NCBI GenBank assembly: GCA_038496445.1
Contig: JALMLS010000564.1
Coordinates: forward strand, 310,001 to 374,000
Length of the DNA: 64,000 nucleotides
Direction: 5' to 3'
Source of the DNA: Trichosphaerium sp. ATCC 40318
Lineage: Eukaryota; Protista; Tubulinea
Below are positions 1 to 64,000 of the stretch, piece by piece (positions within the stretch are counted from its first letter, which is position 1; every line of letters begins with the position of its first letter). Below the pieces are notes generated by a model. That model was not told the DNA's origin and did not search any database. It saw only the letters and a list, made by a program, of their open reading frames with translations. The position numbers and the translations under genes are program-made.

Positions 1-831
1 GTGATTTTAACTGGAACAATGATTTGTATTGCTATGATATTGGTACAGTATTCAAATAACAAGTCATGGAATTAACGGTTTTTTGTTGTGTAGAGACTTC
101 CACTTGGGCTACTATAACTACTGCAGGCACTCCCCCTACTAGACGGTGTGCGTGCGTATCTTCAGTTATTGGAAATAAAGTGTACATGTTCGGAGGACGT
201 GACTTACAACAACGTGTAAATGACGTACATTGCTTGACGTTCGCGGAAGGTGCCCTTTAAAATATTTCTATTTTACTTCTTCTCACCTCTGTTATCTAGG
301 CTCTCAACCTACATGGGTACCTGTTAAACCTAAAGGTGTAGCCCCACTTCAACGTAGTTTTCATACTGCTGTAACGATAGGTAATGCCAGACAATAATTT
401 TTTAAAGCTGAACATTTTAGGTACAAAATTCTTGGTTATTGGTGGACTTTCTCGGATGAATGAGCATTTCGGAGATGTCCACATCTTCGACTCAGTAACC
501 GAAGCATGGCTTAGTCCGAAATGCGAGACACATCTACAAAAAAGAGGTAAGTGTACTGGATCATTGCTTCAAGTTGAATGCAAGCTAATAATTTGTTTAA
601 AAAGGCTTTCATGGTTCATGCGTTGTTGGATCCACACTCTACGTATTTGGCGGTTCTAGTGGCTTTGACCCACAGCGTGGTGCACCAGCAATGTATCTAA
701 ATGATTTGCAGAGTGCTGATCTTACCGCTATCGCTGCTGCCAAGGTAACCATTCCAGAAGAACCAAAACCAGATGCAGCTGAAGAAGTAAAAGCTACAGA
801 CGCTACTGAAGAGCAAGCGATGGAAGAGTAA
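1..831 (+). CDS. Kelch-repeat protein, 3' part (5' end outside window), spliced
   Basis: Exons encode kelch blades: 'GTPPTRRCACVSSVIGNKVYMFGGRD...NDVH', 'FLVIGGLS...GDVHIFD', 'LYVFGGS...YLNDL'. The acidic tail ends at TAA 829-831. Confidence 0.85.
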
Positions 832-945
832 CGTCGAAAGTGGTAGATTGTCAATTTGGTTTGTATTTGTACAGTTTTAATGTGTTTACGTAACGCTACG
901 CATACTGGTGTTGTTTTATGGCGTCTAGTCTGTTTTTCGTGTCAT

Positions 946-1341
946 TTAGCACACAAAATTTCTGGCATCTCTGATTGTTTTTGGTGGGCGGACAAAAAAT
1001 ATAGGCGGTCCTGTTCTGAGGTCTGGGTGGATGGAATGTTGTAATTGTGATAAGTCGTATTTCAAATCGCGTTTCTTTGCAGAATATAGCCTCTTATTCA
1101 GCCACGTAACTGCCTTGAATGATGGAGCTTTCTTATCAAGAGATTGTAAAGCAACAACTTTGAAAGGGCCTTTTTTAGGATTTGCGCGCTTAGTAACTCT
1201 CGAGGAGAGTTTTTTAGTGTCCTTGTTTAGTTTGGCGTTCGCTTTGCGTTGTTTACGCACTATTTCTCGTTTTTTATTCTGTGCATCCTCCTCGGCGACT
1301 GCACCGAGAAGACTCGCGTCTAAATTGGCAAGAGCGTCCAT
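946..1341 (-). CDS. Small basic (Lys/Arg-rich) hypothetical protein, 131 aa, intronless
   Basis: ATG-started ORF with protein-like composition, divergent from the TROVE gene across a CACGTG-containing spacer. No family recognised. Confidence 0.6.
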   Translation of the reverse strand: MDALANLDASLLGAVAEEDAQNKKREIVRKQRKANAKLNKDTKKLSSRVTKRANPKKGPFKVVALQSLDKKAPSFKAVTWLNKRLYSAKKRDLKYDLSQLQHSIHPDLRTGPPIFFVRPPKTIRDARNFVC

Positions 1342-1753
1342 TAAGTTTGTAATTCCAACCTTTGCAGGTCAAAGCATGTAAAACATTTCAAATTTCTCTC
1401 AGAAAAAATTGTAGTAAGTTTGTAGCGTGAGATCTTTGATTCAAAAATGTCTTGTGTAATGTTACAAGTCTGACTGTAAGTATCACGTTCGGGGTACAGA
1501 TGTGACAATCACTGATCAGAATTTCAACCGAAAATTAAGCTGGTACTATTGTTCCAATACAACTTGATCACGTGTCTCATATAAAAAGACAATATACAAT
1601 GCAAACTACAAAAACTGCATACACTTTTTGTGGTGCATAACTTGCAAATTTCTAGCGCGTAGAAATGAGAGTTGGCATTATGTGAAAATTAGCAAAAATG
1701 GCATTTTTTCTCCCTTCAAGATACACAAAACAAACGTAGCATTCGTCGATCGC

Positions 1754-4700
1754 ATGACAAGCGAAGTAGTTCAAAAGGCTACAGCCTTATTGACGTTAAG
1801 AGATACATTGGGTAATAGTTTTGTACGTAGCGTCCTCTTATGTTTAAAAAGGTGCATTCTATGAGCCTCAAAAGGCTGCGTTGTTACAAACAGCCCTTTC
1901 GAAACCAATAAAAGAAGTTAAACCGTTGGCCAGCGAACTGGTCTCTATTGGGTTCACTACTGCCACAGAGTTGGCCTCGTACAAAGTTTTTGGTGTGTTG
2001 TGTGACACAAACGCTTTATTCTTATTTGTGCCTGTAGATGATACTGCCGACTCTGAAGAAGTCAATACCGTAATAGCGGGTAGTACCATTGTAAAAACCC
2101 TAGCAAAACGCATTAGGTACCTAAAACGCATTACAATCAGCGTTTTTACATTCTTAGTGACGTACTCAAAAAAGATGAGGGTGCTATAACCGCGTTATTC
2201 ATGGCAATGTCAACAGAAGAAGATTTTTCGCTATCGCAATTTCTTGACATGCACGAAAAAAACAAGTGTTTTGGCGTACTAGAGGATGTTATGAGCACTG
2301 GCGAGCAGCAACTCCTTAATAAGGTTGGCGCATTATTCAAGCCATATCCAGTTAAAGGTACCTTCTCGTACTCGCTCAGGTTCTTACGTATTCAAGACTT
2401 GGACCTAAAAGAAGATATCACAAAAGATCAAGCCACTGAAAATGTTGATTCAACTCCAAATAGGTTCAATTATATAAATGTCTTGGTGAGTTACTGCCAT
2501 TCGCAATAAGGTTTTTAAATCTCATAAGCTCATCTAGGCTTCCGCTAAAGTGACAGGGGTATGTAAAGAAGAACAGGAGAAGGAACTCAAATATTTGAGC
2601 ACCAAGTACAAAACATTTAATTGTGCGTTTCTACTAGCCACCCAATAACGACACCATATCCATTAATTATTTGTAGATAAATTTCAAGAGGAAGAGGGAT
2701 TGCATTCCTTCGTTCTAACAATTGTTCCATTCCAAGATCACAAAAAGCTTAAAAACAGAGGCACGTTTTTACTCAAAAAATCCAAATACTGACGCTGGAT
2801 GTAGTCGCAGCAAAGATTAAGTTTGTTCTACCAACTCAATACCCACTTACTGATAGACCTGACATATACGTCAAGGGATTAAGAGGTCTCAAACTATGGG
2901 AAGCAAAGCGACTAGAGAATTTCATCTCAAACCGTGCTCATTCTTTTATTGGAAATACTATGATAAAATCTCTTATTACTAATGCAAAGCATTGGTTGTT
3001 TGATAAAAATAATGCCTTACTTCCAAGTAAACTCAGAGAGGTACCTTTTTATTTCAATTTAAAGAAAGAAGAAAAAAATAAGAAGAGGAGCAAATTGTCT
3101 TTTTAGGCTTTGCCAAACGAGAAAAATGTGGAGGAAGCGATAAAAATGCTGAACGATTTCAAGCTCGCAGGCAAGATGAAGCTTGTAAATACTTCAGCAG
3201 CTTCATGTGTAGCATCTTCGACGTACGTTAAAACCATATAAGATTCAAAGAATTGATTTACAACACTTTGTCTCTTTGTATTATCCGTAGCTCACCATCC
3301 GTGGTAGTTATATCTTAGATGTTTCTCCCAAAACATTGTCAACACTTGAAGCTGTTTTATACGTTGGTAAGCAGGAAAAAGCGAAATGAAACAAGTGACA
3401 AAATGAACTTACTTTGTGCATAGTATATGATGACCCTGAATTCATTCTTCGTTTGGCGTTATATATCAGACAAGTACAAATACCAAATCAATATAATGTA
3501 GCTAAACTACTATAGGCTCTTAATATTCGTAGCACCGCTAACCTTTTACTTGCTTGCGCAGCCAACTACAGAGTATGTCATCCATTCTTTGCAAAATACT
3601 TTTGTAGTATTGTGAGACTACCAACAGATATGCTACAAGTACGTTCATCTAACTGAGTATAAACGGCGCCCCAATACTAAGTCCCTGCGTTCGTAGGTAG
3701 TTCAATTTTATAACGTTATGGAGAATCGTTATCTACCTCGCCCAGCATTGCCAACGTGCTTGAGAAATGGTATAAAATTCAAGTTCAAAGAATTTGACTT
3801 GTATCAATTGTCTAAGTACTGTAACGAGTCTAGACGCAAGCGTGCATTGTTGTAAGTTATCTAGAATATAATTAATTGGTATCTAAATTAATTAATTCTA
3901 GACGCTCTAAAGAAGCTCGCAAGAAGGCGAAAGGAACACAAAAAGAAGCTGTTCCATATTTAACTGTTAAGCACTTGATAAAAAAATGTCATATTTCTGA
4001 ACCAAGGAGACATGTCATGATGATTATGGGAGCAAAATATCCAAAAAATAAGGAAGAATTCGTAAAGAGTCGCTTGGATGGTGAGTTCGATCCTGAGATG
4101 GTACACATAATACGAAAATAATAAGTTTTGTTGACCAAAAAACCAGGCAGGTAAACGAATGAAATTGCCATCAGCAGACACGTGGGAGGCCAAATCAAGT
4201 AAGTTCTGTCCCTATTTTGCCACAAGTATTAACAACTTTTAGCTCAAGAGGGCAATGGTCCAGATATGTGGCAATCTCTAATTGATGCAAACAAGCTGCC
4301 ATTTATGGGTATGGAAAAGATATTTTACATCTCAGCTTACCCTTTGTCAAGCAATGTTAAGAAACTTACGTGCTATGCTTAAATGTGGTATATCAGAGGA
4401 ACATTTCAACAAGATAATAACCAGATTATGTGATGCTCGTGCCGTTACATCAAGCCGTCAATTACCGTAAGTATCACGGCCATTAAATTGTAATTGCTAA
4501 CTTTTTGTGACCTTTAGATTCCGATTCTTGTCAAGTTATTATGCTGTTGGTGTTAATATTAGACAACTAAACAAGTACATTACTTTGATGTTAATGAACG
4601 AATATAACTTATTGTTACCTAAAGGAACTTCAAGAGTGCCGGAAAGCGCAGGAAAAAAGTAAGAAACAGAACTTTTATATTTGTAGTCTTTGATTAACTC

Positions 4701-6121
4701 GTCATAGCTTCGTGCAAAATTTAAGCAAACCAAAAATTTACAAAACTTGGGCCGTCTTACAGCAGGTATGACCTAAAATAGTCGATGAAAAAGAAATGAA
4801 TCTGTACTTATCATTGTCAAACAGAGCAATTCGCAGTAGAGGAACGTAAGTATAAGAAAGTTCTTGCAAGTATGCCTCAATCAAGAATTTCTGCTAAACG
4901 TATAAAATTGATAAAAGACGCACTGAGCACCTCTGTTGGTAAGTTTATTGTTTTTACAGTTTATTCTTTATTTGATTAAATCGCAATAGACTTGGCTGCA
5001 AGGCATAATTTACCAGAACTTGAAGGTAGAACTATTGTACGTTACTTCGAATCGACTCAATTTCTCCAAAAAGAAACTCGTGGATGCTCTGAGTTCTTCA
5101 CATCTTGGTTACTCTGACTTTTTTTTTACACAGATTTGCGTCGATATCTCCAAAGCATTACGCAAGCCTTGTACCATGGGACAAACGAAACGGTAAGCTA
5201 CAACCATTAAAAAAATTGTAATTGAATTTTTTTTTGAAGATTGGCAATTGAAGTTGGTGTATTGCTTGGTTTGATGATTTATCGAGTTAATCCAAGTAAA
5301 ACTGATTTCTGGTTGTTCTCTTCTAGTTGTCAAAAGTATATTATTCGCGATCCTACGAAGAATATCCTTGAACTTTTGGATGATATCATGAAGGTACATT
5401 TTTTTTTTCCAATTCTAAATGTGAACACAGTTCGCTACCGAGCGCCAAAGACTGCAATTAAACTTTATCATTTGTACTTCTAACATGTTTTCTCTTATTA
5501 GATGACTTCCAATGCTAGCTCAAAGTCATCATTCCCTTATGAAACTATCAACAAGGCATTCCATCAACAAGATCTTCATCGCTTGATTGTTATTAGTGAC
5601 ATGGTATTAACGTTTTTATGATATGGCTTTGTTTGACTCTAATACTTTTTTCCGTTCTAGAACATTTGTACCTCTGTTCTACTAAAGGGCGCTAAGAATC
5701 CATTATTGGAGAGACTCGAAAAGTATAGAAAAGCGTAAGAAAACATAATAATTTTTTTTTTGGATGCATGTATTTACAAGTTTTACTCTAGTTGTGTCAA
5801 GGATATGGTATTTGTTTGCATAGATATTGTAGGTAGTGGAAAGTCTTTAACGGATCAAGATGAGTACAGTGACGGATACAATCCAAAGAATGTAAGACTC
5901 TGACTCTGACCTTAGTATTTTGAGGGATTTTTTTCTCATTGACTTGCTTTTTTTTAATTTGTTTGCTACAATAGGTTTTGATTTCTGGTTACAGCGAATC
6001 CATCTTAAGATTCTTGCCTATGTTGGGAGGAGGTCAATTAAACGAGATAGAAGAAGCTGACTCAATTTACCTCAATGGACCACGTGTTGCTGAATCATCA
6101 ACAAAAAAGACAACAGATTAA
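1754..6121 (+). CDS. TROVE-domain protein (telomerase p80/TEP1-like TROVE + vWA-like C-terminus) with a long N-terminal extension, multi-exon
   Basis: Spliced exons give 'DDPEFILRLALYIRQ..LNIRSTANLLLA', 'IVRLPTD', 'KFKEFDLYQLSKY', 'LTVKHLIKKCHISEP', 'FDPE.AGKRMKLP..TWE', 'KLPFM.AMLRNLR', 'IVISDM', 'VLISGYSESILRFL'. These are hallmark motifs of p80/TEP1-type TROVE modules. Confidence 0.85.
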
Positions 6122-6581
6122 CCATTCAGCAACAAAACCCTTGCAATAGCGCAACAGAGCTATTTTGAGCATGCTAGTGTACGAAAAAATAAAGAATAGG
6201 TTATAAAGATGTAGAACCTTAACTGAACATTGCTTTGCGACCTGCTACTTATCGCTAGTTTATGCTGCTCTCGGAAAAGTTTTCTTCTTTACAAATAGCA
6301 ACAAAATCGTTACCTTGCTTTTGAATTTTATTTGTCTGTAATATTACCAACAGACACCATGACTCATGAAAGAATCCAGTCTGCTCAAGCACGTGGTGAT
6401 GATCTTCCCTTTGTTGGTTGAAGTGGTAATTCACATAGTTTTACTTGTACACCTGCATTCCTGGAGGCTTCGATACAGAATCTGTAACTTTTCAAGTGTG
6501 ATTTTTGGCACCTTTAAGAGCGCCACGTGATTTTCGTGGTCAATGGTTTTATAGACAATAAAAATGTAGTATCTACGCACC

Positions 6582-7646
6582 ATGAAGCCCCTCAAGCTCG
6601 CTATCAATTGTTATACACTTAACAAACGACAAACCTTACTTATCATAGCAACTACAGCTGTGCTAACCGCTTTTATAGTATATTATAATATAACAACATT
6701 TCAAGCGGTTCCATTTGCCACCATAAATTCTAAAGCACCACGATATTGTTACATGTCGTATTTGGGATCTGAAGACTATATTATAGATGCAATGGTATCA
6801 GGTTATTCTCTGAGTAAGGTGAGAAAGTATCCACACCATCTTTATGGCCCAGCAGACGTTCTTTCAAAATTACCAAAAGAAGCAAATGAGTTTTTTACAT
6901 CCATAAATGACATAGAATTATGGAAGGAATACAACGGCTCAGCGATAGCTAGACCTGCTGTATGGACACGAGTACTTCTATATGGTATTTTTGATGGTGT
7001 TTACGACAAGTGTTTGTTGATAGACATCGATACTGTCACAATTGGAGATCTTGATATTAGCTTCAATCTCGAGACTCCAGCAGGTATGATAGAGTATGAA
7101 AACGTGACCATAAATTGTGGTTTGGTATGGTTCCAACCTTCAAAAAAGTTACAATACAGCCTGGTATCGTATGCTAAAGAACATGCAAATGAGGGGTTGT
7201 ACTCAGACACACAAACTGGTGATCAGTGGTTACTCAATAAGGTTATTAAGAAATGGACAAGACTAGCACCTGAAGGTGTTGTGGTTGATGCTAGATTTAT
7301 GCAATTTCAAGTTTATCAGACTGGTCTTCGAAATGGAGAAGCTGCAGTCATTCATTATATTGGTAGCCCGAAACCGTCAAAGGCAATAGATAGTCTAAGA
7401 ATTGTTAGTTTTCAACATTGGTGGATGTTTTATTTTGAAATGTTAAGTACTTATCCTCATCTTAAGAACACTGTGTATGATTTAAAAAAAATCTATGGGA
7501 ATAATGATGTTACTGTTATGTTTTGGAGAAGTGTTCCGTATGAGGCTGTATATACAAAACAAGTGCCTGAATCAAAGGTACTAAAGAATGATGTTCTCAA
7601 ATTCAATAAGGATATTTCACTAGCATACAACCCATTTCATGAATAA
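6582..7646 (+). CDS. Glycosyltransferase family 8 (glycogenin-like) type II membrane protein, intronless
   Basis: 354-aa ORF with an N-terminal TM anchor, a DxD motif (LLIDIDT), 'NCGLVWFQPS', 'GDQWLLN' and 'IHYIGSPKP'. Confidence 0.85.
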   Translation: MKPLKLAINCYTLNKRQTLLIIATTAVLTAFIVYYNITTFQAVPFATINSKAPRYCYMSYLGSEDYIIDAMVSGYSLSKVRKYPHHLYGPADVLSKLPKEANEFFTSINDIELWKEYNGSAIARPAVWTRVLLYGIFDGVYDKCLLIDIDTVTIGDLDISFNLETPAGMIEYENVTINCGLVWFQPSKKLQYSLVSYAKEHANEGLYSDTQTGDQWLLNKVIKKWTRLAPEGVVVDARFMQFQVYQTGLRNGEAAVIHYIGSPKPSKAIDSLRIVSFQHWWMFYFEMLSTYPHLKNTVYDLKKIYGNNDVTVMFWRSVPYEAVYTKQVPESKVLKNDVLKFNKDISLAYNPFHE

Positions 7647-7917
7647 CAACTACAAAAAATAAATAGTAATTTGGTCATTGTGAAGACAAAATTTATAAAC
7701 GTTTTATTAGACAGCTAGTGGTAAAATCAATGCCCACTAGTCTACTAATACAATAAATTACTATCAACTGACGTTTAAGCAATACCAAATAAAAGGCTAC
7801 TTAATTTTTCTACGGAATGGTAACATTTGTGCAACCAAAAGCTGACCATATGGCAAAGATTATTTTTATGGTCAAACAAAACGTGAGGCTTCGTTCTTAC
7901 AATTACACTGGGTCGAT

Positions 7918-10900
7918 TTATTTACTTCGTAGTTTCTTCTTCTTCCTTACAAGCTGCTCTTCTTCTCCATCTGAATCACTGCCTACATCTACTTGACTCA
8001 TTAACCTCTTTGTCCTTAAGGAAACGATTCATTAGTTCCAAAATCAAAGCAGTAGTTTTTACCCAAGAGGAACAACTGTTTGTGTGTTATCTGCTACAAC
8101 ATCCATCTCACTTGCTATTTGGGCAACAGACATATCTGGTGCAGGTGTAGATGTAGGTTGTTCAAGAATATGCTTCATACTCCAAAGCGACAAACCCAAC
8201 TGCTTTTCCTAGAAACAGCCTTTACAATTATGCACAAAATAGAAGAAACAGAAGTGAATTGATAATAAAACACGTGTTTGCGTACTTGAGGTAAAGGCTT
8301 TGACATTTTAGCAAAGAATGTTCGTGCCATCTCAATGGCCATCTCAGTGGTTAGCGTCAATGTATCCTCAGTCAAATAGTCTCTTTTGTACTAATAAGCA
8401 AAAACAACATAAACCATCACGTGCCTTATCCACTGAGGTAGCTTTGTACGCTTGTCTCTTCTACCATATCTTACATCCGCGAAAACCATCAATCCATAGT
8501 CAGTCTTACCACGAATAACACGTCCTACACATTGACCAGCAGTACGCATTGCGTCAAATGTAAGGAAGTCACGTTCAGGAATCTTATAGTTTTGCCACAT
8601 ATACAGTAATCGCGCCTAGAAAATAAGTCAATGAGCGGTCTTTTAAGCATTCCTAAGAGAGCGAAACAGTAGAATCAAACACCAATTTTAGCATCAAAGT
8701 ACCTTTATAATTCTACTCTCTGTATAGACATATGGTGCTCCAAATAACATTACACAACGTCCATAATGTCCATCAAAATCAATACCTTCCGAAACTTTAC
8801 CTCTAGCTACACATAGTAACACGGCACCTATTTTAAAGTTGAGGAAATGTAAGTTAAGACATATGTATTTCAATAAAAACAACGTACCTCTTCCGCAGTC
8901 ACAAGCTTTTCTGTAGTTGTGTAGTGCCAATGTTGTCTCCGCCATATCACCCGTCTCTACGAATATAAGTTTATTCGCTAAGACTTGATCAAGTAACCCC
9001 AACTCATGCCATCGAGAAACAGTGGCTTAAAATTCAAGTATTAGAAAAATATCTTGCAAACACAAATCCAGTACGTACTTTCAAGATAAGAATATGAACT
9101 AAAAAAGCAAACCATGCCATCAGGTACAACAGATGAGAATTTAACTAAAGCCTGTCCATAATTTCGAACAACATCTGGTTCATCTCTGTGCTTATAATTG
9201 GCGTTAAGTTCAGTTTGATCATCACCTGTATTTGACTGTTAAAAACCAAGGCAACAAGCACCATCAAGAAAAAGCGTACCACTAGCAAGCACCATCGGAC
9301 ATAAACAGTTTCTAGCCAAAGACACAGATAAAACAGCTTCTCTCACCTTGTTTTTGATAAATCAAATGAACTCAGCGTTGCACGTGAAGGGAGTATAGAA
9401 GAGGTAACGTACTGGGGTTATATCTAGTAATTTTGGTAACATACCAATTGGAGATAAAGTACCAGAAGTAATAACAACATTTCTAAATTTTGATACAACT
9501 CCTTTCATACAAATAGACGCATCAAGACAGCTTAAACAAAGTTAGAATAAACAACACATGTCTATCCAAAAGAAAAGAAATCGTACCACAAGTGCATTAT
9601 AGGATCAGGTTTCGTCATTATACGTTCGTCTTTGTATGGTTCAGTGATGATTACAAAACCCTAGATAAAAAAAAGTATGAGCATGTGCAAGAAGTAATTA
9701 ACTCGTTTGTTGACATACCTTATCGTATGTTGCAGCTAGTGTAGCTAAATCGCATATCATGCCTACAGGAGCATACTGCATGATGTTTGTAAGTTCCAAG
9801 GCTTTTGTAAGCGAGTTAAGCCGTCTTGTCATGAACCTTAGATAGAAGATTAGAAGAAACAATGTGAACTAACAAGTCCTTACCTGAGTACTTTTGGTTC
9901 AATTTTTGTATCATCGTATAACGTTTGCATGAATGTCATTGGTGTCTCCGATATGACAGAGCGTCTATCTCTGAACCTCTCATAAAGGAATCCAACAAAA
10001 CTATCAAGAACACGAATAAACTGGTCAGCTTGACGAATCTCATCAGGCATGACTTCTTTAATAATATCTTTTGGCAACACTACAGCAATCAGCTAAATCA
10101 CTTCACCCACGTCTATGTATGTACCTGGATTTGGACGAGCGAATACTTCTGGTGTAGGTGCTTCTTGAGTTTCCGTAGTACCTGTTCTCTCTGCCTCTAA
10201 TCCTGCAAGAAGACTATTATATTCATCTTGTAATCTTGCTGCATCTTTTCTCTTTACATCACGGATAGCGTTCTTTAACATTTGAACATTTCTCTTTCCT
10301 GCATGCATTGTTTTATTATCAATATGTACACTAAGGGCATCAATACAAACTTGATCTAAAGAAGACTATCAGAGGAATTAACAACGAAAGCTATGTGGTC
10401 ATTAAGTTTGGTAGTTCTTTTTCTTTGGTTCGTGCCGATGTTGTGAGCCTCATCGAAAATGACAATGCAATCATTCGACAGTTGTTTTGAAATTAAATTA
10501 GATATTCTAGGATTGAGCAGATACTGGTAACTGTATATAACAACATCAGCAAAGTTCAATTGATTCCTTGCCAAATAGTAAGGACAAAACCCATGCTCTC
10601 GACTGACATTAATTAGTAAATACAAGCACACTTGCAACAAACTTGTACCCATATTTCTTCAAGTCCCTTAAAGAGAATATACCATTTAGTTTGTGATTTA
10701 CTCCGCTAGCTTGATCTTCAATATCTCTAAAGCTCTGGAATAAACTGTCATTTGTGGTAATGTATGTCAAAAGGAAAAATCTTTACCTCAAAGTAAGAAC
10801 ACAATTGATCTTTTTCACCTGCTGCCTTGAAATAGTCTCTACGAAAAGGAGCTATTTTATCATGGCACAATGAATCAACAATCTTCCTTGTCTGTCCTTT

Positions 10901-11431
10901 GGACACCTACAAGCTATGTGAGTAAGATACTGAAAGCAGAATCAATGTATGAACCTCTGGATTGACACATAGATTTTTGCGTGAAGACAATGACACGCCC
11001 GTTATTCGCTTGCCTGTCTGTGATTCTATGTACGCTGATACCTTCTTAAGCTCGGCAACTGTGTTCATCACTTCTGACACTGTACGACAACAATACAACT
11101 TAAATACGCGTGAAAACACTCCAAATTACTTCAACGCACCAGTTTACCGCTTCTGCCGTTGACAAGCAAACTACAAATTAATGCAAGCATAGAAACGGTT
11201 TTTCCTGTACCCGTAGGCATCTCTAGTACTATGGGGCCCTACATACGCTTCAGAATGTAATTGCATGGAAAAGGTATTGCCGTTTTATCTAAACCCTTCT
11301 TTAACTCAAGCATATACTTGTATTGTTCCGGGTAGATGTATTGATACGGAAAATAAACTAACTGGCCATCCAGAAAAAACCTATCAAGCGTCATTATTGA
11401 GACAACTGCGAAACAGAACCACTCACTTCAT
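7918..11431 (-). CDS. ERCC2: TFIIH helicase XPD/Rad3, multi-exon
   Basis: '[14 protein letters not shown]', '[10 protein letters not shown]', 'SSRKNLC', 'CPYY', 'IFDEAHNI', 'ITSGTLSP', '[12 protein letters not shown]', '[20 protein letters not shown]'. Confidence 0.97.
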
Positions 11432-11557
11432 TGTATAACGTTTGGTGCACTTTACACTAACCAAGAAAAGTAAGCAAGGTTTCCTTAACTTATTTGAATC
11501 AAACGCCACGTGAAAACATCATTCTACAACTCTTATCGCTTGTTTACAAGTTCTAGT

Positions 11558-11947
11558 ATGTCGTACAGTATCAGCCGTACGTTGTATGCATTCAACATAA
11601 CGAAGAGCACAGAAAAACACAACCACTTGTCAGATGGTACCGAGAAATTACTTGGTTTTGTTCACAGCGTTTAGAATCAATTTTCTTCATTTGGTTAAGT
11701 ATTATGGTCTTTCTATGCTTGGTGGTATTGTTATTCATGTATCTACCAAACATTTACCAACATATCAAGTCATCACGTGACCTCCATTTTGTTCTTCAAA
11801 CAAAGTTTTCAAAAACTAGTAAAAGGTTTGCAATAGCAATGTGACGAGCGCTAACAACCTTTAAGGTCTTCCGCAACTGACAACGAATCCCTGACGAACG
11901 TAGAAAATAATTACATGGATGTTGTAACCATGGAGCAGCCCTCCTAA
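11558..11947 (+). CDS. Putative ~92-aa single-pass membrane microprotein (2 introns)
   Basis: Removing GT-AG introns at ~11563-11633 and ~11826-11865 gives an open frame MSWYREITWFCSQRLESIFFIWLSIMVFLCLVVLLFMYLPNIY...SKR|SSATDNESL...EQPS*. It is divergent from XPD across CACGTG at ~11507. Confidence 0.5.
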
Positions 11948-12017
11948 TAATACCACAAGGAGAGAAAAAAGACAGCATTTTAAAATGTTATTGGAGGTTT
12001 TTTTTGGTATGTACAGC

Positions 12018-14319
12018 CTACGACATTACTTTTGCCTTCTGTTTGGTCCTCTCCCTGTCAATGTACATGGCCTTTAAGGACAATGCTAATACGTAAACAG
12101 TTAGTAACGAAAGGTAACAAAAAAAACACAAATTATAAACCAAACGAACCTTTTGTCTTGTCAATGACTTGTTGGTAAATAGAGGATTGAGAGTTACCCA
12201 TGATAACGTTATTCTCTTGGGAGTCAATCTTGGCATCGAGTCTAGCATTTCTAAAACGGAAAAAAGTGAGTACACCGGGCAATGTCTCCGCACAAGCGAA
12301 ATGTCAAAAAAAACTGTTTTGTTTCATTTTTTTGTGCTTTTCTTTTTGGTTGTTGGACTCAGTCAGTAACGTAGATATCGACATGGCATCAATTCCGTCC
12401 GCCCGTTCGCAATGCATCATAGTCCAACAACCAAAAAAAAGAAACGAACAGTGGGTTTCTGTGACAGAAAAAAAAAGAAATCATACCTGATGAGGTTTAC
12501 AATCCATCTTTCAGCTTCATCCTTGTTCATGTTTAATTTTTCAGAAAGCATGCCAATATCAATACAACTGTGTATCTTACAGTACAACTCAAAAATGAGA
12601 AGTCTTGCGTTCTCGATGAAGTCTGTTTTGCATGTTTGCAAAAAGTAGTCTGTGTCGAGCAACTGTTCAAAGATGTGAGTAAATAGCAAGCGCGTAGATA
12701 AAGGTTTTTTTTTGTTTTGAAAAAACTCTACAAATACTCAGAACACTAGTTGTGCGTCATATAAACTCAGATGAGCTGGGTGTAATTCATCACGTAAAGC
12801 AAGGCTACAAAAAAGAAACACAAAAAAAATTCAAACAAAACAATTCTACGTAAAGTTTCGTTTTGTTGGGTTTTTTTTGTACCTCTTCACACTCCTTTAA
12901 CTTCTTTTGTGCTTCCTCAAAATCGAAGTTTACATAAAGAGCCGATACGAACTCAGTCAAAGGATCACTGTAGTTACGTTGTTCTTGTTTGATGACCTAA
13001 ACATTTCATGAGAAACCCAACGAACGAAATCAAGTTTTTTTTTTTTACCTCTACTAAGTTCTTCAAGAAGTTTCTTCTCTTTTTGTAAGTAACAACTGCA
13101 GCTGTCAAATACCGTAAGATATGTGGGCAAGCTGTTTGTATTGTGTTCAAATAGCGACTAAGATAACAGTTAAGCTGGTTTCAACAGCAAAATGAATTGA
13201 AACAAAAAATCAATATTTTGTTGTGAAAGAACTCTACAAAAATCAGAACACTAGTTGTGCGTCATATAAACTCAGATGAGCTGGGTGTAATTCGTCATGT
13301 AAGAAATAGACTTCAAAGATAAAAAATAATCGTTTTGAAAACAAATCAACTATCGACTACGGAAACTCGTTTCAAACAAAAAACATACCTGTCAGCAAAT
13401 AGCCATTCAACCATTGAAGTACGTCCCTCACGGGTGAGTACAAGTACAAATAAACTCCAGTGGATTAACCAAGTACGTTGGTGAAGTTGTTCAACAGGGC
13501 TGCTAAAGCTCTAAACAGATCAACGTTAGCATCTTTAAGCGTTATTTTCGTGTTTGAAAATGGTTTACCATTGAATCAACTACTGATCGCAAAGCTTCCA
13601 TTGCAGCTGTAGCGTGAGCTAATTTTTGAGTGTCTACGTCCTCACGATCAAGAACCAAAATGCTTGAGGCGAATTTTCCCCAAAGTACTGAAACAGACTC
13701 TTCACCGTCAGGTAGAAGCATGTGCAAGTAGTGGAGATACTTATTAAGCGTTTAGCGTGAGAAAATCATTCATGTCGTACATTGAAAGCTCTAGGGTAGT
13801 CTCCCGCTTGGAATAGCGCTTTGGCGAATACTTTAGTGTTCTCAGCGTCTTCAGCTGTAATCTAACGAAAGTTACATCGAAATTTTATTTAAAATGATAG
13901 TGTGCGGTGCGTACGTTCTCTGTTTTTAAGTGGGCAAGCGTAAAAGAGTTGGCATCGATCAAACGTTGTACTTCAGCGCTATCGTCGAATAATGTAACCA
14001 ACTTTTTGGCGTTCGTGAGGAGGTCATTTAAACGTGTTTTAACAGAACCAGCTCTATCCATCATCTCTACCAAAGGTTATTTTACAGATGCGTAATTATG
14101 AAAATAATAACCTTTTGGAGCCTCTTGGCCTGCATTTAACTCTTTAAACACCATTATGGCGTATTGCATAATATCGGTTTTTGTGAGCAGAGCGAGCTTC
14201 GCTTTTCCAATATCCTCACTTGGGTACAATGCTTTTGCTTCTAAATGAACAAGCAAAGGCAATACTAAATGCCTATCCAAGTATTGCCCCAGCGTTTTAG
14301 TGAGATCCCACTGCGCCAT
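12018..14319 (-). CDS. EIF3E: Translation initiation factor eIF3 subunit E (Int6), multi-exon
   Basis: '[23 protein letters not shown]', '[10 protein letters not shown]', '[12 protein letters not shown]', '[12 protein letters not shown]', '[20 protein letters not shown]', '[11 protein letters not shown]'. Confidence 0.97.
12355..12425 (-). ncRNA. Intronic box C/D snoRNA, U43/snR70-like (SSU rRNA Cm guide)
   Basis: The minus strand reads ATGATG(box C)...GAACGGGCGGA-CGGA(D')...CTGA(box D). It is enclosed by a long terminal stem (TTTTGGTTGTTGGACT/AGTCCAACAACCAAAA). ACGGGCGG is antisense to the conserved SSU CCGCCCGU motif, as in U43/snR70. Confidence 0.85.
12736..12796 (-). ncRNA. Intronic box C/D snoRNA, copy 1
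   Basis: Minus strand GTGATGA(C)-attacACCCAGCTCAt-CTGA(D')...ATGACG(C')...CTGA(D). The guide is complementary to the conserved LSU rRNA UGAGCUGGGU segment (yeast 25S Am2946/Cm2948 region). Confidence 0.85.
13241..13301 (-). ncRNA. Intronic box C/D snoRNA, copy 2 (near-identical paralogue)
   Basis: ~55-nt core identical to 12736-12796 except for the box C variant ATGACGA. It lies in a different eIF3e intron. Confidence 0.8.
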
Positions 14320-14608
14320 GCTGTGATAGAGATAAACAAATATTTGCACACAGAAATAAGCGAGAAATTATTGCAGCAAGTCACGCGTTTTCATAACTCG
14401 TCTAACACCTTTCCTCCTACCACCGGCGGTACATAACGCACTTCGTAACAAAACATACAGCAGATTTAAACAAGATTAATAAAATCAAAGTTATTATATT
14501 ACAGTGAAAAGAAAAAGCGGTTCGGTAATTGTTGTGAGGTGGTACAATGATTTTTCTCTACAAAGAATGACTTAACAAACAATACGGGAAAAAAAAAATG
14601 GCATACAT

Positions 14609-16308
14609 CTAACGATTGAGTGACGCCACAGCTGCCAATAGAGCCTTTCGTTGTCCTAATTGAAAGTGTCAACTACAATAGAAATGACTTCTCTTGGTCA
14701 GACTTACCAGGCACTGTAATATCCAAAAGATCAAGATCTTCCTCGTCAATAGTGCCAATGAGTTCCATAGAATCATAACCACCAGCAAAAAAAGCGTCAG
14801 CTAAGCTGACAAACCCTGCATCGCGTAACCACGCTGACACACCATCCTTCCCACTTGGATACGCTAAATCAACATTAATTACAAAATAACTTCTCAATCT
14901 CTCGTACACTTAGCGCCACGTGTTGCATGAGTGCCATTCGACTTTGGTGCTATAAAAATAGTTAGTACGAGTTGTAGTATTAAGTGATGTACCTCTAGCT
15001 TGAGATTGAAATATGTCTTGTTGCGCAGCTTCTTTCCGTTGCCATTCCAGTTCCCTAGCGCCAAAGTAAGAAATGAAACAAAACAATAGCCCACCTTTGT
15101 TGTTGTTCTCTAGCTATTTGAGATCTCTGAGCTTCAAGTTTAAGGCGCTCTGCTTCTAGAGCCTCTCGTTGTTTTTGTTCGGCCTGCTGCACTTCTTGTT
15201 TTGCGGATTGTTGGAAGGAAACGACTTCATCTTTAGCTCTTCGCTTTTCTTCCATAATACGCCGGCGGTCTTCCTATTTGAAACATTATACATGACGAAG
15301 CTTTCAAAAGGGTCTTACCTCAATTTTGCGACGCTCTTCTTGGAGCATGATCTGTTGTTTATCAGCCGCTACTTTCTTCTTCATAGCTTCCAATTTCAAC
15401 CTCTCTTGATCCAAGGTCTGTCGTGCTTGAAGCTTTTTACGTTCGTCTTCGATACGCTTGTGTATTCCATCACGTTCTTTTTCGAGTGTCTTTCTCAAGG
15501 CAGCTACTTCTCGCCTCTCTTCTTGAAGTTGCTCTGTCAACCTTGACATTGCATTAAAATTTTGACATGAAAAAAATTCTTACTGTCTAAACAATGCCAG
15601 TTCTTTTTGAGGTCTCTCTTTGGCTTCTCTTAACAACTGCTCATATGATGACTGTACATTCTCTCTTGCTTGTTCGGATTGCAATCTTTAAAACAATTGA
15701 GCCAAACATATCGCTATTGGAGAGTGTTAAGTACCTTTCATTGTGGAGTTTTTTTAACTCTTCTTTCATTGTAATAAAATCATCCTGCATTTTTTGTTTA
15801 TCTTGCTCAACTCTTTGTTGATACTCATCGAATTGTTGCCTCATAGCTTCAAACTTAAGACGGAAAATATTCCACAAATCCTCTTCACGTTTTTTCGTTT
15901 CATCAGCATTTTTTTCGAGTTGGTCAGTGACAGCTTTTTCCATCATACGTTCGATTTTTTCAAGTCTAGTGGGCTGATAAGCGTCATTTCTGAAAAAAAA
16001 ATTAAAAAGGTCACGCACTTAGTACCAAGTTTGTCTTTGAGCCAGTCTTTTACACCTTTGTTCATTTTAGCGTTTGCTTGGATATCTGCCTTTAATTCGC
16101 TTACTTCGCTGTCAACATGGTCTGTAATTTGGGTGAATGGCACATTTTAAAATGGTGGGGTACCTTTCATACGCTCCAGCGCTGGTCTGAAGTTGTTTTT
16201 GACCCATACGCCAATCTTTTCGATTTTAACAGTGTTTTCCTGTACCCCACTCTTCAATTCGTTAGCGTCCTTCGCTAACGTGCGTAATAACTTCGTTTTG
16301 GACTCCAT
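14609..16308 (-). CDS. Coiled-coil protein with C-terminal SAM domain, multi-exon
   Basis: Long E/K/Q/R heptad exons. C-terminal 'VSAWLRDAGFVSLADAFFAGGYDSMELIGTIDEEDLDLLDITVPG.RKALLAAV' is a SAM consensus. Confidence 0.8.
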
Positions 16309-16494
16309 AATCGCGCTACCAAATAATTAAAGTGTCTACAAGAAAATTATTTGGATTGTTCTACAACGAAATAGCTCATTACAAATGTACCTGCGTGGTG
16401 GTCTCTTGATGGCGTTTTTTGAGGCTTTGTAAGCGGACGGTCAGTATAAGTAAACGTCACTAAAATTGTTTGTCAAATCGAGCTTGATTAGAAG

Positions 16495-17666
16495 ATGCAG
16501 TTCGTTTACAATTATTTAAAAGACGAACTAAAAGTTTTTCTAACATGCATTACGTTTTTGACAAGAATACCTGGTCCTAAATGGGTGGGACACGATCCTG
16601 ACTATCTTGCAAGGAGTACACTGTATTTCCCAGTTTTAGGTACGGAGAAATGGCTCTATACACCTGTTTTACGCATAAGTAGGCGTGATTGTCGCTTTCT
16701 GGGGCTCTGCGTTTTATTTTATCGGTCATTTGGGTTGGTCGCCTCTTATAGGTGCATGTATGTGCACAGCATCTACAGTATGGCTCACAGGCGCTTTTCA
16801 TGAAGGTACACCAACTTTACACTGTTTTCTCAACTTTTATTGACATAAAATCAACAAGACGGTCTTGGAGACACTTGTGACGGATTCGGCGGTGGCTGGG
16901 GTAAAAAACAAATCTTGACCATCATGACAGATAGCAGACTTGGAACGTATGTTATTTTTTCAAGAAGCGTTACTGTTCCCAATTTGACAGTTTTTTATTG
17001 TTACGTTTAATATTAATCCTGTCCTCAGTTATGGTTGTATTGGTCTCTTACTTGTTGTAACTATGAAAATTCAAGCTTTAACTCATATGCCAAGTGCGTA
17101 ATCTCACTACCTATCAGTCAAGTACCTTTTTTCTTATATTTTACTTGACAGGTATTGACATGGCTATTCGTGCTTTGATAGCTGGACATGTCCTAGCCAG
17201 ATGGTGTTGTATTCCATTAATACATTTTTTGCCATATGCTGTGGAGGAAACAGATAAGGGAAGCTTCCTTAGGTAAATAGTATAGACTGGGTCTCTTTGC
17301 TAAACTTTTTTTTTTTGATTAGACGTTCATTCATGGGCTCCGCTACACCTTTGAGGATACTCCTCGTTTCCATTCAATCTGTAATATTTGTATCCCTTGC
17401 ACTACAAAATATACCTCAGATTATAGCAGTATTAGCAATGGCTGTATTCATAACAGTAGTTGCTAGATACTACTTTTATTCCGTATTACAAGGGTACAAA
17501 ACGAAATCAGATTTCACTTTCAAATCTAATTCTATGTAGTTTTACTGGGGACAATTTAGGAGCGTGCAACCAGATCGTTGAGCTTGCAACTTATATGGTT
17601 CTCACATTCTCTTGTTCACGCGCTATGAATACACTACAAGAGTATAACCTCATAACATACTTGTAA
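16495..17666 (+). CDS. cobS: Cobalamin synthase (adenosylcobinamide-GDP ribazoletransferase), multi-exon
   Basis: 'ITFLTRIP', 'LTGAFHE|[30 protein letters not shown]|YG', 'G|[14 protein letters not shown]', with multiple TM segments. Confidence 0.93.
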
Positions 17667-17845
17667 AGTATTATAACTTTTTTTGGCCGGGTTATTGTAT
17701 TAATAAAGCACAAAGGAGAATAATTCTATGTATACCTTACGCAAGGTGAAGTATAATGCTATAAGATAAAACAGTGACATAAAGTTACTCTCAGTGTTGG
17801 ATTGTTTGCTGGATGCTACAGAACATACCAAAGAATACCAGTGGA

Positions 17846-17916
17846 GAGCCAATGGTGTAACGGAAGCACATGGCATTGAAGGTGCTACGGTTCAGGTTCG
17901 ATTCCTGGTTGGCTCA
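17846..17916 (+). tRNA. tRNA with GAA anticodon (Phe), atypical body
   Basis: Cloverleaf: acceptor GAGCCAA/TTGGCTC+A73, D arm GTGT-AACGGAA-GCAC, anticodon arm TGGCA-TTGAAGG-TGCTA, 4-nt variable loop, T arm TCAGG-TTCGATT-CCTGG. Confidence 0.85.
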
Positions 17917-17924
17917 CATACTTA

Positions 17925-18010
17925 GCAGAGGTGCTCGAATTGGTTAATGAGGCTGTGTTCAGGACACAGTGTGGTAAAGCCACGTGTGGGTTCGAATCCC
18001 ATTCTCTGCA
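17925..18010 (+). tRNA. tRNA-Leu(CAG), class II
   Basis: Acceptor GCAGAGG/TCTCTGC+A73, anticodon arm CTGTG-TTCAGGA-CACAG, long variable arm GTGGT-AAA-GCCAC, T arm GTGGG-TTCGAAT-CCCAT. Confidence 0.9.
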
Positions 18011-18019
18011 TTTTTTTTT
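18011..18019 (+). terminator. RNA polymerase III oligo-T terminator
   Basis: T9 run immediately after tRNA-Leu. There is no T-run between the Phe and Leu genes. Confidence 0.8.
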
Positions 18020-18135
18020 ATCCTATATCTGTGACAGATATTGCGTTGCATATGACGTAGGTGGAGTATTCACACGGAGTAAAATAGGTCAAAAAAAAAA
18101 AAAAGCTTCCCATTTTTTAGCTTCTCAAAGTGCTA

Positions 18136-18217
18136 CCGTCTGTGGTGTAGGGGTATCATGCCAGAACATTCCTTTGAGTATGGCGAGGCGACCCGGGTTC
18201 GAATCTCGGCTGACGGA
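18136..18217 (+). ncRNA. tRNA-like Pol III RNA (tRNA-Gly-like D/T arms) with a non-canonical anticodon region
   Basis: Acceptor CCGTCTG/CTGACGG (6 of 7 pairs), intact A box (TGGTGTAGGGG), B box/T arm CCGGG-TTCGAAT-CTCGG and downstream TTTT. A 28-nt segment replaces the 17-nt anticodon arm. Confidence 0.65.
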
Positions 18218-18446
18218 AATACTTTTGCAAGGACTGTCATTCTTCACTGTGAGCTTCTTAGTGGTTTGCTGAATAAGATTGTATATGGTGTTTGCAAAAA
18301 GCACGTGAGATACGTTGCTTTTCTTTCTGCCACCAAAGACCTATTATATCTCGACCGTTTAAGATGAACGTGGCCGTCAATTTTTGCAAACTTGTGCACA
18401 CTTAGTATGGTCAGCTTAAACTTCTCTTTTAGTTTATTTCGGGTGG

Positions 18447-19654
18447 ATGGAATCACAACTGTTCAATTTAATACAAACAGGGTCCCTACAGCGCGTTGAG
18501 GCGCTATTACGTGGTAACTCAACTATTGATGTAAACTCGCAAAATAGCTCTGGACAGGTACGGTAAAGTGGTATATAGCGTAATTAGCATAATATCTAGA
18601 CACCATTGTACTGGGCTGCCGAATGTGATACCAGCGGCATAGCAGAACTGCTCATTGCAAAAGGGTAATGCCTATTACGGCGTTGGTAGGCCTAACCACA
18701 AATAATAGAGCACGTTTGGACATTCCAGAAAACTACGGATTTACACCACTTCATCTGGCTGCTTTCCTTGGCAAATCTGCTACTGTTGAGGTATTTTTGA
18801 AGCAAAACGTAAACCCAAACACGCGTACGTATCGCATCATCTTACAAGCGTAATATTCGCCTAGAGAATAAGAGTGGCTCAACTCCGCTACACTTGGGTT
18901 GCAAGAACGGACATTTGGGATGTGTAAAGCTGCTTTTGGAAGTACACAATTACCTTTAGATAAAATTGTTATTAAACAGACTGCAGGCTAGTGCAAACGT
19001 ACTAATAAAGGATAAAAAAGGTAATACACCACTACACTATGCAAGAGATAGAGGTATTCGTGAACTAGTAGAAGCCAGTATAAAAATACAGATTAGCAAA
19101 ATGAACGAACTGTTGGGTACCTACATTTAATATTAGTCATGCAATAACATACTGTGACTCATATTTATGCTAAGGCATCAATGACTCCAACAGAGGGGAG
19201 ACCCCAAGAGAGAAAAAAATGTACATAACAATTTATTTGATTGTTTGAATCGTTGATTGTTGACACTTGTTCAGGCTTAAAGTGATAGATTTACTACAAG
19301 CAAAGGTTAAAGTTGAGGAAGACCGTAGAGTAGACGCTAGTAACAAACTAATCAATGACAAAAAAGACGAGATACGCAACCTTAAAGTACATCTCTCTTT
19401 TGATTTTGTGTTTATTTGAAAAAAAAACTAACTGCCTTTCTTTGTAGTTGCAACACATTGAGAATATTCGACAAATGCGTGAAAAAAATGAGAGACAAAT
19501 AGAGCAGCTCCAATTAATTCAACATAGAGAACTTGACCGTCTTGGCAAAGAAACTAAAAAGCCGGGTTCAAACATTGAGTCTTTGTGTAGCACAGAGCTC
19601 GCGGATACTCTCACTCAGCTGCTAAATGATGGTTTGTTAGTGTCGGCAGTATAG
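18447..19654 (+). CDS. Ankyrin-repeat protein with C-terminal coiled coil, multi-exon
   Basis: 'GQ|TPLYWAAE', 'GFTPLHLAAFLG', 'GSTPLHLGCKNGH', 'GNTPLHYA'. Confidence 0.9.
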
Positions 19655-20301
19655 ACACATGATGACATCTTATGTCAGTATGACAGAGAAGACTTTGTCG
19701 GCGTTTGTAATTAAAAGAAAAAAGTTTGTTGGCACTTTTTTTTTTGGTCCCGTTGAGTATTTCTTGTTGTTTTGTACGTCTCAATAGTTGCGCGAGGTAG
19801 CGTAGGGAAGGCATGGGAACTATTTCACCAACAGAAATGTATGTGATAATTTCTTTAGCGTTAAAATACTTACTTTCGTAGAAACCACATCAGCGTTGTC
19901 ATTCTGTCAGCGTGCGGGATATTAGCATTTTGTTTAATAGCTGTAACCATCTATCATGTATTTTATACGTATTACTGGTCAAAGAGGCATTATTTTGAGC
20001 GTTTGACGTAATATACGCGCTCTAAACGAATGTAAAAAAGCTGCTACGTTGTAGCGCACGCTGTGAACGCGTTGTACTGCACAAGCGCAATAAACACTTG
20101 TATAATTGTAATGTGTTTCCATAGCATGGAGAAAATCGGCATTTAGCGCCACTTTCCAAACTAGCATGTAATTCTTATGGTTTGGATCTGCTTTTGCTCT
20201 CTGCGCACGTATGAATACGTGCTACACGTATACAATGGGCAGATTGTGCATTGAATTGACAGCTGTCAACATGTTTCTTTAAAAGCGTCAAAACACACTA
20301 A

Positions 20302-22099
20302 ATGGCAACGGATAAGAAGTTTTACAAGATAGATATGCATACGCACATCCTACCAGAGAATATACCCAACTGGAAGGAAGATTTTGGTTATGGCGGGTTT
20401 ATACAGCTAGAACATCACAAACAAGGATGGGCAAAGATGATGGTGCACTCATTAAAAATAATGTGAGCTAACTTTTGTAAATAGAAGGACACTGGGCAAT
20501 TCTTTAGAGAAATTGAATCAAATTGCTGGGATCCTGTTGCTAGGATGAAAGATATGGATGAAACCGGCGTAGACGTACAAGTTATTTCAACAGGTAAAGT
20601 TTAAACGTTTTTTTTTGTTCAAACGATGCTGTTAGTATTTATACTAACCCCCTTTAGTGCCAGTGATGTTTAGGTACCTCCCAATAAATTTAATTAACGG
20701 CTGAAGTTAACGGAATTTCAAGTTATTGGACAGAGCCCGTACATGGCCTTGAAGTCTCTAAATTTTTAAACGACGACGTTGCAAAGACATGTGCAAAGCA
20801 CCCAGACCGTTTTGTCGGTTTAGGTACTCTACCTATGCAAGCGCCCGATCTTGCCGTAAAAGAATTACGCAGATGCGTCAACGTACGCATCAACTGGCCT
20901 TTACAATAAAATCCTAAACGAATCTAGGAGCTTGGATTAGCAGGCGTTCAAATCGGTAGTCACGTAAATAAATGGAACTTGAACGCTCCTGAACTGTTTC
21001 CAATCTTTCAGGTAAGCATTAAAGCCATTTAGAAAAAAAATTAATCATTTTAAATCAAACTTCTCTAAAATTCGTTGTTATTGGTATTCACGCTTATAAA
21101 GCGCTTGTACTATTTTTTTAAAGTATGTGTGGGTGTGTATTTGGATTAACTTTTTACGTAGGAAGCTGAAAAACTTGGTACATCAATTCTAGTACACCCA
21201 TGGGAAATGATGGGTTTTGATGACATGCCAGAGTACTGGTTGCCATGGTACGTTTTCGAATCAACCTTTTTATGAGTTTACACAATGCTATCGTGGTTAC
21301 CTTGGTACCTATGGCGTTTTTAAGGGAAATGGAGATGTTATAATGTAAATGCAAACTTGTTTGTTAATGTATTTTTTTAGGCTTGTTGGTATGCCAGCAG
21401 AAACATCTCGTGCTATTTGTTCAATGATTTTTGGCGGTGTTTTCGAAAAGTAAGAATCCACACTTTACTTTACAATAGCTTTAGAAATTTAAGGCACCTG
21501 TGCATAATTTTTTTTGAAGTCATTTGATTTTTCGCGTTTGACATTTCACATTGTTTTTTTTGTTCTAAATTTTTTGTTTTTAGGTTACCAAACCTAAAGG
21601 TAGTCTTCGCACATGGTGGAGGTTCATTTCCAGCAACTATTGGAAGGGTCGAACATGGTTTCAATGTTCGTCCAGATCTTTGTGCTAAGGATAATAAAGT
21701 TGGACCAAGACAATATGTACGGGATACAGTTAAACATTCATATAAATTTGAATTTTTTTGTTGACAATTGTTTTGTAGTTGAAGAGGTTTAAGATTGATA
21801 GTATTCTTCATGACAAGGAGGTTACACGTTTTACTGCAGAATTGGTAGGTAAAGATTCTATACTACTCGGTTCTGACTATCCATTCCCACGTACGACTTT
21901 AATCTTTTTCTTCCTTTTGGTTGTTTGTTTCGGGCTAATTTTTTTGAAAAAAGTTGGTGAGCACGTTCCTGGTAAGTTAATTGCTGAGGAATGCGATTTC
22001 CTAACGGATGAGGAAAAGACGAATATTTTGTCAGAGAATAGTATTGATTTCTTTAAATTGGATAGAAATACGTTGTATAAAAAACCTGGCTGTGAATAA
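20302..22099 (+). CDS. ACMSD: 2-amino-3-carboxymuconate-6-semialdehyde decarboxylase (amidohydrolase), multi-exon
   Basis: 'KIDMHTHILP', 'NCWDP..RM', 'VQVIST|VPVMF|SYW', 'LVHPWEM', 'YWLPW|LVGMPAET', 'FAHGGGSFP.TIGRVEHGF', 'LGSDYPFP|LGE'. Confidence 0.96.
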
Positions 22100-22493
22100 T
22101 AAAAAAATTGGAAAAGTTTTTTTCTTATACTACACCTCTCAAGCAGCGGTAAAGTGACGTGTTACTCCTACTATATGAAAATACCGTTACAAGTTTATTG
22201 GTTGCCATGTGTTAGTACTCTGTTCGTTGTTTTGTTAGAATGCTTAAGCGGTTTGGTGTTCACTTTTAAGACATGGAGGAGAAATCACTTTTTTCGATTA
22301 AAACAATAATACGCCACAACAGCCTTTTCTGATCACCGATTGGCTTTTTTGGTATGGCTATAGTATCTTCGGCTCATTATTGACCCGAAAAGAGGTGTTT
22401 AGTAACAGTATAGACGTTAACGCCAGCAAGTAGTAACGGCCTGCGGAGAATTAACTCTGACAAGCGATGAGACGTAGATAGAAGCCACCAGCT

Positions 22494-23069
22494 ATGAATA
22501 ATAGACAATGGTACTTTGCGTATTAAAACAATATCAATTCTACATGCTATACGTGTACCAACACTAAATGTAGGCCTAATTGCTACCTCCTTGACTTGCC
22601 ACTTGAAATACAAGTAATAATAGCAGACACTGACGCTGAGGCTTATATAAAATGGCCGTTGCTATGTATGGGTACAGCTACAACGTCCAGATACAATTAT
22701 AAACTTGAAAAGGATGGCTACTTCGCTAAAAAGTTCAAAAACAGAAAGCAAAACAGAAAAAGAGTTCTTTTTAAGAATGGTAAAAAGATAGAATGTAAGA
22801 GATATCATGTATGTGGTGAGTTGTATGTAAAGTATTCGTATAGAGGAAATCAAAGACATGGAGAATTCCTCATGTTTTTTGATAACGGACAAATTCATAA
22901 GTCATTTTCTTATAAAAACGGACTTAAACTTGAAGGAACTTGTAAATGGTGGTACTCAACTGGCGAACCTTGCAAACCTTTATGTCATTGCACAGGTGGA
23001 TGTGATATACCTGTTGCAGTAGACGCTGTAAATAAAGAAGAATCTGCAACGCAGAGCACTGAGCTGTAA
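22494..23069 (+). CDS. F-box-like + MORN-variant repeat protein (1 intron)
   Basis: An intron at ~22511-22571 joins MNNRQW|PNCYLLDLPLEIQVIIAD. Repeats 'YRGNQRHGEFLMFFDNGQI..SFSYKNGLKLEGTCKWWYSTG' are MORN_2-type. Confidence 0.65.
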
Positions 23070-23455
23070 TTAATAGAATTTATTATTCCGTGCTAAATTC
23101 AACAAAAAGACCAAGAAAGGACTCTGTCGCGAGGATGGCTTTCTTGACTTTAGTTGGTTATGACGAACTGAGCTTATAGCAAGTTGGACTACTAACACGA
23201 GTATGCAGTTCGTAGAGCAACACTTAATAAATTTAAAGTAGGGCGAGTGTAGGTTTAGGATTTTTCTTATTATTTTAACATTTTTTGTTTAAAAGTACAC
23301 GTGATTTTTTGAGTATTGATTAACTCATTGTACAAAAGAATCGGGTTTTACGACAGCCATAATTAGGGTTATTAGTACGAGGCATCGAGAGTCATCGTCG
23401 ACAGCCAACTGGTTCTGGGCAACAAATAAAGTTCGGTAGAATATCTCGTCGCCTT

Positions 23456-24034
23456 TTAAATCAATCCCATATGTGCCAAACAAGGTAATTTTTCTGTGAT
23501 GGCAGTCCGCTGTTTAATCTCTTTAATAGGAGGTAAATCCAAGGAGTCTGATCTTTTAACTAGTTGTGATAACCGTACTATAGAAGGTTGCGAAGTACGT
23601 TTTGTATAACTCTTTTGTATTCTACGTTTTTCTTTCCGAAGTGGAGGAAGACGTTGTTGTAGTATTCTAGACCGTAAAGCCTCATACTTAACCTTCTCCG
23701 GTCTATTGACTACCCCCAAGCACTCTAAATCTGAAGTACTTGGCTTTGTTTCAAACGGATCCAGTTTTTCTTTTTTCATACGAACCGTCATCATGTGTTC
23801 TAAGTGTGGCTGTTTAAATGCAGATAACCGTCTCATACGCTTTGTCTTATAGAATTCAACTGTGCTCGTGCTTTGTAAGAGTCTATTGGTGCATTTTTTT
23901 TGTTCAACTCCTTGTAGCTTCCTCTTTTTGGCGATTGGTTGTTTTATGCAAAGCAGTGATGTGTAGTAAGGTGTCTGACTACTTGAACATAGATTTAAAC
24001 CTCTTTTACGTTTTTCTTGCTTAAAAATCATCAT
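23456..24034 (-). CDS. Basic hypothetical protein, intronless coding region
   Basis: Long open frame, with the first ATG at 24034. K/R-rich, no family recognised. Confidence 0.6.
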   Translation of the reverse strand: MMIFKQEKRKRGLNLCSSSQTPYYTSLLCIKQPIAKKRKLQGVEQKKCTNRLLQSTSTVEFYKTKRMRRLSAFKQPHLEHMMTVRMKKEKLDPFETKPSTSDLECLGVVNRPEKVKYEALRSRILQQRLPPLRKEKRRIQKSYTKRTSQPSIVRLSQLVKRSDSLDLPPIKEIKQRTAITEKLPCLAHMGLI

Positions 24035-24930
24035 TGTTTGGTTTACTGTTGGGTGTTGTTTGTTTTTTTGTTTGAAACGAATCTCGTGAGAGGCTCGCTT
24101 TGTGACCTTCTTAAAATTTTGCAAAGGCCAACCCTCGCAACGGCGCACACAAAAAAATAGAAACTACAATTTTAGAAGTACTTGAAGTGAACAACGGAAG
24201 TACCGATTGAACCAATAAATTAACGGATGGTTACGCAGACTGTTGTTAGTTTTAATGCGTAGACGACATAAGAGAGCGGCGACGGTTTGATAAGCGGAAC
24301 TTCCTACGAATATTAACCTTGGATTTACACGCTTCCGAAGTGTGTACAAGTGGAAACAACATTAAATACTCGCTACACGCCAGGCTTAGCGTTTTCGTAG
24401 TCTTGGAAAATGTGTATGCAATTTTAGTATACTTCTTCCATTGCTAAGCTTGGGCGCTAATTAATATGGACGATCAAGACGAAGTATTCAGATTATGGCG
24501 AGATTAAGGTACTCTCCTGAAGCGTAAGTCAATATCCTAAATTATAACGGGCCAAGGTACGCCCGAAACCTTTAGTTTACTTGTTTAGCGTTGTTTGTAT
24601 TGAGTGTTGTTGTTCGCGTAGTACTTGATCATTTTTTCCGTCTGACACGAACACTTTATCGCTATAAAGGCGTAAATAGCCTGTTTACGCGTAGATATTT
24701 ACCGTATGCGTAATTAGGAATGGAGGAAGACTTATCTCACAATTGTGAAGTTCTCTAGAGATTATTAAGAACTATGCTTTGCCCTTTTTAAAAAAGATCC
24801 GTAGATATCGATAAGACAAAAACTATTTATACTTTTTATGTGACAAAGAACAAATCTTATCATAGTACTAGGTCTGTCTATCAATAATTCTAAAAACTGT
24901 TCCTTTCTTGGATACTCTTAACCCATATGA

Positions 24931-26861
24931 TCACCCATACATAACCAAATGTCTAAAAAACGTAGTACGATAAAAGATTTTGGAAGAAGACGCTTTATCT
25001 TTTTTTAATGTTATCAGAAAATTTTTTTGTACATTTTTTTTTTCTCGCTTTCTTTTTCTTTACGCTTTATTCAATCGTTCTTCTAAGGTTCTTTTATACT
25101 CTTCCAATGCCTCAATATCAAAACTTGAATCATGAAGTAAGTCCTTTAATGTATTGCTATTCATTTGTAGTCCTAATCTCCCATGCATATTATTACCTTT
25201 GTATAGTCCAAGTAGGGATTGTGCTTTAATATACCGAACAGGGTTAGGATAAATAAAAATTTCATCATGGAAAGTCATAAAAACGAGGCAAATTTTTGTC
25301 TCTCCATTGATTGTGTAAGGCCCTAAATGTAAGCGTTTAGTTATAATGTCAAGTGCGTGTATACATTTTACTAGGTACCTGCTGTGAAGGCTTGAACTCG
25401 GTGAGGAAACTGAAAACTCACAACATTTTGTTCGCTGTCAATTATATATGTCATGCCACCCCACGAAGTAACAATAATTTCGTCTTGCCCATCACCTTAT
25501 TGTAACGTATTAATAAACGTACATCTACCAAATTTACAAAACCAAGTTACCTGTTAAATCAATAGACTGAAGACAGAATATTTGATCTTCTAAATCCATA
25601 CTCCATAGATGAGCTCCAGCTTTCTCCATTCTTAGTTTCCCATCTAATGACGCAGTAGCCATAGATTGTAGACCATCATCATCAATCACTTTATTTCCTA
25701 GTTACAAAACATGTAAGAACTAAGAGGTAAAAAAAAAGGGTTCACGTGTACCGGATAAAAATACAATTTCGTCATGTAACGGTTCAGAGTCATCTATAAA
25801 GCTATCCCTTGCACGCTTTTGAAAATGTGGAGCGAAAGGCTTTACTGATAATTTTCTACCATCTATTTCAATATACTTTCCTCTAACACCTTGACTTGCA
25901 ATCACGAGAGGTCGACCCCTATCTGTGATAGAAAAAGAAGTGACCTAAATTAATTAACAACATTTTGAAGACCAAAAAAAACTCAAGAGGGTCGATCATT
26001 TACTTGGCCTGTGATGCCCCACCGAAATACTTCATGAAATGAGTATGCACCCAGTGAGTCTTTAACAGCTTGATACCTGTACGATAAGTGAAACGCAAAG
26101 TAAATTGAAAATATTTTGTTTGGCACATACGCGACTATGCTTCGTATGTTGCTTCCTAATAGCATGGTTTGTCTACCAGAAGAATCTAGTAATCATAAGA
26201 ATATACTTTCTTAAAGGCTGTCACATACCCCAATCAGCAATTAATACGCACGATACGTTACTAATGACGTAGCTGTCAAATGAAGGTGAAAGTGTCAATG
26301 ACTTTGTTTCCTTTCAGTAGTTAGTAAAGATGTACCTATAGTTTTTTGCGCTGTACCTGCGTTATTGGTGGTATGTCGAAAACAGAACAACGACCTTCAC
26401 TAGAAATGACAATTACAGAATTTTTACCTGAGCTCTGTAAACCGATAGTAGTGATTATCTCACTATCGTACCAAGCCCAAGGACATCACCAATAGCAATG
26501 CAACTAACCTAAGCGTATTTAGCTAGAAGTACATTATAAAGTCGTTTACCGCGCCTAAACCTTCTGCTCGACATGCGGGATCAGTTTCTGGTATGTGTGA
26601 GGCGAAGATAAAAGCATAAGTTACTATTACCTCCTTTCCAAACGGCAATATCACCTTTAACGTTACCAACCACTATTTCGTTGTACTATAACGTTTTAGC
26701 GCAAAATGTCAAAAAAATGTACTACAAACCCCGTCGTTGTCCACATCACCAAGAACCAACGCGGATTGAGTGACTGCCGCTGGTTCGTTTGTTTTAAACT
26801 CTGCTACGGTGTGCTCTGTTGGATTAATAGCACGCCGTGACGCGCAATCAGTCGCATACAT
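24931..26861 (-). CDS. ITFG2: KICSTOR subunit ITFG2-like FG-GAP beta-propeller protein, multi-exon
   Basis: 'ALVLGDVDNDG|YNEIVVGNVKGDIAVWKG', 'CIAIGDV', 'VVITSWGGMTYI', 'F..G|PY...CLVFMTF..EIFIY'. Confidence 0.8.
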
Positions 26862-27057
26862 AATGGTTGCAAAACAGTTGATACAAACAACGTTTAAAAA
26901 ATTGAAATGTTTTACAGTTTTATTGCATTCACAAATAAAATAACCGTAAAAACGCTTCTAGTGGCTCAGTGCGTAGAGATAAATGTCGTAATGTATTCTT
27001 AGGCATCTTGCTTGTCTGTACAAAAATATTTACATGAGGTCTTCGGTTATGAATCAA

Positions 27058-27605
27058 TTACTTTGCTGCGAACGATATACCGCAACCACATCCACTTCCC
27101 TCAGCGTTTGGATTGTCTACAATTTCAAAAAGTTGTCTTGACAGTTCTTCATGCCAGTTGAGTGTAGCGCCGCGTAGTTTAGGTAAAGATAAATCGTCTG
27201 TAATGACTTTTACTCCTTGTTCTTCCATGACACTATTAAATTGTAAACAAGCACTGTAGAGATAGTACGTACATGTCATTATCTTGGATGGCATTATCCT
27301 CCAAAGAAAATGAAGTTTGAAACCCGTAACAACCACCGGAATCTACTGTTACACGCAAGTATGTGTTTGGTTTCTGTTCTGAAAGCTGGTACTCTTTAAT
27401 GCGCTGAAAACGAAGTATAAGCGTCAAAAAAAATATTTCATGCTATACGTACGCTAACAACACTTTGATTAATTATTACAGGATGTTTGGACTCAGCAGA
27501 TGCAGTTTGCGTACAAAATGTTCTTTTGCGGTTAAAGGACTGCCCACGCGCGTTTACAGGTCTACGAGCAACGATGATGCGTCGTAACATGCTTGTTGAA
27601 TTCAT
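27058..27605 (-). CDS. ISCA2: Mitochondrial Fe-S cluster assembly A-type protein ISCA2/Isa2
   Basis: Arg-rich presequence, 'LRVTVDSGGCYGFQ', 'NPNAEGSGCGCGISF'. Confidence 0.92.
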
Positions 27606-27879
27606 GAAGTTTAAAAAGATTTTAAGTTCGGTTCAGTCATTTACCAAAGTACCGAGATCTCTATCTTTGCGTTGAAGTAGTCCTTCGAGGGCCATGATAA
27701 ATATTCGCTACAACTGAAAGCAAACTTTACAAGATAGCACGTGCTTGGCGGTACAAAAAACTACAACTGATGCTACACTGCAATTATGAAGCACAGCAGT
27801 TGCACAAAAAAAACAAATCAATAATAAACTAAAGGTTGGTACAGATGGTCATCTTAATTTAGTACAAGTGCCGGCAAAA

Positions 27880-29031
27880 TTACAACAATTTAGGAAATTG
27901 TCTACCTGCGACGTGACCACCTCGCAAAGATTTGTTTACATTACGCTCGAACTCTGCCATATTGTTCACCATTAAATCAGCAGCTTCTAAAATATAATAT
28001 TAGACAAGAACAGAGCTTTAAAAAGAAATAACAATATAAACAAAAAAAAAAAGCAACTTGCCTTTGTTGAGTGGATCATCTGGGTTAGGTTCAAGGAAGA
28101 GAGTCATCAAACCGAAAATAACAGAACCAAGAGTAAGCACAGGCTTCCAATCAGCACGGAGAATATTCAAGCATACAGCACCTTTGAGATCAATATTTGG
28201 GTGATATATCTGAGGGCAATAAGTAAAACAAAGCGCAAATATAGTCACATCAAAACATTTATAAAAAGCGTTTTCAGTTTTTCTTGTTATCAAAAATACG
28301 TACCAAAGTATCACATACGGCCTTAGGAGGATCGTATGGGTAGCTGTTGGGAACGCTCAACGAAAAGGTAAAAGTAGCATTCCTACACACAAAACATTAT
28401 TATTATTGCCATTCATAGATTCGCTTCTATCGGAATGCGATAGTGTAGAGCCCTTATGCCGTACTAGCGTTTAAATAATGCACGTACTTGTACAAACCTT
28501 CCGTAGGTTTAATACTAACCTTGAAGTTCATGAGGTTATTAGGGTCTGGGAACTCTGTTTTAACACCTGGCGTCGCGTCAACGTCCAGTTCAGAAATGTC
28601 TATGATCAGCAGTTAGTAGTGATAGCGTAGTGTAAAACATTGTAGATTGCGCATAATAAACAGCGTGTTTCGCTCAAAAAAAAACTAGTGTTCAAGATCT
28701 TTGAAAGAGTCTTGCTAATATTTAACAGAAAAACACTCGGTGAAGCGATGAGCGAGTTTTCAGGTTCAGAAGTGACAGTACCTTTCTGTGTTCTTAATTC
28801 AGCAGCATTTTGCCTGCTACGCTTGCCGCGACCCTTTCGGTTTTTGCGTAGTGAAAATACGTTCTCCTTAGACTTCTTTTTTCTGACCTCTTGTAGTTCC
28901 TTTGAACTTTGGCGTGTTATTTTAAATTCTCCCTCGCCCTTCTTTTCGACATCTGCTGGCTTGCTAGCATCATTAGCCTTGTTGGCTTCAGCCGCTTGCT
29001 TTGCTTGTTGGAGTTTTTTGAGCTTCAGCAT
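27880..29031 (-). CDS. UBC12: NEDD8-conjugating E2 Ubc12, multi-exon
   Basis: 'AAELRTQK|DISEL', '[10 protein letters not shown]', '[24 protein letters not shown]', '[12 protein letters not shown]'. Confidence 0.93.
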
Positions 29032-29324
29032 TGCTGGTGACTTGTTTGAATGCTTTGAATTATATGAATAAACGCAAGCTGTAAAAAACGTCTTAAGTCA
29101 CGGCCCCCACGCCACAACCTTCATTTATTTTAATTTAAAACCACCTCCTTTTGAATTAACGTGGAGTTGGCTTGGTCGTCGTACAAAGAAACATCACTCG
29201 GAGGTTTTGATGCATTCTACGTGAAGCCTTCTGTTTGCACCTTTCTCTGGATCCTAAAGTGCAATTACAGTTGTTTTTTTGATTAAAGACTTCCAGCGGC
29301 TTTATTCGGTTTTGGAAGGCCGTT

Positions 29325-31879
29325 ATGTCCAGGTACTTTCACGCTAGCGCCCTTCGGTTTTTAGGTTTTTTTTTTTAATTGTTGTTGGCGATATTATTGC
29401 TGCTGCTCATTACGATTAATTAACACCCCACAGCACCTTGGGGGTTAAGAAACAAAGGATTTATGATTATCACACTTTGGAGACGAGGGTTACTAAAGCA
29501 ACGCGATCATCAAATGTATGTTTTTGTCGGTATTATCCAACCTTATGCGCACGAAAATCGAACAACTTCGTTAAAAAAATAAGCCTGTTGGTACTTATTT
29601 CCGTTCCAGGACACTGCCAAACCTTCAAACAACAGAGATAGCTATCACAGCAGGAAGGAGAAGAAAAGTACAAGCCTTTCTACAAACCAAAACGACTTCT
29701 TTTTGGTGTACACTTTGTTTATAAAATCTCATTTTAGGTCACAAGCGACACAAATCCACAGACTCAAAGAAGAAACGGAAAGGTATAATCTTTTCCCCAT
29801 TCAAGAAGTCTACCAGTCGCGAATTTGTTTCACCCAATCGCATAGGCACGTTTACATTTTAAAACTTGATTTCCGCAATCTAACATCCATGTAAAGAACG
29901 TAGATCTATAGCTGATCCAACACAAAAAAAGAAAACGCCTAAAAAGCGCAAAGATAAGAAACAAGGTAAAAACGAATACAACGCTTGAAAAAGAAAAAGA
30001 TTGTTTTCAATTAACTCTTTTCTGTTTCTAGCGAAAAAAGAGAGTAGGAGTCACGATGGTCGTTATGATGATAGGAACAGGTCTTGGCATAAACAAGGCA
30101 GCTATATTCCTCATGCAAGCGCCAAAAATAAGGTTTGGAATGAATTCGATTTTTTTCATGATTTTTACATAAAACGCAAGAATCAATACAAAAACTCATG
30201 AAAATGTTAGAACCACTCAGCTGGTGGATCACCGCATATACTACAACAGAATCGTAATGATTCAAGGAAGCAAGGCGCTTGGGAGCACACAGATGTTGCA
30301 GCGTGGCATAAAACGTTTTCACGCACGCTGCAAGCACATGAAAGCTCAAGAGCTGCGGCTTCGCCACCTACAAGGGTTCGTTTAATACATGTAGTTACTT
30401 TCAATAGCTAATCGTTCGTTTTTATTGTAGGTGCCTATCACAATTCAACAAATAACCAAAGAGCGCTCGTTTGAAGGAGAATTATTTGAGTTTGTAGAAT
30501 CTCTAGATAACTGGAGAGAAGTAGGGCAATCAGTTGTACAATTAGCAGCTGAGGGTGGGGTAAGTACAGAATTTACTTTTACAATCAAGTTTTATTGTAA
30601 TGTGAACATAACTTTTTGTAGGAGAATACGTTACGCGTTTACAGGTATGTAGACGACTCATCGGATGATCTGTTACTTTTTTCCGAAACAAGCGTTGAAT
30701 TAGCGGCTGGTTTCGTCTTAGGTAAGCTTTTTCTTTCTCTTTTTTTTTGTTTCCATTTTTTTTTCTAATACTGTTATTAGACGAAGACCAAAAGGATTCA
30801 TTTGCTTGGTATGATAAAGCGCAACAAATATATGTAAATTTTTTGTTTTATAACTCAAAGGATTTTGAGTTTGTATGGTACGACTTTGACACTTTTGGAC
30901 GCATTAAACCCAAATTATTCCACCAACATTTATTACTAGGTCTGAATTGTCACGTATTCTACAATTTGCACAAAAAACAAACAACAAAAAAACAAAAGAT
31001 CGTAATAGTTATCCAGTACTAGATTCACCAGATAGACGGCTGTCTTTTGATGCTTCATCAAATAATAGTAATACAGCACAACACACTAGTGTTAGTCTAC
31101 CTGGTACACAAATTATTACAAGGCGTCAGAAAGACAACAAAAGAAGTCAGAAGCAAGGCAAAAACAACAAGAATGCACAACATGGTACTGATGCGGGTTT
31201 ACCGTCTATTGGCGAAGAGGGAGTAAGTACCTTGAGTGCTCCAAGTGATCAAGAAGAACCGTTTTTTACTCCATTTGCGGATGACGCAAGTAGTTCACAG
31301 ACTACATCAGGAGATTCTAAAAAAACAAGCGAGTACTCATCAAACGCGTACAAAGTACAACAACAGGTATCTGATGCTTCACGTACGTCTACGAGATCAT
31401 CAGCAGATCATACCCTTTATAATGAGCTTGGTTCATCGAGTTCAATGCAAAGTACTGGTTCACAGTCCCAGAGCATAGGTGGATACCCCTCACAACTCAG
31501 GCCTGTTCCTGAGAGTGAGCCTTTATTCGATTTAAACAAGTTTGGGATTACGAGAGCTACTTGGGATGATCAAGTTCAGAGCTATGCAGACTCTGGTATA
31601 CCTGTAGCGCCTTTTAGTGCTCTACAATCTAGTGATCCTCAAACATTTGTTATATTCTTAAACGCGATCGAAACAAAGTTAAAAGCAAGCCGAGAGGAGC
31701 AAGCAAGGCAAAAACTTGAACTACAAAAACAAACAAATAGCATGGACATGCTATGCAAGTATATTATGAGGGTTACTCGCTTAGAGTCCGAAAACAAGGA
31801 CTTAAAGTCTCAGTTGAAGCTCGCTAATGAGAAGTGTATGCGCTATGAAGACATGGTGACAAAGCTTGGTGAGTTGTAA
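29325..31879 (+). CDS. Hypothetical protein with Ser-rich region and C-terminal coiled coil, multi-exon (5' structure uncertain)
   Basis: Series of GT-AG-bounded exons ending in a ~310-codon open frame. No family recognised. Confidence 0.6.
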
Positions 31880-31968
31880 TTATTCTTGGGTGTTTTTTTT
31901 TATTGTAAACAGCTGTACCATACCATTAAAAAAATAAAGTAGAAAAAAACGATTTAGGAAACCTTTTG

Positions 31969-32700
31969 TTTATTTGATGGGCACTTGGTTGTTTTACAAA
32001 CGGTTTGACACGTAATGTGACAAGTGCCGCGCTGCAGTTGCGCCTTTGGTATGGGTGTTACAGGGTGTCATTCGGTGTAACTGAGGAAAAGGTCGTTCCA
32101 TTTTAATTGTGAGCTCCAAGGGAGTCCGAGGTGGCACTTGAACGATCAACGCAAAGAGCACTTACTCTACGCGTTTGCTGCTTATTAAGTGCTGCTCCTT
32201 GGAGCTCACAACCAACATAGAACTGCGCTTTCCTCCTTTGATAGCGGCGGCAAATCACCAATTGCAACTGCGAAAAGCCCAAGTAAAAAAACGGGAATAA
32301 CGAAATCGAATCGATCGTTTTCACGGCCACGTCGTTGTCACTAAGCAAGAGCTGTTAGGGTTGCGATTGTAACGATGATTGGTTGTTGCTGTGTCTGAAA
32401 GACTCAATTGACGTCAATAGCGCAAAGGAGTGCGTTGGACAAGCATACAGGTTTAATATTGCAAATAGTCTTGTGCTGCGGGCGCTCAAAGGCACTTCGA
32501 AGCGATAAAAGGGCAAGTGCTCATTGAGAAAAACGAAAGGGAAACGTACTTTGTTGATGACACCACAATGGCAATGACAAATTCAAGATTAGTCAGGCGA
32601 GTAATAAACTGCCAGCAGTAAAAAAAAATTTACAGCAAACTCTGTCAAAGCTATAAGATTGCCTTTCGAAATTGTGATATACAAACGACAATAGTTTTTT
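31969..32700 (-). ncRNA. ORF-less structured RNA locus (candidate telomerase RNA or novel lncRNA)
   Basis: Upstream CACGTG (~32714), downstream AATAAA (31969-31974), two intron-like GT-AG segments and no ATG-started ORF of note. It has a perfect 15-bp stem (32107-32121/32197-32211), further stems, and AACCCTAAC at 32354-32362. Confidence 0.5.
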
Positions 32701-32925
32701 TATGAAAAAAACCCACGTGACTTTGAAGCTAAACCACTTTTTACGTTACACTTCAACTTACCATATTGTTACGTTGCACATGTTGTTCGTGTTCAGATTT
32801 GTTTTAACTTTGGATTTGCCTTGCACGGTAGGCCAACAGCTTGTCATTTTGGCTAGAAAGCAGGTTTAACATAAAGATGTGATGTAGTTAGTAACTCAAA
32901 CGTTAACATACTCCTTGTTTTATTA

Positions 32926-33506
32926 CTATTGCTCTAGTACTTTATTGTAGTTTGACTGTGTATAAAAGACAACTCCTACAGCATGTATTAATGCATTTTT
33001 GTTGTCAAGGTGCACGCTATTAGCTATTTGAACAAAGTCATTGTATTCATAGAGCTTGTTTGCTGATATAAATCTCCCTGTCTTGTTATTTATCTCAGTC
33101 ATGACATCTCTCATGTGTATGGTACCAAAAGATCTCCTAAGGTCAAACACCTTGTAGTCTAGACGTGTAAACGGCCTGAAGGTTTCACAACCCCAAAACA
33201 CGGTTGCCGTAGCATAATATTCAGGACCATCTACATAAGCACTATCACTAGTTATAGCGAGTGCAACGTCTTGTAAACAACGAATACGTTCATTGTTTAC
33301 GTATTCTATTGCTTGTAGTACTACGTTGTCCACAGTTTCAGCATAACCACAATCCTTCCAATAGCAGCTATACTTGTGAGTGTTAGTTTCAATACAATGT
33401 GGGCCTATAGGCGTACGTAGAACTGTCTTTGTTGCGCTGGATAAGCAGTTGCAGTTAGCAATACTAGGAATGTAACCAATACGCATTCCCTAGCGTAGTG
33501 AAACAT
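32926..33506 (-). CDS. Secreted hypothetical protein (1 intron)
   Basis: Signal-peptide-like MFHYARECVLVTFLVLLTATA. A GTACG..AAG intron joins it in frame to YSCYWKDCG...VLEQ*. Confidence 0.65.
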
Positions 33507-33955
33507 GTTACTACACAATTGAAAAATGTCAAGAACTTTCTGCAAATAGTTGTGGTACACAATCGCAGCTTTGCTTTTTCTGTAATGTGCAGTTAACGTG
33601 ATATCGTGCCTCCGCAAATAGTACAAAAACAATGTGTATTTCTGCAAATAGTACAATGTAAAGTGCTTACTACGGATATATTGATTGACTAGCTTATGTA
33701 TGGTATTGGTTTGCTTCTGTTTACTGCCTGTTGCATTTCAGATTCTATACGCAGGAGAACACATGATCAAATTATACATGTTTTTAGTCTGGAGAAGGTT
33801 TTCGTTCTCTGACCAGTGTTCTTCAGCGCCTCTATACTAAATAGCCTACGCTGCCTCTTGTTTTTCAAAAAACTTCCATTTTCAGAAAACTAGAAACATT
33901 GAACTTAAGCAAAAAACTCACAACTTGAAACAAGGATATTGAATCACCTCATAGG

Positions 33956-35974
33956 ATGCGAATCGCATTGGTGTGCCTATTTTTTACCTGGGCTATTCAA
34001 ATAGCGCTGGTACATTGTCAGCGATTTGTCCGTGCTCCAGAATTCATTGTAGAAGACGTACCTCGCGTGAGAGGTACAATCAGTATAATATCATCTAAAT
34101 AAACCCTATAAGGTGACTCAATGTTCGGAGACAACCACAAAGCCACGCAATTTATTAAAAGCGGCGTTGTAGACTTAGAAAAGGGTATGTAATCAATGTC
34201 TAAATTAAAAAAGAACCTTGTCTTTTGATTTCTAATCTGCGCTGAAAGGAACCATTACACTTCCTTTGCATCTCGGACGCATGAAAAAGAAACGTGAGTA
34301 CGTATGGTACATACTCACTGAAGCAAACGACAAAGGTAACCAGAGAATTGCTTAAAGTAGAAAAAAACCGTTTCTTCACACGTGATATAGGCGCTGCTCA
34401 ATTACTTGGCATAAACCACTCAGTACGACTATCATACGCTGATGTTTCTAAAGGTGGGTATATAAAATCACGTTTCGTTGGATTTATAACTATACAAGGC
34501 GCCCGAAGAGCTTTTGTTAATAAACTAGGCGAGCTGATTTTTCAGTTTGGTTATGTTGATTTTTCACCAAAACATGAAGTCGTGGAAGGAAATGATAAAG
34601 TGTTTCCACCTAAAAAAGCAAAACCAGGTTCTATTGGTAAAAATGAGTACTCTCCTGTTGTGATTGTTTCCACCGGAGGTGCGTACAAAACGCAAATATG
34701 TAGTACCAAATTATTGGCTTTTTTTTTTGCGCCAATTCCACTTGATCAAAAAAAAAAAAAGGCAATAATTTGGTACCTACAGCGTTTGACTATTTCAATG
34801 TATCTGAAGCTCAATCGTTTGGAGGAAACAAAATTTATAACGCACCAATGATTGCATTCAATGTATCAGTTTCAGATCTCGTTTTTGAAGATGGAAAGAT
34901 TGACTACGAGTAAGATTGTGTTAACTTTGCTTAACCTTTTTTGTTTTTTCACAGAGGCCACGTGATTAAAAGTTTAAATTGTTAACGTATTGCGCTAAAC
35001 CTTTGTATAGTATTGTACATGATAGAGTAGTTGCAATTGATCCATATAAACGCACTGTGACATTGAAGTTGTCCCTTGGATTTGTTGATTCAGAGTATGT
35101 TAATTGCTTCTTGTCTATCACGATATTTTTTTGTTAAACTTATTTTTAAGGCCAGTTTATTATTTCAGTATGGATGCATCTGATCCTGGTATAGCTGCTC
35201 TAGAATCTGCAACACATGCACATGGATTGACAGAAATACCTGTTGGTAGAGAATTCCTTACTTTCAGGTATGAGTTTGCGTATCTCATGAGTATCTTGGA
35301 CTAATTCTGATGTCCAGTGCTACCACACCTTCTGTGCATTTCACCAATGGCCACGATAGCTTAGAGTCTCCTCACAGGTAACTTTTAAATAGATTTTAAT
35401 CGGCCCAACCTCCTCTTAGGCAGGGATACAACAGCGCTTTACGACAACAAGCTCGCATTCATAAAAAAGGTAGTAGCGAATCTTGTCCAAAGGGTGGTCA
35501 TTGCAGGTACAAGAAAGTGTCTTTCTGTTGAAATATTAACACCAAAAAAGTGTACTAAAAGATACCAATCCGATGCCAGTTTTCACGTCAATGCCGTGGA
35601 AGAGTATTTCGTATTCCCCTTTATCTGATGTATATCTTGCGGAGTGGACTGGTACTAACCTTTTTTTTTTTGAGCCTGCTTTGAAAATGAAGTTTTTTAA
35701 AGGACTTTCATTTTGAAGTACTCCTCTTTGTGCTTATTCTTTTACGTAGGAGAAGCCGTCAAGAAAGGTCACCGCGCTCGTTTATTGGCGTATTCAACTA
35801 TAGAAAATTTTGTGGAGCAAGGGTGCGTCGAATTTTATCAAAAAAAGAAAATTACTAGTTGAGCAAACAGTGACATTGTTTTTTTTTTTCAGATTATTGA
35901 CTGGCCCTCTTGGCGGTGACTTTGGCTCTGGAAAGATAATATTAAATTCACCAATCGCGTACTCATTCGGTTGA
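33956..35974 (+). CDS. Secreted protein resembling an uncharacterised bacterial family, multi-exon
   Basis: Signal peptide, then 'GTITLPLH.G', 'LGINHS.RLSYA', 'GYVDFSP', 'FPPK.AKPGSIG..EYSP', 'HDRVVAIDP', 'YFSMDAS..IAALE.ATHA', 'PLSDVYLAEWT', 'G.IILNSPI'. The resemblance is recalled, not searched. Confidence 0.7.
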
Positions 35975-36439
35975 CAGTCACAAACTTGTATCAATAGAGT
36001 TAGATTAACTTCATTGAAAGTTTAAGCATAATATCCTAGTAGTTACTTTATTCGTATCTTCTCGAAGTTACTGCGCGTAAGAGAACTGTTAAAAGCTGTG
36101 GTGTAATTTTGGCGCGTTTTTTAATTAATTGTTCAAAAACTTTCTTCTTGGCTATTTGCAAACGATACGCTGTGTGCTGTATTCCACCATACAAAGTGGG
36201 TTGATACTACACTTAGCGGTTGGGTTTTTGCAAAAAGATTTGCCACTCAAAGTCTGATATGAAAACTAATCAATTTCTACGAATTAGTGCAATTTCGGGC
36301 GTTATTTTTGCCTGTAACGAGCGAAATACACATCTACGCACAGTATCAAGATACGAGAATTTTATATTAGTGCGTTGTGTTTGATTTTTTCGAAAAATCT
36401 TTTTTGCGCGTAAAAAAAGCAAAAAATCAGAATTACACC

Positions 36440-37258
36440 ATGAGCACAACAACACCTACAAAGCTTACAACACCAAAGACACCTATCAGGAAAGTAAAAC
36501 AGGCGCTAAACCAAGGACCTCAAAGCGCAAACAAAAAAACGCGCTTACGTGTTTCCGCACTTCGCGCCCAAGGGTACACACATTGGCAATGGTTGCGCGA
36601 AGTGCGATCCAAGGTGAATGGAGAGGTTAAAGTTAGAACAATCGAAGTAAACGCAAGAGTCGCCAAAGCTGGCGAAAACGGCATCAACAAATCCCATACG
36701 GTAGAATACAATGACACGTACTATTCTGTAACTGGTTTTGTCAAAACAATCTTGCACGCAGAGCTACGCGGCGCACCAGCGGCCTACGCCTCCAGTACTG
36801 GTAAGAAACAACGTCTTGTCAGGTGTCATCTATCATTTAACGCCGTTTTAGATTTCTACCCGTATCTGTTTCTTGTCAATCCTAAAACGGGTGCAAAGAT
36901 ATGCTACGGGGATATAACACCAAGACACGCAGATTTAAGCTCATCAGACGACTCTGAGCCACACGTATTTCAACCAGATCTTCCGACAGTAAGTCCCTCA
37001 AGTCCTTTTCATCATTTCTGACATTTTGTTTCACTACAGGTAGCTTCATGCTCTGACTTATTCTTTGATGCTGATTCGGGACTTTCTGCACCTGTACTAC
37101 CAGATACTGAAACCGCAGATACACTCAAAGATGATATTCTTGATTGTCAATTGACAATTCATGAATTGAAGAAAACATTAGCATCTGAGGAAGAACGACT
37201 TTCTTCTATGCTAGAAAAGATGGTTCTCATCAGGAATCAGGAAAGAACAAGTGTTTAA
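36440..37258 (+). CDS. Hypothetical nuclear-type protein (possible RAMA-like domain), 1 intron
   Basis: Long ORF with a basic N-terminus. 'LRAQGY...ARV...G...VEYNDTYYSVTGFV' loosely resembles RAMA domains, followed by a C-terminal coiled coil. Confidence 0.55.
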
Positions 37259-37899
37259 ACCATATGATTGTTGTTTGTATAGAATAAAAGAATATTTAAC
37301 TGTATACAGACGCCACAGTGCGCAAGATCGCTCTTTGCAATCAGATTTTCTGTCACATTTTTTGAACTTTTTCATTTCTCAACATTCACGTGCTTGATAC
37401 TGCTAGGACATGTTTTTAAAACTGTGAGCGGTTACGAATGTATTCATTTGTGTTGTGTGCAAGCGCTCAAAATCTTTTTAAGTTGTGAGCTCTGCACTGC
37501 AGAGTGGATGTCGTATTGATTTTATGTGTACCTCAGGTATGTTTTACTTGGGATAAGCACCTTTAAATACTCAGCTAGCTACCAAATATAGTCATTGCCT
37601 CTTTTTTAAGAAGTAGACTTTGCAAATCCGTACTGCTAGTATAGTATTCGCCTGTAGTTTGATGCAATGAAGTGCTGACACATCGCTTAATTATTTTTCC
37701 GACGATGTGCACATTCCAAGTACTTTTCTTTGTATCTAGTATGTCACTATGTGCTTTAATGCGCTACCAAGACAAATAATTTAACAATCTAGAGTACACG
37801 TTATTGTGAGAGGAGTACAAATGGGAGATATCTCGGAATAAAATTGCTCCAAGAATGTCAACATTATTTATATCATAAAAATTCCATTCACAACATAAG

Positions 37900-38656
37900 A
37901 TGCAACTTCTTGTGGTTTTCTTGATTGCATTCGCAAGTGTGGTATCCGCACAGTACCAATTTAACCCCTTCCCACCTCCGTTTACGCCTGGCGCTTTCGA
38001 ATTTACCTTAGATGGCGGAGGAGCCCCTGGTATGGCGGCTTACATGCGCTCATCACCAACAGACTCTAAACTGGTAAGGAAACAACCTTAAAATGCTTCA
38101 CAAGCTTATTCTTTCAACTAGCTATTTTTCTACAATGTATCGCAAACAGCATACCTAGATAGACGTAACTCAACCAACGTACGGCCTTTTTACTCTCCCA
38201 AAAAGCGGAGAAATAGTAGTTGCTCGAAATGTACAATGCAACTAAACGACTTGTCAGGTCCGTGCATTCACTATAACAGATGATAAATGTACGTTCCAAA
38301 CTCAACCGAACGCTCTAGTATGTACAGAATGGGCTGTTGTACGTGTATTTAGCAGCTAGAAAGCTTCTGCTCCAAAATATTGAGATTTGGTTTTAGGCGG
38401 ATTCTGTTTGGACTAGAACTTGTGGAGAATATAGAGAAAAGAGTAAAATGACCGTAACCGTTGTTGACGGTGAAATCAAGTCATACACTGTTGATGAACA
38501 GCTCTATAATTCAAAAACTTCGTTTACAGTAAAAGTAACTAAAATGTTACCTACACCAACTGACGAGACCTTTAAAGTACGTGGCCCAAAGAAATGCACT
38601 ATTACTTTACCCTTAACGTTATTCTGTAGCTCCCTCCAGTTTGTGTAATAAGCTAG
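37900..38656 (+). CDS. Small secreted protein (ependymin-related-like fold possible), multi-exon
   Basis: Clear signal peptide MQLLVVFLIAFASVVSA, beta-rich exons, C-terminal 'PTDETFK|LPPVC'. Confidence 0.6.
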
Positions 38657-38977
38657 ATAAGTAAACACATGTAATAAATAAAAACAATTGACGTCAACCT
38701 GTTTCTTTTTGGCGTTTAGGTAGCCATCATTGTATGCAAGTATCTTGTATACTACCCGTGCTGTGCCCGGAATGTACTGCGGTCAGTTATGCAAAAGGGT
38801 ACAGGTGCAGCGATAGTACAAAAAACAAACGAAAGGCGGTTTAACAAAGTATTTCTTATTATTTAACAGTTACAATTGATTGTTTCAGGGTTGGATTAAT
38901 TGGGTTGGATTGGATTGGAATTAGATTGAAGTATTATTATTAGATCTCTCGAGCTTAAAGGGGTTTGTTGGCTACTA

Positions 38978-40240
38978 CTAACGCATGGAGGATAAAGAAG
39001 CTTTTTTCTTATTATGCTTGTTCTTCCACCTGTAGAATGTTGTCCTATTGACATTGAATAGTGATTCTAGCTCTGCTTGTTTAACACCGACATGAGTCTA
39101 TGGAAAAAAGTAAGAAAAAAGAATACAAAAGGGTTCAAAGAATTTATTGAAAAACAAGTTTTTTTCTTCGTGAAAGAAAAAAGTAATGTACCTTTTCATA
39201 GTCGAGCATTTTGTCAAACAAGGCTTGAGTCATGCGTTGCCATCCTTTTCCAGGAGATTTCTTATTAATTCTATTAAGTTTTGAAGCTTTTGGCGGTAAC
39301 TAAAACAAACATAAGAAATCATTTCAAAAAAAATGTGTCAAACAGAAAAAAAACTTGGTTTTTACGCTAACGTACCTTCTGCCGCTTATTAATTTTTGAC
39401 ACTTGATTCATTATACGTCCACATCTCAATTTAGAGCAAAAGTTCTCTGTAAATCGATGTGCATGGTTTGGATAAAGATTCTTGTATTTTTGAATAATGT
39501 CACGATAACACATTACGCCTGCCATGATATCTTCGTATATTCTCAGACCAATAGTTTCTCTAAATTCTTTTCTGGATATTCTACCGCCAGATTTTCTTGA
39601 AGTGTTCTTTGTAGGTTCACTGAACTTGCAAGATTGAGCTTTTAAAGGTTCTTGTTTGATTACTACGTTCGTTGTTGTTTTCTTTTGTTGACCTTCTGTT
39701 TTTATCTGAGGGTTGAATAGTCTTTCAGGTGTGAGTTGTTGAAGTGCGTAAAGATTTCTTTCGATTTTTACGTCTAGAAGTCGTTGAGGTGACTTCTCCT
39801 TGTTGATTACGTTTTCTTTGTCTATAGTACAGCTCGTTGACGCAGGCTCTTGCTTTATCTGCTTTATATAACTGAAAATGGGTTTGTCAAGCCTAATCCG
39901 CGTAAGCCATTGTTTTGTGCACTTTATAAATCACGTACATTGGTAAGCCGGTATTACAAGCGGCTGAAAAACCGAGGCTCTCTTCTGGAAAAAAATTGGT
40001 TTCTGGCTTCAGATATTCAATACGGTCCGTCGCAGTGGTATGAAGGTAACTATTAAAACCGTCGCGCGAGTTTGATGACGGGCGAACTTGCCACTGCAAA
40101 AACGGTACAGAAGACTCGCCGAATATTCTGTCGGCGGAATTGCTTCCCGTATTGAATAAAAAAGGGTCGATACTATTAGAAAGAGACGGCAATATAAGCT
40201 CGGCGCTATCTGTAAGCTTGTTACATGGAAAAGAACTCAT
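38978..40240 (-). CDS. Putative transcription factor with C-terminal helix-turn-helix, multi-exon
   Basis: C-terminal exon 'GVKQAELESLFNVNRTTFYRWKNK' is an HTH consensus. An upstream helical block reads 'YRDIIQKYKNLYPNHAHRFTENFCSKLRCGRIM'. Confidence 0.7.
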
Positions 40241-40493
40241 CTGGTGGTATTTATTTACACCTGCGTTGCTTGGTTCATGAAAAACTTCTCTAAATACCTG
40301 TCTGGGGTATTCAACGAGGTGAAAAACACTCTTATAATAACGCGCACTTAAAGCTATTAAGTCAGGATCCAAACCAACCAATCAGCTTTGAGTTTACTTT
40401 TAGTGACTTTTTCAACTTTGTGTTTTACGACTAAAGACACAGATCTTATTTTTGCGTTTTACACTGCCCTCACACTTCGCAATAGCGTTACGT

Positions 40494-41549
40494 TTATTGA
40501 TGTAGGGAACTGCCACACTTAGGACACTTTACCGAGTTAACGAGCTCTTGCAGCTTTTCGTAGCTGTCTTCGAGCGTTGTCGCGTAGCTAGCGCGTTTTA
40601 GAGGAAAAAAAAAAAGTGACGTTCAGTACTTGGACATGCGATGAAGTTCCTCTATAGCATTTGATAGCTCTCGTTTAACGTCTGTCGAGTCAGCTGAACA
40701 AAATGTCATCATTTTTACAGTTCGGTAACGTTTTTTTTGTTTTGCGTCGTACCTTTTGCCTCCGGTTCGCTGGGCGCCGTAGTTGTGGCCTACGTAAATA
40801 AAAATTAGAACAGTAACGTTTGTGTTGGTTTTACCTGTACTGGTGTTTCGACAACTGATTCCGTTGGTTTGCTTGTCTCCACTGCGATAGGTGCGCCACC
40901 GTCTTTGCTAGTAGCTTGGCGGTGTAAGGCGAGACAGGTGGAATATGGCGGGTAAAGTTGTACTTGCCTTTACTACCTAGCGTGTCCATTGGTACAACAC
41001 AACTAACGGTGTCGCTAGTAGCCTTTGTGTGCCGGGCTAGGCTGTCACGTACTCGCGCGTTTATGTCTTCCACTGTCTCAACAAACCAATCTCTACATAT
41101 TTGAGCAAAATGGAGCTTGTTGTAAGCCACGTACGTTTTCTCACTGAGGGTTGCTTCGGCTTTCTCGATTCTCGTCTTTAGGAGTTTATTTTGTGTCTTC
41201 TCTGTATTTAGTGCTTGTTTGAGTTGGATTGCAACTTTCTCTCCAGTTGCATGCTGCGCTTTTACAGATTGCAAGCTCTCTGCCATTGTCATGTACTTCT
41301 CTCGCAGTACTTTGCATTCCGTTTGAGCTTTGAGATGTTAAACCATTGCGTAGTTGGCACTCTTTACGTGTCGTACCTTTCTCCAATTCTCTTTTTGTGC
41401 GGTTGTGAGCTTTGTTCTCTAGCTCCAGTTTGGCTTTTTCAAGATGGTTTGCGGATTCCAGAGACCTAATGTTGCGTCAACCCAAGTATGACGTACACGC
41501 AGTAGCGGCTGTACCCGATGTGATCTAAAAATTCTTTGTAGGATGTCAT
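40494..41549 (-). CDS. Coiled-coil hypothetical protein, multi-exon
   Basis: Spliced heptad-rich exons ending '...VKCPKCGSSLHQ*'. Confidence 0.6.
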
Positions 41550-41625
41550 TGTGCGCAATATCTGTCTAAGTGTAGTGCTTAAATTGACTTTGCTTAAGTA
41601 CACGTCAGCAGTAACCCCTTTCACA

Positions 41626-43451
41626 ATGGATTCTGTTGCGTTTGGCGTCTTCTTGGGTGGTGCGGGTGCCACATTGTACACAATCGTGCCAGAGCAGTGG
41701 CAGACACTGTTTCTATGTAACTTTGTTTTATCAATGCTTGGTTACTTCTACGCGCTAAAATTGATACCTGTGGTGGGTCAGATGTGTTTAAACCATAATT
41801 TGTGGGGAAAAGATATTAACAAACTTGAATACGTTAAAGTGTACGCTTGTTCTTCGTAAAACACACTAATAAGCATAAGACCGGAATCTTTGGGTATTGT
41901 TTGTGGAGCCACTTATTTAGTTTGCGTTATATTATGCCAACCAGTACTTACACAACTCCTTCCTTCAATGGTACGCCGTGTCATATTTTTTTTACATCTA
42001 ACCGTTCTCAGATGGTTCAATACAACGCAGCTCTTACCTCAGCGCTTTTTATATTATTTCTAGGCTTTGTAGATGATGTACTAGACGTCAGGTGCGTAAA
42101 ATCATAATTGAAGTTTCGTTGTGACTGATTTCTTCAGGTGGAGTGTTAAAATTGCTCTCTCATTCCTAGCCACATTGCCACTACTCGTGGCATACGATGG
42201 ACCAACCACAGTAGTCATTCCAAAGCCTTTGCGCGGTGTATTAGGACTCACAAGCCTTTTTGAGCTAGGTACATATTGGCGACTTACTCAGCCACAATTT
42301 ATGCTTGGTGACTCATCGCTCACTTTATAACACAATCTAGGATTTTTCTATCATGCATACATGGCATTTATTGCAGTATTCACTACAAACAGCATCAACA
42401 TCTACGCAGGTAATTGGTTTTGCGAAAACAGGATTTTTAGGCTCACTTTTTGCACGTGCTTGAACGGGCACTAATATTATTCCTTCTAGGTATCAATGGT
42501 TTAGAAAGTGGACAAGCTGTCGTTATTTCTTGTGCTGTTTTAGTTCATAACGCTATTCAGGTGACAGGTACGAAATAAGCAAGCAACGGATAGTACCCAG
42601 AAACATCAATCCACCTTTTTATCCTTTTGGCTAACCTTCATCGCAGGAGAGTATGTTGATCCTGTACCACCTATGTTATCAATACTATTGATGTTTCCGT
42701 TCCTTGCAAGTGCTCTTGCTTTATTTTATTACAACAAGTACGTTGTGCATTCACAAAAAAATCAAAAACAGATTGGGCTTTTTGTTCGAGTCATCTTTTG
42801 TTATTTTATTTATTGGTTTTTTTAGGTATCCTTCGCGTGCCTTTGTTGGTGATTCATTTACATACTTTGCTGGTATGATATTCGCTGTTGTTGGTATACT
42901 GTGTTGCTTCTCAAAGACATTATTGGCCTTCTTTATCCCACAACTCCTCAACTTTGCTTTTTCTTTACCACAACTATTCCATGTTATTCCTTGCCCAAGA
43001 CATCGTATACCAAGGTACACGACAAAGTCTAACCTGATTCCACAAAAACTTTTCAAAAACGCTACTTTAACTTCTTGACTCTCTCAATGACAAGTTCCTG
43101 GAGTATGTAACACTCCAGAGGTCGTTAAACGTATTTTATTCGATAAAAGTTGATGTTTGCATTTTTCTGATTTTTTTTGTTAGGATTAACCCAAAGACTG
43201 GGTTATTGAATTACTCGACGGTGGAGTGCGAAATTTTTGGTAAAAAGAGAAAGTTGATGAACTTTACTATTATTAATTTATTTTTGTACATTTTTGGACC
43301 TATGCATGAAGGAACACTTTGTAATGTTTTACTTGCTTTTCAAGTATTTTGTTGTGGTATTGGTTTCGCTGTAAGATATAGTCATTATCTTACAACGTAC
43401 TTTTACGACTCAGACTATGACTTGTTCCTCGCTACCAATTCTACAATGTAA
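41626..43451 (+). CDS. DPAGT1: UDP-GlcNAc:dolichyl-phosphate GlcNAc-1-phosphate transferase, multi-exon
   Basis: 'LWGKDINK', 'PESLG', '[12 protein letters not shown]|W', 'TNSINIYAG|INGLE', '[16 protein letters not shown]', '[18 protein letters not shown]'. Confidence 0.97.
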
Positions 43452-43837
43452 AAATAAAATAAATAAAATGAACAAATGTCAAAGTTGTCGTTTCTGGCAT
43501 CACGTGATGCTTGAGAACATTTTAGCGCCCTTGTCGATAATTACGGCTTTGATGTCCGACACTATGACAGGTGACTTTCAAAGACGCGTAAAACTAACTG
43601 TCTTGTATGTTTACGAACATGTTACGCTATTGCAAACATTTTGTTCTTTTTTATTACCTCGTATTTCGGTGCTTCAAGTGACTGAAGTTGTCTTTCGTAT
43701 CACACGACTTTTTGACTGATTGACTGGTTGGTAAGGACATAAATTATTGCGAGTAGGAACATAAAAAATGATGTCACTTAGAAATACGGTACTAGTTTCA
43801 GCGGATACTATAAAATTTAGTTTACAAGAAGGTTTTT

Positions 43838-46205
43838 TTATACAGATGCAAGCGGTGTTGAGTTTGTTCCTTCTGTGTTCACAGACGTTTTTGACTCCAC
43901 TTTTCCTACTTGTGGTGGTGTTACTTTACCCGTACTGCTCACATTATCACTGCTTCTATTTTTCCACAAATGAAGTCTACATGTGAGGAAATACCAGTTT
44001 CTTTTTGTCCATCTGAAGAATTGAGGCATAGCTTACAAATAATGTAAGTTGGATTGCTTAACAAGTACTGCTTACCTAATGCGCTTAAAAATGAAACTAT
44101 GCCTGTAGAATTCAAACCAATAACTATGGCTAGAGAAGTCGACCGAGGAAATATTGAAGGAAAGTCACCTATGCAAGCATGAGTGACGCGACAGTTTAGC
44201 TTTGTTTGCACTCACCACAATCATTTCTTCGCGCTGTGCAATCTGCCCACTGTCCAATCTCTTGTTGTAGAGCCTCCTCTGATTTTGATATACCTTGTGC
44301 TCCGCCGAACATAACAACAAGAGCGATCCATAGAATACCAACCAAGTAAACCCACATACCAATCTGAGCTCTGATAAATCTAAACAAATGAGTTTATGAT
44401 CACTCTGACCTTTGTAGATATGTAGGTTGCGGGTTTGGATTATAAAAATACTAGTTCTTTGAAACAACTCGTTATAGAATAGCAAAAAAAAAATCCGTCC
44501 AATGAGGCACAAGAACTGGACTTGGCATACTTTGTTGATTTTTTCTTCTTTTCAGGTGACAAGGTACTTAGTCGCTAAAAACATTTAAACATTACGACAA
44601 ATAATTAGATAGTTAACAACGTACTTTGTATGATTCGTATATAACATACGAAATGTAGCACACATTAATGATATTTGTGAAACAAGCAATACCCACAACA
44701 ATAATGGTAACAGAAAGAATACCTGCATCCTCAGGAAGGAACGATACATAACAGAACCCAACACATGTTGGATGTGATCTAAAATTAACAAAAGCAAGGT
44801 TAAGTATAACCAAAGCTAGCCCTATCAATCCAGGACCAATGTAGAAACAAAACCTTGACATGTTAGTCGGGAACTGAAGAAATAAAAAAGAACATACTTT
44901 ATGGGTTTCGTCCATGCTTTTACGTTTAATTTGAATAAAGTTAGCGCCATAGTTAAACCTAAACACGCCCAGTATAATAACCCAGCAAGACCTCCAACGT
45001 ATACAATGATACCTTTTAAAGATATTAAGAAAATAATAAGAAACAAGGCAGAATAAAACGGATAGAATACCTTGTATAATGCAAAGTGCGTTTGCATTGT
45101 TGAAAGTGTTTCTGTACGTCCATTTATTCTCACATAACATATCTTCCCGTGATAAAAAAAAGATGAAGATATGAGGAATAGGTACCATAAGAGCAAACCT
45201 TGAAATCTTGTAAGATATCGAAAAAATGCATGAGCACTAACTAACTTACGACATTGCAAATATATGAAGATTCAGCGGGAACTTCCTTCTTTTCTTACTT
45301 GTAGAGAACGTTAACACAGCGTATAAGCCAAGAATAAACGATATAGGTATCAGTAAATACTCAGCCTAAACAAAATAATTAACTCGTATATTTTCAGTTT
45401 GTCAACGCGGTTGTGTTGGCAACATGTACTAAAATTGTCACAGAATACGTAGAGTACAATTTGTAAAGTATGTAAAAAGATTCTCCGGAGCGCTGTGCGT
45501 ACCCAATAGTGGTCATTGCACTTGCTTTTTTCTGGTAATGGGCAAAGGAGTGTACACGGTGGATCTCCCTCTCCGGCACTGAAATCATAAGTGAATGGGT
45601 ATCTGCAATCTCCTTGTTGTAAAGCTATACTCATGTTATTACAAGTTCCCTGACTGAAATCTGGAACTAGCGTCGCTATGCAAAAGTTATTTCAACTTTA
45701 AAAGTACTGGTATCAGTTCACCATTAGCTACAGATACGTCTGTGCAGTTTATCCGCCTATCAGGTTCTAAATGAAAGAGCTCAGCGCATGCCACTTGCGC
45801 TCGTTCGCATAGAGATAAACAAGGAGAAAGTGGTCCAATACTTGAACAAGGCCGAAAAACGCGCTTGCATGTTATCTCCTTAAGTATCTGACCGCACCTA
45901 GTCCCGTTAAATAACGTGCTTTTGTTGAACATTTTTTGAAAGAATTTAACTTACTCTCTATTGAACGCCAGTGCTGTTGATATTGTAGAAGACGCTTCCT
46001 CGTACTTTTGTAACAAGATAGAGTGATCCACATTGGGGAAAAAGACGGTATTGTGGTAGTTCTCGTAGCCACACGTGGAGTTCATAGGCGCACAGCCGTT
46101 AATCAATGGCTTACTGGCGTTTAACGAGGATCCATACGCGACTGATACAATCAAAATAATGTACCAACACATACAACCGGAGCTGTGGGTGTAATTGAAG
46201 GCCAT
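43838..46205 (-). CDS. Frizzled/Smoothened-like GPCR with cysteine-rich domain, multi-exon
   Basis: Signal peptide, Fz-CRD cysteine spacing ('CAP..STCGY', 'C..ILKEITCKRVFRPC', 'PCLSLCERAQVAC'), 'C.LLCPLP' linker and seven hydrophobic segments. Confidence 0.85.
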
Positions 46206-46438
46206 GTTTTAATTGAAAAACATTCCGTTTATAAATATTTTGACTGTATTGTATGTGAGTATGCGTACCGCCATAACGGGAATGCGCGTTCAAATAGATA
46301 CTCCATTAAATAACTAGTTCGTTTTTTTAATGTGCGAACACCAGTTTTGCTAACTAACGAAAAGTAGGAGCAAAGTTTATTTTTTTTTACCTTTTACTTT
46401 CTTTTATGTACAAAACAATTGTTTTTGAGCTACCTTTT

Positions 46439-49277
46439 TTAACTAAGCTTTTCGGCGACCTCACAAAGGTCGACAGTTAGTTCTTTAGTAAACTCTCTAA
46501 TAATTAAAACAAGACACGCTTGTCGCGTTTTGGCGTCAGGCTGTAAATGAACTGTATCTCTAAAAAGAATTTTGTAAATAAAATCTGAAAGAAAACGTGG
46601 TTATTAGACGTACATGTCGTTGTCCGTGTTTGCTAACTCTAAATGTTCCTCTGTATCATAAGAATCTTTAATACTATCTAATATCTTAAACACAATGTTA
46701 GAAAATACAAAGTACAAGAATGGCAGTATGCTATAATTGCTTTCAATAAAACTCCGTATGAATTTCGTACCTTATTTATCCGTTTGAACAAAGAGAATTT
46801 TGTTGAGGTGTCAAGCAAAAAAGAGTGTAATAGTACATGTGGCATTTGAGCAAGAGCGTTAATACACTCTGTAAGAAATAGAGCAAAGTCTTGAGAATGA
46901 CCCATGATATTTTCAAGAGCCTGCATCAATACTCTATACAATGGTCCTAAAAAACAAAATTAAAAAATAGAGGTTGTTGAAAATCGGCTTGTTTCGCACT
47001 TACCAGGATCAATATCCTTGCTTTTTAGATAATCTCCGTTTTTATTACTGTGTCCTCCATTTTCTTTCTTTGTGTTTTTATCGAAAGCATCACTAGGCCA
47101 CTTGCTCAGCGCAGTATGTATCTTGGGTTTCACGTGAGCAAGTTTTTCCAAAAACCGTTAATGACGTACTCGTAGAATTCTATTATTGACATATTGCTTA
47201 TAAATTAGCGTTGTAGGCGTGACATCTTGTTCTTTAATCAACTTTTCAAATCTAGCAAAAGGTTAGAATATGGGAAAGAAAAACAAATGAAAAAAGTATG
47301 ATATTTTTCTTTAAAGTACGTACTGAGCTACTTTAGTTACGGTATCAGTTGCATAAATATCCAGATCAGCTGGTATAAGGTACTTGAGAATTATATCATT
47401 AAACACTGAGTATTCGTATTGCCTTAGTAATGTGGATACTGTACAACAATTAATCAATACTTGGTTCGTTTGGGTTTTTTTTTTGTAACATTTTAGCGTA
47501 CTTAATCTTAGAGTGTTTGTAGCAAGTGTCTCAGCAGGGATGGCTTCAGAATTCGATTTTGTTGTATAGTTTATTCGCTTTAAAATAATATTAATCATGC
47601 GTGGTTCAAGCTAAAATCAGCGTTAATAAAGACCAAAAAAAAAGAAAAAAGAAGAGTTATTTTCTTCAGCACCAACGTACAATGATCTGAGTAAATAAGT
47701 TTCTTAGTCCTGCGTCCACATATCCAAGTATTTCGCGTAGATATATTGTGGTATTATTAGCAGATCTCCTAGAACAGAAATTAAAAAAAATATCTAAAAA
47801 AGGTCAAGAATTACGGATTTGTCAATTTTGGGACAAGAACTGCTTGAATAAACTGCTTCTCAAAGGCATCCAAAAAAGCCAATCGAAATTTCTAGTGAGT
47901 AGTTAATAAAGAAGCCTATGGCGCTGTTTAATCGTACCTCGTTAGGTACTTTAGCAAGTCTATTTGCAAAACGCAATAATGGCAAGAATTCTGAAAAATT
48001 TGTGGGTAATCGTTTTGATTTTTCTGGAAGGAACTTGAAAGACTCGCACAACTCATTGATCTACCCAAAATGATAAGCTTCAATATGATTAAAATTTTAC
48101 ACTTACTCTTGCATCAATAAAAGGTGTACCAAGTATGTACTGAGTTATGCCTTGACGCCAAAATAGTTAAAAAAAAATCCAAGAAACTTGAATCGTACCT
48201 TCGTGGTTTATCTGAAAGCAAGATAGAACAGTTCGTCGAATGATAGGTAGCATATCGACCATTGTCTTTGCTTATGTTAATTTTTACCACTTTAACTATA
48301 GAGAAATGAATAAACGTACGGGATCTTTGTACAAGCTCAGTAATCGTTGGAAAACTATAAATTCACTCTGCATCACGTGTTATTCTAAAAAATCGTCGCT
48401 ACGAGTTTCATACGCGTACCTTTTTAGGTTTACTAATCCCATGATTTTCTAGCATGAATAGAGATACTATATCTGGCGTTTTTAGATCGTTATGGAATAG
48501 TGTTATTGTTGAATGAAAAAAAAAAAAAAAACAAAAAGATATTCTTTGAGTCTCATCAGTACAACGTTTATGAGATCCAAGTACGCCATATGCTCATCGT
48601 TACAAGATTCTATTAGTTTCAACACAGGCTAGAGTTATTCTTTAGCACGCATAAGGTAATAAAAACGCGATAGCAACGGTGAAGCATAGCTATCCAGCAG
48701 TTTACTCTTGGAAATTTTGTTTTGGTCTGTGAAACGGCACCTTGTAAAAACTGACATGCGCCAATATCGGTACAGATAAATGCGAGAATATAAGAGAGGC
48801 TGTTGATAGAACAAGCTTGCATACTCCAGGTGGAGGCTTGAAAAGTAGAGTGAAAAAAACAATACATGAAGTAACTTCTGTGCGACGTACGTATTTCAAG
48901 GCCGCTTCTACCAGCGCGTCAAGTGACCGTTGTCTGGCGAATACTTCTTCGTACGGACCTAAACGAAGTGTCAATAGCTGTTTCGCGTTTTAACGGGTGT
49001 GAGTATGAGTTTAGGCTGAAAGGAAGATACCTAGGATCGGGCCAGCGTGAACGTTTAATCTGTTTTCTTCTGCGAGTATCTTGTTCGTCAGCGCCTCAAC
49101 CAGAGGCTTTAAAACAGTGACAGTCTCCCTGGCTACAATAATCGGTTACAAACGTTTTAATATTCTTTACATACTTCGTAGCGCGTCGTTTACTGCGTTC
49201 CATTGACGCTCAGCGTTTTGTATAGGATTCTCGGGCTTTTGTCGCGTAAACATTTTATTTGCTGCTTTGAACGCCAT
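46439..49277 (-). CDS. FHIP/FAM160 (RAI16-like) family protein, multi-exon
   Basis: 'HMAYLDL', 'FLPLLRFANRLA', 'GPLYRVL..LEN.......LFLTECINALAQMPHVLLHSFLL', 'ACLVLIIREF.KEL'. Confidence 0.7.
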
Positions 49278-49639
49278 CACGAGTTGATTTTACCTCATTT
49301 GGTAACGGTTTTTTTGCGAATTGCGCAACATAAAAAGACTCCAACGACTTATCGTGACACTTCATCTTAAAACGGGTCAGTTTTACTTTCTAACATGATA
49401 GAGGGGCATTGACGCCGTTGTAGTACCTGCAAGTAATATTATTCACACTGCAAGCTTTTGAAGGTCAACACAAAAAATCAAGAAAAAGATCACAATAGTC
49501 TCTACAGATCAATAGAATTACACTTGTTTACGCCATACAACCCGAACTATATATTTACCTTCGTATTTAATACACGCACGTGCGTTTTACTGCAACAACA
49601 GCAAATTTCAGATTTGGTAAAGGCGTAAAATAAGCTAAA

Positions 49640-50915
49640 ATGGCCGACGCTTCGCAAGATATAGAATGTACAACGTTTCAAGAAGGTTTGGAATGTTTTC
49701 ACAGACGTTCTTTCTTAAAATCGTACAGACTCTTTTTAAAATCAGCTAATCAAGGTAAGTAACTATAAGACATTATAAGAGTACTTCAAATAAACAATAA
49801 TCTATGCTGAAAAAAAAATAGGAAGAGTTGTAGCTAAAACAATGCTTGCATTCTCTTATGAACTTGGCCTTGGTACATCTAAATCAATACCCGACGCTAT
49901 GCAGTACGTTTTTAAGATTTTTTCGTTACACTTTGTGTAATAGACGCATTTTTGTAGTTGGTATAGAGAAGCAAGTGAAGGAGGTAATTCTGACGCTTTA
50001 AATAATCTAGCATTGCTTCATCAAGGTACATTTTTTTTGAACAAGATCACGTGAGTGTTTGACTATTTTTTAGATGAATTCCAGTTTCAAAAAGCAGAAG
50101 AGTGTCTATTAAAAGCAGTGCGTTCAGTTTTGTTTTTTCTACAATTTAAGAAATCTTGTTTAACTTTAAAACAAATAAGGCAGCTTCGAACAACTCTGTT
50201 GCGCAGTATAACTTGGGGAATATGTACGCGGAAGGAACAGGAGTAAAGCGTGATTATAGTACGATGGAGTGATACCTAGTCTTCTAATTCAAGATATAGT
50301 TAAAGCAATGAAATGGTATTCGAGAGCAGCTAGCGCTGGTAATATAAATGCAATTTTTAGAGTACGTTAAAACAAGAATTTTATCGTACTCACTGAGATC
50401 TTTTTTCCAGATGGGGTATTTAAATGAAATGGGATTGGGTACGACACGTGATGCAGTGGGTGCTGCAAAATGGTACTATATGGCAGCAAACAGAGTACGC
50501 AACACGTTCGTCTTTGACATCAGATATCTTGTTGACAAATGATCTGTAGGGATCAGTTATAGCTGAAGAATATTTAGCCCGATTGTATCATACAGACCCT
50601 TTAGCTGTTAAATTTTTTCATGATAAGGGATCGAGATTACGTCCTAGGCGTGTCAAAACTGATGAAGATGTTCAAGTTAGACCAAAACAAAAGTTAATTC
50701 ATACACACTTGAGAAGCAGTAGTGAAGGAAGGGATGTAAAGACATCCAAGTCAATGAGAGGTATTTTTACAATGCTTTTTTTGGTGAACAACTTACGTGT
50801 CGTAGCACTTCCGACAAGAAAAAAGTCTGCAAGGACACTCATGATGTCAAAATTTTCTACAGGTGCTAAAGTTGACAAGAAGTCGAGCCGACGGAAGTTG
50901 ATAATAACAACATAG
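49640..50915 (+). CDS. Sel1-like repeat protein, multi-exon
   Basis: 'AQYNLGNMYAEGTGVKRD..KAMKWYSRAASAGN..A', 'MGYLNEMGLGTTRDAVGAAKWYYMAA'. Confidence 0.9.
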
Positions 50916-51147
50916 AACAAATAAATTTTTTTTGGCTCAGTTATTAAAGAAAACCTTGTTAGCACTTGTTATTCTTATTTTTTTCTTATATTTAAGGTCA
51001 ACACTTTACTCAACATAAACCAGGTGAACAACGAGCATCTTTACTTCCAGAATCTCTTTTCACTACGTACTTTTATAACACGGTAGAACCAGAAACAAAT
51101 TTCTTTTCTCAACATTGCAGAGACAGGTGTGCTTTTTAATTTTTTAT

Positions 51148-52059
51148 TTACATATTTTTCTTTATGGTCTTTAAAAACCTTGATGGCGACTTGTGCGCCA
51201 TTTTAATGAAAGGGTGGTCTAAAAGTTCTTTTGCTTGTGTTCCGCGTACAGAACAGCATCGTACAAAATCGAGGAGTGTATCATCGGTAGTTAGCGAGAT
51301 CATTGTCTCACCGATTAACTTGTTGTTTATCCAAAGATCTTGTACGTTTTGTGGTGAGTCTACAAACCCTTTCGGTTTGTAGGTAATGCACCGTCGTATC
51401 ATTAGATCCATTACCATACGCCCAATGGAGAATGTATCGTCTGTAGGAGAGTACCCTTCGTGTTGAGCTCTCGGGTCTACAAAACCTGATGTACCTTCTA
51501 GTCCACATGCGAGTGTTTCTAGCTCTGGTACGCCAACAGCATGTCCAAAGTCGGCGAGTTTCGGTGTACCACAAGGCATAATCATGACATTCTCGGCTTT
51601 TATGTCGTGGTGAACGATACCTTTTTCTTGTAGTTCGCAAACCGCGTGTAGGACAGCTTTGGTGATGTATGCTGCCGAAGCCATTTTCAGCGGTTTGTTG
51701 GCTGTAAGAGAGGCTGCGTCGCATTTGGCAAGCGGTAGTATGACAGCAGGGCCGTTTGGACCTTTTTGTATAACTTCTACCGGCCTCATGATATTGTCGC
51801 AGGTCGTGAGGCGTTGTATCTTCGCTTCACGTACGAGGCTGTTGCGTTCCATCTTGTTTTCGGCTTTGGAGAGGCCAGTTCTATTCACTACCTTCATCGC
51901 GTAGGTTTCGCACGTCTCGGTGTCGATGCAAGTGTAGACAATACCGCAGCCGCCTTTACCGAGGAGAACATCTTCGTCGATAACGTACTTTGATTGCTGC
52001 TTGGTCTTCTTAAAGATGCTGCAGAAAGAGTTGAAGCCGTGTTTGAGGGAGGAAAACAT
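51148..52059 (-). CDS. Ser/Thr protein kinase, intronless
   Basis: LGKGGCG, AMK, HHDIKAEN and DFG are present. The activation segment is GTSGFVDP (APE replaced). Confidence 0.92.
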   Translation of the reverse strand: MFSSLKHGFNSFCSIFKKTKQQSKYVIDEDVLLGKGGCGIVYTCIDTETCETYAMKVVNRTGLSKAENKMERNSLVREAKIQRLTTCDNIMRPVEVIQKGPNGPAVILPLAKCDAASLTANKPLKMASAAYITKAVLHAVCELQEKGIVHHDIKAENVMIMPCGTPKLADFGHAVGVPELETLACGLEGTSGFVDPRAQHEGYSPTDDTFSIGRMVMDLMIRRCITYKPKGFVDSPQNVQDLWINNKLIGETMISLTTDDTLLDFVRCCSVRGTQAKELLDHPFIKMAHKSPSRFLKTIKKNM

Positions 52060-52649
52060 GATGATGTGCTTCGAGTATGGTGTATCTTTGGGATTTGTGC
52101 GTTTTACTCGTGTAGTTTCATAAAAAAGCTACACGAGTTTTCTTACTATCACGCTACAGATTCATTGGTGTTATAGAATGCACGAGGTTCAATGGGACGA
52201 GTAGAGAAGTTGAAAGACTTTACTTGCAAAAAGTACCCCGAAAACCTTGAGAAATCGTAACGTACAAAACCATTACAATTATACTTGTCTTGAGGTTCTA
52301 GTACGCTTTTCACGATATCACAGCTGATAAAAATACAGTCTACAAAATCAAGAAAAAGTACTGCATACTAAAAACGAATCAGACAAAGTTCTAAGACAGC
52401 TTCTACGCGTGGGAAGGTGCTTTCACAATGTTACAACTACTTTGAAAATACGCAGTTTTGCTTCTAAAATAAAAACCTTAACGCCACCGAGCTAAACTGG
52501 TGTCCAATATCATGAGTTTGCAGAGCCAAAAAGAAACTGGAGCCGAACAAATATTTTTTCGAGTCGAGATAAAAAGTTAATTAAAGAATTCTTGACCATG
52601 TCGAGAAACTCACAATTATCAACCTCAACAACACCAAAAACTCTTCCTC

Positions 52650-53030
52650 ATGTCTGCCGTTATCAAATCCATCAGAAGCTTCGCCAGACGCTCATACAAC
52701 AGAGTGATTAAATCGACAACAAAGAAGTCTACGATCAAGCTTGCAACTACCAAACCCTTCGGCAAGATGACTGGTGGCGTTGGCATTACTTTTCATGCTC
52801 GAGATAAGAAAACTGGTGATAAGCTTGGTCTTGGTGTGCTCGACGCGTCCGCAGACAATTGCGACTGTAGTCAGTATTTTGTAGAGGTGGAAACTTGTCT
52901 TTTTGACTTTTTAGATAGCCGAATCAAAACCCTACAAAACCGACAAACCCGCCATACGCGACTAGCAACGCAACACAACTAACATTCGACTTCGGCAAAG
53001 ATTACAAAACCACTCAAACAACAAACCTGT
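52650..53030 (+). pseudogene. Truncated/degenerate kinase-like remnant
   Basis: The ORF has 'FGKMTGGVGITFHARDKKTGDKLGL.VL' (resembling subdomains I-II). An out-of-frame 'LTFDFGK' follows at ~52978-53000. Confidence 0.35.
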
Positions 53031-53413
53031 AAAAACAAACTGCCAACTTGAAACTGTTAAATCTACACTTAGAAGCACTCAAATCACTACAATTTTAAAA
53101 GCTTAGCGTCGAAATAGCTGTTATGGCGCTTTGATCGTATTGGTGATGTTCTTGATTCAAAAACGTGATCGCGCTGAACCGGTAAACAGGCGTTTACTTC
53201 TTACAAACGCACTCTGGAATTGAAACTTAAAATGTAATAATAGTAATAATGTAACACTTTTAAACAATGTACCTACGTTTTGTCTTGCTATGTAACATTT
53301 ATATCACTCAATTTATGTCATCCACGTAGAGTTTTTGGCTCAAATGAAACGAGGACTTATCTAATGGTTTCGTTTATTTTTTTATCCTCTTAGGTTTTTG
53401 TTTAGTTTTTCTT

Positions 53414-55049
53414 TCAAATATTTATACAGGCCTGAGGTTCTTTTGCTATTTCTTCAGACTCATCTTTTGTTTCGGGTGTAGGCGTAGGTGGTGGTGTATC
53501 AGGTCTTACATAGTCCCATCTCCAAATCTTTTCGTCACTTGCAAATATGACGTTATGTCCGTGCCTTGCAATGACTACACTTAATATTGCATGTCTTGAT
53601 CTCTTATGCTCCAATATGTTTATGATTTCTCCAGTTGATAGATCAATGATATATACTTTACCTTGCATATTTCCAGCACATAGAAATTGTCCACATTCTG
53701 AAATATCAAAACTTGAACTAAACCGAAATAAGAAAAAATTATGAATAAAAGAGCAAAAAACCTTCCGAACTAAGAACGCACCGTGTTTGATTATTACATC
53801 CCATTATTTTTACAGTACGCGTAGGTGATTGTGTAAGAGGTGAAATGAGAGCATTTTTAAAGTCCCAAGACACAATGTTTCCATCAACAGACTTTGTAAC
53901 AACACTACTGTCATTGATAAAATATATACAATCAATATCCAGTTTATGAAATAACGGCATTGTTAGTTCCTCATTTGGTGAACTAACAGAAACATCCATA
54001 CTATCTACATCTCCGCCAGGAGCCTTTCAAAAAAAAATAAGAAAAAAACTGGAATGTCAGACGAACCTTTCTTTTCTTTGAAAAATGTTGTATTGGGAAT
54101 GCAATTAACTTCCCGCCCTTTCCACCAGCCAACAAATGTGTTCCCGAAGGACAGAATGCCTATGGTATTAATTAATAATCAAAATAAAATGCAAAAAATG
54201 ATACCATAGAAAGTGTTCGTTGGTTTATAATCCGTATTGTTGATTTTGATTTTAAATCCCAGATTCTTATTGTCTTGTCTCTTGATGCTGACGCTAAAAT
54301 ATTAGGTCTATACGGTGTACTTGCCAATGCCACTATAGGTTCCGTATGACCTATTGCATTGGTTGTTAGGACAAAAACAAAGAAAGAAAAATCCAGAAAT
54401 CAGAAAAAAACAAACAGGAACTGACCTTGCAGCACGTGAAGAACCTTGTATCGTAAGACTGAGATAATATGTATCAAGCGATCGTTTCCTCCTATTAATA
54501 AACAATCAGTTACAAACGAAGGTTACTATTTTGAGCTAGAAACAAGGGGCTTTAAAAACTCGTAAAAATTTAGTTTTCTTGATTGTATGACCTGCTGCAA
54601 TCCAAGAATCTTCAACATCTTCTGGAGATAATAACCAGCACATGCATCGTAGTATTCTTTTTGGGTTTGATAGGTTGGTAGGGTCAATCTGCGTAGGGTA
54701 TTAATTCATCGATTGTAGTTGGCTTATTACCTCACCAGTGATGCCTGGTAGCCCAGGAGTATCCCTATTCACGAAATTCATCACCACGTCAAGATGGCAC
54801 CCAAAATTTTCGTTATCATATACACTAAGCTTTGAATTGCGCGTTAGGGTTGTTGTTTGGTATTTTTGCGTTAATACGCACTTGTGTTCCACCAACTGAT
54901 GCCAGTATGTTATTATTGCTTTTTCTTGTTAAATTGAATGCCAATTGCTGTATCTTATCGCCGTGGCTCTCTTTTATGATTTTACGTAATACCAAATTCT
55001 GTAACGCAATTTCTGTGGTGACTTGCTCATCACCGCTGGAGCTTTCCAT
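53414..55049 (-). CDS. WD40-repeat protein, LRWD1/ORCA- or EED-like, multi-exon
   Basis: 'KESHG..IQQLAFN....NILASVGG', 'LASASRDKTIRIWDL', 'IDCIYF', 'CAGNMQGKVYIIDL', 'DEKIWRWD'. Confidence 0.75.
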
Positions 55050-55067
55050 TCTACAATGTAACACTTA

Positions 55068-55077
55068 TTGGCGGGAG
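55068..55077. promoter_or_regulatory. E2F-like site in the bidirectional WD40/ORC4 promoter
   Basis: TTGGCGGGA lies within the ~62 bp between the two divergent start codons. Confidence 0.45.
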
Positions 55078-55111
55078 AAACGCTTTGACGAATGTTTTTC
55101 ACTATTCAAAT

Positions 55112-56959
55112 ATGTCAACTACACTTCCGCCAGCTGTTATCGCCACGACATGGATACGACGTAAACTAACGCGCCCACCTTTTCCAGGTTTTCAAATACC
55201 AACATCACACATTGAAGCTCAAAAAACGTTACGGTGCGTCTCCTAACGCCTAACAATTATTGAAAACGCACGTAGAACAACAATTGTAGATGGCGGCATA
55301 ATAAATGTAATTGGCGGCTCTGGTGTCGGTGCGACGCCTAAAATTACCCAATAACACTCATTGGACTAGGAAAACATACATTACTTAAAGCTACAGTCGC
55401 AGAAATAAACAGAACAAGTGATATAAATGTAAAGTACGTTTACTCCACTCCCACAACATCAGTTACTCGAGAGAAAGTATTGAATGGATAATGTACCAAC
55501 ACTAAACTTAGAACCATTGTCATTTCTGGATTGTTGAATTCAAAAACCGCTATTCTTTCCACCTCGCGCGAAATTGAAGTCTGGGCAGCACTTCAACTTG
55601 GCATAGCTGTGGACATATCCAAACCAGTGCGTTTAGAAACAAGAACAATCCATGGATGAAACAAGAGAAAACGAGTGCTGATTTTTTTCTTTTTTAGCAT
55701 GATGGTGTTATTCAAGGTTATCTCAAAGACAATCCCAAAACAAATATACTATTTATTGTTGATCATTTTCATATGTTCACAACAAAACGTCAATCAATTA
55801 TTTATAGTTTATTGGAACTAGCAAGCTCAGAGGTAAGTAAAAAAGTAAAGACTAATAAGTTCTAATTTAATAAAAGGCTGGCAGATTTTCTGTTGTTTGC
55901 GTTACAAGACACTTGGTACAATCACAACTCTTCTCAATACTAATGCGTTATTTTAACAACTATATTAGGATGCTTTAGACGCACTAGAAAAGAGAGTTCG
56001 TTCTCGATTCAAGCAACAACAGGTTAGACAAAAAAATTTCTTACGACAAGTTCTTGCTAACTGAATCTTCAGCTTGTAGTCCTTCCGTTGATAGAAAATT
56101 GTCAAAGAGCAACTGAATTTCTTTACTCTGCTTTTTGTCTACCAGATAATTTCCCAGATCCTGCATTCCGTAAGGGGTTTAATAAGCATATAACTACACT
56201 ACTATCTGTTAAAGAATGTCAACAACTTATACAACAAGAAGTGGATTGCTTCAAAAACGCACACAGACTCATCCAACTTGTTGTACGTCCTGCCTTGGTT
56301 TACACCAACACTGCATTGTTATAAACTCTTACATTCTATTCAGCATATAGCAAGCTCTCAGTTGAGTGAGAATCATCCTGGACCAACACTTGTTGATATG
56401 AAATTTGGTTTTAATTTACTAAATCCCAAACCAAATGTCAACTTGCTATCTGGTAGGCATTTCAAAAAAATCATGTTTTTTTATTAACCTTACTTCAACC
56501 TAAAGGATTAACGATGCTTGAACTCTTTTTGATAACAACTATGCTTAAGATGCAAGAGAAAGTACGTAGTCATAGATTCTAAATATTGCATGCTTTAACT
56601 AATTGCTCACATAGGATATTCATGCTCCAAGTTTTGAAGCTGTTTTTCAAGAATATCGAGATTTCATTTTAAAGCGTCAGTCTCAGGTAAAGGTCCCTAT
56701 GCATGCCATGTCGTTTATATATTCTATTTAGAGTGGTACTATGGGTATATATTTGTATGAGAAGCCACTTTGCCTTAAGGCATTTGAACAACTTGAGAGT
56801 CTATCTTTGATTGGATCCAAATCAAAAGCTGATCAAGAAAAACGGTTCAAGCCAATGCAACTTCATGTTTTACGTAGTGAGATTCTTGAAGCGATGGCTT
56901 CACCAGATGCAGATTGTCCAAGCGTATTATTAGAATGGGCAAGTCGCTGGGTTGATTAA
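55112..56959 (+). CDS. ORC4: Origin recognition complex subunit 4, multi-exon
   Basis: Walker A 'IGGSGV|GKH', 'KRQSIIYSLLE', 'LEKRVRSRF', and a winged-helix region 'LCLKAFEQLESLSLI...CPSVLLEWA'. Confidence 0.88.
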
Positions 56960-57111
56960 AAGAGACATACAAGAAAGAAATGGGAGAAAAATATTTGGGT
57001 TTTTTATTTTTTTGTTGGTTTCGTTTAAGTTTTTTCTCTCATTGGTCGTGTACATTAAATAAAAGCCAGTGAGTCTCCATGTAATCACTGTTTTGTCTTT
57101 TCCTCATCTTG

Positions 57112-58675
57112 CTAGTCACTAATTACATCATCGCTGTCATCTGTATCTCGTAAATCTTCTTTAAGTTCTTCTAATTCATCAAATTCTTCGCTACCTGAAA
57201 GAACTTCTATTGTAATACCAACATCCTCTACTTTATTTTTATCGCCTTCTAACGATTTGTCTTCCTCTGCCTCAGTAGTAGCCGTATCGGCTGTTTCCGT
57301 TGTTTGTGAGGGAGTAGCAGTGCTTACACTGCCTGTTGGAGTCCTACGAACAGGTGTTTTGCTACTTTCCATTAGAAGTCGTCAAGAGCAGCTAATCCGT
57401 ACCCAAATGTTCTAGGACTTGCACTAGGACTGGAATCATATGATGCAGGTGTTTTACTAAAGTCACCAAACTTACTACGCCACCATCCACTGAAAAAGTT
57501 GGAGTAAGAAAAAAAATTGTTACATTTTTTCAAATGCTTTTTTGAAGTTCCTTGCGTCGTACCTTGTGTCACGATGTAATTGTTGTCCAGTGCTTAGTAG
57601 ATTCTTTATAGCACCTGCTAGTTGTTGCATAGAATGAGAAAATTTTTTATCAATCTCATTGTCAGGTTCGCCTAAAAAGGAAACGAAAGTTAATGATTGC
57701 AGAAAAACTCGAGGCAGTTTCGATGGACTTAATTTTTGCTTTTAACGTACCAAAACAAACCATCTTGGCGTAACGAACAAACAAAATAGCGTTATCTGTC
57801 ACATTCAAAGCAAGCCTTAATAACTCACTTTGGAGTCTACTTAGGCTTACTTGACCTATTTTAATACGATACAGCTGTAGTGCTGTGTCTTTAACGAACT
57901 TTACAAGTTCTACGATTTTTTTCGCCTTAGCGGCAAAGTCCTCGCCGCTAGGCTCCTTTACTGTAAGGGATCGCATTTTGAGAGCATTTGCAACAAGGAA
58001 TTTCGCATTTGTACGCAATGTTAAGAAGTATTGCTCAACAAGCTCGTATACCTAGTATAAACATGAGAAGTAAATTCTGGTTGTGTCATATTGCGTTTGT
58101 TTCGGACTTGCCTCATCGGGTTGCCTGTACTGACCAAATACTGAAATAGTGTGCCTACCTGGAATGTCCGACGGCTTAATTGGCGCTGTTTGCGATCGTT
58201 TGTGCCTTCGATAGCAAAAGTTAGCAATAAGCTATATCAGGTGTTTAACTGGGTATTTCATGGCGTACAAGCGTCTTATATCTGGGTACGCGTGTGTTTC
58301 ACGTATGCGCACAGAGCCACCAAATTGTGCTGCCATGCTCGGTTTAACATGAACACGAGGGCTACCAGTCGCCAGCGACAAGCGCCCAACTGGTGAATCG
58401 GGTGAAGGATAACGTTTGTAGTTTCCACCACGTAAATTTAAACCTATATTATTTGGTTACAAAGATACGTACTGCGGTTGTAAGTACTACGTACCATATT
58501 TCTTTGCTTTGCGGTTTTTTTTGTCTCTACTGCTTCCAGACCTAGAAGAACGTGGTGATCCTCTAGGAGATGAACGTCGCGGCGATGATTTGTCACTTGA
58601 GGATTTGTCTTTAGGTTTCTTTTTTTTACGCCAGCTAAAGGCGAACACCGTCTTCTTTTTATCCTTAGAGGACAT
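57112..58675 (-). CDS. Hypothetical protein (basic/Ser-rich N-terminus, helical core, acidic tail), multi-exon
   Basis: Consistently spliceable exons. No family recognised. Confidence 0.6.
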
Positions 58676-58764
58676 ACCACAACTAAAAAAGCAATATAAA
58701 ACAATTTAAATAAGCCAAACGTCTAAGTAACAGTGTGACCTACCTGATTAGAAAAACGGCGCTG

Positions 58765-61700
58765 ATGGCAACAACGGCGAACAAGCGATTGCCTGTGACT
58801 GTTTTGTCTGGTTTTCTTGGTTCTGGTAAAGTAAGCTTTTCAAAGATGACACCTTCGCGGTTTCTGTGCTTAAGAACCATTAGACAACACTGTTAAAACA
58901 TGTTTTACAAAATAGAGAAGGTTTGCGAGTTGCAGTCATTGTAAATGACATGAGTGAATGTAAGTGAAGTTATTCTACGCTTCTCACGTAGTGTAGTGAA
59001 CATTGACGCGAAATTTGTGACTGGTGGAGAATTCAGCCTCTCGACGGTACTACACGGTAACGCGTTAACAATAAGCTCATTGTACGCAAAGGTTGAAGAG
59101 AAGTTGGTACCAATGCAGAATGGGTGTATATGTTGCACTCTACGTGAAGATCTACTAGAAGAGATAACGAAACTAGCCAAACTAAACAAATTTGATTACC
59201 TCTTGATCGAATCGACAGGTACCAGTCCAATATAACACTGAACCGCTACAATAGATGTGCTGACGCGTAGGCTAGGCATATCAGAGCCGCTACCCGTTGC
59301 AGAGTCGTTTACATTTGACATTCCACTTCAAAATGACAAGGGAGAAGCTGTAACGCACAGCTTATCTGAGATTGCGAAACTGGATTCAATGGTAACTGTA
59401 GTCGATGCTGCAAGGTTCTTTGAGCACTTGAACACCATTTCTAGTATTCAGAATCATTTTGGAGAATCGAATGGTGTTGAAGATAAAAGGTCTGTTGTAC
59501 ATTTATTAATGGATCAAGTCGAGTTTGCAACACATATCATTATAAATAAACTTGACCTTGTCACTGATGAACAAGTAAAAGAAATAGAGGTAGCTACTGG
59601 CTAATAGTACAAAAGTTAACTGTTACCCTTAGGCCACGTGTCATCGATTAAATCCAAGTGCCAAAATTATCAAAACAGAATTTTCAAATGTGTCTCCTTC
59701 CATTATTCTGAATACAGGTAGCATGCCTCTCCTTACTGTTCTCTTAAATTTGACAGTCGTTTTAAGATGCGTTTGATTTTAATAAAGCCAAAAGCCACTC
59801 TGGCTGGCTAAAAGAGGCACGAGGTGAACATGTTCCAGAGACCGAGGTAAAACAAATTTGCGTTTATCAATTATTGACTGACTGTATTTTAGGAATATGG
59901 TATTTCTTCATTTGTTTACAAAAGAACGCGACCATTCCATCCTCAAAGACTTTTGGTTAGTTTCATAACTTGAACAAACATATTTGAATATTTCTAAGAC
60001 AACGTTTAGAGCATCATAGAGCAAGGAATACCAAATGTTATTCGCTCGAAAGGAACAATTTGGTTAGCATCAGGTATTTCCTGTTTTTTTCTTACTTCTT
60101 GTAACCAACATTTCTTTAGAAGAAACTGCACGTATAGATTGGAATGGTGCTGGAAGTATGCTGAAAAACATTCAAATACATACTTAATCGTCGTAGAACT
60201 CATAGACATAACAATTAACCCAGCTTTCGCTCAAAACATCGAAAATAATCCATACAGTGAAGTACGACTTTACTTTACACCTATCTCCTAACGCTAACAA
60301 TATCAAAGCTAGTAATAATCGGAGCTAAAATGGATAAGACTAAGGTTGAAGCTATTATAGATGCTTGCTTGGTCGCACCTGAAGAGAACGAGCAAGGATT
60401 TGATTTGTGGAAAACATTTGACAATCCGCTTGAACAATACTATCAGGTATCTTTTGTTGATCTCTTGATTGCCTTATTAATTGAACTTTGTTTAAAGGAC
60501 TCAGAACTCTCTCGCCAAGACATACAATCATTCAGGACTGCAGCTATTGATTCATGGTTGCCTCAGTTTAAACATTTGACTTTTAAGACAAAGCAAGTTA
60601 CTTTACCAAATAGTTTTGTTGAATACCTCGGACAAGATGGCATAGTGCTTCAAGATGATGATAACGTAGATTTAAAGACAAAAAAAGGCACTGAGATAGC
60701 AATAACTCAACCAGTTTGCTTACATTGGCACTAGACAAGTGGCAAGATGCTTTAAATGCATCTGATGATGATGAAGACTGGGAGAAGGCTAAAGATTCTG
60801 TGCGTAGTTGGTCTATTCTACGCGATAATTAACGTGCGCTAGGAACAAATTGCTGAGACTCCACAATTCCCAGCGTTGCAGCAAGAGGTTAACAACGTTA
60901 TTCAGGAGCTTGGTGGCAAAGTCTTTCCAAAGCTTACTTGGAGTTCACCAAAAGTGAGTTTAATTTACGCCGTAACACTTCTAAACAGTACTCTAGGATA
61001 CTATATGGATGAGAGGTAGTCTTGAATGCAAGAACTTTACAGCAATATTGCTTCTACTGAAATCGTCTGATAACATTGCAAAGGATTTTGACTGGTAGCC
61101 ATTACTTGTAGTTATTTACAAGTCTTAAGTTTTTAATAGGATTGAAGAGGTTTACAAATCGGAAGAAAAGAAATATATACTCCATTTGCGACAATACTAC
61201 AAGATAAACACCTCCATGGAGTTTAGATGCTTTGTGGTTAATAACGTCCTAAAAGGTAATCACATGTATAACGTTGGTATGCTTAAACACACATTAGGCG
61301 TATGCCAACGTCATATTACATCACAGTTCGGATTTCTTGAGAAAATGAAAGAGCGAGTAGTCATACTTGCACAAAACTACTTTGACAAGGAAATCAGCGG
61401 AAAATACAAAGATTCTTCCTGTATCCACCTGCAAGCACAAACTTTTTTTCCTTTCTTTAGTCAACAAGGCCATTCACTCGACTTGCCTTTTTTTATGTTT
61501 GCCTTAATTCGAGTTAAGTTATTTTCGATATTTATATTGAGAATGGCGATAGAGTTATCTTGGTTGATTTTTCTCCTTTCCACAAACTAGTAGATACATT
61601 ATTATTCAGTCATGATGAACTATTTAAAAGCCACGGTTCATCGTCATCAAAACAGTGTGAAATACGGTTAACAACTGATGAACGCATAGGATTGAATGTA

Positions 61701-61869
61701 GCGAGAATGGGTACTTCTTTTTTCTGTTTCACTTGGGCGTCGTTAACGATGTTTCAAAAAAGTTTACTTATTGTCTGTTGAAGGTGTACCACATGACTTG
61801 TTAGATATGTCAAGTGGATCTGCTATTGAAGAATTTGTAGAAAAGGCCAAGGCTGGTTTTTTTGATTGA
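58765..61869 (+). CDS. Fusion protein: COG0523/CobW-family zinc metallochaperone GTPase + Cdc123 (D123) ATP-grasp domain, multi-exon
   Basis: N-half: 'LPVTVLSGFLGSGK|TT', 'AVIVNDMSE', 'NGCICCTLREDL', 'IESTG|ISEP', 'NKLD', 'RPFHPQRL', 'RSKG.IWLA'. C-half: 'SWLPQF...TFKT..V.LP..FVEYL..DG', 'LGGKVFPKLTWSSPKD', 'LLLKSSD', 'MEFRCFV', 'VCQR', 'LVDFSPF'. Confidence 0.88.
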
Positions 61870-62286
61870 GGTTGTCGCTCGTTTGTACAATAAACAAAGC
61901 TGTATTGAGCTGTTTCTAGTTGTTGTCCATAGCATTAGGTGGTTTGCGTCTCTCAACTAATTAAATCGCTTCACGTGAAAGTTAAAAGTTCCTTATTGTC
62001 CTAGGTGAAACGTTCATTTCAATGCATTTAACGCTTAAAAAACGAACAGCTACAAAGAACAAAAAACAACCATCCGAAAATCCGAAAGACGAATACCTAC
62101 GCCAGCGCCTGATACTAACGGGTAGTTGCAAGAAAAAAACAAGAGTAGCAACAGTTAAAAACCCCTCACGTAAGGTAAGAACGGATAAAGAGAAACGTAG
62201 AAAAATAATAAACTGACAAAGCACTGTGCAATCAAAGTACTTCAAAAAGCAAATTATACATAATATAGTTTTATTCGCAAAAGAGA

Positions 62287-63613
62287 TCAATAGTTGTTGC
62301 CATGTCTTCCGCTGTGATGTCTCCTTTTTATGTCGTAGCGTTTATGCCACAGTGTACATTGTTCTTGATTAGCATTCAGTAGCTGTAGCATAAACTTGGA
62401 GTCCACCAATACTCCAAGATGAAACCCTTCTCCCTGACGGAAGAAAAAGGGAGCACCAAAGTTTCCAGACGCTACGTGCGCGTCAACAAACTCCTCAAGC
62501 AGAACCAAGCTCTCATGTAGAACCTTCAAGGTAATGTTGCGCTTAAACAAAGCAACTTTACCAATACGGAGCATAGTTTCGAAATCCGCCACCAAGAAAC
62601 CGCGTCGGTCAACCAGCTCGACAACTGAGTAGTTGACGACAGGCTTTTAAATGACACCATTTATAGCCTCTCTGAGATTTGCTATGGTCTCGTCTTGGTG
62701 ATGTAATTTTGTGGCACTTTTGATGCACTAGACAACAAATTAGACCGCATTGGGCATACAAAAAAATGTAACGTGCCGTTATTAAATTGCTCTGTTGGAA
62801 CGAAGCATTTCATTGTAAAGGGAACACTCTTTCTGTATTTTTTAGCATGCCAGAACAAAAAGCACTCTTTCGAATTTCCTTTGCGCAGCATTTCCTGTAC
62901 CGCCTCTAGAAAAATTTGTGGCGGCACTTGCGAGACAGCAACGATTCTACATTCAAAACCTAAAAATACAAGTTTAGAACAACAAACGTTTTCAAGCTCG
63001 AATGTTGGGCGTACCGACGTTCCAAATAAACAAAGGCCTTCCTTGCCGGTCAGGTGAGATGGTTTGGCAAATATTTGCCTTGGGAGAACTCTTGCTCTCG
63101 CATTTAACGGTTGTGTTTGGAAGTGTAGGATCCTCCATTTCTATTTCACTCTCAAGCGTTGGCGTTGTGAAAGGCCAGTCGAAAACTAAAGAGTCTGTCT
63201 CTGAGATAAAATCCTCATGCCTTAGTGGCATTGTTGGTTGCGCTACCATTGAACCGCTTAGGAGTTAAAGAGTCATAAAACTTTAGTGAAAAAAGAGAAA
63301 GTAAGCCAAACGCTCTAGCCACGCGTAACAAAGGATACCATAGCAGTGACGTTTCGCACGTTGAAAATCCTTCGCGCGAATAGCAAATGCTATTTATTTT
63401 AGTACTGACGCGCTCAAGCTCTTCGAGAAGCGCAAGCTTTTCCTTTCGGATTAGTTGGGTATTTAAAACTGACAGCCTGCTGCACGTCACACTTATCGTA
63501 TGCCTGTTAAAGGATAGAGTAAGCATTTTAGCTAACACTGTAGCTGGTAGCATGTCAACGGTATAGGAGGGCTTAGTAGGAGCTCTCTTTGGCTTTTTTA
63601 CAGGTGAAAACAT
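62287..63613 (-). CDS. Hypothetical protein with F-box-like N-terminal motif, multi-exon (3' end unresolved)
   Basis: 'VDMLPATVLAKML'. Exons 1-3 splice in frame, but the frame after ~62730 is ambiguous. Confidence 0.5.
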
Positions 63614-64000
63614 TATTCAAAGCGTGTAGAGTTGCTTTGAGTCGTTTTCAGTAGAGTTGTAATGAAAAATAGTCTTTGATGTTCCTTGGTAAAATTCCGA
63701 ATTATTCGGTTTTTCAGATCACGTTTTCAAACCGAAAAGGCACCGAAACTGTTCAAAGAGTCGCGAATGCTTTCACACACCATCGATTATAATTAAATGC
63801 GTGACCGTTAGCGCAAATAGCAATAGAAAGTTGCTGGCGTGTAATGTACGATCACTTTTTACGGCCGAAGCAAATGCAAAAAAGGTAAAAAGCGCTATTG
63901 ACGCTATATAATGCTCCAGTATGAATACAAAACGACATTTTAAACGAAATAAAGAAAGAAAAGCTGAAAACGGTACGATCACGTTTTTTGAATCGAACCG

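Follow-up and report, generated by a model that had tools for sequence, protein, structure and literature searches.

An unusually strong hairpin of about 150 bases in a gene-free gap of the Trichosphaerium sp. genome, possibly a precursor of small regulatory RNA

What kind of sequence occupies a GC-rich slot free of long open reading frames (ORFs) between two convergent genes of an amoeba, and could a structured RNA be encoded there? The genus Trichosphaerium belongs to the Tubulinea within the Amoebozoa. The window, i.e., the whole stretch of DNA analyzed, comprises 64 kb (C20:310001-374000) of the Trichosphaerium sp. genome, a 70.3 Mb genome of an intron-rich eukaryote. The draft genome JALMLS01 of this marine amoeba was published with a size of 70.87 Mb and a GC content of 37.7% (PMC10521059). 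Positions 31969-32720 of the window, considered on the minus strand, represent a candidate non-coding unit, for which the initial annotation had proposed a telomerase RNA gene and, as a fallback, an ORF-less slot with another structured minus-strand RNA. The fallback fared better: the slot is a GC island containing the strongest fold within 64 kb, and a structured minus-strand RNA stays a candidate. Results obtained in this study indicate one unusually strong hairpin of ~150 bases in a gene-free gap, possibly a precursor of small regulatory RNA. A telomerase RNA is not supported by anything beyond a nine-base motif found at chance level.

The slot is flanked by two convergent ORFs, namely a 310-aa exon of a coiled-coil gene on the plus strand (30947-31879) and an ORF of 186 aa on the minus strand (33486-32926). 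Both are directed with their 3' ends towards the slot, and the gap between these ends amounts to ~1 kb. For the 186-aa ORF, a word search returned no match, and one match at 6e-4 was obtained among 1.84 billion representatives; no relatives of the 310-aa exon were found in the same searches. With two orphans as neighbors of the slot, genes of this kind are common in this region. The GC content of the slot (0.46-0.47, locally up to 0.478) exceeds that of the flanks (0.33-0.39), as the initial annotation had stated, and among the five GC islands of the 64 kb (at least 45% over 450 nt) the slot is the only one without a long ORF. Its minus strand is rich in T and C, corresponding to a purine excess on the plus strand. 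The locus is single-copy as deduced from a DNA search of the genome, and metagenome pattern scans returned no match.

Within the slot, a long imperfect hairpin on the minus strand (32083-32235), forming a rod of ~50 bp, represents the sole exceptional structure. Its folding energy is -69.1 kcal/mol; compared with shuffled sequences, the minus strand reaches z = -7.6 and the plus strand z = -6.5. By stability, raw as well as GC-corrected, the hairpin ranks first among 5110 sliding 150-nt windows covering the 64 kb. It has a GC content of 0.48, and its folding energy per nucleotide divided by GC is ~0.9. The arms comprise 39 nt with 79% complementarity, and pairing identity falls outward along them, from 15/15 in the core to 16/24 beyond it. 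The basal duplex is formed by positions 32103-32121 (3' arm) and 32197-32215 (5' arm) and includes the perfect 15-bp core (32107-32121/32197-32211) that had correctly been recognized as the base of a ~105-nt arm. Read on the minus strand, the basal stem consists of 7 bp, a 1x1 internal loop and then 19 contiguous bp, the latter being composed of the 15-bp core, two G·U and two A-U pairs; on the plus strand, both G·U positions of this stretch turn into C·A mismatches. In total, the near-perfect basal duplex amounts to 27 bp, at a hairpin length of 116-153 nt.

The upper stem is irregular and built from GCACUU/AAGUGC and AACGCG/CGCGUU helices, the former being the inner helix described previously and confirmed here by reading. 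The apical helix AACGCGUAGAG/CUCUUUGCGUU with the tip AGAG-UAAGUG-CUCU (32149-32175, minus strand) was likewise present with its one G·U pair; it also holds one U·U mismatch. It extends the rod continuously without a junction, so that the inner 75 nt form one unbranched rod, which ends in an apical loop of 6 nt, or of 4 nt if the minimum-free-energy fold is taken. Within the 39-nt arms, eight positions deviate from Watson-Crick pairing, of which four form G·U pairs when the minus strand is read and one when the plus strand is read, the other three being mismatches. The non-Watson-Crick positions lean weakly to the minus strand (five positions, binomial p ~0.19).

The 64 kb contain only three inverted repeats whose arms reach at least 14 nt and lie within 300 nt; the longest of them is that of the hairpin. 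The 15-mer of the core has no second inverted pair in the genome when one mismatch is allowed. A repeat or MITE origin of the hairpin was rejected, as the genome DNA search and the 15-mer search recovered only the locus itself and chance hits. By itself, a perfect 15-bp core within arms of ~79% complementarity is not improbable.

The claim that the minus strand folds extensively holds for this hairpin and not for the remaining slot (z +0.2 to -1.6). For the whole 752 nt, z values of -3.9 (minus) and -2.5 (plus) relative to shuffles were obtained, and this signal stems from the one hairpin: the segment 32236-32720 (485 nt) folds like shuffled sequence (z +0.2 and -0.7), and 31969-32082 yields z -1.6 and -1.1. 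Two minor hairpins were recorded on the minus strand. The first, at the 3' side (31980-32028, z -1.5), has an 8-bp stem GGCACUUG/CAAGUGCC (31980/32021), a stem pair that is unique in the genome; the hairpin pattern GGCACTTG...CAAGTGCC likewise has no other copy in the whole genome beyond the slot. The second (32485-32530, z -2.8 on both strands) is based on GCACUU/AAGUGC and lies within a putative intron. Perfect 8-bp complements outside the large hairpin number seven versus 4.6 expected, and 65 of 300 shuffles reach seven. At this chance-level count, neither the 3' stem nor the long-range match GCAGUUGC/GCAACUGC (32034/32264), both present as initially described, constitutes evidence, and the same applies to the proposed template-boundary helix. 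Furthermore, seven GCACTT/AAGTGC hexamers are clustered at 31981-32520, where they provide the stems of three hairpins and also contribute to the apical tip. The window has 39 copies in all, of which ~0.33 would be expected in these 540 nt; since the copies come as complementary pairs and are dependent on each other, the cluster is only suggestive.

Screening of the whole window with Rfam models at gathering scores identified only tRNAs, all elsewhere than the locus; the hairpin itself is not a tRNA. At E values up to 10, the interval 31700-33000 yielded only a MIR1523-like hairpin look-alike and a weak snR42 match (E 2.8). The MIR1523 match to the hairpin reached 24 bits versus a gathering score of 96 and reflects hairpin shape only. 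Hence, the Rfam comparison that the initial annotation had proposed as a check revealed no telomerase or other family match at the locus. Box C/D and H/ACA motifs, sought by eye in the locus, were not found. An snRNA-type gene was rejected as well: the corresponding upstream element, derived from 12 U2 loci as CCACAA-W-AAA located ~55 nt before the start, is absent from the locus in its strict form and has its single window match at 57018. What the locus does contain is the 8-nt core alone (32562, plus strand), a motif that occurs 14 times in the window.

Signals that had been taken as marks of a polymerase II gene were compared with their background. The palindrome CACGTG is present at 32714-32719, but as a specific promoter mark it does not stand. 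It is ~3-fold enriched across the window (31 copies versus 10.5 expected) and thus widespread in the non-coding DNA of this genome, so that a single copy says little about a promoter, and its distances to the first ATG are the same as those of random positions. The minus-strand AATAAA (31969-31974, TTTATT on the plus strand) is present too, but its weight as a gene signal is lost given its background frequency. Two conserved genes at 27000-29100 are without AATAAA after their stop codons, and the motif appears to be of unproven value as an end signal in Trichosphaerium.

The donor hexamer GTACGT occurs 71 times versus 24 expected (2.9-fold) and opens two of the four introns of a UBC12-like gene at 27000-29100; GTAAGT is not enriched in the genome (ratio 0.82). 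Of the two intron-like segments noted initially, the first has this donor consensus of the genome, and the second is without a credible donor. Judged from these motifs, one putative intron of 155 nt (32395-32549, minus strand; donor GTACGT at 32549-32544, acceptor TTTCAG at 32400-32395) would suit the local introns, which measure ~75-170 nt, better than two short ones.

Based on these results, a species-specific hairpin precursor of small RNAs, carried on a minus-strand non-coding transcript, is tentatively proposed as the best explanation, with a probability of roughly 35%. Transcription and its strand, splicing, dicing and any target are what we infer in this model. RNA polymerase II would transcribe the minus strand from a start left of ~32720 to an end near 31970, and the transcript may lose one GTACGT...TTTCAG intron (32549-32395). 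A Dicer-type RNase III would then cut the basal duplex into small RNAs of roughly 21 nt, which would be loaded into the amoeba's Argonaute, corresponding to the pathway that yields species-specific miRNAs in other Amoebozoa.

Several observations are in line with this proposal. A duplex of ~21 nt that is unbranched and contains few mismatches is available in the basal stem (7 bp, 1x1 loop, 19 bp), and the sequence is not a repeat, being single-copy and assigned neither to an Rfam family nor to a tRNA. Domain matches indicate the required enzymes, with Piwi exons on contig C37 and paired RNase III-domain matches on contigs C23, C34 and C12. In its length (116-153 nt), in its near-perfect base of 27 bp and as a single-copy orphan in a GC island free of long ORFs, the hairpin agrees with what known amoebozoan precursors would lead one to expect. 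Moreover, the precursor is supported by the z value of -7.6 and first rank among 5110 windows, by the G·U lean to the minus strand (4 versus 1) and, as far as motifs can indicate, by one consensus GTACGT donor on that strand. Transcribed non-coding sequence, in the part that was read, looks T-rich on the sense strand, as does the minus strand here. Against the precursor stand the irregular upper half of the hairpin, the other good folds in the window and the lack of a near-perfect target: where the genome matches the 15-nt core with at most one mismatch, the best 21-nt sites show three mismatches, which corresponds to chance.

To our knowledge, Trichosphaerium (Tubulinea) has not been covered by a miRNA survey so far. 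If the hairpin is diced, it would represent the first candidate miRNA-like gene in Tubulinea and would extend the finding of young, species-specific miRNAs in unicellular amoebae. Amoebozoan miRNA precursors mostly comprise 75-125 nt, with a few exceeding 200 nt, and in all Amoebozoa examined so far miRNAs were mostly species-specific (PMC11014262). The locus resembles the miRNA genes of Dictyostelium, Physarum and Acanthamoeba (Edelbroek et al. 2024, PMC11014262; Liao et al. 2018, PMC6161686) in hairpin size, species specificity and lack of relatives, and also in its long near-perfect basal duplex; the Dicer-like enzyme on which those genes depend is apparently encoded in this genome as well. 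It differs from them in its more irregular upper hairpin. With plant-type long fold-back (hpRNA) loci it shares the appearance of an inverted duplication that is young and single-copy, its core perfect and its flanks in decay. In contrast to these, genome searches revealed neither a parent nor a target gene of extended complementarity, and the match to the plant family MIR1523 stays at 24 bits versus 96.

The resemblance to a young inverted duplication leads to the foremost alternative, according to which the slot is functionless intergenic DNA containing a slowly decaying local inverted duplication, caused, for example, by template switching during replication. The GC excess would then have been left over from an exon now lost or from the sequence that was duplicated. 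This explanation is possible, and a decaying duplication is considered almost as likely as the small-RNA precursor. Both strands fold nearly alike (z -7.6 versus -6.5), as would be expected for a DNA palindrome, the remainder of the locus folds like shuffles, and neither a promoter element nor a target nor relatives were found. The outward decay of arm identity (15/15, then 16/24) agrees with such an origin as well. Furthermore, the window contains additional strong local folds, one at 17340-17540 (minus strand, z -5.3) and one at 33140-33310 (minus strand, z -4.6), the latter inside the neighboring ORF; local palindromes may be a mutational habit of the Trichosphaerium genome. What speaks for more than inert DNA is that the strongest fold of 64 kb coincides with the only ORF-less GC island, that G·U pairs prevail over A·C mismatches by 4 to 1 on one strand, and that the same stem hexamer is reused in three hairpins. 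In addition, the convergent gap of ~1 kb looks long compared with the two gene pairs that were read. If the hairpin is a mere palindrome, the locus serves as a caution: the telomere-type 9-mer, CACGTG and AATAAA occur at background frequency, make poor gene signals and are not to be read as such here.

Transcription of the slot could also be owed to a neighbor: the 186-aa ORF gene (minus strand) or the coiled-coil gene (plus strand) would then have an extended 3' UTR or a read-through tail here, with the hairpin acting as a structured UTR or termination element. The 186-aa ORF ends at 32926, ~200 nt upstream of the slot and on the same strand as the favored RNA. For an own transcription unit no independent promoter motif was found, and AATAAA is not clearly an end signal in this genome. 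On the plus strand, an AATAAA at 32603-32608 followed by an A-run would suit a tail of the coiled-coil gene. Such an origin is nevertheless considered unlikely, as AATAAA motifs directly follow the stop codon of the 186-aa ORF (~32919-32914) and also the plus-strand gene (~31934). Moreover, the slot is much richer in GC than the UTR-like DNA on its flanks, and at ~950 nt such a UTR would be long compared with the spacing of the two genes that were read.

Still less probable is a protein gene, on one strand or the other, that evolves fast and is spliced from short exons, or else a defunct copy of such a gene. The GC content and the purine excess of the plus strand are exon-like, the neighbors are orphans as well, and plausible donors exist on both strands (GTGCGT at 32430, plus; GTACGT at 32549, minus). 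In addition, a plus-strand frame (32469-32618) with an average codon score ends with TAA beside AATAAA. These features are opposed by the coding analysis. No ATG frame exceeds 55 codons, in agreement with the initial statement that no credible ATG ORF exists. The longest open frame in the slot has 83 codons; this frame and one of 75 codons score below ~87-94% of true coding segments in a weak test (two codon models, for which 17 and 37 long frames served as training sets; true-positive rate 0.71, false-positive rate 0.40). No Pfam match was obtained for the frames of the slot, each searched singly, and the longest frame found only itself in the genome and no paralogue. A word search of the 83-codon frame against proteins called on transcripts returned no candidates, and exact look-ups were blank. 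Three exon joins were built by hand: the first combined the ATG at 32847 with the GTAAGT at 32761, the second used a GTACTA intron that follows the 186-aa ORF, and the third started from the GTGCGT donor of the plus strand. All of them ran into stop codons.

The original proposal of a telomerase RNA gene is very improbable, as its 9-mer occurs at chance level, the surrounding sequence folds like shuffles, and no Rfam telomerase model matches. According to this proposal, the minus-strand 9-mer AACCCUAAC (GTTAGGGTT on the plus strand; 32354-32362), read from 32362 to 32354, would be copied into TTAGGG repeats, the hairpin serving as a CR4/5-like activating domain. The 9-mer is present and identical to the last nine nucleotides of the human telomerase RNA template. 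It occurs twice in the window versus 0.45 expected; in any register, telomere-type 9-mers number four versus 1.9 expected per 64 kb, and 18 of 100 shuffles reach four, so that the caveat that such 9-mers occur elsewhere in the window by chance was justified. Extrapolation of this rate leads to thousands of copies in 70 Mb.

Structural features of a telomerase RNA were sought around and above this motif. The 165-240 nt surrounding the 9-mer fold like shuffles (z +0.05 to +0.46), which does not correspond to a template/pseudoknot core with a boundary helix. The suggested boundary helix AAUCAUCG/UGGUGAUU does not appear in the minimum-free-energy fold and would rely on two G·U pairs; its length, like that of the long-range helix, is at chance level. 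No pseudoknot stood out on reading, and none had been found in the initial annotation. The AGAG/CUCU stem at the hairpin tip, which had been compared with vertebrate P6.1, counts in favor of a telomerase RNA; it proved to cap a rod that does not branch and that closes with a loop of 6 nt, and the inner 75 nt contain no CR4/5 three-way junction in which a P6.1 could be placed. In some lineages an eCR4/5 without P6.1 exists, and the missing P6.1 therefore lowers the case for telomerase and does not end it. A junction-less, rod-like eCR4/5 type is present in echinoderms and trypanosomes. A version in which the locus is the first amoebozoan telomerase RNA, transcribed by polymerase II and spliced, its template being AACCCUAAC and its hairpin a junction-less, rod-like equivalent of eCR4/5, is rated just as remote as the original proposal. 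By definition, P6.1 is part of the P5/P6/P6.1 three-way junction and combines a stem of 4 bp with a loop of 5 nt (PMC4993307).

The locus shares several features with the polymerase II telomerase RNAs of fungi and vertebrates (PMC4993307, PMC9564094): it is non-coding with a compatible size of several hundred nucleotides, contains nine nucleotides complementary to 1.5 TTAGGG repeats and splice-site-like motifs, and has an AGAG/CUCU stem of 4 bp. Unlike these RNAs, it is without a three-way junction, a supported boundary helix or a model match, its loop comprises 6 nt and not 5, its template motif occurs at chance frequency, and no pseudoknot was noticed. The notion that a spliced, polyadenylated telomerase RNA precursor would be new is weak given the fungal cases, as fungal telomerase RNAs mature by spliceosomal cleavage (PMC4993307) and one of them is processed out of an mRNA precursor (PMC9564094).

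No Rfam telomerase family was matched locally at E values up to 10, and the best genome-wide match of RF00024 (E 0.87) is located elsewhere than the locus. We know of no described amoebozoan telomerase RNA, and curated models may for this reason be blind to such RNAs. Contig C67 shows weak similarity to the RNA-binding domain of TERT, which counts in favor of the telomerase reading. The telomerase RNA question in Amoebozoa is not brought nearer a test by this locus.

Regarding the telomere repeat itself, inspection of the 20 largest contigs revealed no telomeric array at any of their 40 ends, which also counts against the telomerase reading. The pattern (TTAGGG)4 was found at three interstitial sites in the genome, and degenerate interstitial TTAGGG tracts are present on contigs C427, C563 and C5 and at the end of C10. 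As deduced from these tracts, TTAGGG is plausibly the telomere repeat of Trichosphaerium, which is in favor of the proposed template. A genome scan with two G-triplet periodic patterns was dominated by a huge poly-G tract on contig C145.

Within the assembly of Trichosphaerium sp., an amoeba for which public RNA-seq data exist (PRJNA833396), short degenerate TTAGGG/CCCTAA tracts were observed in both orientations at three loci, L002 (G000:C427:4504-7527), L003 (G000:C563:2458-5481) and L035 (end of contig C10). These tracts are surrounded by AT-rich sequence, occur on small contigs and, in one case, close to a contig end, and may represent interstitial telomeric repeats, either subtelomeric or carried by an element. 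True terminal telomeric arrays were absent from all 40 contig ends examined. Concerning the protein component of telomerase, the telomerase RNA-binding domain (PF12009) matches the genome at a single site, on the minus strand at G000:C67:239879-240004 (L005). This match scores 25.6 bits, barely above the cut-off, contains an in-frame TAG and probably corresponds to one exon of TERT.

Further folded segments were identified in the window. The 186-aa orphan ORF (33486-32926, minus strand), which adjoins the ORF-less locus (31969-32720, minus strand) and for which no relative was found among 1.84 billion representative proteins, contains a strong fold at 33140-33310 on the minus strand (z -4.6) featuring a perfect 12-bp hairpin. 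Moreover, a 200-nt segment at 17340-17540 (minus strand) is predicted to form a long rod-like structure (-59.5 kcal/mol, z -5.3) and yielded no Rfam match at gathering scores. It lies approximately 300 nt away from a tandem of tRNA-Phe(GAA) and tRNA-Leu(CAG) genes (17846-18010, plus strand), which are separated by only 7 nt and may constitute a dicistronic tRNA pair. Apart from the hairpin of the ORF-less locus, the window contains just two long inverted repeats, at 34703-34776 and 12340-12440; one of them possesses 26-nt arms with 96% complementarity and T10/A10 runs, and the other 20-nt arms with 95% complementarity.

Regarding splice donors, GTACGT is 2.9-fold enriched across the whole window (71 observed vs 24 expected sites), with examples at 32544-32549, 28298-28303 and 28482-28487, and two of the four introns of the UBC12-like gene begin with this hexamer. 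GTACGC, GTGCGT and GCGCGT are likewise enriched over the whole window, where canonical GTAAGT shows no enrichment (ratio 0.82). The UBC12-like gene also features one GC-AG intron with the donor GCAAGT. Furthermore, the palindrome CACGTG occurs at 31 sites in the whole window vs 10.5 expected, and one copy lies 42 nt ahead of the IscA-like gene's ATG, at 27738. In the ORF-less locus, the putative intron harbors a perfect 10-bp palindrome, TTGACGTCAA (32408-32417), which includes the CRE-type core TGACGTCA.

At least 31 U2-like matches, falling into at least two sequence subfamilies, were found in the genome, and several copies are clustered or inverted (contigs C13, C169 and C143). Comparison of the regions upstream of 12 U2 snRNA loci (L062-L073) revealed a common CCACAA-W-AAA element approximately 55-60 nt before the start, these regions differing otherwise. 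Finally, a very long near-pure poly-G/poly-C tract with an occasional T, extending from G000:C145:71527 onward (minus strand), produced approximately 75,000 overlapping pattern matches and probably reflects an artefact of assembly or sequencing.

What the first reader, a model, noticed from the sequence alone, without database searches (positions are those of the whole stretch)
58765..61869. Zinc-metallochaperone GTPase (COG0523/CobW) fused in frame to the eIF2 assembly factor Cdc123
The CobW_C region ends '...WKTFDNPLEQYYQ'. The frame stays open, with or without the phase-0 intron at ~60447-60497, into 'DSELSRQDIQSFRTAAIDSWLPQFKHLTFKT...', the Cdc123 N-terminus. There is no stop, no new Met and no intergenic gap. 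Established: COG0523 proteins (CxCC motif, here CICC) deliver zinc to client proteins, Cdc123 assembles eIF2 by binding eIF2-gamma, and eIF2-beta has a zinc finger. Inference: a Rosetta-stone fusion coupling zinc delivery or zinc status to eIF2 assembly and translation initiation. I do not know this architecture from described proteins.
Basis: partly seen in the sequence, partly recalled or inferred. Interest (0 to 1): 0.72.

Follow-up and report, generated by a model that had tools for sequence, protein, structure and literature searches.

The report
Zinc-chaperone GTPase fused to Cdc123
One intron-rich gene of a probable marine amoeba reads straight from a complete zinc-chaperone GTPase into a complete Cdc123 (the factor that assembles eIF2). 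I found no description of this combination, and it hints that eIF2 may be a zinc-chaperone client, but no RNA data could be obtained to prove a single product.

Summary
Positions 58765-61869 (+) fit one 20-exon, all GT-AG gene of 705 codons.

- **GTPase half:** exons 1-12 encode a complete ZigA-type COG0523 GTPase with P-loop, CICC, ESTG, NKLD, PETEEY and RSKG motifs.
- **Cdc123 half:** exons 13-20 encode a complete classical Cdc123.
- **Junction:** it is a typical 51-nt phase-0 intron (60447-60497). The frame stays open whether or not it is spliced. The GTPase half has no stop codon, and the Cdc123 half has no in-frame ATG before exon 16.
- **Comparison with stand-alone genes:** 70 of 72 Cdc123 loci from metagenomes carry their own Met 4-53 residues before the conserved Trp. 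None of the 80 loci fetched has a CobW gene nearby.
- **Relatives and papers:** I found no fused relative in a 1.84-billion-protein search and no paper naming both families.
- **Not ZNG1-like:** the GTPase half lacks the N-terminal MAP1-binding extension that characterises ZNG1.

The scan noted the same fusion before on another piece of this genome (s1-393499). I could not check that note.

Weak points: no RNA run was listed, no related species shows the fusion, and this genome is full of reported fusions. I put a real single fused gene at about 0.75. Zinc delivery to eIF2 is an inference, at about 0.4 overall. I class it as a new variant of known kinds, with interest 0.5.

The parts
58765..61869 (+). 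Whole fused gene: 20 exons, 705 codons plus TGA
   Evidence: Phase-checked exon model, all introns GT-AG
58765..60446 (+). COG0523 (ZigA-type) half, exons 1-12, 388 codons
   Evidence: Pfam cobW and CobW_C. NCBIfam NF038288 matched collinearly over positions 1-389 of 390 across the exons. Exon identities to bacterial ZigA are 40-100%, best hits 50-92%.
58810..58889 (+). P-loop GFLGSGK|TT, split by intron 1
59125..59136 (+). CxCC metal-binding motif (CICC)
59209..59277 (+). Walker B / G3 motif ESTG, split by intron 4
59545..59556 (+). G4 motif NKLD
59835..59898 (+). PETE|EY motif of COG0523 cluster 1, split by intron 7
   Evidence: The motif is defined in PMC13001444.
60043..60054 (+). RxKG (RSKG), the arginine-finger motif of the C-terminal domain
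   Evidence: The motif is defined in PMC13001444.
60447..60497 (+). Junction intron: 51 nt, phase 0, no in-frame stop, no ATG
   Evidence: Its donor has the best leave-one-out score of the 19 introns (8.8 bits). Its acceptor is weak (0.6 bits) but within the gene's range.
60498..61869 (+). Classical Cdc123 (D123) half, exons 13-20, 317 codons
   Evidence: Pfam D123 positions 1-277 of 300, collinear, about 179 bits summed over exons. Identity to animal and fungal Cdc123 is 30-71% by exon.
60924..60953 (+). FPKL...SSPK: the two basic residues of the R2K ATP-grasp clade
   Evidence: The features are defined in PMC4431377.
61219..61236 (+). EFRCFV: the conserved Arg of the kinase-like domain
61524..61580 (+). 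FDIY Asp and DFSPF (DxN motif with Asn replaced by Ser)
   Evidence: The Ser variant occurs in 8 of about 120 classical homologues.
61889..61894 (+). AATAAA 20 nt after the stop codon
   Evidence: This is weak evidence, because the same hexamer also occurs inside exons 5 and 7.

Best explanation
This is one real gene that makes a single polypeptide of about 705 residues. A ZigA-type COG0523 zinc-chaperone GTPase is tethered by about ten residues or fewer to the N-terminus of the classical eIF2 assembly factor Cdc123. The GTPase module has no client-binding N-terminal extension of its own. In my reading, the Cdc123 module serves as its client adaptor. Cdc123 holds unassembled eIF2-gamma, with eIF2-beta present in the intermediate. 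The tethered GTPase then uses its CxCC site and GTP hydrolysis to load zinc into the four-cysteine zinc-binding domain of eIF2-beta, or to make assembly depend on zinc supply. Zinc is scarce in sea water, which would give this a use. Shown here: the fused reading frame, the completeness of both modules and the intact motifs. Inferred: a single transcript and protein, and every functional step. My odds are about 0.75 for a real fused product and about 0.5 for the eIF2 and zinc coupling given that.
For: - **Frame and exon model:** the frame is continuous and the 20-exon model is consistent.
- **GTPase end:** the COG0523 half ends at position 389 of the 390-position ZigA model, five residues before the junction.
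- **Cdc123 start:** the Cdc123 half begins 5-6 residues before the point where stand-alone homologues have their Met.
- **Own start codons elsewhere:** 70 of 72 stand-alone Cdc123 loci have their own Met, and the window has none.
- **Junction intron:** it has the gene's best donor score and a typical length.
- **Motifs:** all COG0523 motifs are intact, including RxKG and PETEEY. The Cdc123 catalytic residues are kept.
- **No extension:** only 8 residues precede the start of the ZigA profile. In ZNG1 that extension binds MAP1 (PMC10642216).
- **Zinc in eIF2-beta:** its zinc-binding domain has four conserved cysteines and is needed for beta-gamma contact (PMC11230868).
- **Second locus:** a second locus with the same fusion was noted in this genome (s1-393499, unchecked).
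Against: - No RNA run was listed, so there is no transcript evidence.
- No fused relative appeared in the 1.84-billion-protein search with a junction-spanning query, among the top 120 Cdc123 hits, or at 80 metagenomic Cdc123 loci.
- Earlier notes report very many fusions in this genome, including other Cdc123-family fusions, so neighbouring genes may fuse here without a functional link.
- No paper links COG0523 or ZNG1 to Cdc123 or eIF2.
- The junction acceptor is weak.
- The C-terminal domain of the GTPase half is about 22 residues shorter than in ZigA, and exons 10-11 show no detectable similarity.
Confidence: 0.4

Rival explanations
1. The fusion is real but functionally neutral. Two neighbouring genes in a very compact genome merged when the stop codon, spacer and start codon were lost or became an intron. 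The two modules work independently: Cdc123 on eIF2, and the GTPase on unrelated zinc clients.
For: Intergenic spacers here are tiny; for example, 89 nt separate this gene's ATG from a divergent ORF. 210 earlier notes on this genome match the word fusion. Cdc123-family modules were noted fused to many different partners. No other organism shows this pairing. The insect Su(var)3-9/eIF2-gamma gene fusion is described as joining functionally unrelated genes (PMC1435931, abstract).
Against: The linker is very short and lies exactly at the module boundaries. The GTPase half lacks any other client-binding extension. A second locus with the same fusion is reported (unchecked).
Confidence: 0.33
2. The locus gives two separate products through transcript processing that the DNA does not reveal. 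Examples are an internal promoter with translation from ATG 60330, an alternative acceptor 7 nt downstream that gives the GTPase a short frameshifted tail and a stop, or cleavage of the polyprotein.
For: There is no RNA evidence either way. A CAG acceptor ending at 60504 would shift to a frame that stops about 25 codons later. ATG 60330 is in frame 39 codons before the junction.
Against: The GTPase half has no stop in the main frame whether the intron is spliced or retained. None of the 19 modelled acceptors is CAG. There is no AATAAA or ATTAAA between 59782 and 61888. A Cdc123 started at 60330 would carry part of the CobW_C domain.
Confidence: 0.15
3. This is an assembly artefact or a decaying extra copy. 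The junction could be a mis-join or a small deletion introduced by assembly or polishing, or this copy could be a non-functional duplicate of separate genes located elsewhere.
For: No independent assembly or read set could be consulted: no run was listed, and the exact junction ORF is not on record. A second related locus exists in the genome.
Against: The window has no N. All 20 exons are intact, with no frameshift or stop, and all motifs are kept. The join falls exactly at both module boundaries inside a normal intron. The same fusion on another piece argues against a local mis-join.
Confidence: 0.07

Closest known systems
ZigA-type COG0523 zinc metallochaperone GTPases (NCBIfam NF038288; Acinetobacter ZigA, sequence-similarity cluster 1)
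   Same: The match to the ZigA model is collinear over positions 1-389 of 390. Exon identity to bacterial ZigA proteins is 40-100%. P-loop, CxCC, ESTG, NKxD, PETEEY and RxKG are all present.
   Different: It is a eukaryotic gene with 11 introns in this half. The per-exon scores sum to about 316 bits against a 600-bit equivalog cut-off. The C-terminal domain is about 22 residues shorter. A Cdc123 module follows instead of a free C-terminal tail.
ZNG1 (CBWD, yeast Zng1): the eukaryotic cytosolic zinc chaperone for methionine aminopeptidase 1
   Same: Both are COG0523 GTPases with a CxCC motif in a eukaryotic cytosol-type gene. ZNG1's known client also belongs to the translation machinery (PMC10642216).
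   Different: ZNG1 has a flexible N-terminal extension that binds the MAP1 zinc finger. This protein has only 8 residues before the G-domain core. Orthology to ZNG1 was not tested, because the session held no ZNG1 reference sequence.
Classical Cdc123 (Pfam D123), the ATP-grasp assembly factor of eIF2
   Same: The D123 match is collinear. The conserved Lys, second basic residue, Arg, Asp and DxN-type motif are present, and so are the typical N- and C-terminal regions.
   Different: It has no start codon of its own, and the N-terminus is covalently joined to a GTPase. The Asn of DxN is Ser, a minority natural variant seen in 8 of about 120 homologues.
Other COG0523 proteins joined to partner-binding parts or tied to translation
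   Same: Examples are a nuclear CobW/WW-domain factor in Chlamydomonas (PMC12891040, title) and the ribosome-hibernation-factor-recruiting GTPase MRF (NF047431, weak hit). Both show that this family can gain targeting modules and can act on the translation apparatus.
   Different: They have different partners. None involves Cdc123 or eIF2.

Membership tests
COG0523 (G3E P-loop GTPase metallochaperones) | G1 P-loop, G3 (ExxG) and G4 (NKxD) motifs | tested here: met
   GSGKTT, ESTG and NKLD are present. Pfam cobW hits on exons 4-5.
COG0523 (G3E P-loop GTPase metallochaperones) | CxCC metal-binding motif between switch I and Walker B | tested here: met
   CICC at 59125-59136
COG0523 (G3E P-loop GTPase metallochaperones) | C-terminal domain carrying the invariant RxKG motif | tested here: met
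   RSKG at 60043-60054. CobW_C hits on exons 8, 9 and 12. The motif is defined in PMC13001444.
ZigA / COG0523 cluster 1 | PETEEY motif | tested here: met
   PETE ends exon 7 and EY starts exon 8. The motif is defined in PMC13001444.
ZigA / COG0523 cluster 1 | Whole-protein score above the NF038288 equivalog cut-off (600 bits) | tested here: inconclusive
Only exons were scored. They sum to about 316 bits over profile positions 1-389.
ZNG1 | Flexible N-terminal extension that binds the zinc finger of methionine aminopeptidase 1 | tested here: not met
   Only 8 residues precede the start of the ZigA profile. An in-frame stop lies upstream of the ATG, and a divergent ORF starts 89 nt away. The feature is described in PMC10642216.
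ZNG1 | Placement inside the ZNG1 clade in a phylogeny | not tested
Classical Cdc123 (D123, R2K.1 ATP-grasp) | Collinear D123 domain | tested here: met
   Profile positions 1-36, 76-100, 101-133, 147-178, 181-218 and 221-277 of 300, in exons 13 and 15-19
Classical Cdc123 (D123, R2K.1 ATP-grasp) | Catalytic set: strand-2 Lys, second Lys/Arg, Arg of the kinase-like domain, Asp, DxN | tested here: met
   Lys in FPKL, SSPK, EFRCFV and FDIY are present. DFSPF has Asp, but Ser replaces Asn; polar substitutions there are noted in PMC4431377 and occur in 8 of about 120 homologues.
Classical Cdc123 (D123, R2K.1 ATP-grasp) | Classical orthologue rather than the fast-evolving amoeba, Legionella or giant-virus type | tested here: inconclusive
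   Identity to animal and fungal Cdc123 is 30-71% by exon, and the N- and C-terminal regions are typical. No second-type sequences were available for a tree. The genome carries several other Cdc123-family genes.
Classical Cdc123 (D123, R2K.1 ATP-grasp) | Binds eIF2-gamma domain III and promotes alpha-gamma assembly | not testable with these tools
   This needs binding or complementation assays.

The most novel reading that the evidence does not exclude
eIF2 is a genuine client of COG0523/ZNG-type zinc chaperones. [quoted passage not shown] It would also be a direct route from zinc supply to translation initiation.
Probability: 0.15. Interest if true: 0.8.

Novelty: new variant of a known kind. 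Interest (0 to 1): 0.5.

Why it matters
Few clients of COG0523 zinc chaperones are known. In the eukaryote papers read here, the only identified client is methionine aminopeptidase 1. A natural fusion to the eIF2 assembly factor nominates eIF2, whose beta subunit needs a four-cysteine zinc domain to contact gamma, as a second client related to translation. The idea can be tested in yeast or human cells with existing zng1 and cdc123 tools under zinc limitation. If the fusion is only a neutral merger of neighbouring genes, it still shows how easily this compact amoeba genome turns gene spacers into introns.

Tried and rejected
- **Exact look-up of the junction ORF:** not on record.
- **Word search with a 354-residue intronless ORF to identify the organism:** no hit.
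- **Junction-spanning HMMER search of 1.84 billion proteins:** 13 hits. Two were spurious repeat proteins and one had no aligned stretch. The other ten were stand-alone CobW tails or Cdc123 N-termini.
- **ESM Atlas search:** only weak CobW_C clusters.
- **Cdc123 word search:** the top 120 hits all have D123 alone, but the length limit (534 residues) excludes fusions.
- **CobW word search with P0008:** bacterial ZigA and diatom proteins, none with D123, length limit 429 residues.
- **Window-biased profile for a longer-range search:** MAFFT scattered the exon fragments, so I dropped it.
- **First metagenome scan with the N-terminal alignment:** The FPKL-block alignment worked.
- **Long open frames upstream of Cdc123 in L062, L067, L068 and L073:** chance stop-free stretches in DNA of 68-71% G+C, not fusions.
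- **Poly(A) hexamers:** uninformative, because AATAAA also occurs inside exons.
- **Supplementary gene table of the Trichosphaerium genome paper:** truncated in the library and does not list this gene.
- **PDB sequence search with exon 5:** no hit.

Full report
**What is in the sequence**

The stretch 58765-61869 on the + strand carries short exons separated by short GT-AG introns. I built an exon model by eye and checked it exon by exon with phase arithmetic. It has 20 exons, 19 introns of 37-98 nt (median 46), 705 codons and a TGA at 61867-69, with no internal stop. No joined protein was translated, saved or searched. Exon DNA was pooled in memory only once, for a G+C count.

Exon-by-exon family scans are collinear. 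Pfam cobW and CobW_C fall on exons 4-12. D123 profile positions 1-277 of 300 fall on exons 13 and 15-19.

**The junction**

- **Where the GTPase half ends.** Exon 12 matches the last 41 positions of NCBI's ZigA model and ends at position 389 of 390, five residues before the splice donor.
- **Where the Cdc123 half begins.** In an alignment with ten stand-alone Cdc123 N-termini, the start Met of several homologues (P0012, P0013, P0032) aligns 5-6 residues after the splice acceptor.
- **So the two modules meet end to end.** About ten residues or fewer lie between them.
- **The intron looks normal.** It is 51 nt and 27% G+C. It has the best leave-one-out donor score of the 19 introns (8.8 bits). 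Its acceptor is weak (0.6 bits) but within range, since six of the 19 score 1.2 or less.
- **Retention would not break the frame.** The intron is in frame and has no stop. The same is true of the 45-nt intron 3.
- **No separate stop or start.** The GTPase half has no stop codon in either reading. The first in-frame ATG of the Cdc123 half is in exon 16, well inside the conserved core. The nearest upstream in-frame ATG (60330) lies inside the CobW_C domain.
- **No poly(A) hexamer nearby.** No AATAAA or ATTAAA lies between 59782 and 61888. One follows the final stop by 20 nt, but the hexamer also occurs inside exons, so this is weak evidence.

**Comparison with stand-alone genes**

A metagenome scan with the FPKL block returned 80 Cdc123 loci. 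In 72 of them I could place the N-terminal exon.

- 70 of the 72 have an in-frame Met 4-53 residues before the conserved Trp, most often 13 residues. The other two run off their contigs.
- Four loci have very long open frames upstream. These are chance stop-free stretches in DNA of 68-71% G+C.
- None of the 80 loci holds any CobW-like sequence, and about 26 of them have at least 2.5 kb of upstream DNA.

**Search for the same fusion elsewhere**

- A junction-spanning query (60309-60665) scored against 1.84 billion representative proteins gave 13 hits. Two were repeat proteins matched by chance, and one had no aligned stretch. The other ten were stand-alone CobW tails with their own stops or stand-alone Cdc123 N-termini with their own Met.
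- A fused relative as similar as those hits would have matched on both sides and ranked first, so none that close is in that library. More distant fusions could have been missed.
- The length-limited word searches showed only single-family proteins, but they could not see proteins of about 700 residues.
- No paper in the library names Cdc123 together with COG0523 or CobW. The two papers that name both ZNG1 and eIF2 do not connect them, judging by their titles and abstracts.
- The main comparative paper on the CDC123 family makes no mention of a GTPase or zinc.

**What kind of GTPase**

- The half matches the ZigA model far better than CobW, MRF or YjiA-type models.
- It is 40-100% identical, exon by exon, to bacterial ZigA proteins. 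It is collinear with a 426-residue ZigA from residue 10 to 397.
- It keeps every motif that a recent preprint treats as essential: the G motifs, CxCC, PETEEY (cluster 1) and the RxKG arginine finger of the C-terminal domain.
- Eleven spliceosomal introns show that it is a resident eukaryotic gene, not contamination.
- ZNG1 proteins of yeast, animals and plants use a flexible N-terminal extension to bind the zinc finger of methionine aminopeptidase 1. This protein has no such extension: eight residues precede the core, an in-frame stop lies upstream, and a divergent ORF starts 89 nt away. I therefore do not file it as ZNG1.
- The stretch between the RxKG strand and the last strand of the C-terminal domain is about 22 residues shorter than in ZigA. 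Exons 10-11 have no detectable similarity.

**What kind of Cdc123**

- The half carries the residues that define the clade: the Lys in FPKL, the second basic residue (SSPK), the Arg in EFRCFV, the Asp in FDIY, and DFSPF.
- In DFSPF the usual Asn is Ser, a minority variant found in 8 of about 120 classical homologues.
- Identity to animal and fungal Cdc123 is 30-71% by exon, and both termini are typical.
- This points to the classical eIF2 assembly factor rather than the fast-evolving amoeba, Legionella or giant-virus type described. I could not build a tree to prove it.

**Context**

- Earlier notes of this scan call the organism a marine amoeba, Trichosphaerium.
- The window's 37.9% G+C and dense short introns agree with the published Trichosphaerium sp. 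draft: 37.69% G+C and 8.7 introns per gene, assembled from Illumina, Nanopore and PacBio reads. The identification remains unproven.
- The scan's notes report very many fusion genes in this genome. They include several other Cdc123-family fusions and a second locus, on another piece, described as COG0523/ZNG1 fused in frame to CDC123 (s1-393499).
- I could not read that second locus. If it is real, it argues against a local mis-assembly.

**How it most likely works**

*Shown:* one open frame, two complete modules and intact motifs.

*Inferred:* a single protein in which Cdc123 acts as the client adaptor for a zinc chaperone that has none of its own. The supporting facts from the literature are these.

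- Cdc123 binds unassembled eIF2-gamma, and eIF2-beta is present in Cdc123 complexes.
- An N-terminal GST fusion of Cdc123 still binds its partner.
- eIF2-beta needs its four-cysteine zinc-binding domain to contact the gamma G-domain.

A tethered CxCC GTPase could load that site, or could make assembly depend on zinc supply. That would make sense in zinc-poor sea water.

My odds:

| Reading | Odds |
|---|---|
| Real fused product | about 0.75 |
| Zinc and eIF2 coupling, given a real fused product | about 0.5 |
| Neutral merger of neighbouring genes | about 0.33 |
| Separate products through unseen RNA processing | about 0.15 |
| Assembly artefact or decaying copy | about 0.07 |

**Verdict**

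This is a new domain combination of two known families, seen so far in one lineage only and without transcript evidence. Interest is 0.5.

Noticed in passing
window 59047-59091: Intron 3 of the same gene (45 nt) is also in frame and free of stops. If retained, it would insert 15 residues just before the CxCC region.
   Followed up: partly
window 58487-58764: A divergent ORF on the minus strand, rich in Arg, Ser and Lys, starts at 58675. That is only 89 nt from this gene's ATG, so the shared promoter region is very short.
   Followed up: no
window 6582-7646: A 354-residue intronless ORF has no homologue in the word-based protein search. It may be an orphan gene.
   Followed up: partly
window 60120-60261: Exons 10-11 of the GTPase C-terminal domain show no detectable similarity to ZigA, and the domain is about 22 residues shorter. 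An alternative in-frame acceptor 9 nt downstream of the exon 11 acceptor is also possible.
   Followed up: partly
same genome, other pieces (notes s1-393413, s1-397145, s1-409586, s1-400902, s1-390947, s1-406926): Earlier first-reader notes list Cdc123/R2K ATP-grasp modules fused to a legumain plus a 2OG oxygenase, a gamma-glutamylcyclotransferase, PTH2, a RhoGEF and a WH2 peptide. This family seems to have expanded and been recombined in this amoeba.
   Followed up: no
Trichosphaerium genome paper, Table S3 (PMC10521059): Gene model TRSP20351.t1 is listed as a 'cell division cycle 123 protein' with a mimivirus (Moumouvirus) as the likely donor. That is the second, virus-type branch of the family, distinct from the gene studied here.
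   Followed up: no
L062, L067, L068, L073 (metagenome loci): Stop-free frames of 200-520 codons run upstream of Cdc123 in contigs of 68-71% G+C. They look like low-complexity chance ORFs, not fusions.
   Followed up: partly
P0008 / P0145: The closest relative of this gene's CobW tail is a diatom-type protein, 74% identical to a Nitzschia 'P47K' protein. That protein is itself about 50% identical to bacterial ZigA, so ZigA-type chaperones occur in several marine protists.
   Followed up: partly
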